From: a virus
Lineage: Duplodnaviria > Caudoviricetes
Length of the DNA stretch: 64,000 nt
Virus record (IMG/VR): IMGVR_UViG_3300029305_003084
Strand: one strand, 5' to 3'
This document shows, in pieces, positions 1 through 64,000 of the stretch (positions within the stretch are counted from its first letter, which is position 1; each line of letters starts with the position of its first letter). The translations under genes and the position numbers were made by a program. Below the pieces are notes generated by a model that saw only the letters and a program-made list of their open reading frames with translations, did not search any database and had not been told where the DNA came from.

Positions 1-13156: not shown

Positions 13157-14184
13157 ATGAATATGAAACTAAAGTAGAAATTGTTGATAAATTATTAAGC
13201 TTACCATATGCTCATCGAGTTAATCATAATCAGATTGCATTACGATGTGCATTTTGTGGAGATTCTAAAAAAGACCCACGAAAGACAAGATTTTATGTGC
13301 AAACTAATATAAATTCTGATATACCTATGTTGTACAATTGCTTTAACTGTGGTGTATCAGGTATTATAACCCCTCAAGTATTAAGAACTTTTGAAATTAA
13401 TGATCTATCATTAAATAGTAGTTTATTATCATTGAATAAATCGATTAGTCATAAATCAGCAAAGTCATTAAAAATAAAAGATAATAAATTATCATTAAAA
13501 GTTCCTATTCCATTAAATACAAAAAATAATAAAGATAAAAAACTATATATTGAAAATAGACTAGGGCGACAGTTTACTACAGATGAATTAGTTCAGTTGA
13601 AAACTATATTCAGTCTTGAGCAATTATTGGTAAAAAATAATATCAATGAATTAACATGTAATTCAGACGTTGCAAATTTATTAAATGATGAGTATGTTGG
13701 TTTTTTAACAGTAGATAATGGGCATATAATATATCGGGATATTACCAATAAAAATAAATTCAGATATAATAAATATTCAATTATACCAACATTGGATACA
13801 TCTAAGAAGTTTTATACAATCCCAAATCAGATTGATATAGTTTCTTCTGAACCAATATATATCCATATTGCTGAAGGAATTTTTGATATACTTGGTGTAT
13901 ATTATCATATTAAAAATGAGAAAAAAAAGAACCATATATACATTGCATCGTGCGATAGTTCATTTTTATTACCATTAAAATATTTTATTGGTAATGGGTT
14001 GATTGGTGACAATATACATATTGAGATGTATTCAGATAGTGATCATGAACCATATTTTTATCATAAGTTAAATAAAGAATTAAAACCCTGGGTTAACAGT
14101 ATTAAATTATTTTATAATTCAAAAGAAAAAGATTTTGGTGTTCCAAAATCCTCCATTAATTTAATCAAAAAAACGATCCCTTAA
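13144..14184 (+). CDS. DNA primase
   Basis: N-terminal zinc finger CAFCGDS..CFNC; TOPRIM motifs AEGIFD, DSD, KDFG. Confidence 0.8.
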   Translation: MSNVNEYETKVEIVDKLLSLPYAHRVNHNQIALRCAFCGDSKKDPRKTRFYVQTNINSDIPMLYNCFNCGVSGIITPQVLRTFEINDLSLNSSLLSLNKSISHKSAKSLKIKDNKLSLKVPIPLNTKNNKDKKLYIENRLGRQFTTDELVQLKTIFSLEQLLVKNNINELTCNSDVANLLNDEYVGFLTVDNGHIIYRDITNKNKFRYNKYSIIPTLDTSKKFYTIPNQIDIVSSEPIYIHIAEGIFDILGVYYHIKNEKKKNHIYIASCDSSFLLPLKYFIGNGLIGDNIHIEMYSDSDHEPYFYHKLNKELKPWVNSIKLFYNSKEKDFGVPKSSINLIKKTIP

Positions 14185-14344
14185 GACTGGATGAGCAACC
14201 AGTCTTAAGGGATATATTATGGAGGAATAAAACGAACAATGAAGAAAACCGAAAGAAAAAAAAATAAAGAAGTGAGTAGTCTTCTTTATCTTAATGTTAT
14301 ATTTTTTATCGTCCCGTTAACAATTAATTAAAATGAATAAATAG

Positions 14345-15544
14345 GTGGTGAGGTTTTTGGGACAGATAATCAGTGATAAAAAATTTATTAATGATAATAT
14401 TTTTAAATATGAACAAAGATTAGAATCTCAATATACTATTTTTTTAGATAATACACCAACATTTGTTACATATTATCATATTAATAATGTTAATAGTATT
14501 ACTGATACAGGATTATTAAACGTAGATAATATCCTAGGTCCAAATTCGCCTCTAAAATATCAGTTAATTAAAGACTTTCCAATTTATGGAATTGATCAAA
14601 TAAAATTAGATCTTGCTGAAGAAGAGGAAGGTTTAACGAGTAGTTATGATGGTGAAGGTATTATTCTTCCAAATACAGTTAAGCCTTTACCAAATGATAT
14701 GTTCCATGTATCATATTTAGATAAAGACTACCTGTTTATGGTAACAAATATTGAATATGATACTATTAAAAGTAATAACTTTTATAGAATAGGATTTACA
14801 TTACGTTCATTAGATACAGATGAACATGATTTATTAGATCATCAAGTATTTGAAAAATACGTATGTAATTTCAACAATATTGGAACTGATGATAAATGTA
14901 TTATTGAAGAAGATTCTTATATACTTATCCAAGAATTAGAGAAAGTATGCACACTAATATCTGATAGATATAAGACCCTGTTCTATAGTAAAAAATTTAA
15001 TAGTTTTATTTTTTCTTATGATAATAATATAATTTATGATCAATTCTTATCTCATTTTATTATGAATAATCATATATTTTATAAAGATGATGATTATGAT
15101 TCATTGGTATTGACAAATGAGGATTATGGAATTCAATTCCCAATACTATATGATGAATCAATTTATCGTACAATAGAAACTCGGAACATAGATAATTTAG
15201 AATATATTCGATATATTACTACATCTATAACATATCAGAACTCTATATTTTTTTATTATAATAAATTAGATAATGTTCGTTCAGTATATTTTATGGATGT
15301 TGGTGATCAAGAGTATATTTCAGATAATATAATCAATTTAATTCAACAAAAACAAATTCCTCATGGAACTGATATTTTAGATGAACTGTTCATATCATAT
15401 TTTATAAATGATGATAATATTTATAATATTGATATAGATAGATTAAAGCATTTTAGATTACGGTATACATTTGATATTTTTATAAAAATTCCTATGGTAT
15501 TATATATTATACGTAGCATTATTAATAATTATATGCACGTCTAA
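14345..15544 (+). CDS. Hypothetical protein, possibly virion structural
   Basis: 399-aa ORF preceded by AACA-N6-TA motif at 14319. Confidence 0.6.
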   Translation: MVRFLGQIISDKKFINDNIFKYEQRLESQYTIFLDNTPTFVTYYHINNVNSITDTGLLNVDNILGPNSPLKYQLIKDFPIYGIDQIKLDLAEEEEGLTSSYDGEGIILPNTVKPLPNDMFHVSYLDKDYLFMVTNIEYDTIKSNNFYRIGFTLRSLDTDEHDLLDHQVFEKYVCNFNNIGTDDKCIIEEDSYILIQELEKVCTLISDRYKTLFYSKKFNSFIFSYDNNIIYDQFLSHFIMNNHIFYKDDDYDSLVLTNEDYGIQFPILYDESIYRTIETRNIDNLEYIRYITTSITYQNSIFFYYNKLDNVRSVYFMDVGDQEYISDNIINLIQQKQIPHGTDILDELFISYFINDDNIYNIDIDRLKHFRLRYTFDIFIKIPMVLYIIRSIINNYMHV

Positions 15545-15587
15545 AAAACATTCATATAATAATGTACATGAAAGGAGTATCCTTACT

Positions 15588-16121
15588 ATGCTAAATGATT
15601 TAAAGAGATATATTAATAAAGATAATGAGTTTACTTCTGCTCTAGAAGCAACTGCATATGCTGTTATTGAGAATGATATCGATGATATCAAGTCTGCTTT
15701 TTTAGATAACCCTGAAGTACGAATGATCGGTGTTGAGAATGATCCTGAAATTAAGAAATTAGTTGATGCTATTCCCCCTGTAGATGGTGATGTATCTACT
15801 ATGGATATTTCTCAAATGATTGAAAACTTTATCCCTGGTGACGTTGATGGTGAAGATGTTAATGAGTCTTCTGTTGAGGAAGAGGTATCAGAATCTTCTA
15901 CTGATGACGAACTACTAGAAGCAGAAATTGAAGATGTATATTATGACGGTGAGTATTTAGCTGAAGATTTAGATTTCGATAGTACATTTGAACCTGAAGT
16001 TGAAGATGTTGATATGAATGATCGTGACGATCTATCTGATGCTAAGGATAATATCACTTATCCTGATAACTGTAATGAAAATTTTATGATTGATGACTTC
16101 GATGAATTTGAAAATTTTTAA
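15588..16121 (+). CDS. Highly acidic hypothetical protein
   Basis: 177 aa, D/E-rich, AAGGAG RBS, late-type motif at 15547. Confidence 0.65.
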   Translation: MLNDLKRYINKDNEFTSALEATAYAVIENDIDDIKSAFLDNPEVRMIGVENDPEIKKLVDAIPPVDGDVSTMDISQMIENFIPGDVDGEDVNESSVEEEVSESSTDDELLEAEIEDVYYDGEYLAEDLDFDSTFEPEVEDVDMNDRDDLSDAKDNITYPDNCNENFMIDDFDEFENF

Positions 16122-16137
16122 TGATTAATATATCAAT

Positions 16138-16560
16138 ATGAAAGGATGTACTACAATGAAGACCAATAAGAAGCGTATTAAAATTTTAAGTACTGGTATG
16201 ATTAAAGTCCATGGATTTATTAATGGTCCTGTACTTACCCCTTACTATGAAGATATCGGCGTTATTATTAAAATGCTAACTGCTGGTGTTAAAGTAGTTG
16301 AGGTTGCAGATAATGGTGCTGAGACTTTACTAACTGTTTCTAGTGTTCTTGCAGATAGTGAAAAGCAAGAAAAGGAACAGGTTGAAGAAGTAAAGGTTGA
16401 AGAAACAGTAGAAGAGGTTGTTGAAGAAGTAGTGGAAGAGGTTAAAGTTGAAGAACCTGAAACCTCCGATGAGCAGGTAATGGAAGAAAATGTCCCTACT
16501 ACTCAGAAGAATACTAATAACAACTATAATTATAAAAAAAATAATAAGCATAAGAAATAA
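16138..16560 (+). CDS. Hypothetical protein with EEV-rich low-complexity tail
   Basis: ORF followed by hairpin terminator; start may be the second ATG at 16156. Confidence 0.6.
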   Translation: MKGCTTMKTNKKRIKILSTGMIKVHGFINGPVLTPYYEDIGVIIKMLTAGVKVVEVADNGAETLLTVSSVLADSEKQEKEQVEEVKVEETVEEVVEEVVEEVKVEEPETSDEQVMEENVPTTQKNTNNNYNYKKNNKHKK

Positions 16561-16617
16561 AATAATAAGACTAGTAGATAATCAGTTGCGATTATCTACT
16601 AGTCTTTTTTTAATTAC

Positions 16618-16719
16618 TTAATACTCAAATCCCATTGTTGTACCATCTAATGGGATATCATCAATCTCGTCATCATTATTTCTAATAATATCAAATTCTT
16701 TTTCCTTGTTATCCAGCAT
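16618..16719 (-). CDS. Small acidic peptide (33 aa), not in ORF track
   Basis: MLDNKEKEFDIIRNNDDEIDDIPLDGTTMGFEY after AAGGAGG. Confidence 0.4.
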   Translation of the reverse strand: MLDNKEKEFDIIRNNDDEIDDIPLDGTTMGFEY

Positions 16720-16826
16720 AGTTAGCTTGGCCTCCTTAAATAATTTGAAGACTTTCAGGAGTATTCCCAAAACTAACATTTTTGCAAGATACTATTTTAA
16801 AATGTTATGTTACTAATATTGATCAT

Positions 16827-16961
16827 TTATAGATCTTTCATCCATGGCGGTAGATTTGATTTGTTTACCGGTTTATAATCTTTACAAATCATTTTCTTTA
16901 ACCATGACAATGTTTTTCGCTTACTGCAATTCTTATATAATATACAGTTTTCGCATTTCAT
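16827..16961 (-). CDS. Small Cys-rich protein (44 aa), not in ORF track
   Basis: MKCENCILYKNC..ICKDY after AAAGGTGG; CxxC-x5-C motif shared with neighbours. Confidence 0.55.
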   Translation of the reverse strand: MKCENCILYKNCSKRKTLSWLKKMICKDYKPVNKSNLPPWMKDL

Positions 16962-16975
16962 CTAACATTCCACCT

Positions 16976-17278
16976 TTAGAATGTAAATTTATAACCCTTT
17001 TCAGTGTGTTCGGAAGATCCTTTCTCAATGATCTGTTCAAACCCCAATTCCTTCAATGCATTATCAACATCATCTTTACTCATTTGGAGATCTTCTGCAA
17101 TATTCTTTTTAGAAATCTCCTTGTAGTTGTAGCCATCTAAGAATGTCATAAGATGTAAAAATACTCTTAATTCTTTCTTAGATAAACTGTCGTTATAAAC
17201 CACTTTTTTAAACTGTTCTCTATTAATAGAGATAGTTTCCTTGTGCTGGAAAGTTCGTCTTGTAGTGTTCGTAGCCAT
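16976..17278 (-). CDS. Winged helix-turn-helix DNA-binding protein
   Basis: LSKKELRVFLHL..ISKKNIAEDLQMSKDDVDNALKEL pattern. Confidence 0.7.
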   Translation of the reverse strand: MATNTTRRTFQHKETISINREQFKKVVYNDSLSKKELRVFLHLMTFLDGYNYKEISKKNIAEDLQMSKDDVDNALKELGFEQIIEKGSSEHTEKGYKFTF

Positions 17279-17387
17279 TTTTTATTCCTCCAATAATTAA
17301 TTATAAATCTATATACATATTCGTATATACTTATATAATATATATTTATAATCTTTAACTTAACGATTAATCCATAAATGATAAAAT

Positions 17388-18140
17388 TTAAATTAATGCA
17401 TCATCTGTAGCCCAATCAAGAGTTTTCCAACTATTATCAGAAATATTACTCATTTCATCTTTTAATAATCTATATTCTTCTAGTGTTGGATATCTTCTCT
17501 TCCCTAAAGCAACTTCTCTCATATAATACAAAAAAGTTCCTTCTTCAATATCTTGATTATCACATACACATATAGATGTCTCATCAACATATGATAATGA
17601 TCCATCATAATAATGATATTTACCATCATCATTGATACCTTCTAATACATATGAATCACATTCAAATGCACTGTCGATTATATTATTTAAATTTTCCACT
17701 ACAATATATTTACCACCATTATGTTTAGTAGTAACTAAAGTACCAGTATCAATTGACTTATAATTATTATCAAGTACATGTGGATTAATTGTTGTAAAAA
17801 ATTCTATATTTTCAGTAGGCGACTCCCAATTAAAATTAAATACTAATTCATTTATACTATTACCATAATATTCAATATCACATGAATCAGTACATTTAAT
17901 CATATAATCTAATTTATCTTTAGTTGGGATAATCTCTTTCATTTTTCTTCGAATTCTATCTTTAAATTCTTCTACTGATTGAGATATGATGTGTTTATCA
18001 GTAAAAGCATATATTTTAACATCACTATATTTAGTATATGGGTCTATATGATCATGAATATATTCAAATAATTTATCAATATCATTTGTAGAATAAACAA
18101 GGTCAATTTCTTTTATATGTACAGTATATATAATATCCAT
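17388..18140 (-). CDS. Hypothetical protein
   Basis: 250-aa ORF coupled to upstream stop. Confidence 0.6.
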   Translation of the reverse strand: MDIIYTVHIKEIDLVYSTNDIDKLFEYIHDHIDPYTKYSDVKIYAFTDKHIISQSVEEFKDRIRRKMKEIIPTKDKLDYMIKCTDSCDIEYYGNSINELVFNFNWESPTENIEFFTTINPHVLDNNYKSIDTGTLVTTKHNGGKYIVVENLNNIIDSAFECDSYVLEGINDDGKYHYYDGSLSYVDETSICVCDNQDIEEGTFLYYMREVALGKRRYPTLEEYRLLKDEMSNISDNSWKTLDWATDDALI

Positions 18141-18667
18141 TAATATTTACCTCTTAATTTAAGTAACTTTTCTCTATTATGTTCACTTCTTTTATTACCC
18201 TTTAGTTTTAAAAACTCCTCATATTTTTCATCTAATTTATCCATATTAATATTTTCTGGATGTTCACGATATTGTCTACAATAATCATGAAGTTCTTCAC
18301 ATGCATAATTAACAAATTCTTCAACTAATTTAATATGTTTAGAATTAATATCTTTTAATTGATCTTTACAATCATTACTAAACTTAGACATTTCTCCATT
18401 CGAATGTAGTATAATGAATGGATCATTCTTTCTCTTTCTACCATCAAATGATACTTTAACTCTATCGGAGTTTTTATGTTTTGCAGTATCATCTTCAGGA
18501 AAATAAATTCTAATAATATTTATTCGTTTATCCAAATCTCTATCTAAAATAACACCGTCCTTAGTTTGTCCACCATATGCTTCTTCAGCAATAAAATAAT
18601 CTGTTCCAGAACATTCAATAATTAAAGACCAATCGGTTTCTTCCATATAGTTTTTATTAAAGATCAT
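18140..18667 (-). CDS. Hypothetical protein
   Basis: 175 aa, AAAGGAAG RBS, promoter motif upstream. Confidence 0.6.
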   Translation of the reverse strand: MIFNKNYMEETDWSLIIECSGTDYFIAEEAYGGQTKDGVILDRDLDKRINIIRIYFPEDDTAKHKNSDRVKVSFDGRKRKNDPFIILHSNGEMSKFSNDCKDQLKDINSKHIKLVEEFVNYACEELHDYCRQYREHPENINMDKLDEKYEEFLKLKGNKRSEHNREKLLKLRGKY

Positions 18668-18767
18668 AATATTTAACTTCCTTTCTTATTTTTTATTTAT
18701 ACTAGTAGATATAATATTTCATTATATCTACTAGTATAATATATAATTATAATATTTAAATTAACGA

Positions 18768-19241
18768 TTAATCCATAAATGATTTAATTGTCTTAGAATC
18801 TGTAGGATCATAAACTGCATTTTCATAAGCTAAACTATGTACTTTATCATGATCCAATTCGTGATCTAGTTTATTAGTATAAGTGGTTTTAGTATTTTCA
18901 GCAACCATCTGATATTCCTTTACAGTATCAGTCAATTCCGAATGTTTAGTAATACCGTCAATACCATTACCAGTTGTAGACGCGCTATCAAAACAAACAG
19001 TCTCAGTATAAGGCTCATTTGTCAGAGTTCCTGTTGATCTGACTGCAGACGTCGATCCAGTCAAAGTAGTATTATAAAAATATGCGTCATAATGCTTACA
19101 TTTACATACAACTGAAAGTAAATGTTCTGGATCCTCATAACTAAAACTGGATAGCTTAGAATGCATATCTTGCATTAATCCACGATACTTACAAACATGT
19201 GTATGTTTACAGCTATTACATAACATCGTTTCAATCTTCAT
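18768..19241 (-). CDS. Hypothetical protein with N-terminal CxxC-x5-C motif
   Basis: LCNSCKHTHVC..CKHY; AGGAGG RBS. Confidence 0.6.
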   Translation of the reverse strand: MKIETMLCNSCKHTHVCKYRGLMQDMHSKLSSFSYEDPEHLLSVVCKCKHYDAYFYNTTLTGSTSAVRSTGTLTNEPYTETVCFDSASTTGNGIDGITKHSELTDTVKEYQMVAENTKTTYTNKLDHELDHDKVHSLAYENAVYDPTDSKTIKSFMD

Positions 19242-19257
19242 AATATTTTCCTCCTAA

Positions 19258-19470
19258 TTAATTTAAAAAGTATTTATCGATAGTTCCAAATATTGGAGAT
19301 GTAAATTTATACGTTAAATCAATTGAACATAAATTATTATATTCACTCATCGGTATAATTACGTTGAATACTAGATATTTGTCATCTAGTGAAATTACAT
19401 TTTTACTACACATATTTTTATATACATCACATGAGTATCGCCTTATACAATACTTACATACAGTATGCAT
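19258..19470 (-). CDS. Small protein with CxxC-x5-C motif
   Basis: VCKYCIRRYSC; AAGGTGA RBS. Confidence 0.55.
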   Translation of the reverse strand: MHTVCKYCIRRYSCDVYKNMCSKNVISLDDKYLVFNVIIPMSEYNNLCSIDLTYKFTSPIFGTIDKYFLN

Positions 19471-19485
19471 ATATTAATATCACCT

Positions 19486-20946
19486 TCATTCATTATTCCA
19501 ATTCTTTTTATTCATTAAATCAATTGTTAATATCTTTTTACATTTCTTTTTAAATACAGGAAGCCTTTTCGTATACATCGTGTATGCGTAAGGAAATCCT
19601 CTATCAATTAATTCTACATAAAATGTATTGTCTGAATCAGAATACTCTCTTAATCTTCCAGGAATTTGATCTGCTTGTACTTTAGACGAGTACGCTTCTG
19701 TCATAATAACGGTTCGCAATCCTTTAATATCAACACCAGTTCCAGCAGATTTAGGAGTAGTGCTAATAATATCAGCATTCATAGCCTGTTCTTTTGCAAA
19801 ATCAGTAAGCTTTGAATGTAAAGATGCTACGTTATATTCTGGTAAATAATCTTTAATATATTCAGTAATCTTTTCAACTAACTCTATTGTCGTTGATAGA
19901 ATTAAAATTTTACCTTCATAGGTTATAAAATACTTCACAGCATATAATAATGCATTGAAAAACTCATCATCCTGTAATTGATATGCCGCAAACTTATTTT
20001 TATTCCATCCTCGTACTGTATGCATAGAACCCTGATCAACTATACTTGGATTAGAATTATACATAACACCTAAAAACATGATATGTTTACGCAAATCTTT
20101 CTTAAGAATTTCTCCATATTTAATCACATTTTTAAAGCATCGATTAAACAATTTATTCTGTTCATTATCGGAGCGTTCAAATGTTGCAGTAAGATAAATC
20201 GTTCTTTTCGTATTTGTATTTAAATCAATTCTCATCGTATTTTCAAAATTTAAATGAGCTTCATCAAATACTTTTACACCAATTTTAAGAAATTGAAAAA
20301 GTTCATGGACTCTATCCCATCCATGAGATTTACCATAAGCATTTAATGTACCATGATTTACAATATAAACTTTATAAGGCAATTTCTTCATTCTATATAA
20401 CCGATTAATAGCAGATGATGAGTCAATATCATATATCTGCAAATCATTAACATCTGTCATATTAATGAATGTTTCATACCATTGTTTTTTAATTTTATCA
20501 ATTGGTGTGATGACCATAATTTTAGTATTAAAGAATTGAGATGCTGCACAAGTTACATATGTCTTACCTGCTCCTGTTGCAAGAGTTAATGCGAGTTGAC
20601 TATACTTCGATGTGTATTCAAAACCCTGTTGACCAACTAGATATGCAATTGATTTTCTCTGCACATCATCTTTTGGGAAAACTTTAGTTTTAATACTACA
20701 TTTATCATATGGATCAGGATAATAATCCATAATAGATGTACTATCTAATAGTTTTTCAACATATAAAACATCTATTCCTCTAGGAACGCGAAGTTGTCGT
20801 TTTATTGAATCATAAAAATATCCCATAGGAATAAGACTAAACGTAGGTTTATCCCATATAGATAGATATTTTTCTAATTTAGGACAATCGCCAAGGTCAT
20901 AATCATTAATTAAAATTCTTGAATGTTGTACAATGATTTTATTCAT
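19486..20946 (-). CDS. Superfamily 2 (DEAH) helicase, UvsW-like
   Basis: Walker A ATGAGKT, DEAH, TAT, G.D and Q..GR..R motifs. Confidence 0.85.
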   Translation of the reverse strand: MNKIIVQHSRILINDYDLGDCPKLEKYLSIWDKPTFSLIPMGYFYDSIKRQLRVPRGIDVLYVEKLLDSTSIMDYYPDPYDKCSIKTKVFPKDDVQRKSIAYLVGQQGFEYTSKYSQLALTLATGAGKTYVTCAASQFFNTKIMVITPIDKIKKQWYETFINMTDVNDLQIYDIDSSSAINRLYRMKKLPYKVYIVNHGTLNAYGKSHGWDRVHELFQFLKIGVKVFDEAHLNFENTMRIDLNTNTKRTIYLTATFERSDNEQNKLFNRCFKNVIKYGEILKKDLRKHIMFLGVMYNSNPSIVDQGSMHTVRGWNKNKFAAYQLQDDEFFNALLYAVKYFITYEGKILILSTTIELVEKITEYIKDYLPEYNVASLHSKLTDFAKEQAMNADIISTTPKSAGTGVDIKGLRTVIMTEAYSSKVQADQIPGRLREYSDSDNTFYVELIDRGFPYAYTMYTKRLPVFKKKCKKILTIDLMNKKNWNNE

Positions 20947-20960
20947 GAAATCATCCTTTA

Positions 20961-21359
20961 TTAAATTTTATATATACTTCTATGATCTTCACTATATGTC
21001 GGTGAGTCTATAAATAGTACTTCTGTATCATAGTCTTCAGCACCTATACTTGATACAATACAATACATATCATAATGATAAAAATCTTTTTCTTTTCTTA
21101 ATTTAGTATACATTGTACATAATGCAGTTTTTAGAATATCTCCAACTTCATCTAATGAAAAATCATTTCTAATCTTTTCTAAAATATCATTCATAGTAAT
21201 ATCCTCAGATTCATTAGTGTTTTGTGGTACACTAGTCGTTGCATCAATAACAGACTCATCACGTTCATAGTAACGTAGATTATTATTTTTGCAGAAATTT
21301 TCATTCTCATCCGCACAAACATACCTTAATCTACAAGTAGCACACGTTCTCATAATCAT
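20961..21359 (-). CDS. Hypothetical protein with CxxC-x5-C motif
   Basis: TCATCRLRYVC; C-terminal half resembles 22621-22869 (NDFSLDEV / DDFSMDEL). Confidence 0.6.
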   Translation of the reverse strand: MIMRTCATCRLRYVCADENENFCKNNNLRYYERDESVIDATTSVPQNTNESEDITMNDILEKIRNDFSLDEVGDILKTALCTMYTKLRKEKDFYHYDMYCIVSSIGAEDYDTEVLFIDSPTYSEDHRSIYKI

Positions 21360-21883
21360 TTCCCTTTCATATAATTATTATATACATGAATAATATCAGA
21401 AATTAAATCATCTAAATAAATATTATGATTAATAGTTAACTTAATACCATATTCATCGTCATTGATTTCTTTAATCCACTTTTTCCAATTCTTACTAAGT
21501 GTTTCAGTAAGACCTTCATATGCTCTTTCTCTTCGATAAATACGGAGCACAATATACTCATGCTTATAACATTTTTCTAGATCAGGATATACTATAACAT
21601 AAGGAATGTTAGCTTCCTTTAATGCATCTCTTACTTCTTTATGAGAAGATACAAATACTAAAGAATTATCTGTATTGACAGCCTTAATATGCTTAATATA
21701 ATTATTCGGAAAATCAGGGTGTCTTCCTTTCGAATGGTCATTTTTATCTATCCATGAATAAGAAGAACTATCGGAATCGTATACTTTAAACATAGTATCA
21801 TGAGTATCTGCCCAAATACTACGGTTATTATAATTTTTTACATAATAACTTTTACCAATCCCAGGAAATCCACACACCACCAT
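21356..21883 (-). CDS. P-loop NTPase / kinase-like protein
   Basis: N-terminal GFPGIGKS Walker A, DSDS motif. Confidence 0.7.
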   Translation of the reverse strand: MVVCGFPGIGKSYYVKNYNNRSIWADTHDTMFKVYDSDSSSYSWIDKNDHSKGRHPDFPNNYIKHIKAVNTDNSLVFVSSHKEVRDALKEANIPYVIVYPDLEKCYKHEYIVLRIYRRERAYEGLTETLSKNWKKWIKEINDDEYGIKLTINHNIYLDDLISDIIHVYNNYMKGK

Positions 21884-21900
21884 AGTTTATTCCTCCAAAT

Positions 21901-22533
21901 TTACTCAATGTTTGATTTATTTAAAATATCTAAATCGGTAGTAATTCTACACCATTCAGTACAATTGTAAATCCAATGAATTACTTTTGCATCAAACAAT
22001 GCATTATGTTTTTGTATATCATCAAATATAGTTTCAAATTCATTTTCAAGAAGTTCCTTTAAAAATTCTTCTCGATTGATATCAAATGCTTCCACATTAC
22101 TACATGATTTCATAATTGCAAGATTATCATTAACATCATATGCAACTGGATTAATAAATCCATTTACGATATCACTTAATGCACCACCAAATAATTCAAG
22201 AAAATGACAAAAATCATAATGACAAACATCACTAACAAATTGGATAGGCATTTCACAATTCATATTCAACCATCGATATAGTTCACGACCAATTTCATAT
22301 GTATTACCTTTCATTCTAAAACCATCTTCAATATAATATAAGCATGATTCAGACTCATTATATTTTAGATTAGTAATTACATTTTCTTTAATCCAATCAG
22401 AACAGGATTCGATATCATAATCATTGAATTCTGCATAAAATGTTTTATCATTATCAAGATAAACACCAATACTGATAGGCTTATCTTTCATAGTAAGACC
22501 CGTCATTTCAAAATCTACATAAATATTACTCAT
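21901..22533 (-). CDS. DEDDh 3'-5' exonuclease / exoribonuclease
   Basis: DFEMTGL, YD, HNALFDA motifs. Confidence 0.8.
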   Translation of the reverse strand: MSNIYVDFEMTGLTMKDKPISIGVYLDNDKTFYAEFNDYDIESCSDWIKENVITNLKYNESESCLYYIEDGFRMKGNTYEIGRELYRWLNMNCEMPIQFVSDVCHYDFCHFLELFGGALSDIVNGFINPVAYDVNDNLAIMKSCSNVEAFDINREEFLKELLENEFETIFDDIQKHNALFDAKVIHWIYNCTEWCRITTDLDILNKSNIE

Positions 22534-22620
22534 ATTATTCGTCCTTTCTTATTTTTATTATATTAATAGGTATAATTATTTCATTATACCTATTAATATA
22601 ATATATAATTAAATTTTATA

Positions 22621-22869
22621 TTAAATATGATACGTATCTAAATGCAATATCCCAGTACCCCAATGTCTATCATAATCCACAAATAATAAATCAACAAACA
22701 TTGGGTCATCACTAAGTTCACATATTAACTTTACATGATCAGAAAATCCCTCAGTTGACAATAAATTTCTATATATTTGAGCCAAAACATAACGCGCCAA
22801 TCTAGATAATTCATCCATAGAAAAATCATCATTAATTATTTGATTAATAATATCATCCATAATATTCAC
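22621..22869 (-). CDS. Hypothetical protein
   Basis: 82 aa, GAGGTG RBS (start may be second Met). Confidence 0.55.
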   Translation of the reverse strand: MNIMDDIINQIINDDFSMDELSRLARYVLAQIYRNLLSTEGFSDHVKLICELSDDPMFVDLLFVDYDRHWGTGILHLDTYHI

Positions 22870-22875
22870 CTCATA

Positions 22876-25800
22876 TCATAATTTTTCTTTAAAGAATGGA
22901 TCAACAAAAGAGGTTCCAGTCTTACGGAATGTTAGAGGAGATAGTAACTGTCTTCCTAAGAATTGGAAAGATAGACCAATTAATACAGACGGGTGTTTCT
23001 CTAATGCACCACTTACTGTTAACATCTGTGTATCCTGTAATGCACTATATTTAGTAAAATCAGGTCGTTCTAATACATCAGAAATAGAACGAATTAAAGG
23101 TGTTAGTAGTACTTCTGCATGAACACTCATAATATCAATACTAGACTCAATCATTAGATCCATCATAGATTGTACTAAATCATTGACAGTTTCAATACCT
23201 AATTTCCTACGCCCTTCTCTAGTGTCAAGTAAGCCCATGATGTCATATAATGGTCTAGTTAATTCTCTATTTTCAATCTCAATTAAGAATAGTCTACTTT
23301 CATCTTCAATATCATTGAAATTAATTTCATAAATTTCAGGATCACCTTTAGGATGTTTCATTAGTTTCTTTAATTCAGGTGTAATGTAAAATTCTTTCAT
23401 AGATTTTTCATTCATTTCCATGATCTCACCAGTATTATTATCTATAACATGGAACATTGTGACGAAAGAATTTAATTCACCTTCATTTAATTCACTCATA
23501 GTAATGATATTATCTTTAAAGATTAACAGAGCGTAATTATCATCATCACTATCTAACATATTTAAAGTAATTTCATTTGCATTAAGAGAAAAGAATTTAC
23601 TGAATTTTTCACTAAATTCAATTTTCTCAGATGTTGTTGTCAGTAGATGTTTTGTTGAGAGGATTCTCTGTGATAAGGGTTCGGTGATCACAGCTCCAGC
23701 AAAAGACCCAATACCAAGACCATAATTGGTATGGTAATTAATTGGACCATAACAACATTCACAAATACCTTTCTTTGATGCACATGTAATAGGCGATTTA
23801 ACTAGAATCTTTTTACCAATAATATGAGTATCAGATTCAGTTAACACTTTATAATTTCTTTCATGTGGTAATTTATACATTCTACCAATCAATCTGTCCA
23901 TATGCTTTTTAGTTTTAATTTCAAGACAAATTGGATGAACTGATCTACAGTGTTTTTTATTTTCTCTTAATCTAATATCAGAGACTAAGAGCATACATCT
24001 TCGGGCAAAGGCTGTTTATATTCACATAAGGTCGTTACTCTTATGCCGTTCTCTTATGAACTGCTACATATTTCTATGTAGACTAGACTATATCTTCATT
24101 TTAGATTTTTCTAAAATGTTTCCCATTTCCACTCACTTGAGTGTACGTCTTTCGACTAGTCGTTGAACGTTCGTTTAAAAATATTTAAAATTTATAATAA
24201 TTTGAAATATCTGTTCGTCTTTCTCTATTTTTAATATTGCGAACATATCTACTACTACATCCAACAATATTTGCAATTTGACTAATTGTTAAATTGTTCT
24301 CCTCTAATAATTTACATATCATATGAATTGAGTCGTTGGAAACTTTATTCATTAATCTTGGAAACTCAAAATTTTTTGAAATATGTGTCCATGTATTACG
24401 ATTATTTATATGATATATAGTATCTTCGGAAATATTTAATATCTCAGATATTTCTTTTATAGATTTATTATTAGATAACATTTCACAACATTTTAATACT
24501 GTCTCGTCATTAATTTTAGCAAAATTACAATTTTCACCAATATTTGATCTATTATCACATAATCCACTATCAAAAGCATGTTTTATATTTTCACTATGAG
24601 TACACCATTCTAAATTATAAACACAATTATTAGTCTTATCGCCATTACAATGATTTACTTCTAAATCATCATATGATAATCCTTTATCTAAATATTTTTT
24701 AGGAATAGGAATAAATGTCATTGCAACCAATCGATGAATTTTACATTTTTTAGTATTATCACCAAGTTTTAAATTAACATACATATATCCTTTTTTATAT
24801 TTACTGATAGATAATGGTTTATTACTTAACATGCTATATATTTCACCGTTAGTAGAGATTATATAATCTGAATACTGTATTCCATTTACATAAAGAGGAC
24901 TTTTCATATAAATATCAATTAGTAACATATTAATATCACTTCCTTTCATTAATATAATATATAATTGAAATATATAAAATAACGATTAGTATTGTGAATT
25001 GTTAAATATATTTTTAAACGCTTCGCTGCGGATTGTCCAATCTTATAATCTTTTTACTATACCTAAGGCATTACCCTTCGCCCTTATCTATATCACTATG
25101 ATAAGTTAGTAATTATAAGCTCTAAGGAGTTTCCCGCAATTAGAGAAAATTCATTATGTCAATATGACATAATGGGCACACAATTTACCAGATTCCATTT
25201 ATCTTCACATAAGGTCGTTACTCTTATGCCGTTCTCTTATGAACTGCTATATGTCACCATATAGATGAGACTATATCTTCATCTCTAATGAGATGCTCCC
25301 CATTTCCACTCACTTGAGTGTACGTCTTTCGACTAGTCGTTGAACCTTCCTTATATAATATAAGGCTTGGCTGCTGATTGTCTCAATTGAGAGTTCCCAG
25401 CAATTAAAGGAGTTTGCTATATACATCACTGTACATAGGAGCTAAGTTTAAACCTCGACCCATTTTGCTTTTGTTCATAATAAGGGACTTCCTGCCTCCT
25501 AAACTGTCGATGAAATATCCACTAATTGTATTTAAACCACCAACAACTAAATTAGAATTAATAGGAATAGGAATTGTTTCACCAGAAATATTAGGTTTAA
25601 GACCAATATTTCCGGAAAATTCGAACAGTTGCTTATCCTTTATACCTGCACCAACGTTTAGCATAGGCTTAAGATCATTTTCTTCATTTTTCAAAATCTC
25701 AATTTCTTCACGCATTAATTTATGAAGATATTCTTCAATTTCATTAGGTTGCCAACTAGGATCAACCTTCGTATGAAGAATTTCATTGAATCTTTCATTA

Positions 25801-26294
25801 TTATTAGCTACATTAATGAAAGATTCAATACTCATACTCATACCTAAAATAGGATTAAAATCTGTTGAAATTCTAGACAGATTAAAAATAAGGTCATGAA
25901 TAATAATATTTAATTTCTTATTAGAAATCTTATTTCTAAAAGGAATAATAATTTTTTGGTCAATATATGCTTTAATATAACCCGCTGAAATTTTCTTTGG
26001 ATCAATAATAAATGATTCATCAAGATGTTTAACTGAATCCAGTACAATAAGCGGTTCCCAAAAGATAATATTCGTTAAGAAATGTCTTAATTGTAATGTA
26101 TGAATATATCCATCCTCTTTAAATCTAAAATGTACTGGACATTCTCTTAATTCTTTAACTTCAAATCCTTCTCTAAGTTGATTAAATATATGAATAATAA
26201 ATTCTTTATATTTTTTCTCACTTTCCATCTCATTTTCCATTACATAACATGTATTGGTATATGAATCGATAATTTCTTTTACTTCTGGTCTCAT
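22876..26294 (-). CDS. RNA polymerase beta' subunit, C-terminal part (spliced, 3 exons)
   Basis: Exons 26294-25458, 25195-25187, ~24012-22876 give bridge helix KMGESG(A)FARR (cf. KTANSGYLTRR), KSPITC..ICECCYG zinc site and trigger-loop EPLSQRILSTKH. Confidence 0.85.
24013..25186 (-). mobile_element. Group I intron with HNH ORF; apparent terminal A
   Basis: Core AATTGCGGGAAA / AATCCGCAGC / GTTCAACGACTA / AAGATATAGTC; P1 GGT|..GCC; ends GTGAATATAAACA. Confidence 0.85.
24185..24949 (-). CDS. Intron-encoded HNH homing endonuclease
   Basis: IHRLVA..VNHCNGDKTNNCVYNLEW; own promoter motif at ~24953-24970; real start may be the Met at 24928. Confidence 0.9.
   Translation of the reverse strand: MKGSDINMLLIDIYMKSPLYVNGIQYSDYIISTNGEIYSMLSNKPLSISKYKKGYMYVNLKLGDNTKKCKIHRLVAMTFIPIPKKYLDKGLSYDDLEVNHCNGDKTNNCVYNLEWCTHSENIKHAFDSGLCDNRSNIGENCNFAKINDETVLKCCEMLSNNKSIKEISEILNISEDTIYHINNRNTWTHISKNFEFPRLMNKVSNDSIHMICKLLEENNLTISQIANIVGCSSRYVRNIKNRERRTDISNYYKF
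25196..25457 (-). mobile_element. Group I intron (no ORF)
   Basis: Full P/Q/R/S core; follows ATGGGT; ends GTGAAGATAAATG. Confidence 0.88.
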
Positions 26295-26455
26295 TACTCA
26301 TTATCCTCCTATAAAATTATTAGCTTATACTTACATACAAATATAATATATAATTGAAATTGATGTTTAATTATATTATGTTACTAAGATGTTATTGAGA
26401 ATATAAAATGTTAAAATTGTTGGAATAAGGGGAAATCCTTATTCCAACAATTAAT

Positions 26456-27841
26456 TTATTTAATTGTATCAGTTAATGTAATACTAAATTTAATATTACC
26501 TTCACCAAATACATACACATTATATTCAAAACGATGTTTCTCGTTAACGCTAACAGGATAATTTCCTACATATGCTCTAGGAATATAAACAGATTCATCA
26601 GATTGTCTATCTTTTAAATCATCTAAACATACTAATCTGTATTTGTATGTCCAACCACCATCTTCTGAAAAAGCAATACAGATAATACCATTATTTAAAA
26701 TATTAGAATGTTTACTAGAATAATAAATATTAGGATATGTATTCATATGAGTTCTATTAAAGTCAATATTATATAACCCATAATAATCTGTATTTGTATT
26801 AAATGAAGCGTTATAACCATTTAAAACATTCACTGATACAATTTCTTTAATGTCAAGATTATTATTTTTATGAGGACAGACCATCCAAGACTGTTCATAA
26901 CCATTTACAGTCATAGATAATACACCATTTTCATCAGTAAAATGATTGATAATGGGAACACAAATACAGAAATTATTATCAATAATTTTAAAAGGATACA
27001 TAGTTGCAGTAGATTCTCTATGTACATCAGCATCTCTATTAGGAATCATTACTTCAACATTAGGAAGTTCATCGACATAATATGTGATACCATTCATAGT
27101 AAAGCTTTCAACATTATCAATATTTTTAACAATAGGAGTATATACCATATTTCCAATCATTTCAGTTAAATCTGTTGCATTATAATTATTAAAGAATTGA
27201 GTTTTAAAAATACCCATAATATGTTTCATATCTTCTCTAACATCTCGTTCATCAACAACATCCATACCAGGCCCATTAATTACTCTTTTATAAATAGAAC
27301 CAGAATCATCAAAAATAGTAAGAACGTTGATCATTTGCATACTATCAATTGTTACCATATATGTAAAATCCATAGTTTCAACTGGCACAACAGGATATGC
27401 TTTATCGTTCCACACAAATGCAATTGGCTTTGTTTCAGAATAGAAACGAACTAAATTCTTATTAATAATTTCAAAATTTCTAATTTCTAATATATTATGA
27501 ATAACCATATCATAATTTCGAATGTCCACAATATCTACAGTTAATAGTTCGGAACTATATTTATCAGAAACGTCCAATGTAATAGATTCAATAATATTTC
27601 TTAAAGAAATATAGTCAGGAGAACCATAAGCTGAACGAGGAAGTGATCTTTCAAAAGTATTAATACTTCTAACAACACCACTTACTTCCTTTAGATTATC
27701 ACCATCTTGATAAATTAGACCATCAATAAAATCACCAATATGAATATCAGCAGAACGCTTTTCATAAGTAGTGGATAATGTTAACCGAAACATAATCTTT
27801 GCTTTTGCTTTAATATCTAAAACCTGAGGTACACATTTCAT
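26456..27841 (-). CDS. Hypothetical protein
   Basis: 461-aa ORF with AAGGAG RBS and downstream hairpin. Confidence 0.65.
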   Translation of the reverse strand: MKCVPQVLDIKAKAKIMFRLTLSTTYEKRSADIHIGDFIDGLIYQDGDNLKEVSGVVRSINTFERSLPRSAYGSPDYISLRNIIESITLDVSDKYSSELLTVDIVDIRNYDMVIHNILEIRNFEIINKNLVRFYSETKPIAFVWNDKAYPVVPVETMDFTYMVTIDSMQMINVLTIFDDSGSIYKRVINGPGMDVVDERDVREDMKHIMGIFKTQFFNNYNATDLTEMIGNMVYTPIVKNIDNVESFTMNGITYYVDELPNVEVMIPNRDADVHRESTATMYPFKIIDNNFCICVPIINHFTDENGVLSMTVNGYEQSWMVCPHKNNNLDIKEIVSVNVLNGYNASFNTNTDYYGLYNIDFNRTHMNTYPNIYYSSKHSNILNNGIICIAFSEDGGWTYKYRLVCLDDLKDRQSDESVYIPRAYVGNYPVSVNEKHRFEYNVYVFGEGNIKFSITLTDTIK

Positions 27842-27957
27842 AATATATACTCTCCTTTCATAGTTATATTCGTTATTTTATTGTGCTTAATTATTTTGAT
27901 ATAAATTCACCCTTTAAACACATATGTAATAGAATAATGTGAGGAGGAATTTTAAAA

Positions 27958-29078
27958 TGAGCAACAATGAAGGTTATTATGTAATTGATATTGTTACTGA
28001 AGACTCACGTCAATCTATTTTAGATGAAATGAAAGCTCTTAGTAACTTTTCAGTAAAGAAACAAAAGATTGATGATATTGAATCAGGATCATTAGTTATT
28101 AGTGAAATTGCAACTACTAAAAAAGAAAAACCGAAAAAGAATAAAAAGAAAAAGAAATCATTATTAATTGGTGCATTTGATGATGAAGACGAAATCAACG
28201 AAGAAGGAAAAACTCGTCAAGAAATTGATGAAGAATCATTATTAGATGTTGATTTAATTATGAGAGAACTTGAAGAAGAAGAATTAGATGAATCTATTAT
28301 TGGTGAACAAAAGAAAAATTATAAAAAGAATAAAAAAGATAATAATGATTTTAAAAAGGAATTTGCTGATGAATTAGCATTATTATATAATTTATTAGAT
28401 GAAACTTCTAAATTTGGTAAAGGATTAGAAAAAGATTTAAGTCAATTAAAAGGTAGTAAGGTTAGAGGTGTTTCTAAATACACCAATGATTTAACAGAAC
28501 TAATTCTTACATCTAAACAAAATAAACTAAATATTCTAAAAGAAATCACTTCTGTAAAGAAAACAATTGCTGATCTGAAAATGAAAGCAGAAGCAAAAGA
28601 TAAGCAGAAAGATAATGGTACAAATAGTCCTGAGTATCTAGCATCTGCATATCTACGTAATATTTTAAATCATGGTAGAACTGACTTCATTTCTACAATT
28701 TCTAATAATGGTATTGATCCAGATAATCCTTCATTATTATCTTCTAATGACTATATTGATGAGGAAGATGATGATAAGTACACTAAGTTTATGATGGATA
28801 GACTTGATAGTGATGAGAATCCTTATCGAAGTTCTGAAGGATCTAAATATATTGAATATGAAAATGATGATGTTAAATTACATGTAAAAAAATGTATTGA
28901 CACTGGTGAGTGGGAATTTGTTGCACTAACTAAAACTGGTAAACAACTATATGATTATCCTTTACCTAGTAAACGAGATGCTGGTAGAATGAAATTTAGT
29001 GATGATGGCAATTATGCAACTGATGCAAAAGGACGTATGTATAATGTAATTGAATATTTCCTTCCTGATGATGATTAA
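27958..29078 (+). CDS. Hypothetical protein (coiled-coil, acidic)
   Basis: ATG after GAGGAGG; AACA-N6-TA at 27917. Confidence 0.65.
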
Positions 29079-29082
29079 ATAT

Positions 29083-29120
29083 AAAAAAGACAGATAGAAA
29101 ATTTTCTATCTGTCTTTTTT
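29083..29120. terminator. Bidirectional intrinsic terminator closing array 2
   Basis: AAAAAAGACAGATAGAAA..TTTCTATCTGTCTTTTTT. Confidence 0.8.
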
Positions 29121-29133
29121 TATTTTTCCCGGA

Positions 29134-29376
29134 TGATACTATGAGCGTCCTTGATTCATTTTGATACTGTGATACTCTATGTAAAGTTGATTCATTAGGA
29201 ATCCCTGATACAATTTTTTAGATTGATTCATTGTTGCCACATGATACTATCTGAAGAACTGATTCATTCCTTATCCTAGATACTATAACATGGGTTGATT
29301 CATTTTGACGTTCTGATACTATAATACGAGCTGATTCATTCCATATGTATGATACTATGTGAACACTTGATTATGT
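29134..29376 (-). repeat. Second dual-repeat 36-bp array (14 repeats, 13 unique 9-bp spacers), TIGR-like
   Basis: Strict 9/9/9/9 register: TGATACTAT gagcgtcct TGATTCATT ttgatactg TGATACTCT atgtaaagt TGATTCATT aggaatccc ... Confidence 0.9.
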
Positions 29377-29763
29377 AATATAGAACGGTCTTAAAACTTC
29401 ATCAAAGAATTTCTGAAAATCACCATAATAGCAACTCTCAAAATACATTTCTTCAACAAAGCTTTCATCCAGGCCATATTTCATACAACAAAGACTAATA
29501 TTAGCCTTAGTATCAAAGCAGTAATCATCCTTGCTAACATGGTCCTGATAATAGGTGTTCATGGCATCCTGATTACCATCATCAAGACAACGGACGAAAT
29601 GAGACTTATAGACAGTATCTACCTGATCAAGATTAGAAACCATCCAATAGCCAAGGAAAATTGTGCTTATTATAAACACTATTACACCCAATACCATAAA
29701 CTTACACATGGCATCAGAGCAATACATACAAGGATGCTGATTCTGAGACTTATTCTTTTTCAT
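29371..29763 (-). CDS. Hypothetical membrane-anchored protein immediately upstream of array 2
   Basis: 130 aa, one hydrophobic helix, CxxC; stop codon overlaps first repeat. Confidence 0.65.
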   Translation of the reverse strand: MKKNKSQNQHPCMYCSDAMCKFMVLGVIVFIISTIFLGYWMVSNLDQVDTVYKSHFVRCLDDGNQDAMNTYYQDHVSKDDYCFDTKANISLCCMKYGLDESFVEEMYFESCYYGDFQKFFDEVLRPFYIT

Positions 29764-29770
29764 GATGTTA

Positions 29771-29901
29771 CCTTTCTGGTTTGTGAAGTTTTCCTTCTTC
29801 TTATTAAATAATAATGATTGAGAAGGATCATAGAAAATATTCTAATTATTTCCTTCTTTATTATGATTATAATATATATTTGAAAGTGTTGACTTTACGA
29901 T
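29771..29901 (-). promoter_or_regulatory. Repeated promoter/5' leader cassette, copy 1
   Basis: Near-identical to 54006-54137 in opposite orientation; includes promoter motif 29868-29885, hairpin and RBS. Confidence 0.8.
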
Positions 29902-29947
29902 TAAAAAAATACAGAGGATATTAATCCTCTGTATTTTTAATTATTGA

Positions 29948-30376
29948 TTATTCTTCAACAATAGTTCCAATACATTCTGCGGTTTCCCACTTTTCTCTTT
30001 TAGGAGTATTATAATTATCGAGAATGCCTTTCATTCTCTTATATTCACCCTTTACTCTCTTTCTCTTTTCCTGCTTAGGAGTAACATATCTGGATCTTTC
30101 TGCATCCAGAATAATTCTACCAAATAAACTTCCAGAACCAGTATATTTCACCTGAAACATACCAACAGGAGACTTACCATACTCCCGAAGAATAAAGTCG
30201 GGAATAGCCTGATCCATACTCAGGAAGTCGTTGTGTACGGTATGTAATGCTTTCAATTCAGCATCACGATTATGTCGATAGAAAATATCAACTTGATCAA
30301 CATTTACTCCTTCGGACATCATCCAACAAAGCATGGTGTCAACTGCCTTCAGATTCATCTTTTTTGCTTCAGCCAT
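29948..30376 (-). CDS. Hypothetical protein
   Basis: 142 aa, AAGGAG RBS. Confidence 0.6.
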   Translation of the reverse strand: MAEAKKMNLKAVDTMLCWMMSEGVNVDQVDIFYRHNRDAELKALHTVHNDFLSMDQAIPDFILREYGKSPVGMFQVKYTGSGSLFGRIILDAERSRYVTPKQEKRKRVKGEYKRMKGILDNYNTPKREKWETAECIGTIVEE

Positions 30377-30397
30377 GATAGTTTTCTCCTTTAAAAA

Positions 30398-31006
30398 TTA
30401 ATTATTATGTAATTTAATTTTTGCTAAAGAAATTGCGATGTTATATTCTTTAGCAAAAATATTACTGCCATGATTATTGTTCACAGCGGTTTCAAACTCA
30501 TCAATAGTTCCATTGAAATATCCACAAACAACACCAATATTATCATTGATATTATAAAATGTAGTATAATCATTTCTAGAACCAATAGGTCCAATTACTA
30601 AAATATCAGATATTTTAGTAATATTAGCATTTTCAGATACCCGAGCATTTCCAGATACCCAAACATATCCAGATACCTGAGCATCCCCATATACCTGAGC
30701 ATTTCCAGATACCCAAACATTTCCAGATACCCAAGCATCTCCATATACCTGAGCATTTCCAGATACCCAAGCATTTCCAGATACCCGAGCATTTCCATAT
30801 ACCTGAGCATCCCCATATACCTGAGCATTTCCAGATACCCAACAATCTCCATCATGAGAAAGATTTTCTTCTTTCTCAATATATCCACCAAAATCACCCT
30901 TCGTAACATTCCATCTGGGAATATCATGAAGAGCACGAATTTGATACAGAGTTTTATCGGAAATAGTGATGGTATTGTTAGTCAATTCATATTTTTTGTT
31001 TATCAT
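30398..31006 (-). CDS. Hexapeptide-repeat (left-handed beta-helix) protein
   Basis: Tandem GNA(Q/R/W)V(Y/S) repeats encoded by 18-bp DNA repeats ~30630-30845. Confidence 0.8.
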   Translation of the reverse strand: MINKKYELTNNTITISDKTLYQIRALHDIPRWNVTKGDFGGYIEKEENLSHDGDCWVSGNAQVYGDAQVYGNARVSGNAWVSGNAQVYGDAWVSGNVWVSGNAQVYGDAQVSGYVWVSGNARVSENANITKISDILVIGPIGSRNDYTTFYNINDNIGVVCGYFNGTIDEFETAVNNNHGSNIFAKEYNIAISLAKIKLHNN

Positions 31007-31131
31007 GGTACTAATATATCCTTTCTTTATGTATTTATATTATAATATATATTTATAATCTTTAATTTTACGAAAAAATATAAAGATAGAGAATAGTAAA
31101 TACTATTCTCTATCTTTATTATATATAAAAA

Positions 31132-32265
31132 TCACTGATATAAACTCATGCGATTAGAATAACAGAAATAAGTTGTTCCTAAGTGAGGAATTTGTACAGC
31201 TTTCCAAATACCACTACCCTGTCTAAAGTTTGCTTGGAAAACTACACTTTCAGGCATACAACGATAACCTTCTAATAATTTTTTAGCATTATTATAGGTT
31301 CTCTGATCAACTGTATATTTATTAAATAAATGTGGTGCGTACTGACCCTTCTGATAGGCAACACCCCTAACGGTATTAGGAAATTCAGGAGATGCAACTC
31401 TGTTTAATACAACATTACCAAACATAAGTTGCTGTTCATCTGTAATCCAATATGAGCCAGCTTCACAATACATAATTCGTGCCAAAATTTCTAAATCCTC
31501 AGCAGTATAGGAGGAATATTTAGGTACTTCAGGTTCTTTAGGAGGATTATAATTCATGATCGTATAATCTGCAACATATTCTTTCATAGGGTTTTTAAAC
31601 ACTCTATCTAGAATAACACATAACTGTGCTCGAGTTACAAAGTCATCTCCTCTAAATGTTCTATCAGAGAATCCACCAATATATCCTTCTTTAACAGCAT
31701 ATGCGATATATGGTTTCTGTTTATCACTAATTTTATCAGAGTCGGTGAAGAATAAATCAAATACCTCTGTATCGATACCAGTAGTATCAACACCTCTCAT
31801 CTTTAATACAGTAGTGATAAGATCTGATCTTTTAACATTTTTATTTGGCATAAATAGCATATCACCAGTTTCAGTATTTCTCCACTTACCTAAATATGGA
31901 CGTACTGCTTCAACATAAGGAGACATCACACTAGATTCATTGACATCATCAAATGCACTTACTCCTAAATCAACAACTGATAATTCTGCTATATTTGCAA
32001 GAATCTTTGCAAGTTCTACTCTAGTTACAATCTCGTCAGGTTTAAATTCTCCATCCTTATAACCATGAACAATATCACGGTTTGTTAAATCTGAGATTGT
32101 TTCATATGCCCAATGGCTTTCATCAACGTCACTGTATTGAATTTTAGTTTCAGTGACAATCTCATCTTGCACCTCTACGGCATAAGACTTTTCTGTCATA
32201 ACTACTGGAATTGCAGCAATTATAACTGCGAGTGCAATCGCTAACTTAACAAATCTGACATTCAT
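31132..32265 (-). CDS. Secreted SLH-domain cell wall hydrolase, SleB/Hydrolase_2-like
   Basis: N-terminal signal helix; SLH motifs (GYKDGEFKPDEIVTRVE, GFSDRTFRGDDFVTRAQ); LARIMYCEAG..VVLNRV..FPNTV..YQKGQY. Confidence 0.85.
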   Translation of the reverse strand: MNVRFVKLAIALAVIIAAIPVVMTEKSYAVEVQDEIVTETKIQYSDVDESHWAYETISDLTNRDIVHGYKDGEFKPDEIVTRVELAKILANIAELSVVDLGVSAFDDVNESSVMSPYVEAVRPYLGKWRNTETGDMLFMPNKNVKRSDLITTVLKMRGVDTTGIDTEVFDLFFTDSDKISDKQKPYIAYAVKEGYIGGFSDRTFRGDDFVTRAQLCVILDRVFKNPMKEYVADYTIMNYNPPKEPEVPKYSSYTAEDLEILARIMYCEAGSYWITDEQQLMFGNVVLNRVASPEFPNTVRGVAYQKGQYAPHLFNKYTVDQRTYNNAKKLLEGYRCMPESVVFQANFRQGSGIWKAVQIPHLGTTYFCYSNRMSLYQ

Positions 32266-32429
32266 AATAAATCAAAAATCCTTTCTTTTTAAAATTTTAT
32301 TTACATCGTCGTTTAACAACCATAAGCATTCACTTCCTTTTAATAATAGAAATTTACATTAATGTTTAGTACGGATTAACTTTTCAAAAAATATATTCAT
32401 ATAGGGAATCAAATGATTCCCTATATGAA

Positions 32430-32642
32430 TTAAAATAATAAATTTTGTATAAAATCAATTACTACTCTAGCACCTTGGAAAGCTAATACAACCATAACAC
32501 TACTCGCAATAACTAAATACATAAATAAGTCATCATCCATTTGAGTATCCTGTTGGTTTCTAAATAAATTAGCAATCTTATAACCAAGTGTAAATACAAT
32601 AATTGTTATAATGATAGATCGTATCAAATACTCACCTCCCAT
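32430..32642 (-). CDS. Small two-helix membrane protein
   Basis: Two hydrophobic segments. Confidence 0.5.
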   Translation of the reverse strand: MGGEYLIRSIIITIIVFTLGYKIANLFRNQQDTQMDDDLFMYLVIASSVMVVLAFQGARVVIDFIQNLLF

Positions 32643-35284
32643 TATCTTATTTCGATAATGTTGGCATTCGTATAATGTACAGGACTAGTACCTGTTAGGA
32701 TAATATCAACATCGTAATTATCAAACATGTTATTATGTGTGATAAGGAAAACCTGTTCACTATCAATCATTTGCATTTGTTTTTCTAATATATTTAAAAA
32801 CATTGCACGATTCTTTGTATCTAATGTAGCATCAATTTCATCTAATAAAAGAATATTATACTTTTTAATAGATTGAGTTATTAGTGCAAATGATAATGCT
32901 AATGATAAGAAACTACGTTCACCTTGCGATGCGTATACAACATCATTAATCCTAATATTATTTTTAATATATGGGATATTAAATTCGGTTGATGTGATAT
33001 CAAAATCATCAATTTCAAAACCACCATCAAATACAATTTCCAATAATTCATTCACATACATTTTTGTATTCTTTAAATATAGTTGAATGAATAATAATGG
33101 AATACCTTTCGTAGAAGATAGTGATTCTTTAATTAAAGCAATTTCTTCAAATTGAGTATTTAATTGATCATGTTCTTTTGATAGATTATCAAACTCTTTC
33201 ATAGTAAACATGAAATTCATAAGATTTTGATTTAATTTATCATATTCCCAATCAATTTCTTTTAACTGATTTACTAATTTTGTTTTTGATCCAATTAGAT
33301 CAGATACCTTTGATAACTTAGTATGAATATTTTTAATCTCTACATTGATATCATCATACTCTTTTTCAAATGCTTGTTTATCATATAATAATTCTTCATA
33401 CCGTTCTAGTTCGATAATCATATTAATGAATCGATTATGGTCATCATTTAAACCATCTATTGTATCTTTTAACTTATGAATTTCAGTTTCTGTCATATGA
33501 ATATCATTATGTAATGAATTTTTCTCTTTCATAATAGCATCAATTGTCGACTGATTACTATTCATAAGTTTAATTTCAGCAGATAATTCTTTTAATTTAG
33601 ACTTATTATTAAGATAATCATCATATTCTTCCGAAAGAGAAATCATATCAGTAATGACTCGTTCATCAAACAGTGAAGGAAATCCACCCTGTATATTTTT
33701 TAAAACAATATCCACTTTAAAATATGGAAGATTGCCTTTTTCAATAAGATAATTATTAGATGATATTAAACTAAATATATGAGCAATGTTTGTATCAATA
33801 TCCAACATATCATATATTTTATTTTTATCATTCTTTAAGGATTCTAAACTTTTTGATTCCGTATTATCATCTTTTGAAAATAACATATCATATAGAAATA
33901 GATACGGGCAGTCATTTGTCACACAATCACTAGGCTTAAATAATACAATACACTCATCATCATTTATTTTATTTTTAAATTGAGATGTGATTTTCAAAAT
34001 TTCTTGATCAATACGTTTAATTTCTTTATTTACATAAGATGTAATATTAACTCCATCCCTAATTAAAGAAATTGTTTTATCAATCATTTTATTGTCGAAT
34101 TCATAAATTTTATTTGCAATAAAATCCATCTCTTTTAGAATACCCAATAATACCATGAGATTATCTTTTGTATAAATTGGAGTATTATTTTTAAATAATT
34201 TCTCCTGCTCATCTACTTTATCATGAATAATACGATACATTTCCATTACTTGATGATAATCAACAACAGATGTGTACATTTTTTCTTTATCTTCTACTGC
34301 CGATAATTTATTATATAGATCACTCAATTTTTCATTATAGAATGTCAGCATATTATTATTCATAGTAATATCAGCAGATAATCTAGTACATTCATTTTGT
34401 GCTGATTGTATTGTGTGTTCAAGAGTACCAAATATTGTAACACAATATTTATTAACTTCTTTTTCTTTTCGTTTAATTTCCTCCGAATAATAACTTTTAC
34501 GTGATTCTAAATCTCTTAGTAAATTATTTATTTTATCAATACCTTCAGGAATAATTAAACCAATTTTTCCTTCAATTGAACCAATATCTTGTTGGATAAT
34601 TGATTTCTTTTCAGATAACATTTTTAACTTAGATTCAGTACTTTCGATATCCTGTTGTAATAAGTCAACATCAACTACATTTAGCTTTGTTAATTTATCA
34701 CTAACAGTTCTTATCATACTTCGTAATACTCTGTTATCTTCAGAAATCTTTTTAAATAACTCATTATACACATTAATGTCAGACAATAAATCTGATGTAA
34801 AATTTTTTCTTTCGGTCGCCTTCATATCAATTAAATTAGACACATTAGAACCTAATCTAAGTAATCTCAGAAAATCTAATTCTAATGATAACTCTAATTG
34901 AATTGTTTCATTGAATGAACTAACATTACCGTTTGGATTTAATTCAACGCCATTTTTTTGAATAAAAGATTTAACAGTTGTACCAGTCTTTTTATTTTTA
35001 TAATGGTGCTGAATTTTATATATAGTATCATTATATTGGATGTGAATTTCTTTAAATCCATCATGTCCGTCCATAATGATATTTGTATTAGCACGAACAT
35101 CCATATTCCCCGAATATGCAAATGGATGTAACGTACTTAATATACTTGTCTTACCAGATCCATTAGGCCCAACAAATAAAATAATTCTATTTTGTGATTG
35201 AGTAAAATCAATCGTTATCTCTCTTTTATTCATTGCTGTGTATATAGTTGCAAAATTTTTTAATTGCAAATATAATATTTTCAA
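32642..35284 (-). CDS. sbcC: SbcC/Rad50-like SMC ATPase
   Basis: GPNGSGKT, long coiled coil, C..C hook, SQGE signature, LLLDE, H-switch. Confidence 0.9.
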   Translation of the reverse strand: MKILYLQLKNFATIYTAMNKREITIDFTQSQNRIILFVGPNGSGKTSILSTLHPFAYSGNMDVRANTNIIMDGHDGFKEIHIQYNDTIYKIQHHYKNKKTGTTVKSFIQKNGVELNPNGNVSSFNETIQLELSLELDFLRLLRLGSNVSNLIDMKATERKNFTSDLLSDINVYNELFKKISEDNRVLRSMIRTVSDKLTKLNVVDVDLLQQDIESTESKLKMLSEKKSIIQQDIGSIEGKIGLIIPEGIDKINNLLRDLESRKSYYSEEIKRKEKEVNKYCVTIFGTLEHTIQSAQNECTRLSADITMNNNMLTFYNEKLSDLYNKLSAVEDKEKMYTSVVDYHQVMEMYRIIHDKVDEQEKLFKNNTPIYTKDNLMVLLGILKEMDFIANKIYEFDNKMIDKTISLIRDGVNITSYVNKEIKRIDQEILKITSQFKNKINDDECIVLFKPSDCVTNDCPYLFLYDMLFSKDDNTESKSLESLKNDKNKIYDMLDIDTNIAHIFSLISSNNYLIEKGNLPYFKVDIVLKNIQGGFPSLFDERVITDMISLSEEYDDYLNNKSKLKELSAEIKLMNSNQSTIDAIMKEKNSLHNDIHMTETEIHKLKDTIDGLNDDHNRFINMIIELERYEELLYDKQAFEKEYDDINVEIKNIHTKLSKVSDLIGSKTKLVNQLKEIDWEYDKLNQNLMNFMFTMKEFDNLSKEHDQLNTQFEEIALIKESLSSTKGIPLLFIQLYLKNTKMYVNELLEIVFDGGFEIDDFDITSTEFNIPYIKNNIRINDVVYASQGERSFLSLALSFALITQSIKKYNILLLDEIDATLDTKNRAMFLNILEKQMQMIDSEQVFLITHNNMFDNYDVDIILTGTSPVHYTNANIIEIR

Positions 35285-35302
35285 GGTTCTCCAACCCTTT
35301 CT

Positions 35303-35965
35303 TTAATGTAAATCATCGCTGTTTATAACAATAGGGCCAGGTAAAGGATTAATATTATCTAATCCTGCATCATACACCTTAACCTCAAATTTCAAACCTA
35401 AAATCTCACACCATCTTAAGAAATTAGGAACAGTCATTTTTGTAGGTTTCGTTAAAGCAGATTTCATGTTATTTAAACTATACTCATTACCAAATCTGCT
35501 TTTATAATTTTTTAAGTTAATATCTTTATCGATGATTGCTTTCTTAATGATATATTTTAAGAAGTCATCATCTTCAGTTATCATAGGTTTATAACTACTG
35601 GAATTATTATTAATGATTTCAATATCATCTAAATCAATAAATGCAGTTTTAGCAGATTCAATTGATTCAAAGATACTATCAGTACTTAATTCATTGATGT
35701 TATCTACACTGTATTTTTCTTTATATTTCTTTTTAGGTTCTTCAAATACATACTCACCATTGATTTTATAAATACCTGGTAAAGTAATATCATCTTTTGA
35801 TTTTACTTTACCACGATATACATATACATAATCATCAATGATATATGCAACATTTTTCTTTAATGATTTATTTTCATAGAATACATCTACATTGTAATAA
35901 TCATCATCAATAATAATTACAGGCTGTGTCCCAATAAATACATTACATTTCATGATAGTTGCCAC
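35303..35965 (-). CDS. Hypothetical protein
   Basis: 220 aa, promoter motif upstream. Confidence 0.6.
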   Translation of the reverse strand: MATIMKCNVFIGTQPVIIIDDDYYNVDVFYENKSLKKNVAYIIDDYVYVYRGKVKSKDDITLPGIYKINGEYVFEEPKKKYKEKYSVDNINELSTDSIFESIESAKTAFIDLDDIEIINNNSSSYKPMITEDDDFLKYIIKKAIIDKDINLKNYKSRFGNEYSLNNMKSALTKPTKMTVPNFLRWCEILGLKFEVKVYDAGLDNINPLPGPIVINSDDLH

Positions 35966-36004
35966 CCTTCTATTATTGTCAATAATATAATATATAATTC
36001 AAAT

Positions 36005-36733
36005 TCAGTTTGGTAATCCACTCATAATGTCTTCTGTTTCTTTAGAAAAATTAGCAGTTACTGTTTCAGGTTCTTTATTATCCCAAACAAATTTATTTCG
36101 TCTGTAACTATTAGTTATAGATTGATTATTATTTAAGATTTCATCTTTATAATACGACACATAATAATTTAATAATAATTGAGAATATTGATATAAATCA
36201 ATCTTCTCTAATGTATATAATACAGTTTCTAATTCTGTAAATGTTAACGGAATAACATTTGATGTTTTATTAATAAATAAATTAACACCCTCATATGATG
36301 TTTCATTTTCATCATATATTATAGCAGGTATTCCGATAATAGCACTATTCGTTCCTAATTGTAATAGTTCTTTAGCTTCATCTGCAACATCTTGGTGAAG
36401 TATAAGTTCATCGCCTTTTACGACAAATAAATCTTTTTTATACATGTTTTTAACCAATCGTCTAAAGAACATAATAACTTGAAATATTGAATGTTGATTT
36501 ATGAGTAATGATTTGGTTTTATCGAATCCAAAATCATTATTTTTATCTACAACATCAATTGATATGAATGCTGCACAATTCACATACACATATCTATCTT
36601 TACCATATTCGGTTTCATTATGAAACTGAAATGTAAATTTTCCATTGTCTGCTTTTAATTTAACATGTAATTTTAATGTCATTGTTTTAAATGTTAATAA
36701 AGTTCTAGTGATTTTAATAGGTGGATTCCCCAT
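36005..36733 (-). CDS. Hypothetical protein
   Basis: 242 aa, AAGGTGG RBS, AACG-N6-TA at 36759-36770. Confidence 0.6.
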   Translation of the reverse strand: MGNPPIKITRTLLTFKTMTLKLHVKLKADNGKFTFQFHNETEYGKDRYVYVNCAAFISIDVVDKNNDFGFDKTKSLLINQHSIFQVIMFFRRLVKNMYKKDLFVVKGDELILHQDVADEAKELLQLGTNSAIIGIPAIIYDENETSYEGVNLFINKTSNVIPLTFTELETVLYTLEKIDLYQYSQLLLNYYVSYYKDEILNNNQSITNSYRRNKFVWDNKEPETVTANFSKETEDIMSGLPN

Positions 36734-36844
36734 TATAAATTACCACCTTTCGTAATATTATACATACGTTTTCGACTATATAATTTTCTACTTTAAAAAA
36801 ATATTTGGGTATATGGATCATAATAAATCCATATACCCAAATCA

Positions 36845-39800
36845 TTAATCGATTATTTTAATTTCATCAGTATCTAAATTAATTTCGATATAATATAATC
36901 CTTCTCGATATCTTTTGATCGTATCCATAGTAATACTATGTTTTGAATCATTAATATCTAAAAGATAATCATAATACTCTTTGGAATTATCCAATGGAGA
37001 TGTAATATTTAAACATTCATCATCCATTAACAAATTGGTTTCAATGTCTTTATCAAAATTATATTTGAATTCTTCTGGTTCATGAGCATCATTAAAATAT
37101 AATCCATGTGTTTTACAAAATGGTGTTGCTAATGATGATGTACCAGGATCTGAGGTTCCGCAGACATTAAGATCAATACGTCCAATATAAGATGGATGAA
37201 TAGATCTATATTTGGCACTGATATTATTGTCGTTCTTATTTCCTAAGCTATTCGGACCTTTAGATGTTAACTTTAACTTTAAGAAGAAATCCATGTCGTT
37301 AACCCGGTCATCGAAGCGCAACAAGCCGCTCGAGTGTAATTGAGATAAAATAATATCACCATTGAATTTAAATATCTCTTTTACATTTTTCATAGTGGCT
37401 TTATTACCCATTGCAATGATACGATTGACCCTCTCTGAAAAGATTTTAGTTAATAAAGACGCAATATCATTTATGTTCACATAAGGTCGTTAATCTTATG
37501 CAGTTCTCTTATGAACTTCTCTATATTTCTATAGAGATCAGACTATATCTTAACTATTTAAAATAGCAATACCCGTTTCGAGCTCACTTAAGCCCTACTT
37601 CCTTTCGGAATAGTCGTTGAACCTTCACCTATTTATTAATTTTTTAATATTTATCAAAATTATACTTCATAGAAATATTCTTCCAAACTTTATGATTGCG
37701 TAATGAATAACACATAGTTTTAAAAGTAGATTGTTCATTTTTATTTATCAAATTATAATAATCATATAATTCCGATACTTTAACACCGTTACTCATAGAT
37801 TTACAAATAAATTCTATATCTTCAGGCTTCCATTTAGTTGTTATATAATTACTAAAATCATACGTATTTGATAAGTGAGACCATAGCTTTTTATTACGTA
37901 TTTTAGCACACATGCCTCTAAATGCTAAGAAATCATTTTCAGAAACATTTAAATCTTTAGCTATATCACGAACATGTATTCCTTTGGACATCTGTTCACA
38001 TATGTAAATTATTTGATCATCTGTCCATCTTGAAATATTGTGATGTCTTAAACTTTTTATAACATTGTCCTTTGCATTTAATAATCGTAAATTAGATTTA
38101 TGGTTATCTAATTTATTATTGTTAATATGATCAATGTGCATACCATCAATTAGTTTTCCAATATAAGTTTCATATACTAATTGATGAACTAATCTATCTA
38201 AATAAACACCATCATCATTAGTTAAAGATAGTCTTAAATATCCAACTTTATTAAAACTTTTCTTTAAAAAAGCTTTCATTTTAGTACTATATATCATACC
38301 ATCTTCACTAATATAATAATTTGTAAAATTTGGTATTGGTCTAAATACTTTATCTAGAATAGTAATATGGTCATCATGTTTAATTATATATTTTTGATCA
38401 AATATATAATTTAATTGCCGATATCCCGTAAGGGTTTTCTTATATTTTACAGGTAAATCTATAATACCAACAAATATTGATAATGTTAATTTAATTAAAT
38501 CAACAACTACAAATTTTTGTAAATTATCAGAAAATAAATTTACAGTATTATTATCATAATCGATATCTATAAAATCTCCAGTATTAAATTTTCCGATATT
38601 TTTTCTTACTTGTATAAACCCATTTGGATATATGATATAGTTAGTAAATCCTGGAATTATATTATATTTTACATTATTTTTTAATTCCAATGAATCATTC
38701 CTCTCATATGGTATATCATATAATTAATAAATATTATAATAGGTGATTGGCTGCGGATTATCCAATTTCAATAATTTTTACTATACCTATGATAGTTACT
38801 CATAGCCACTTATATATTACTATATAAATTTAGTATATTGAACTCTAAGGATTTTCCCGCAATTAAAGTATTAAGAGCTAATTGCTAACTCATTGCATCG
38901 TAATCGTTTATTACCTAAATCTAAATTATCTTTTCTTCTTAATGGCTCAAAATTTTGTACTAACCATCTAATAATAGAATATATGCTCTTAGTATGAATT
39001 GGGTGTAATTTTAAAATTCTTTTTGTCGTATCATCAATAATACGATTAAAGAATGTCATTGTTTTTTGACCTTTATCATACTGTGAATTCTTATTAGATG
39101 TACCGATAGCACCAATTGTTTCAATCCAATAATGTTTATTAAATAAATCATCAATACTAACTCGGTTAGACATGATTTTTAAAATCATAAACGTTACAGA
39201 TTTAACATATGTGTACTTCATAAAGAATTCTCTATTTACTTCAATAAATAATTTAGAATGAATTTGGAAGTAAATATACTTCTTATTATCAATTACTTCT
39301 GAAGTAAAATTCATAATTTTATCCATGGAGAAATACTGTAATGCCCAAACAATTCCTCCATTTGCTAGATAAAATAACATAATATCCATATCTTTTCTAA
39401 AGATATTAATGGTATATGTTGGTGCCATAAATGCTTCACCAGATGTAGAAACTGATGTATATTTCTGCATTTTAATAATAACTGGCATCATACTTTTAAG
39501 AATTAAACTACTTTTTGTAGTATAAGTGGAGTTATCGACAATTTGCCATAACAGAAAATATTTATTTCCTTTTACTGTATAATATCCATCGTCATCTGGA
39601 ATTGGGATTAGAATTTTCTTAGTGATAGTTTCTTCCTCATCACCACATTTTAAATCAAATGTTAATCTCAATTCAGCATTTCGATTATCATACATATACA
39701 TGTATTTTGTTGATTTCGATTCTTTTTTTCCTCTTGCACGTTGGTCAATATATTCTGATGTATTAATGTCAGCTTCATTGGTAATTAGTTCATATCCTTT

Positions 39801-39953
39801 GAATTTGATATATTCTAATACCTCTAATGATTTACAACAATCGATAATATAATCAACTAATTGACCATCTTCTATTCGATTAATTAAATCAAAATTTATT
39901 TGATCTTCATTTGGGTTATTATATGCTTGTAAGAATTTTCTCATGTTGTACAT
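36845..39953 (-). CDS. RNA polymerase beta subunit, N-terminal part (spliced, ~562 aa)
   Basis: Exons 39953-38888 and 37467-36845 join as DLGNKRLRCNEYIASLL; GPNSLG and R.IHPSYIGR motifs (cf. beta R.VH.THYGR). Confidence 0.85.
37468..38887 (-). mobile_element. Group I intron with HNH ORF
   Basis: P1 GAGT|TA..TAGCTC; core elements present; ends GTGAACATAAATG. Confidence 0.9.
37644..38690 (-). CDS. Intron-encoded HNH homing endonuclease
   Basis: VHQLVY..IDHINNNKLDNHKSNL; duplicated N- and C-terminal modules. Confidence 0.85.
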   Translation of the reverse strand: MELKNNVKYNIIPGFTNYIIYPNGFIQVRKNIGKFNTGDFIDIDYDNNTVNLFSDNLQKFVVVDLIKLTLSIFVGIIDLPVKYKKTLTGYRQLNYIFDQKYIIKHDDHITILDKVFRPIPNFTNYYISEDGMIYSTKMKAFLKKSFNKVGYLRLSLTNDDGVYLDRLVHQLVYETYIGKLIDGMHIDHINNNKLDNHKSNLRLLNAKDNVIKSLRHHNISRWTDDQIIYICEQMSKGIHVRDIAKDLNVSENDFLAFRGMCAKIRNKKLWSHLSNTYDFSNYITTKWKPEDIEFICKSMSNGVKVSELYDYYNLINKNEQSTFKTMCYSLRNHKVWKNISMKYNFDKY

Positions 39954-40069
39954 AACCCTCCATATTTAAATAAATTAATTTAAAAAAATACAACCTGAGA
40001 CTATATTAATCTCAGGTTGTATTTTAAATTGCAACAAAATCTCAATCAGATACGTATTAACCGATGAAA

Positions 40070-40228
40070 TTAATCATCTTGGTCATCTTCTAATTCGATA
40101 TCTAGTGCAACACATGTAGAAATTTCTAATTGTTCTTCAAGAACTTTAAATAGATCTCTCTTAAGTGCTTTAATGTCACTATCATCGAGTTTTGCAGATA
40201 ATTGTATAGTATACCATTTCTTAGACAT
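40070..40228 (-). CDS. Small hypothetical protein (52 aa), not in ORF track
   Basis: MSKKWYTIQLSAKLDD..EDDQDD starts 1 nt after upstream stop. Confidence 0.5.
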   Translation of the reverse strand: MSKKWYTIQLSAKLDDSDIKALKRDLFKVLEEQLEISTCVALDIELEDDQDD

Positions 40229-40229
40229 A

Positions 40230-40613
40230 TTAGTCTTCATCTTCAGTTAGTTCATCAGACTTAATAATAGTCTTCAGAATAGTACCGGGCTGAAGGAAGG
40301 GAGTGAAATTACCACCCTTTTCACTATCGTCAGGAGACTCACGATAAGTGATACCCATTTCAATTAAGTTCATTAGATTAACAACTCTGTCAGAGTCCTT
40401 GTCTCTATTCTGTTCAAGGAACTTTGCAGCAGAGTAAATGAACTCATATACAATAGTGGGGATTGCCTTTGCTAGGCTAATCTTAATAGAATGCTCTTTT
40501 TCTAGAATTGCCTGACAGTCATTTGCAATTCTTTCGAGGTCTGCCTTTTCCTGTGCAGTACCATTGAACTCAATTAACTTTGCATTTTCTGATGCCATTT
40601 TAATTACCTCCAT
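40230..40613 (-). CDS. Hypothetical protein, possibly HU/IHF-like DNA-binding
   Basis: C-terminal PFLQPGTILK resembles HU PxFKPGKxLK; weak. Confidence 0.45.
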   Translation of the reverse strand: MEVIKMASENAKLIEFNGTAQEKADLERIANDCQAILEKEHSIKISLAKAIPTIVYEFIYSAAKFLEQNRDKDSDRVVNLMNLIEMGITYRESPDDSEKGGNFTPFLQPGTILKTIIKSDELTEDED

Positions 40614-40745
40614 TAATGTTTAAATATAAGTGGAACTTACTTTTATGTTAACAGAGAAATAACTTTTTATTTTTCCCTGTCACATACTACTATAATATAT
40701 ACTTGAAATTTCTTTTAATTTTTTCTATAGATAATTGTATATTGA

Positions 40746-40925
40746 TCACCATATTGTCATAAATATGAATATCATAATTATTAATGTTGATACTGTTAAA
40801 GTTGCAATAGTACCTGCTTCTGAATCTGACATACTTCTACCATTTAATTTAAATAAAAATCTAATCATACTTATAATGTATATTAATGATATTATCACTT
40901 CACTAATAAGTATACCATATCGCAT
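40746..40925 (-). CDS. Small membrane protein (59 aa)
   Basis: MRYGILISEVIISLIYII..LIIMIFIFMTIW, two hydrophobic helices, AAGAGG RBS. Confidence 0.55.
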   Translation of the reverse strand: MRYGILISEVIISLIYIISMIRFLFKLNGRSMSDSEAGTIATLTVSTLIIMIFIFMTIW

Positions 40926-40950
40926 TATTGTATACCTCTTTTTATAGTTA

Positions 40951-41175
40951 TCATATAGTATTGATAATTGTTAATACCAAAAGCATTAAAACTGCGTTAA
41001 TGTTCAGTTTACGTAAACCGATTGATTTTGGATCATTACCATTATCACCGATTATACCATTATAAAATATTATGAAAATATATAAAATATCAAATAGTAC
41101 TACATATAAACAATATCCACCAACCCATAAGTTAAATATACATATACATAATTCAAATATTACTTCATTTATCAT
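40951..41175 (-). CDS. Small membrane protein (74 aa)
   Basis: Hydrophobic ORF, IFEL motif shared with upstream peptides. Confidence 0.55.
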   Translation of the reverse strand: MINEVIFELCICIFNLWVGGYCLYVVLFDILYIFIIFYNGIIGDNGNDPKSIGLRKLNINAVLMLLVLTIINTI

Positions 41176-41204
41176 AATATGAACCTTTTTTCATAATATC
41201 ATAA

Positions 41205-41366
41205 TTAAATAAGAAATGCTGATAACAATATTAGTATTGAAATAAGGATAATTCTAAGTACTGTAATTAGCTGTAGCGATTCACAAAAATTGGTAGTATT
41301 TATTGTATATAAAAGATATACAAATGCAAATATAAATAAGCATAATCCAATTAATTCAAATATCAT
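41205..41366 (-). CDS. Small membrane protein (53 aa)
   Basis: MIFELIGLCLFIFAFVYLL.. after GGGGGAG RBS. Confidence 0.55.
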   Translation of the reverse strand: MIFELIGLCLFIFAFVYLLYTINTTNFCESLQLITVLRIILISILILLSAFLI

Positions 41367-41381
41367 GATATAACTCCCCCT

Positions 41382-41498
41382 TTATAATATCATAATTAAA
41401 TAAGAAATGATGTCAAAAATATCATATAATGATATTCCGACATATAAAGATCCAAATACAACCCCATAAAAAGTAAATATTAATTCAAGTATTATCAT
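41382..41498 (-). CDS. Small membrane protein (38 aa)
   Basis: MIILELIFTFYGVVFGSLYVG..YLIMIL after GAAGGT. Confidence 0.5.
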   Translation of the reverse strand: MIILELIFTFYGVVFGSLYVGISLYDIFDIISYLIMIL

Positions 41499-41512
41499 AA
41501 TAACCTTCGTTT

Positions 41513-43597
41513 TTATTTATACTTAAAATATTTATATGCTTCTTCTAATGTGAGAATCATCTTATTATCTTTCTTTGCTTTATCAATCTTATCTGTTGAT
41601 TTATTCTTATTCTCACAAATAACAATATCGATATCTTTTGTATATGATTTACACACTTCAATTTCAATAGATTTTAAATATTTTTCAAAATCTTTATCTC
41701 TTACCTGTGTGAATAATACTTTCATTTTATATACAGTACCGTCATGTTTAACATTTAATTCTTTCATTAAGAATCGTATTAACTTAACATTTGAAAGAAT
41801 GCCAACTACAACTTTATTCGCAGTTGTTTCTTTGATTCCTTCAATTTCAATTAATTTATGTCCTTTATTTTTCTCACATAATGTAATTAATTCATCAATC
41901 GTATAATTATTTAAAATCTTTTTAAACATTCTCTGACCAATATCAGGAATACCTAAAGATCCTAACAAAACATAATCAAACACATCTTTTCGTTTATTAA
42001 TTCCTTTGATGATGTTATTATATTTTTTAGTACCGAATCCATCTAAGTTTACAATTCTAGTTTTATAATAATCTAGATGATATAAATCTTCGATAGACTT
42101 CAGGATTCCTTGTTTAAATAATTCACTAATAATGCCGATTGAAATATTTTCAATATTCATTTTAGTGACATAATTGACTAATTTACCAACTACTCTACTA
42201 GGACATTCGGGATTGACACATCTTAAAATTGGCTCATTCCATAATTTCTCTCCACAATATTCACAATGAGTTGGTGTAATAATAGGTTCACCATCACCCT
42301 TTATACATGTATCATCTACATATAAATATGGTACGATATTGTATCGAATCAATACTTCATCACCTTTATTCAGATGTAAAGATTCGCATCGATCGATAGA
42401 TCCCAATGACACATTATTAATTGTGTTACCTTCCATTTTAATTGGTTCAATTTTTGCTACTGGTGTAATACCACCTAATACACCAATAGAGAATTCAACA
42501 TCAATCAATTTGGCTTTCTTAGAATCAGGCACTAATTTATATGCAACTTCATATTTATTAATTGCATCATCTCGACCTAATTCTTTTCTTAAATTTGTAT
42601 CATCTAATACTAATACCACACCATCAATTGGACAATCCATCATAGTTCGCATATATTCTTTCATATCAATAATGGATTGCTTTATATTATCATAATCTTT
42701 TAAATTAACTGATATAACAGGATAATCAATAAATGGTTTCCCTGGAATAACAATTTCTTTTGTATCATAATTTTGGATTCTTAATGGAATAATCGATACA
42801 TATTTTAATACGTTTGTATTAATACCATCCGTATTTACAATAGAACTAATTGCACTTCTTGGAGATTTGAAATCACCATATTTTTTACAGAACTTTTCAA
42901 AATTGTTATATGTCATAATAACTTCAGTCTTTATACCAAAATTAGAATCCCAGTTAGGATATGTGGGGAATTTAATTGCACCAAAAATGTGATTCAATAC
43001 AACTGCCTCATTTATTTTTGTATCTCCTCTACTGAGTGCATTAATCACATTACCATTTTTATCTACTTCAAAAATTACGGAAACTCCATCGAATTTAGGA
43101 TACATTTTTGCATTCAATTCAGATTCCAATAATTCTCTACCTAATTTATTTTCTAACCCATTAACCCATTCTTCTAAACTTTTTCTTTTATCATTTCCTT
43201 TTTCTTTTCTACTAAGAAAATGAATTTTATCTAAAGTTCCTCTTAAATCAGGATAATTATGGTTTGCAATTTTTACATCATGCTTAATGACTGGTGCACC
43301 AACAATATCTTTATTTAATGTATACATAATATACATTTCATATAAGATATCATAATCTTCATCAGTCACAGGAGATTCTACACCAGAATTATTATAAAGA
43401 TTTTGTAATATCTTGATGATCGTTCCCATAATTACGATATCTTCTTCCATAATAGGGCCTTCATGATGCTTATACATATTAATGATGTTATTAATCTTAA
43501 TCGTACCTAATGTAGTAGATAATTCTTCAAATTTATTTATTTGTAAACTCATTTCATAGATAGCTGTTAAAGTTGCTATCAATTTAGTTTTATCCAT
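41513..43597 (-). CDS. ligA: NAD-dependent DNA ligase
   Basis: KFDG adenylation motif, DGVV, AYK, zinc finger (CEYC..CVNPEC), HhH and BRCT-like end. Confidence 0.92.
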   Translation of the reverse strand: MDKTKLIATLTAIYEMSLQINKFEELSTTLGTIKINNIINMYKHHEGPIMEEDIVIMGTIIKILQNLYNNSGVESPVTDEDYDILYEMYIMYTLNKDIVGAPVIKHDVKIANHNYPDLRGTLDKIHFLSRKEKGNDKRKSLEEWVNGLENKLGRELLESELNAKMYPKFDGVSVIFEVDKNGNVINALSRGDTKINEAVVLNHIFGAIKFPTYPNWDSNFGIKTEVIMTYNNFEKFCKKYGDFKSPRSAISSIVNTDGINTNVLKYVSIIPLRIQNYDTKEIVIPGKPFIDYPVISVNLKDYDNIKQSIIDMKEYMRTMMDCPIDGVVLVLDDTNLRKELGRDDAINKYEVAYKLVPDSKKAKLIDVEFSIGVLGGITPVAKIEPIKMEGNTINNVSLGSIDRCESLHLNKGDEVLIRYNIVPYLYVDDTCIKGDGEPIITPTHCEYCGEKLWNEPILRCVNPECPSRVVGKLVNYVTKMNIENISIGIISELFKQGILKSIEDLYHLDYYKTRIVNLDGFGTKKYNNIIKGINKRKDVFDYVLLGSLGIPDIGQRMFKKILNNYTIDELITLCEKNKGHKLIEIEGIKETTANKVVVGILSNVKLIRFLMKELNVKHDGTVYKMKVLFTQVRDKDFEKYLKSIEIEVCKSYTKDIDIVICENKNKSTDKIDKAKKDNKMILTLEEAYKYFKYK

Positions 43598-43697
43598 AAA
43601 AAATCATTCCTTTCTTTTTATACTATTATAATATATAATTCAAATAATTTTTATATTTTTAGAAAAAAAATAAAGGGGAAATAAATCCCCTCTATTT

Positions 43698-44414
43698 TTA
43701 CTTAACGGTAAAACAAGGTAAACTACCCAAAGCTTCAGCCCAAATAGATCTAAGTTGAGGCTTCTGTTCAGGTTCCTTCTTTTCTTCAACCTTAGGTTCT
43801 TTTAATTTATGAGCAATCTCATACTCATAAATTCTCCGAGATACCTCTTTCAAAAATTCATCAGTACCCCAACCAGTTTTGTCAAATGCTACCTTATTTT
43901 CTTTCTTGAAATCGCCAATAGTTAATTCCCGAATAATCTTAGTATATTCGAGTCTATCAGTACCATAATCTGCTTCAGGATTGAATTCATTGTTGGAAGA
44001 TTTATTATTGGTTATATCAGTAACAATAACCCCACTAGCTTCTTCAATTTCCTCATTACCGATAATTATTGTTACAGGCTCCGTTTCAACAACCTTTTGT
44101 TCACTAACCATGAAGATTTCATCGGTTACATTTTCCATTTCGTCAACAGGATCTTTATCCTGTTTAGCATTAGCAATATTGCTAATGGTTTTAATCAACA
44201 GAATCTCTTTCAAAATATCATCTCTAGATACACCATTAATGATACCATTAATGATATGATTTTCATTCTCGATTTCAAACTTTTTCATATGTTGCCGATT
44301 TTCTGTGTATTCAGCATCATTCAGAACATCATCGACAGTTGTTGCGTCAATTCTTTCAATAATAGATAAAATTTTATCATAGGTACTCTTTTTGATAGTT
44401 TTATTGCTTGCCAT
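43698..44414 (-). CDS. Hypothetical protein sharing modules with 54145-55353
   Basis: IFMVSEQKVVETEPV motif and helical module similarity. Confidence 0.6.
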   Translation of the reverse strand: MASNKTIKKSTYDKILSIIERIDATTVDDVLNDAEYTENRQHMKKFEIENENHIINGIINGVSRDDILKEILLIKTISNIANAKQDKDPVDEMENVTDEIFMVSEQKVVETEPVTIIIGNEEIEEASGVIVTDITNNKSSNNEFNPEADYGTDRLEYTKIIRELTIGDFKKENKVAFDKTGWGTDEFLKEVSRRIYEYEIAHKLKEPKVEEKKEPEQKPQLRSIWAEALGSLPCFTVK

Positions 44415-44417
44415 TTT

Positions 44418-44909
44418 TTATTTCTCCTTTCGTTCTCCCTTATTATAGATTAAAGTTCCATCTTCATTATAAAATCGACTATATACAGTATCCTTAGTAA
44501 TGATTTTATGGAACATAATCTGACCATTATCATGATATTTAAATTCTTCCCGAATACCACTAGAATGCTCAACAGCACCAGGTCTACTACCTATGAATCT
44601 AGACCAATTACCATTACTGTCAAATCTAACAGCTAAAGTATCAGCAGGTCCATAAATATTGACAAACCATAAAGGATCATCAATAATATCAACATCCTTA
44701 TCAGGGAATCTCATAGATTTAATGATATCTAATTCCCTATTATACTCAGTAAGCCTACCAGTGGTTTTGTCAAACACAGTGACATATACGTCATTATAAT
44801 TCAACTTATAACGACTAATGTCTCTACCAAACTTTCCCATAGATTTATCTGTTTTCATAATTATCCTCCATTTTGATCTACCCAACTTCTCGATTAAATA
44901 TATATCCAC
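44418..44909 (-). CDS. Hypothetical protein
   Basis: ORF with internal GGAGG RBS (start may be second Met). Confidence 0.55.
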   Translation of the reverse strand: MDIYLIEKLGRSKWRIIMKTDKSMGKFGRDISRYKLNYNDVYVTVFDKTTGRLTEYNRELDIIKSMRFPDKDVDIIDDPLWFVNIYGPADTLAVRFDSNGNWSRFIGSRPGAVEHSSGIREEFKYHDNGQIMFHKIITKDTVYSRFYNEDGTLIYNKGERKEK

Positions 44910-45186
44910 ATATTTGTGGATTATTGTCTAAAAACTCTCCAGGATCATCATATTCCTGAAGTTTTGACAGTAGATTAACGATCATCTCACGACTTCTATG
45001 ATTATTATTGTTGAAATAATACAGAATTTCTTCTTTAATATCATTTACCAGATACTCATTGTCAGCAATAACTTCATCATCGGAACATACAAAATCATTA
45101 TTAGGCACAATAATATATGCAGGTTTCTTAGATGAATTCATCATAGATACAATCATAAAAACAACCATTAATACTACTATCAACAT
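44878..45186 (-). CDS. Hypothetical protein with N-terminal hydrophobic helix
   Basis: 102 aa, RBS and promoter motif upstream. Confidence 0.55.
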   Translation of the reverse strand: MLIVVLMVVFMIVSMMNSSKKPAYIIVPNNDFVCSDDEVIADNEYLVNDIKEEILYYFNNNNHRSREMIVNLLSKLQEYDDPGEFLDNNPQICGYIFNREVG

Positions 45187-45308
45187 ATTTTCATCCCCTT
45201 TATTTATTCATATTACTATTATAATATATACTTATAATATCTGACTTTACGATATTTATAATAAGAAGGTAATAGAACCCATTTCTATTACCTTCTTATG
45301 TGTATTAA

Positions 45309-48300
45309 TTATTCCTGAATATCAATTACAAGATAATCTTGCTCATCTTTTGCTTTTTCAAATTCTTTTTGAATCATATCATTATACTCATCGACTGTAG
45401 ATATGAAACAAACCTTATCTTCATATTTCTGTTTTACTTTTTCCATGAGTTTATAATCATTATACTCATCATCTGTACAAATCATAAGTCCATCTTTAGT
45501 ATCATAACTATTTAGATATCCTGTTTTGATATCAATATTATAATCATTACCAAAGAATTCAATTCTATAACCCATAGCTTTTAAATATGCTTGTAGAATT
45601 TCAACATTACGGTTTGTTACTTTATCATCATCAGAGAAAGATTTTAACTTTTTCATATTACTAAGAAGATCTTTACCAAGATTTCTTCTACCAGCGATAC
45701 TGGATCTATAGTGCATATGCAGTTGAGCAATCATTTCAGGAGGAACACCAATCGTTGCATTCGTATTTTCCTGATCTCCGATACGTATGGGTGTGCTAGA
45801 ATATAGGTCTTGATGAATCTTATTTCTAATAGACTTTTCAGGAACACCTTTTCTAGAAATAGCACCAGTAGATCTTGCTGAGAAACCTTTCTTAGAAGAT
45901 TGCTTCAGTTTAATCATGTATAAATCACCAATAATAACTGGCTTCATGATTTTAATCTTTCTGCCCCATTTATTAATATATGCATCGACTGGTTTAATCC
46001 AATCATAGTCTTCATATATCTTACGAATAATATCAAAAATATATTCACCTTCCCAAAATACATGCTGATGAATATAAATACCATCATCAATAACGCTTTG
46101 GAAGAATTCTCTCTTATCTTTTAATTTTAAATCACTATAATACTCTTTTAGTTTTTTACATTGATCTGGATTAAATCTCTTAATAATATCAAATAGTAAC
46201 TTCTCTTTTTCTTTAAGAGTAGTCATTGTTTTAATTTTTTCAACCACTCTAGAACAAATGAAATTGATTGATATTTCGAATATCTGTGCACTATTTAATC
46301 TGTTGACAACACCTAGGGCATTGAGGATACATTCTACTCGTTCACCTGAATCTGTATATGGCATTTCTTCATCAGGAATAATCTTACTGACAACACCTTT
46401 ATTCGTTTATGTTCACATAAGATCGTTACTCTTATGCCGTTCTCTTATGAACTGCTTTATGTTTCCATAAAGACCAGACTATATCTTCATCTCCCTATAT
46501 TGATATAGGGAGATGCTCCCCGTTTCCACTCACTTGAGTGTACTCTACTCATAATGATATATCTATTACATACATATCATCATTATTTTCGATAGTCGTT
46601 GAACCTTCCTCATCTTTCCAAGTTTTACCTCGTTTAATATCATGAATTAAATTTGCTAATCTTATGTTATCTTTACATTGATTATAACCCAATTCATTCA
46701 TAATTTCTAATCTACTATATCCTTTAGTTAATAGATTTTTAATTAGTGAAACTAACTCTGGAGAATATTTATTAGCATAGTGATTTGTGCCTTTTTTAGC
46801 ACTACGCATACCATCTTTAAAAGCATGACGTGAATTTTCACTAGAAGTTACCCATTCTAAATTTTCATAATAGTTATATTGTCTATTAGAATCTTTATGA
46901 TTTGGATAAACCCTTTCAGTTAATTCATCGTATCCTGGACAAAATTCCCAAGCAACTAATCTATGTACTTTAAAATTAGTCGGCCTTTTATTATTGCGAG
47001 ATAATACTACACGTTGATATCCTTTAGTATCTGTATATGCAGTTAAATATCTATTACTGATTTTACTAAATACCTTACCATAATTACTAATCATATATGA
47101 ATCTTCTTTAACTCCAGAATATGTTATTGCTCTAAATTCTTCTTCATCTTTTGGAATTATTATATAAATAATTATCATCCTTTCATTATAAATAATTATT
47201 AATATAAATGAGGCTTGGCTGCTGATTGTCTTCGGCATTACCCGGTCAAAGTTCCCAGCAATTAAAGGAGTTTTCTATATACATCACTGTATATAGGAGC
47301 TATTATTAACCCATACGCCCTGAAATCTTCTGGCCTATTGTTAGAGGTGAGTCTCTTTCCACAAGAAATTCAATGACGATATGACTAAACATAGATGTTT
47401 CTTCTCTCCATTTAACATCATCATCAAGAATTTCTCTACTTCTTTTAAAATAATACGAAATATCATTAGAATAAGAAGATCCAGAATCTAAAATCTTTTT
47501 ACATCTATCATAAACTTTTTTATGATATTTCTTTTGTAAAATTAAATATTTTCTTAACTGTTGATTAAAAATATTGTCTTCAATTTCTTCTAAAGGTTTA
47601 TTGCAATAAATATTAATATCTACAACTTTACCACTATTATAGAATAATACGTCGTTACTAAAATTAATTTTTCTAAGATTAGATTTTTTTAAGTCATATA
47701 ATATTTGGTTATTATGGATTCGTCTTTTTGCACAAATAATTTTATTTACAATATCTTCACCAATATCGGGAAATGATTTATAGTTATCGTTATCACCATA
47801 AATATTTGCAAGTATATCGTTGTCGTTAAGACTAATCTTAATAGTCTCAACTTCCTTCGACACCATACGTTTAGCAAATGATTCAGATACTTTAATTGCA
47901 TCTTCAATAGTATCATTATCAATAGCATACATGACTTTGACATTGGTACCATACATATAGTTTAAATCATCGTCATATGATGTTGTCGAGTATAGTAATT
48001 CACCTTTTTCAATAGTATCTCCGATCTCTTTTTCATCAATACCAGTAGTTTTATAAGCAAAACCATACTTTTCTGTGAGATCTTCAACACATCGTTTTTC
48101 AATAATACTATAGTGATCATTTTTCTTATCATACATAAATAATAAATATAAATGATCATCATTAATTCCATCTTCAAATTTAGGAATTTTATCAATAACT
48201 TCTAATTCTCTCTCTGCTTTATAATATCCTGTAGAATATTTACCTACAAGATTTTCATAATTTGTAAATACTTTAGGTGGATCTGGATTAACAAGGTTAA

Positions 48301-48463
48301 CGAACTGCCTGAGGTGTGATGTAAACATAATGCTTCTGGACGAAGAAATATATCCAGCATTCGTCAATAATGTCATACCGAATAAATCATCTTTTCCATG
48401 AAATTCTTTTTCTTTTTCTTCTAATGCTTCTTTCAAATTAAGTGTTGACACGATATTACCCAC
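45309..48463 (-). CDS. RNA polymerase beta subunit, C-terminal part (spliced, ~749 aa)
   Basis: Exons 48463-47309 and 46403-45309 join as [25 protein letters not shown]; also EDA, NALGVVNRLN, KLKQ..SARSTG, RIGDQE. Confidence 0.9.
46404..47308 (-). mobile_element. Group I intron with HNH ORF
   Basis: P1 GGGT|TA..TAGCTC; core elements; ends GTGAACATAAACG. Confidence 0.9.
46549..47178 (-). CDS. Intron-encoded HNH homing endonuclease
   Basis: VHRLVAW..PNHKDSNRQYNYYENLEW; 3' end runs through the intron R element; start uncertain. Confidence 0.85.
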   Translation of the reverse strand: MIIIYIIIPKDEEEFRAITYSGVKEDSYMISNYGKVFSKISNRYLTAYTDTKGYQRVVLSRNNKRPTNFKVHRLVAWEFCPGYDELTERVYPNHKDSNRQYNYYENLEWVTSSENSRHAFKDGMRSAKKGTNHYANKYSPELVSLIKNLLTKGYSRLEIMNELGYNQCKDNIRLANLIHDIKRGKTWKDEEGSTTIENNDDMYVIDISL

Positions 48464-48479
48464 CTTTCAAAATATAATA

Positions 48480-48806
48480 TTAGTCATTATGATTAAACAT
48501 GTATACTACACTCTTTCCTTTTGATTTAGCATAATTTATTTCTGACTGAGTACTATGACCAATATAATCATTTTTATTAATTACATAAATCATGTCAGAC
48601 ATATCTATTTTACACATATGCATATCATCTAACATATTTTTCACGTCTTTAGTTATTATAGTATTATAATAACCTTCAGCATGACCAAATAATCCCAAAC
48701 TTATAACAATATAGCCGTTTAATGTTAACTCTCTTTGTGCTTGTATAAATTCTTCTTTGAATTTTGAACTTCCACACAATGTCACTACTTTATATTTACT
48801 ATTCAT
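48480..48806 (-). CDS. Nucleoside 2-deoxyribosyltransferase-like fold protein
   Basis: TLCGSSKF..KIDMSD.IYVIN..YIG.ST..EI.YA pattern. Confidence 0.6.
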   Translation of the reverse strand: MNSKYKVVTLCGSSKFKEEFIQAQRELTLNGYIVISLGLFGHAEGYYNTIITKDVKNMLDDMHMCKIDMSDMIYVINKNDYIGHSTQSEINYAKSKGKSVVYMFNHND

Positions 48807-48908
48807 ATATACATTTTCACCTTTCTTTAATATAAAGATTTAATTAATATCTATATAGAAGATAATTATTATCTTCTATATAGATATAATATATACTTTA
48901 AAATCTTT

Positions 48909-49160
48909 TTATTTTAATGACATCAACATTAACTCTCTAATATCTTCTAAAGATCGTTTGATCTTTAATTTTGTAGAAGGTAGCCAAATGTGTATCATAA
49001 TTTGAGGATCATCAGAAACTTCATCCATAAGTTCAAATTTAAATTTAATATTTAACATATTAAAGATAATATCTTCATATATCTCTAATCTGCTATTTTG
49101 TTTCTCTATTTCTCGTCGTAACATATAATTTTCTTGAGTTAAAAATTCTTGTGTTTCCAA
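48909..49160 (-). CDS. Hypothetical protein
   Basis: 83 aa, TTG start, RBS. Confidence 0.5.
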   Translation of the reverse strand: METQEFLTQENYMLRREIEKQNSRLEIYEDIIFNMLNIKFKFELMDEVSDDPQIMIHIWLPSTKLKIKRSLEDIRELMLMSLK

Positions 49161-49183
49161 TTAATCCTCTTCTCCTTTAATAA

Positions 49184-49450
49184 TTACTCTGATTCATCTA
49201 GAGTAATAAAATCTATTTCAATATTAGCACTCTTATAACTATCAACAAACTCATTATACTGGTTTTCAGTTATTTCGACTGCTACTATACTGTTAATGTC
49301 TTTATAACTTTTTAATGTATTACAATTCTTTTTAATATATACCTCTAATTCAATCTTATTTTTATATTCAATTTTATTGGGAAGAATCCAGAATAATAGA
49401 TCAGTTTTATTCTTTTTTCTCTTTAATAAAATCTGATAATAAGATTTCAT
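49184..49450 (-). CDS. Hypothetical protein
   Basis: 88 aa, GGAGAG RBS. Confidence 0.55.
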   Translation of the reverse strand: MKSYYQILLKRKKNKTDLLFWILPNKIEYKNKIELEVYIKKNCNTLKSYKDINSIVAVEITENQYNEFVDSYKSANIEIDFITLDESE

Positions 49451-49471
49451 ACCACTCTCTCCCTATATATT

Positions 49472-50632
49472 TTATTCGAATTGTGCGTTTGTTAACATAT
49501 CTTCTAAATATGATTGAGTTGCTTCTTTTAATACATCTCTAATTGCTTCATCATTATTAAAAGCATCTCTAAATTTACGACTATCAAATTTCACATCTTT
49601 ATTATTCTTAAAATATTTATATGGATTGCGTCCATCAAGTAAACCATTATCATCAGCAAATTGATATAATGTGAGAATAGGATCAAAACCATACACTTGA
49701 TTATAAATTAAATTAACACTTTGACCTGCTTTATTGGATCTAGATTTTAACATATTTACTTTAACCATAAATCCGTCAAATCCATCATCATCCATTTTAA
49801 ACTTTGTACTAGAAATAAATTCAAATACATTATGTGCTAAATACAAGGGTGCATTACCACCAGGCATAGATTTATCTCCACCCAAATACATAATCTGAGA
49901 TTGTGTTTTAGAGAATGGATTAATTTCAATCTTGGCGTTAACATGATTAATTACAAATACTGTAATATTATACGTCTTAATTACAGGCATAAGTTTTGTA
50001 TAAAATTGCTTAATTACCTGAGCCATACGTGCTTGAGATGTTTGACCTTTCATTTCAAGGTCATCATTCTTACTAGCTAACATAGGTAATGAGTCAATTA
50101 CAATAACTGTGGGTAAATATGTTTTAATCGGACGATTAAATTCATCATAAATACCGGTTTCATACATCATGGAAGCTTTATTTGCTTCTTTATCATTTGC
50201 AATAGCAATAATCGTATCAAAGATATCTTCAATATAATTCTTTTCTTGTTTTAGAATAATTTTAGATTGAAGTTGTTCTTGACTTGCTTTTGTAATTGAT
50301 TTAATACGTGTATAATTTAAACTTTGTTCAATATCGAAGATCATAACAAATGCATCTTCATTAAAATTCTTCACAATATTATATGCACTCTGAATAACAA
50401 ATGTTGTTTTTGCTACACCAGATTTACCAATCACGGTATTGAATGTACCACCACCAATACCGACAGAACTATAATTATCTACAATATTTTCTTTGTCATC
50501 CATGACCTTGACTACATATCCATTTCTATAGTCAAGAGGAAGAAATCCCGTAGGATACATAACGGAAACTTGTGCGGGTTTAAATAAACCTTTCTTATCT
50601 TTTTCTCTTAATCGTTCTAGCAAAGATGCCAT
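49472..50632 (-). CDS. RecA/UvsX-like recombinase
   Basis: PTGF..LD, GKSGVAKT, DIEQSL, IVIDS, AR, INH, PGG.A motifs. Confidence 0.85.
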   Translation of the reverse strand: MASLLERLREKDKKGLFKPAQVSVMYPTGFLPLDYRNGYVVKVMDDKENIVDNYSSVGIGGGTFNTVIGKSGVAKTTFVIQSAYNIVKNFNEDAFVMIFDIEQSLNYTRIKSITKASQEQLQSKIILKQEKNYIEDIFDTIIAIANDKEANKASMMYETGIYDEFNRPIKTYLPTVIVIDSLPMLASKNDDLEMKGQTSQARMAQVIKQFYTKLMPVIKTYNITVFVINHVNAKIEINPFSKTQSQIMYLGGDKSMPGGNAPLYLAHNVFEFISSTKFKMDDDGFDGFMVKVNMLKSRSNKAGQSVNLIYNQVYGFDPILTLYQFADDNGLLDGRNPYKYFKNNKDVKFDSRKFRDAFNNDEAIRDVLKEATQSYLEDMLTNAQFE

Positions 50633-50802
50633 ATTAAATTCCTCCGTTATTAGTTTATTATAACATTGTATTTCAATATATAATATTTTACAAAATAAAA
50701 ATTAGCTAGAAAGCTGGGTCAAGGACCAACTTTCTAGCTATATCATGAATATATATGTTAAACAGCAACTATATGGCTGCTGTGGACCAACACATACATT
50801 AG

Positions 50803-51642
50803 TTATCGAATAAAGACTAACTTACCGTTATTTAATAATACGTTCATAGTTTTGAACTTGTTATTGATAATAGTGAAGCTAGATTCTTCCTTATCAACAT
50901 TATCGTCATTATTGAATAGAGTTGCTGCTCTATAACCATTCTTAAAGTACTCAGCAACCTTATCTTCAAGGTCACTCATAGACTCAAAAATACATACCTC
51001 ATGCTTATCTGCATACTGATAAGTATCATAGAATGCGTTTTGATCCATACCCATAACAAATACTAAATGAGTTACACGGTTAGGACGGAAACGCTTAATA
51101 GAATATGTAGGCTTCATAATAACATCTTCTACAATTTCAGTAGAAGTAGTTAGAGTATAACCATTTTCACTCTTAGTGAAAGTATATGTAGTATCATTAA
51201 CTAGAGTATAATCATGTAGAGTAAATTCAAAAGAACAACCATCACCAAAATCTCGTAAAGAAACAGCAAAGGTCAGTTCACCCTTAGCAATTAGATAGCT
51301 TAGAACTGCTGCCTTAGTATTAGTGATATTCTTTAAAATCTTACCTCTTAGATTTACAGTAACTAATAGAACGTCAGTATTGTTTCGATCAGTCTTAGAA
51401 ATAAAGGGCTTTAGATCTTTTCTCTGGAAATTTACATTAGTGTCACCAGTATACAGAACCTTAGGTTCAGTCATCTGGGTAAATTCTTTCAATTCAGGCA
51501 TAGATAATTCATTAGAATATAGAATGTCTAGGAACTTTACGCTAGTGTCCTTTAGTACTCTGGAACATACTAGCTTAGACATTCTGTCAGTAATCTTGGC
51601 GTGACGCCATTCAGTCTTGCTTTCGTTGTAAATTACTAGCAT
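50803..51642 (-). CDS. Hypothetical protein
   Basis: 279 aa, GAGGTG RBS. Confidence 0.65.
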   Translation of the reverse strand: MLVIYNESKTEWRHAKITDRMSKLVCSRVLKDTSVKFLDILYSNELSMPELKEFTQMTEPKVLYTGDTNVNFQRKDLKPFISKTDRNNTDVLLVTVNLRGKILKNITNTKAAVLSYLIAKGELTFAVSLRDFGDGCSFEFTLHDYTLVNDTTYTFTKSENGYTLTTSTEIVEDVIMKPTYSIKRFRPNRVTHLVFVMGMDQNAFYDTYQYADKHEVCIFESMSDLEDKVAEYFKNGYRAATLFNNDDNVDKEESSFTIINNKFKTMNVLLNNGKLVFIR

Positions 51643-51802
51643 ATTAACACCTCATACAATTATTAATTTATCGTATTATACATTTATATTACGAATTATA
51701 TATTTGTATATGAATTAATAAAATATTATTTATAAAAAAATAATAATACGGGTATAGAAAAATCTATACCCGTATTATAAATGTAAATACTTTTAAAAAT
51801 GT

Positions 51803-52693
51803 TTACAGGAACTTAACTAAAGATTCCTTACCCTTCTTTTCAAACTTATTAATTGCCTTAGCTAGGCGAGGATACTGTTCTTCAGTAATCATAGTCTTAT
51901 TGATTCTACGAGCAGCATCACGATTCTTACTTGCATCACCACGACGACGCACACAATAATACTCTAGAAGTTCAATAATATGATCTTTATCTTCATTATT
52001 GATATATTCAAGAGCAAATGCAGACATTAAATTCCAGACCTTAATCTGATCTTCATTGAAATTCTTCATATATTCTTTCTTTTCAAGAAGAATATTAATT
52101 GCGATAAGATCAAGTAGCTTCTTACCAAACAGAGCTTTGAACAGCTTAGTCACCTGTTCGGTATTTTCTAGCCCAATATTTCTATTCTGAGCCATAATGT
52201 ACAGTTTTCTCAGCATCTTCTGAGAATAGATACCAACAAACTTTTCACTACTGATATATTCAACATCGGGAGTGATTAGAAGCAGTTCCTTGATAATATT
52301 CTCATCGACATCAACCTTCTTCTTAATCTTCTTAACACGAGACTTCAGAAGTTCATTAATAATATCAGAATAATTACTCATCATATCTTCATTGAAATCT
52401 TCAGATGCATGGTTCTTCTCAATAAACCCTGCAATGATTACAACAAAACCGATGTTAAGACCATTATGGTCATCATTCTTTTTACCTGCCTTAATAATCT
52501 TATTAAGAGCTTTAGGGAACTTTTCACTAAACATACGATTGTGCAGTTCCTTCATAATATTCTGATTCTTTACCTTAAATCCTTCATTGACACAGAAGTT
52601 AATCATTTCTTCCTGATGATCATCGATAATTGCTGCAAGCTCAGAAGTCTTCATCTTCTTCATCTTAGATGTTTCTTTAATAAAATTCTTCAT
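51803..52693 (-). CDS. Hypothetical helical protein
   Basis: 296 aa, GGAGG RBS, downstream of tubulin. Confidence 0.65.
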   Translation of the reverse strand: MKNFIKETSKMKKMKTSELAAIIDDHQEEMINFCVNEGFKVKNQNIMKELHNRMFSEKFPKALNKIIKAGKKNDDHNGLNIGFVVIIAGFIEKNHASEDFNEDMMSNYSDIINELLKSRVKKIKKKVDVDENIIKELLLITPDVEYISSEKFVGIYSQKMLRKLYIMAQNRNIGLENTEQVTKLFKALFGKKLLDLIAINILLEKKEYMKNFNEDQIKVWNLMSAFALEYINNEDKDHIIELLEYYCVRRRGDASKNRDAARRINKTMITEEQYPRLAKAINKFEKKGKESLVKFL

Positions 52694-52748
52694 TATAATT
52701 TTCCTCCAAAATAAATTATTAATTTATATATAATGACTTCTCCTGTGT

Positions 52749-53870
52749 TTAGTCATCATATCTACTAAATAAATCATCTAGATCTAAATCAGATGTACTA
52801 TTTTCTGACATTCTTAGATCTTTAATTTTATCTGTTGTAATATTCCCTAAGATAGAACTTTCTTTTACTTTTGAAAGTTCACTTACAGATTCTTCAATTC
52901 TTTGAACAATCTTCTTTAATCTATCATCAGGTACAGATAGACCTGATACAATTAACATGATACGTTGAGCCTCATCGTTTCCAGCAATATAGGTATGCTG
53001 ATAACCCTCAACAGGTTCTCCAATAAATTCTTTAATTTTTAGCATGTTATCATTAAACATACCATTCATTTTTTCATTGAGATTAGTAATAACACCCATT
53101 CGTTTTACAATCTTGTCTCTATCGAGTTCAACATTTGTAGATACATTCTTAATCACGTTTAGAAGTGTATCTTCGATTGTACTATCATCAAAATCCTTTT
53201 CTTTAATATCAGATAGAATATATAATGCTAATCTACCAGGTGTTTCAAAGAATCTTAACATATCTTTTTCATCGATAGAATTATATGGGGTGGGATATAG
53301 ATAATCTCCTCGTAGTACACTAATAGCATCAACAATTTCTTCATTAATAGATTTCATCATTTCTGGTGAAGATAAACTAGCTCTTTTATTATTGTCATAT
53401 GCCATATATACTACATTAGGCAAGAACTTATTTACTTCATTTAAATAATCTAAAGAATTTTGTTGTGCTGCTACAGATTCAGCAATGGGAGGATAAACTT
53501 CAATCAAAATAAATTTTTTACTCTGAAATTTTCTACTCAGAATATCTACCATAACAGGAGCCATACCAGAACCAGTACCGCCACCTGTACTTGAGATGAC
53601 AAATACTACATCATTTGATTCAATATGATCAATAAATTTTTCCTGTTCTAATAATCTCTTGATATGAAGTTTAATAAAATTGCGTGCTTCTTCTCTGTTC
53701 TTACCGGCACCAGTTTGGTCACCAACCACTATCTTAGTTACATTTTTAATATTAACTAGATCATTCGCTGAAGAATTAATAGCTACACCTTTGATATTAT
53801 ATTTTTGCATAGCTAAATCCGCAATTTGTCCACCACAGTTACCAATTCCGATTGTGCAAACATTAATCAT
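52749..53870 (-). CDS. Tubulin/FtsZ-family GTPase (PhuZ/TubZ-like)
   Basis: GIGNCGGQ, GAGK, GGGTGSG signature, DN, ID..D T7 loop. Confidence 0.9.
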   Translation of the reverse strand: MINVCTIGIGNCGGQIADLAMQKYNIKGVAINSSANDLVNIKNVTKIVVGDQTGAGKNREEARNFIKLHIKRLLEQEKFIDHIESNDVVFVISSTGGGTGSGMAPVMVDILSRKFQSKKFILIEVYPPIAESVAAQQNSLDYLNEVNKFLPNVVYMAYDNNKRASLSSPEMMKSINEEIVDAISVLRGDYLYPTPYNSIDEKDMLRFFETPGRLALYILSDIKEKDFDDSTIEDTLLNVIKNVSTNVELDRDKIVKRMGVITNLNEKMNGMFNDNMLKIKEFIGEPVEGYQHTYIAGNDEAQRIMLIVSGLSVPDDRLKKIVQRIEESVSELSKVKESSILGNITTDKIKDLRMSENSTSDLDLDDLFSRYDD

Positions 53871-54005
53871 GATATCATTTTCCTTTCATAATATTTAAGA
53901 ACATTTATTCTTTTCGTTCTTACGTATATAATATATAATTAAAAACTCTTTTGAATTTTTATATAGTTGTTAGATGTATAATAATTTTCTATGTTCCCCG
54001 TTAAA

Positions 54006-54137
54006 ATCGTAAAGTCAACACTTTCAAATATATATTATAATCATAATAAAGAAGGAATATTAGAATATTTTCTATGTTCCTTCTCAATCATTATTAACAT
54101 TTAATAAGAAGAAGGAAAACTTCACAAACCAGAAAGG
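54006..54137 (+). promoter_or_regulatory. Repeated promoter/5' leader cassette, copy 2
   Basis: Near-identical to reverse complement of 29771-29901; promoter motif 54022-54039. Confidence 0.8.
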
Positions 54138-54144
54138 AAAAAGT

Positions 54145-55353
54145 ATGTTAGACGTTAATCCCTTCAAAGTTGGCAACGTGTATTTTTGTAAGATATATGG
54201 CAAGACCAACGTCATGACCTATAACAAAAGTCGTCCGGTTCTTATAGTCAGTACAGTGGCTTTAAGTGATGGTGCAGTTATGGTTGCTCCTATTACATCT
54301 AGAAAAGATAAGAATGGTATTAAGTGCAAGTTAAAGGATGATTGCGTTTCGACAATCGCAGTTGAAAGAATGATGCCAGTGAATATTAATAACTTAACTC
54401 GATTCATTGGTAACATTAGTGATAATATCATGACTGAAGTTAGACACGCAATAAACATCATGTTTAATGGTGGTTCCAAAGAAGATATGAATAAGTACTT
54501 CCCTTTCAGAACGAAGTATAATGTTCATGTAACAGAAGGCCCTAAGAACATCTTTATCGATAGTAGTGAACCTATGAATATTACTTCTGATGATGACCAC
54601 ATTAATGATGAAGTGTTCGATACTGAGCATATTTTTATGGTTACGGAACAACGTATTATTGACAATGACCCCGTAATTGTCACTATTGGTGATTCTGATA
54701 ATGTCCCTGATTCTGAAACCCTCCTTGAACCTGAATCCACATCCGATCCCGTAGCTATCTTTGACGACCCCAATCCTGAAACCAGCCCCGAACCCACAGA
54801 TATCTCTGAGCATGAAATCCTTCCAAACCCTGAGGTCATGATTAATCTGGAAAAGATTAATCATAAACCTTTGATTAAGACTCAGACTTATACAACAATC
54901 ATGGATATTATCAATGAGGGTAATATCATGAGTTGTGAAGATGTTATTAAAAGTTTCAAATTTAAACAGCTTAGTTCTCGTATGAATCAGTATGAGAAAC
55001 ATTACCGTGATATTATTATCACCGGTACTATTAGAGGATTACCGATATCTGATATATATAAGCTGATCGAAACTGGAACTATTAGTTCTGATTTCTTCAA
55101 CATCGATAAGCCGTTCACTGTTAAAAAATCTAAGGTATTTACTGTAGATGAAAACATGAATGAACTTATTGAGGAAGGTCATAGGACTAAGCCTAATAAA
55201 AGAGGATATGTGAAAATTTCTACATTATCAGATGATGATCGTCTGTGGATTATTAATGCTGACGTACATGATATTGCAAACAAATTTAATGTTGCGATAT
55301 CCACAGCATACAGTTACAAAGCAAAAGTACGCAATTTACTTGGTGTGCAGTAA
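54145..55353 (+). CDS. PemK/MazF-like domain protein with long C-terminal extension
   Basis: KSRPVLIVS..VAPITS..motif; C-terminal HTH-like IANKFNVAISTAY. Confidence 0.75.
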   Translation: MLDVNPFKVGNVYFCKIYGKTNVMTYNKSRPVLIVSTVALSDGAVMVAPITSRKDKNGIKCKLKDDCVSTIAVERMMPVNINNLTRFIGNISDNIMTEVRHAINIMFNGGSKEDMNKYFPFRTKYNVHVTEGPKNIFIDSSEPMNITSDDDHINDEVFDTEHIFMVTEQRIIDNDPVIVTIGDSDNVPDSETLLEPESTSDPVAIFDDPNPETSPEPTDISEHEILPNPEVMINLEKINHKPLIKTQTYTTIMDIINEGNIMSCEDVIKSFKFKQLSSRMNQYEKHYRDIIITGTIRGLPISDIYKLIETGTISSDFFNIDKPFTVKKSKVFTVDENMNELIEEGHRTKPNKRGYVKISTLSDDDRLWIINADVHDIANKFNVAISTAYSYKAKVRNLLGVQ

Positions 55354-55496
55354 TTAAAAATAAGGGTAAATCTAATTAGATTTACCCTTATTTTTTTCTA
55401 TAATCCAATCGTTTTATCAAAAATTTCAAATATATATTATAGTAATAATAGTAAAGAAATAATTTACTATAATTTATGAAAGGAGTTTAATTAAAC

Positions 55497-56246
55497 ATGT
55501 TAGACCTAAATCCCTATAAGAAAGGATCAGTATTTTTCGCAAAAATTCCAAAGTCTAATGATGACTGGCCTCTTATGCAAAAAAATCGTCCTGTAGTAGT
55601 TTTAAATGAAATCAATACATCGTATGGAAAAGTATTTGTTGCACCAATTACTACAAGACCAAACAAAAATGGCGTACCAGTCAAATTAGAAGAAAAAGTC
55701 GATTCTACAATTTTAATTGATTATGCATTTCCCATTTTTGTAAAACATCTACATACATATTTAGGATCATTATCCGATTCAAAAATGAGAGAAGTATGTT
55801 ATGCTTTTGACATTTTCATGGGTAATATAGATGCATCTGAAGAAGATATTAAAAAATATTTTCCTAACCAATCAATTTATAATGTAGATATCGGACTAAC
55901 AAAAGAATATAATATTCCCGTATCGTCTATTCAATCTCCAACCACACATACCCCATTACCTACAATACATACAATATCTGACCCCATTATTTTATCACCA
56001 AATGAAATAACAGAACTTCATGAAATTATTGAAAATGTCCCCGTTAACCTAGCACCAGAACCTATTGATAAACCTAAGCAAAATCGAAAAGGTAGAGTTA
56101 AGTTTCCTAGTTTTAATACAATGTCTAGAGAAGAATTGTCCTGGTTTGCTAATTCTACTCCAGAAGCAATTGTTGCAGAATATGGTTGTTGTAAAGGAAC
56201 TGCTGTCAAAAAGAAGAAACAAGCAACTGAAAAACTCAAGAGGTAA
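55497..56246 (+). CDS. PemK/MazF-like domain protein, paralog
   Basis: KNRPVVVL..VAPITT; same MLD.NP start and C-terminal HTH-like module. Confidence 0.75.
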   Translation: MLDLNPYKKGSVFFAKIPKSNDDWPLMQKNRPVVVLNEINTSYGKVFVAPITTRPNKNGVPVKLEEKVDSTILIDYAFPIFVKHLHTYLGSLSDSKMREVCYAFDIFMGNIDASEEDIKKYFPNQSIYNVDIGLTKEYNIPVSSIQSPTTHTPLPTIHTISDPIILSPNEITELHEIIENVPVNLAPEPIDKPKQNRKGRVKFPSFNTMSREELSWFANSTPEAIVAEYGCCKGTAVKKKKQATEKLKR

Positions 56247-56252
56247 AACTTT

Positions 56253-56558
56253 ATGAATAATATTATTGATTTTAAAACAAATATACCAAAACCAAATAAA
56301 TCAAATATGAATATACCAGCATTCACATTTCTTGGTGATGGTACAATTCAAGTAAAAATGCATTTTGCATATGTTTCTAAATCATCAATTAAGGAATTTT
56401 GCAATAATAATAGATTTCTATTAATATGTGCATGTGAAAGATTATTTAATATACGTCGTTTAAATATGAGTGATTATGAAAATTTTAATGTATTTTTAGA
56501 TCATGATGACGATGTCGTATATGAGTTTAGACGCAAGAAAAATAATATGAAGGGGTAA
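56253..56558 (+). CDS. Hypothetical protein
   Basis: 101 aa, coupled to upstream gene. Confidence 0.55.
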   Translation: MNNIIDFKTNIPKPNKSNMNIPAFTFLGDGTIQVKMHFAYVSKSSIKEFCNNNRFLLICACERLFNIRRLNMSDYENFNVFLDHDDDVVYEFRRKKNNMKG

Positions 56559-56579
56559 GTATTAACTTACCCCTTCATA

Positions 56580-56759
56580 TTATAAATTTTTATTCTGTTC
56601 AATAGATTGACGAATCATTTCATCAATATCCATATCAACACCCATCTCATTATTACGTTTCTTTACTTTCTTTTCAGTAGGATCTTCAATGTTTAAAGAG
56701 CCAAAGTTACCAACTTCAGTAACAACTGATAAATCACCATAATTCATAGTTTCAGACAT
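56580..56759 (-). CDS. Small hypothetical protein
   Basis: MSETMNYG.. after AAAGGA. Confidence 0.5.
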   Translation of the reverse strand: MSETMNYGDLSVVTEVGNFGSLNIEDPTEKKVKKRNNEMGVDMDIDEMIRQSIEQNKNL

Positions 56760-56849
56760 ACGAAAACATCCTTTCATATTAAATTATATAGATGTTATTC
56801 GTATAATAATAAACCGCTAAATTTAAAATTACGTAAATAGGAGGAGATT

Positions 56850-57344
56850 ATGTATAATACAGTAAGTGCAATTTTATTTAGCAAAGGAAGTTGGTTTAAA
56901 GAACTTAATAAAAATTATGATACAATTCATTATAAAAATATCATTACTGGTGATGAAGAATGGTATAGATTTGATAATAATGGGTATGAATGTTATTGTA
57001 AATTTAGTTTAGGCGTTGAAATTTGGATGATTAATGATAATATCGGAAATGCGTTATATATGAAATGTAAACAGAATAATGATGACACGTATGAAGAACA
57101 TTGGTGGGAATATGATCATAAAATTGCAGCATTAACGAATCAATTTACATCATATAAAGATAGTTACGGTTATTGGGCTAAATGTAAATATGATGAGCAT
57201 GGTAGAATTATATATTACGAAAATTCTTTATTCCATAAAGAATGGACGAAATATGATGATATAGAACAACTAGTATACGTTACAGATAATGATGGAGATT
57301 ACAGAGTATATACATTTGATGACTTAAATATTAAAAAAGTATAA
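56850..57344 (+). CDS. Hypothetical protein with YD-like repeats
   Basis: Repeated W..YD..G motifs; AGGAGG RBS. Confidence 0.6.
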   Translation: MYNTVSAILFSKGSWFKELNKNYDTIHYKNIITGDEEWYRFDNNGYECYCKFSLGVEIWMINDNIGNALYMKCKQNNDDTYEEHWWEYDHKIAALTNQFTSYKDSYGYWAKCKYDEHGRIIYYENSLFHKEWTKYDDIEQLVYVTDNDGDYRVYTFDDLNIKKV

Positions 57345-57372
57345 ATAATATAATTATAAAGGAGCATTAATT

Positions 57373-57684
57373 ATGAACATCAACGATTTTGCTAGAACTA
57401 CTGTAAACATGGATAATTATTTTAGTCCTCCTGAAATTATTGAAAATGCATTAGATAATAAGCACATTTGGATTAAATTTAATATTATTCCGAATATTAG
57501 TAGATTTCATATCATTAAGCTTGTAACTGAGAACAGCGGTCCTCTGTTATTAGGAATGAATTATGCATTATGTCAAAGATTTAATTTAGAATATATGCAG
57601 GATTGGCCTATCATGAATTTCCATGTCACCGATACTGAATTTGGTGATAAGGATGTCACTTTTAAGTTAATTCAAACTAACTAA
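57373..57684 (+). CDS. Hypothetical protein
   Basis: 103 aa, AAGGAG RBS. Confidence 0.55.
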   Translation: MNINDFARTTVNMDNYFSPPEIIENALDNKHIWIKFNIIPNISRFHIIKLVTENSGPLLLGMNYALCQRFNLEYMQDWPIMNFHVTDTEFGDKDVTFKLIQTN

Positions 57685-57800
57685 AATAACTAATAAAGGG
57701 TATGTTTCATACATACCCTTTATTTTTTTAATAAATATTTCAATTATATATTATATTAGTGAGTCCACAATAAAATAATTAAATGTGGGGTGTTAAAAAA

Positions 57801-58454
57801 ATGAGTAATAAAAGTACACATACACGATATTATAATAAAAAAGGTATTGAAGTACCTTCTGCGACTACTGTATTAAAATTATTAAATAAACCAGCATTGG
57901 TTTATTGGGCAAATTATTTAGGATTTAGAAATCTTGATGTAGATGAAGTAGTTAATGAGTCTGCAAGATTAGGGACATTAATTCATTGGTTAATTAATGC
58001 GTATTTAGAAAAATCATTAATTATCTATGTTCCGGATGGAGAATTTCCAACAAAATTAGTTTCATCATATTTCAATTCATTTAAAGTATGGTATAACACA
58101 AATGATGTAGAACCAATATTATTAGAAAAATCATTCAGTTCAGATTTAGTTGGTGGTACATTAGATTTCTACGGAAAAATTAATGGTAAATTAACTTTAC
58201 TAGATTTTAAAACATCAAAAAAGATTAGACTTAGTATGTTTTTCCAACTTGCAATTTATTGTATCTTATTAGAAGAGAATGGATATGAAGTAGAACAGGT
58301 TGGAATATTACTAGTCAATAATAGAAACCGAGATGAAAAATATTTAACACGAGAAGAGTTAAACCCTTATATAGATTTTGTAAAAGAATTAATCAATCTA
58401 TTTCATTCTTATAAGTCAATTAACAATAAAGATAAATGGAATGAAACCATTTAA
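57801..58454 (+). CDS. PD-(D/E)XK nuclease (RecB/Cas4-like exonuclease family)
   Basis: PSATT, GT.IH, GTLD, LLDFKTS, QLAIY motifs. Confidence 0.8.
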   Translation: MSNKSTHTRYYNKKGIEVPSATTVLKLLNKPALVYWANYLGFRNLDVDEVVNESARLGTLIHWLINAYLEKSLIIYVPDGEFPTKLVSSYFNSFKVWYNTNDVEPILLEKSFSSDLVGGTLDFYGKINGKLTLLDFKTSKKIRLSMFFQLAIYCILLEENGYEVEQVGILLVNNRNRDEKYLTREELNPYIDFVKELINLFHSYKSINNKDKWNETI

Positions 58455-58460
58455 AATAAT

Positions 58461-59645
58461 ATGAAAGCGGTGACATATATGTGTGAAAAAACATATATTG
58501 GAGCGGTTATATCAGATATCCATGCTGGAGCTATGGATGCAGTAACTTTATTAGAAGAATTGGATAAAGGATTTTTAAAATATTTAAAATCTTTAAAAAT
58601 CCTTGATTATGTGGTTATTACAGGAGATTTATTTGATAATAAATTATCATTGAACTCTGATCACACTAAATATATATTTATATGTCTTAAAAAATTAGCA
58701 GATATCTGTATTAAAAAGAATGCAAAATTAAGAATTATAAAAGGTACAACTTTTCACGATAATCGTCAATTGGATATATTGAAATTTTTATCTACATCTA
58801 ATTTAGATATTAAAATTTATGACACGGTAGATACTGAGGAATTATTTCCAAATTTCAATGTGTTATATATTCCAGAAGAGTATATGTCTAATAAGGACGA
58901 ATATTATAAAGAATATTTTAATCAAACATATGACATGGTATTTGGACATGGGTTATTTAATGAAGTTGCATTTGTTGCTAAGTCACAAATGTCTGAAGTA
59001 ACTCATAATAAAGCACCAATATTTAAAAGTGAAGAAATATTAAATATTTGCAAAGGGCCGGTATTCTTTGGTCATATTCATAAGGCTCAACAAATTAAAG
59101 ATAGAATATATTATGTAGGGTCATATAGCCGATGGATATTCGGAGAGGAAGAGCCAAAAGGATTTATGATTGTTGCATATACACCAGAAACTTCTAAATT
59201 TGAAGTAGAATTTATTGAAAATCAATTAGCACCATTATACAATACTATGCTAATTGATTATAATTCATCATTTTATAAGAATGATGAAAACCAACAAATT
59301 AATTATATTATCTCGATGGTTCAAAATTTAAATGTTGAACGTCTTCGAATAATATTCAATATACCAGAAGATTATCCAAATCCAACATTATTGACAAATT
59401 TAATTAATGACGTATTTAGTAAATATAAATATATTAAAGTCGTTATAAATAATAATAGTAGAGAAAAACAAAAGAAAAAAGAAATGGAAGATAAAATCAA
59501 AATGTTATTAACAACTTATGATTTTATCTTCGATAAAGGAGTTTCAACAGAAGAAAAATTATCTAGATTTATCAAATTAAAATATAATAAAGATATTTCT
59601 ATTCCACGAATGAGAAATTATTTATATCAGAAAATTAATTTTTAA
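58461..59645 (+). CDS. sbcD: SbcD/Mre11-like metallophosphoesterase nuclease
   Basis: SDIH, GDLFD, GT..HD, GHG, GHIH motifs. Confidence 0.85.
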   Translation: MKAVTYMCEKTYIGAVISDIHAGAMDAVTLLEELDKGFLKYLKSLKILDYVVITGDLFDNKLSLNSDHTKYIFICLKKLADICIKKNAKLRIIKGTTFHDNRQLDILKFLSTSNLDIKIYDTVDTEELFPNFNVLYIPEEYMSNKDEYYKEYFNQTYDMVFGHGLFNEVAFVAKSQMSEVTHNKAPIFKSEEILNICKGPVFFGHIHKAQQIKDRIYYVGSYSRWIFGEEEPKGFMIVAYTPETSKFEVEFIENQLAPLYNTMLIDYNSSFYKNDENQQINYIISMVQNLNVERLRIIFNIPEDYPNPTLLTNLINDVFSKYKYIKVVINNNSREKQKKKEMEDKIKMLLTTYDFIFDKGVSTEEKLSRFIKLKYNKDISIPRMRNYLYQKINF

Positions 59646-59656
59646 GGAGTATAGTT

Positions 59657-60106
59657 ATGGATATTAGAGATATTCGCTTAGTTCCGTACTATTTTAAAAG
59701 AGATTATTATAGTAAGTTTACAATTGAAGAAATACGGGATATGATTAATGATCAGATCCCGTATTATAAGTCATTATCAAAACTTACTGACTTGCATAAT
59801 GTTGTAAAATTTAGTTTAATGTACTTATTCGATAAAAAGTATCCTTCTCGGCATATTAATGAAAATGAATGGATCGTTAATAAAACTAGTCAAATTTCTG
59901 TAACAAAAGAAGAAGATGATGATAATATCACATTCACTCTAAATAATAAAAGAACTGGGAAATTTGATTCAGTATTTAATATTATTATGGTATATATCAA
60001 ACAAGGTAAATATATTATACCATTTTCATCTGTAGTATTAGAAGAAGATTTTGTATTTAATAAAGATACAAATAATACATTTATTATGAAATTAAAGAAA
60101 GAATAA
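59657..60106 (+). CDS. Hypothetical protein
   Basis: 149 aa, AAGGAG RBS. Confidence 0.55.
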   Translation: MDIRDIRLVPYYFKRDYYSKFTIEEIRDMINDQIPYYKSLSKLTDLHNVVKFSLMYLFDKKYPSRHINENEWIVNKTSQISVTKEEDDDNITFTLNNKRTGKFDSVFNIIMVYIKQGKYIIPFSSVVLEEDFVFNKDTNNTFIMKLKKE

Positions 60107-60157
60107 TAAGTTAACCCCTTAAAAACATTATTTTGATATAAGGGAGAGTGAGTTATT

Positions 60158-61801
60158 TTGTTATTTAAAACAAATAAAACAAACCAACAAGATCCAAATA
60201 AATTAAAACTTCAATTCAAATTTGACATTACTATGTTAAATATGATGATTGGATATATTTTTAAAAAATCTGTTCAAATAACCAGAAAATCACTTACAAA
60301 TATGCGACGGTTATTTGATATTTTAGATGTTTCAATATATGAAAATAATGAACAGGCATATGCTAGAGTAAATTTTATTATCAATGCACTAAATGCTAAA
60401 CTAGTTGAAGGCTTTGAAAATGATGAGATGATTATTAATTATTGTCGTACAGATATATCGAATGAGTATAATGATGAAATTATAGAAAATCTTCCATTAT
60501 ACATGAAAATAAATTATGATGAAATTCGTCATATAAATAAAAGTGTAGAAGATAGATTACAGTATTATTATTTATTGATATATAAAGATCCGATATATGA
60601 TACTGTTGAAAGGTTAGATTCTGGTGAGTATAAATCATTTTATGAAATTAATAATAAACTATTCAATATTTGTACAGATTTTATCAATCACACAAGAAAA
60701 GTAAAAAGTTTAGACTCTGGTGATGAATTTTCATTATCTAATGAAAACTTTGAAAGTAACGTGATGGATATTGTTACAAAATTAAAAAATCCATCAAGAC
60801 AGATACGAACAGGAATTCAAAAATTAAATGAGATACTATCTCCAGCATTTATGAGTGGTCGATTATATACGTTTATGGGCTTACCTGGTGGTTGGAAATC
60901 TGGTATGTTACTTAAAGTATTACGAGACACTAAAAAATATAATACTGGTATTCAGGTTAAAAAACCAGGAAAACGACCTTGTGCATTAATGATAACAATG
61001 GAAAATGACATCGCCGAAACGGTTGAACGTTTATTCAATATGGCAATATCTGATGAAAATATCAGAGATAAAACACCTAAACAAGTTATTGATCTTATTA
61101 AAAAAAGTGGTGAATTATCATTAACAGATGATAATGATATTGATATTGTAATTAGATATTACCCTAATAGAAGTATTGATACATCAGATATTTATACAAT
61201 AATCGATGATTTAGCAGATGATGGTAAAGAAGTTATTATACTTGTATTAGACTATTTGAAGCGTATTAAGCCTGCAGAATATTCTAAAGAAGAAAAAACT
61301 GAGTTAAAAAATATTACTAATGAATTAAAAACAATTGCGTTAGAATATGATATTCCAGTCGTTACTGCACACCAGTTGAATAGAGCGGGAGCTAATACTA
61401 TTGATGCTGCTATGATGTCCAATAAAGAAGATTTAGCAAGATTCTTAGGTAGATCCAACGTAGGAAGTGCCTGGGAGATCGTAGAGAATTGTGACTGGGT
61501 ATGTATTATCAATGTTGAAAAGAAAAGATCAACTGGACAATACTATTTAACATTTAAAAGAGTTAAAATTAGATATAAGAATGTATCTGATCTAGGTTAT
61601 TTTAATCATCCTTTTGAGATGAATAATAGAATGAGACTTATTGATGATATTTATATGGAGAAATCATTATCTGAAGATAGTCTTGCATCTGATTTTGATG
61701 GTGTTGATTTATTGAATAAAAAAGGTAAACGTAACGCAACTGAACGAGAAGAAATAGAAGATAGTAGTCTATTTGATTTTAGTTCTAGTTTAACAAAGTA
61801 A
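60158..61801 (+). CDS. DnaB-like replicative helicase
   Basis: GLPGGWKS, ITMEN, LDYL, AHQLNR motifs. Confidence 0.85.
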   Translation: MLFKTNKTNQQDPNKLKLQFKFDITMLNMMIGYIFKKSVQITRKSLTNMRRLFDILDVSIYENNEQAYARVNFIINALNAKLVEGFENDEMIINYCRTDISNEYNDEIIENLPLYMKINYDEIRHINKSVEDRLQYYYLLIYKDPIYDTVERLDSGEYKSFYEINNKLFNICTDFINHTRKVKSLDSGDEFSLSNENFESNVMDIVTKLKNPSRQIRTGIQKLNEILSPAFMSGRLYTFMGLPGGWKSGMLLKVLRDTKKYNTGIQVKKPGKRPCALMITMENDIAETVERLFNMAISDENIRDKTPKQVIDLIKKSGELSLTDDNDIDIVIRYYPNRSIDTSDIYTIIDDLADDGKEVIILVLDYLKRIKPAEYSKEEKTELKNITNELKTIALEYDIPVVTAHQLNRAGANTIDAAMMSNKEDLARFLGRSNVGSAWEIVENCDWVCIINVEKKRSTGQYYLTFKRVKIRYKNVSDLGYFNHPFEMNNRMRLIDDIYMEKSLSEDSLASDFDGVDLLNKKGKRNATEREEIEDSSLFDFSSSLTK

Positions 61802-61923
61802 TAATGATATGGGGATAATTAATTTTATCTCCATATCATTTTTTTTCGTAAAATTAAAAATTATAATTATATATTATAATCTAAATAAAGAAGGAAAACT
61901 TCATAAACCAGAAAGGAAATATT

Positions 61924-62619
61924 ATGAAAAAATATGAACTGACTAACGAGACTATGGAATTCCCTGATAACATCATTTTTTATCGTATTCGTGCACTGAG
62001 AGATTTCGGTGATGTTAAGAAGGGTGATCTTGGTGGATATATTGAGAAAGAAGATAATCTTTCTCATGATGGAGATTGTTGGGTATATGGAAATGCTACG
62101 GTAATTGGAGATGCTAGAGTATATGAAAATGCTCGAATATTTGGAAATGCTGATATACATGGAAATGCTCGAGTATATGGAAATGCTCAGGTACACGGAT
62201 ATACCGATGTATTTGGAAATGCTCGAGTATATGGAAATGCCGAAGTATATGGAGATGCTGATGTATATGGAGATGCTGATGTATATGGAGATGCTTTAGT
62301 ATGTGGATGTGCTGATGTATCTGGAAATGCTCGAGTATGTGGAAATGCTCAGGTATTTGATGATATTTTAGTATCTGGAAATGATCGTATATTTAAAACT
62401 AATCAGGATATTCAAAGAGAACAAAACTCTTTTCGCGACAAAATACAGGGGGTAAATAAAAAGGCTAATGAGTTAGAAAAACTCAAAAAAGACCAAGATA
62501 AACTTAAAGAGTTATTAGAATCTTCTCTGGTATATATGCGTACAAAAGAAGTTGATGCTGAGTATGTAAAACTACGAGATAAACTCGATCGATGTTTCCA
62601 GATCTTAGCTGAAGAATAA
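61924..62619 (+). CDS. Hexapeptide-repeat (beta-helix) protein with C-terminal coiled coil, paralog of 30398-31006
   Basis: KKYELT..IRALRDF..GGYIEKEDNLSHDGDCWV followed by GNA.VY repeats. Confidence 0.8.
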   Translation: MKKYELTNETMEFPDNIIFYRIRALRDFGDVKKGDLGGYIEKEDNLSHDGDCWVYGNATVIGDARVYENARIFGNADIHGNARVYGNAQVHGYTDVFGNARVYGNAEVYGDADVYGDADVYGDALVCGCADVSGNARVCGNAQVFDDILVSGNDRIFKTNQDIQREQNSFRDKIQGVNKKANELEKLKKDQDKLKELLESSLVYMRTKEVDAEYVKLRDKLDRCFQILAEE

Positions 62620-62659
62620 AAATAAAGGGAATGGTAAATTTACCATTCCCTTTATTTTT

Positions 62660-63088
62660 TTATCTTCCAATCAATACTTCATTATCATTAATATCATCAG
62701 CAGATCGAACCAATATATCATTAATTACTTCAAAAATTGTTGGTCTAAATGCTCTAAATGTTTTGGCATCAAACTGAGTTACACTGGTCCAATGATTTAC
62801 TTTTAATAACAATGACCATAGCTCTGCTGTACCATATGTTTCATAACAAAACAATTTAGGTTGGAATCGATATCTAGCGTGTTCCATATCACTCAATGTT
62901 AAATTATAACAATGGCGTAAAATTATATCGTAATATTTATTAGCCAATGATGTATAATTAATAATTAATGTATTATCATTAGATTCTACTAGAGATTTTA
63001 AATACATTTTATCATGAGAAAAGTCTAGTTGTTTATTATAAGTATATAATGATCCAATAGTAGGATAGTTATTAATATCACTATTCAA
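62660..63088 (-). CDS. Putative virion/baseplate protein (LysM-like / gp53-like)
   Basis: YGTAELWSLLLKVN pattern. Confidence 0.5.
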   Translation of the reverse strand: MNSDINNYPTIGSLYTYNKQLDFSHDKMYLKSLVESNDNTLIINYTSLANKYYDIILRHCYNLTLSDMEHARYRFQPKLFCYETYGTAELWSLLLKVNHWTSVTQFDAKTFRAFRPTIFEVINDILVRSADDINDNEVLIGR

Positions 63089-63110
63089 AGAGTATCACCA
63101 CTTTCTTTTT

Positions 63111-63503
63111 TCATTCATAATCAACGATTGTTAATGTTTTATAATCACCATTCGTACATGAACATCTCAATTTAGTTCCACTACGAATAATAGTTGGATA
63201 AGTATCTGATGGACGTGCATATATCGTAGCGATATCTTCTAAACTACACTGAGGTGATCGTTTTATTGTAATATAATCATATGTATATATAGATGATGAC
63301 ACAGATGGTTTACAATCAGGTGCATTAACTAATATATTTTTATTAAAACTTTCTCGTCCTTTTTTTGATACATTGGGCATGATTCTAGGAATCTTTACCA
63401 TAAATGTGGTATTATAATATTTTTGATTTCCAACAAGATAACAATACTCAGTATTTTGTAATTCCAATTCCGATACATTTGCAATATTAGACATATAAAT
63501 CAA
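63111..63503 (-). CDS. Hypothetical protein
   Basis: 130 aa, AACA-N6-TA at 63516-63527. Confidence 0.55.
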   Translation of the reverse strand: MIYMSNIANVSELELQNTEYCYLVGNQKYYNTTFMVKIPRIMPNVSKKGRESFNKNILVNAPDCKPSVSSSIYTYDYITIKRSPQCSLEDIATIYARPSDTYPTIIRSGTKLRCSCTNGDYKTLTIVDYE

Positions 63504-63614
63504 CCTTTCTAGTATTACTGTAATGTTTTCTTATAGAAAATATATGAAATATGATACAATATATAACATTATTATTAATACTGAATTTTAAATAAATAAT
63601 AGTTGGTGATATTA

Positions 63615-64000
63615 ATGAATTTAGAATTAACCAATCAACAAAAAGAAGCTTTAAATAAAGCAAAAAACTGGTGGAAAACCAAATATAAACAAACATTTGA
63701 AATTAGTGGAATTGCTGGATCAGGTAAGACTACTATTGTATATAGTTTAATCGAATCAATCGGATTAAAACATGATGAAGTTTTATTTATGGCATTTGTA
63801 GGTAAAGCTACATTGGCATTAGCTCGAAAGGGTAATTATGCACAAACTATTCATAGTACAATATATGATTTTTCAAAAAAAGTTAATAAATCAATAAGTA
63901 AAATTGATTTAGAAAATGAAAAAATTAAATATGATATTGTATTCACTAAAAAAGATCGTTTACCTAAAAATATAAAATTATTAGTCGTTGATGAAGCTGG
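63615..64000 (+). CDS. Dda/RecD-like SF1 helicase (5' part, runs off window; not in ORF track)
   Basis: MNLELTNQQ..SGIAGSGKTT..AFVGKA..QTIHS..LLVVDEA. Confidence 0.85.
   Translation, partial: MNLELTNQQKEALNKAKNWWKTKYKQTFEISGIAGSGKTTIVYSLIESIGLKHDEVLFMAFVGKATLALARKGNYAQTIHSTIYDFSKKVNKSISKIDLENEKIKYDIVFTKKDRLPKNIKLLVVDEA

Follow-up and report, generated by a model that had tools for sequence, protein, structure and literature searches.

Array 2 of this phage is a dual-repeat TIGR array of seven units that belongs to the published TIGR-TasA family, and we consider it likely (probability of about 0.8) that it is a working array served in trans by the phage's own TasA. The sequence analyzed, referred to as the window, is a stretch of 64,000 nucleotides that corresponds to the minus strand of positions 23185-87184 in a 247,146-bp virus record rated 100% complete. 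TIGR-Tas is an RNA-guided DNA-binding system described in 2025, whose arrays are defined by alternating edge and loop repeats of 8-12 nt with two 9-nt spacers per 36-nt unit, open on an edge that is 5'-truncated, close on a 3'-truncated one followed by a rho-independent terminator, and are accompanied by a Nop-domain Tas protein (PMC12045711). Array 2 has two distinct short repeats and variable 9-nt spacers, two per 36-nt unit; it has the truncated ends and the terminator; and a Tas protein is encoded in the same genome, though its gene adjoins array 4, which carries the same repeats, and not array 2. Within the TIGR-TasA family, array 2 is unusual in its distance from tas, in its place on the predicted tail of an mRNA and in the motifs that flank its spacers.

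Architecture of array 2

Array 2 lies at window positions 29121-29376 on the minus strand, and each of its seven 36-nt units consists of an edge repeat AAUGAAUCA, spacer A, a loop repeat AUAGUAUCA and spacer B. On the plus strand, TGATTCATT occurs six times in exact 36-bp steps (at 29152, 29188, 29224, 29260, 29296 and 29332), and TGATACWAT or a one-mismatch variant of it is found at 29134, 29170, 29206, 29242, 29278, 29314 and 29350, with a degenerate copy at 29368. The repeat positions from 29134 to 29368 bear out the preliminary description, which had counted 14 repeats in exact 18-bp register separated by 13 spacers of 9 bp; beyond these, one more spacer, the 14th (29125-29133), and a 15th repeat cut short (29121-29124) merge into the terminator. 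The two repeats in their 18-bp register stand as described, but the unit is not 18 nt long: it is 36 nt and holds two spacers. Likewise, the repeats themselves had been recognized correctly but were written on the strand opposite to the RNA strand, which is the minus strand of the window. Copies of TGATTCATT number 36 in the window versus 4.0 ± 2.1 in shuffled sequences, nearly all of them within two arrays.

All six internal edges match AAUGAAUCA exactly, and four of the loops match AUAGUAUCA exactly while three carry one change. The first edge (29368-29376), ACAUAAUCA, is 5'-truncated and contains the stop codon of the preceding 130-aa ORF (ORF130), and the last edge (29121-29124), AAUA, is 3'-truncated and runs into the hairpin at 29083-29120, so that the extent proposed earlier, from the stop codon to a terminator, is correct. 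By the phase rule of TIGRFinder, the core of an edge has complementary terminal bases and the core of a loop does not; here the edge core UGAA ends in U and A and the loop core AGUA in A and A. The motifs flanking the spacers are UCA and either AA (edge) or AU (loop), in contrast to the canonical CCA (box C) ahead of each spacer and UG (box D) behind it in the published TIGR-TasA arrays, and at the position of the C-G box pair the edge could form A-U and the loop gives U-U. TIGR box motifs can diverge (PMC12045711).

The 14 spacers are all unique, all 9 nt long and free of positional base bias, and their GC content is 0.43 compared with 0.29 for the genome (p 5e-4). None of them occurs in array 1, as had been noted, and none has a match at ≤1 mismatch among the spacers of 12 arrays in four genomes. 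The array 2 RNA folds no better than shuffled sequences (z +0.27), and dual-repeat tigRNAs would be expected to lack a fold of their own. Most of the loop repeat next to it reappears in spacer B of unit 6 (29161-29169), displaced by one slippage unit; this spacer may be a product of replication slippage and not a real guide, and because of this resemblance not every unit need be a real guide.

Several other identities for array 2 were tried and rejected. A coding remnant, for which spacers conserved among relatives with codon-like substitutions had been named as the sign, does not agree with the absence of ORFs of ≥40 aa from 29121-29370 on both strands or with the spacers, which are unconserved in the sister lineage described below. 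A known RNA family was set aside since a search of the window with Rfam yields three group I introns alone. A CRISPR array was rejected on the 9-nt repeats of two kinds and the 9-nt spacers, and Rfam finds no CRISPR-DR family in the window.

One tas gene and five arrays

The sole tas gene of the genome, at genome positions 208596-210026, encodes a 477-aa protein with a Nop domain and adjoins array 4. It lies outside the window, 150 kb from array 2, or 95 kb if the genome is circular. Over the Nop domain, the protein matches TaTasR (9mty_A) with an E-value of 2.3e-15 and TasH (21kl_A) with an E-value of 1.5e-10. Only ~50 residues precede the Nop domain and Pfam finds no nuclease family in the protein, features that identify it, judged from its sequence, as a TasA, the nuclease-free type; a C-terminal extension of ~180 residues sets it apart from the published TasA proteins. 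The alignments made gave no position on the phage TasA for the Tyr/His processing pair of TasH. A trans-acting effector had been postulated for the array, and this single gene, distant from array 2 and next to an array with the same repeats, answers to it. Two small ORFs of 64 and 61 aa with no Pfam match flank tas (positions 3943-4137 and 5596-5781 of contig L043; genome ~208.4-210.3 kb).

A scan of the genome and its relatives for the repeat pattern, which the preliminary description had proposed, located five arrays in the 247-kb genome of this jumbo phage, at ~57.8, 86, 153, 208 and 226 kb, and further arrays in four related complete genomes (G001, G002, G004 and G005). All five complete genomes, this phage (G000) included, have one tas gene each. 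In G000, G001, G002 and G004 this gene adjoins an array built of the same repeats, and in G005 it lies ~12 kb from the arrays. In the four relatives, tas is 36-57% identical over the matched stretches, and each carries two or three arrays with identical repeats, some of them 6-17 kb from tas. Beyond these phages, the edge-N9-loop-N9-edge pattern gave 0 matches in 185,579 species genomes. The preliminary description had read selection on the unit architecture from two loci, and this view is now strengthened: both repeats and the 9-nt spacing persist across five arrays of this genome, in four related genomes and at a sister locus with completely different spacers.

The five arrays differ in their regularity. 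In arrays 2 and 4 every spacer is 9 nt, and array 4 has the same truncated ends as array 2, while arrays 1, 3 and 5 have spacers of 8-11 nt and have lost repeats, which indicates that remote arrays can decay. Spacer GC content is 0.45 in array 4, 0.43 in array 2, 0.39 in array 5 and 0.28-0.29 in arrays 1 and 3, the last being the value of the genome. The higher spacer GC speaks for selection on arrays 2 and 4, or for targets in DNA that is GC-richer than the phage. Array 1 (window 121-1790, minus strand) has the same repeats as array 2 and, as had been described, the same orientation; it extends over ~1.66 kb, with its own promoter box at 1786-1802 and a terminator at ~75-115. Most of array 1 is a tandem segmental duplication of ~700 bp (window 184-890 and 863-1566, 74% identity over 725 nt), and many spacers of the two halves are recognizably paired; such paired blocks imply that TIGR arrays can grow by block duplication followed by divergence. 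A 20-bp hairpin that lacks a U-run is located directly before array 4, and a similar hairpin precedes array 5.

The predicted transcription unit of ORF130 and array 2

ORF130 (29371-29763, minus strand) encodes a small, Cys-rich, putative single-pass membrane protein, and its UAA stop codon (29371-29373) falls inside the first edge repeat. One strongly hydrophobic segment of 19 residues (residues 19-37, mean Kyte-Doolittle 2.48) and eight Cys residues make the designation as a membrane protein, given in the preliminary description, a reasonable one. The protein has no Pfam family, and no relatives of it were found in viral contigs. Upstream of ORF130 are a conserved 5' leader of ~104 nt (29764-29867, minus strand), which is common to about ten promoter cassettes of the genome and is 94% identical to window 54005-54140, and a 17-nt phage promoter box, TTYAAWTATATATTATA (29868-29884, minus strand). 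The box is present in 32 copies in the genome, 29 of which have a same-strand ORF within ~140 nt downstream, and it precedes the tas operon, array 1, a small ORF ahead of array 3, and array 5 as well as ORF130.

Downstream, a bidirectional intrinsic terminator (29083-29120; 17-bp stem, -22.3 kcal/mol, z -8.7) would end both the array 2 transcript and the convergent 379-aa gene, and no terminator was found in a search between ORF130 and array 2. From the placement of the boxes upstream and of the terminators, all arrays therefore run in the order promoter, array, terminator on the AAUGAAUCA strand. The promoter box and the leader of ~100 nt together form a repeated cassette ahead of about ten unrelated small ORFs (window 29764-29884 on the minus strand, 54005-54140, and about eight other places in the genome). 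It may serve as a regulatory 5' UTR common to these genes, or it may be a substrate for recombination by which gene cassettes are moved.

Proposed function of array 2

By analogy with other TasA systems, array 2 would serve as a source of guides for RNA-guided repression. Transcription would start from the promoter box at 29868-29884 and run to the terminator at 29083-29120, so that the ORF130 mRNA would carry the array at its 3' end. The phage's only TasA, encoded 150 kb away, would bind this precursor in trans. The precursor may then be cut within each edge, AAUG|AAUCA, if processing follows that of TaTasR tigRNA1, to give seven 36-nt tigRNAs with a layout of 5+9+9+9+4 nt. Each tigRNA would direct a TasA dimer to an 18-bp DNA site composed of spacer A and the reverse complement of spacer B, and the dimer most likely would block transcription at the target, as shown for other TasA proteins. 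Several features speak against this account. The opening unit has an edge that is truncated on its 5' side and embedded in the mRNA, and the published minimal arrays required full edge repeats for processing (PMC12045711). In the loop repeat, U stands opposite U where a pair would be expected, the target searches given next found no target, unit 6 has the spacer that resembles a slipped loop, and arrays 1, 3 and 5 are irregular.

We searched for targets using the geometry given by tigRNA1 and its target oligos in the supplement of Faure et al., in which the 18-bp target strand reads spacer A and then spacer B in reverse complement. When 18-mers in the two possible arrangements and in two control arrangements were searched at ≤3 mismatches in this phage and three relatives (G000, G001, G002 and G004), matches were no more numerous than for the controls and none was exact, and no targets were found for the units of the sister lineage in the four genomes or for the units of this phage in the loci of five relatives. 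In viral contigs, unit 7 had 0 matches in the correct arrangement and one match in the wrong arrangement, on a contig of 55% GC, and unit 2 had one match. In metagenome contigs, unit 4 had 119 scattered matches; none of these came from the phage's own samples, and no locus was matched by a second unit. The matches in both sets of contigs were at chance level. As a pointer to the host, the SLH-domain lysin has only weak matches (24-48% identity) to Oscillospiraceae, Acutalibacteraceae, Flavonifractor and Fervidobacterium, too little to select genomes in which to look for targets.

Gain of the array and turnover of its spacers

The comparison of orthologous loci, which had been suggested as a way to look for gain or loss of units, newly shows the gain of an array at the ORF130 locus and the complete turnover of its spacers. 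On contigs of eight JGI samples, ORF130 is unchanged and array 2 is 100% identical in all eight. The phage is present in JGI samples 3300018475, 3300018493, 3300018494, 3300022661, 3300022753, 3300023371, 3300024270 and 3300024303. In a sister lineage (L100; three Logan runs, SRR26073958-60), the ORF130 ortholog shows 69% identity and the coding flanks 73-82% nucleotide identity, and an array is found at the same site, where the stop codon is again within the first edge and the end is truncated to AAUGA. The sister array has four units compared with seven here, and no spacer in common. When the spacers of the two lineages are aligned in register, 9/63 bases are shared with the 5' end as anchor and 17/63 with the 3' end as anchor (14-27%), and the best-match scores equal random expectation. 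Among 193 four-fold synonymous sites in three flanking genes, on the other hand, 57% are identical (p 3e-12 and 1e-6 versus the spacers). With the spacers at chance level and the four-fold sites at 57% identity, the differences between the spacers come from replacement and not from drift alone.

In four more distant relatives (G001/L091; proteins P0009, P0012 and P0015), the 379-aa neighbour is 53-69% identical and a convergent gene follows ~45-60 bp past the neighbour gene. In the DNA of four such loci (G001, L091, L115 and L117), no array is present at that junction and there is a terminator only, and the block at window 29121-31131 is missing from G001. Among the relatives compared, the junction behind the 379-aa gene carries an array in the lineages of this phage and L100 only, in agreement with the earlier suggestion that arrays can appear at new loci. 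The most economical reading of these sequences would be that the ORF130 locus acquired its array in the ancestor shared by the two sister lineages. The G001-like relative and this phage are found together in JGI sample 3300024270 (L091, L094). Their TIGR repeats are identical, so that guides from either phage could in principle be taken up by the other's TasA.

We put forward a more extended account with considerable doubt. Array 2 would be a young guide cassette that arose at a terminator-only junction in the ancestor of the sister lineages, with spacers since replaced wholesale faster than synonymous sites change. In addition, the first edge encloses the ORF130 stop codon in both lineages, and with cleavage after edge position 4, as in published work, processing by TasA would sever that codon, which might leave a non-stop mRNA and tie the maturation of guides to the shut-off of the membrane protein. 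If this is true, the wholesale replacement of spacers would imply an unknown way of making or swapping TIGR units.

Alternative explanations

Array 2 could also be an inert orphan in a 3' UTR, a TIGR array by descent whose transcript is unprocessed or whose guides have no targets, and which is decaying like arrays 1, 3 and 5. The irregular spacers and missing repeats of those arrays, the spacer GC of arrays 1 and 3, relaxed to 0.28-0.29, the empty target searches in the phage, its relatives and the contig databases, and the resemblance of one array 2 spacer to a slipped repeat would all be in line with such a fate, and the identity of array 2 over eight samples is uninformative because its flanks are 99.8-100% identical too. 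We nevertheless regard this as unlikely, for decay does not account for 14 spacers of exactly 9 nt and six perfect internal edges, nor for a spacer GC near that of the tas-adjacent array and unlike that of arrays 1 and 3, and the array, its repeats intact, has persisted here from before the divergence of a lineage in which 43% of synonymous sites have changed. Less probable still, array 2 would not be a source of guides but chiefly an RNA element that serves its mRNA or TasA, where, for example, cleavage of the first edge would control ORF130 or the array would be a sponge for its own or a co-infecting TasA. The position of the ORF130 stop within the first edge in both lineages speaks for this, the published cut, after position 4 of the 9-nt edge, would fall inside the stop codon, and related phages share identical repeats, including the G001-like phage in the same sample. 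A regulatory tail, however, would need one edge and not seven complete units with unique spacers; a library of guides would be expected to show just such a full turnover of spacers within an unchanged unit geometry; and the first edge lacks the 5' half that published work found necessary for processing.

The explanation that we find hardest to credit treats the repeats as DNA sites for a DNA-binding protein, as in iterons, centromeres or operator arrays, with the spacers as linkers. Several intergenic loci do carry two constant 9-bp boxes at a set spacing with free linkers between them, which would fit this description, but an 18-bp period does not match the helical repeat of DNA, and spacers that changed faster than synonymous sites are not what neutral linkers would give. 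In addition, every array lies between an upstream promoter box and a downstream terminator on its own strand, half-repeats of a single type form the array ends, like those of TIGR arrays, and tas adjoins an array with these repeats in four genomes and is ~12 kb away in the fifth. We dropped a DNA-binding site array on the tas gene, the polar promoter and terminator layout and the half-repeat ends.

Comparison with known systems

The closest known systems are the dual-repeat TIGR-TasA systems, such as FpTIGR-TasA of Flavonifractor plautii, MbTasA and PlTasA (Faure et al. 2025, PMC12045711; Xu et al. 2026, bioRxiv 10.64898/2026.09.09.750476; bioRxiv 10.64898/2026.08.11.744272). Array 2 shares with them the alternating edges and loops, the two 9-nt spacers per 36-nt unit, the truncated end edges and the terminator, as well as an effector with a Nop domain and no nuclease and its location in a phage. 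Unlike in the published systems, 150 kb separate array 2 from tas (95 kb in a circular genome), five arrays are served by one tas gene, and the array is predicted to be the 3' tail of a protein-coding mRNA with the stop codon within its first edge. Published TIGR catalogues searched ≤10 kb around tas, and the word 'orphan' is absent from both main TIGR-Tas papers. Because remote arrays exist, guide counts per system that were taken from tas-flanking DNA are underestimates. The layout of 5+9+9+9+4 nt is that of the synthetic tigRNA1 of TaTasR (PDB 9mty; Faure et al. 2025), in which a 9-nt edge is cut after position 4, and TaTasR also has an edge core with complementary ends and a related Nop domain. 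TasR differs in that it has an N-terminal RuvC nuclease and cuts DNA, whereas the protein here has no nuclease domain, and the repeats of the two are unrelated.

Resemblances to two other guide systems extend to part of the features. Like orphan CRISPR arrays and phage mini-CRISPR arrays, array 2 would hold guides far from or lacking effector genes with the effector acting in trans, and close relatives differ in spacers while the repeats are fixed. Unlike CRISPR arrays, it has 9-nt repeats of two alternating kinds and not repeats of 25-36 nt, and 9-nt spacers that would act in pairs on both DNA strands, and it lacks cas genes and any known machinery for acquisition. Box C/D guide RNAs of archaea and eukaryotes, including clustered snoRNA arrays, also have a Nop-domain dimer and two short guides flanked by boxes, and are cut into units from polycistronic precursors; they differ in that they guide RNA methylation with fibrillarin and L7Ae and have K-turns, whereas here the target would be DNA and the repeats are minimal.

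The natural targets of TIGR-Tas, the origin of its arrays and the gain of spacers are open questions in both main papers. Array 2 is a pristine array, apparently served from 95-150 kb away and predicted to be co-transcribed with a protein gene, and its junction offers a natural series of no array (distant relatives), four units and seven units, the last two having no common spacer. This series makes the birth and turnover of arrays testable by comparative genomics, in a phage family that is well sampled, with 136 homologue clusters of the neighbouring gene.

Other features of the window

The three group I introns (Rfam RF00028, 93-107 bits) are located at window 9521-9782 and 9864-10108 on the plus strand and 25247-25461 on the minus strand, and the third overlaps the start of an RNA-polymerase-like ORF (25404-26294). 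Two hexapeptide-repeat (beta-solenoid-like) paralogues, at window 30398-31006 (minus strand) and 61924-62619 (plus strand), are encoded by 18-bp DNA tandem repeats, and one sample (L097) carries a copy-number variant of the hexapeptide repeat, indicating that this repeat is unstable in nature.
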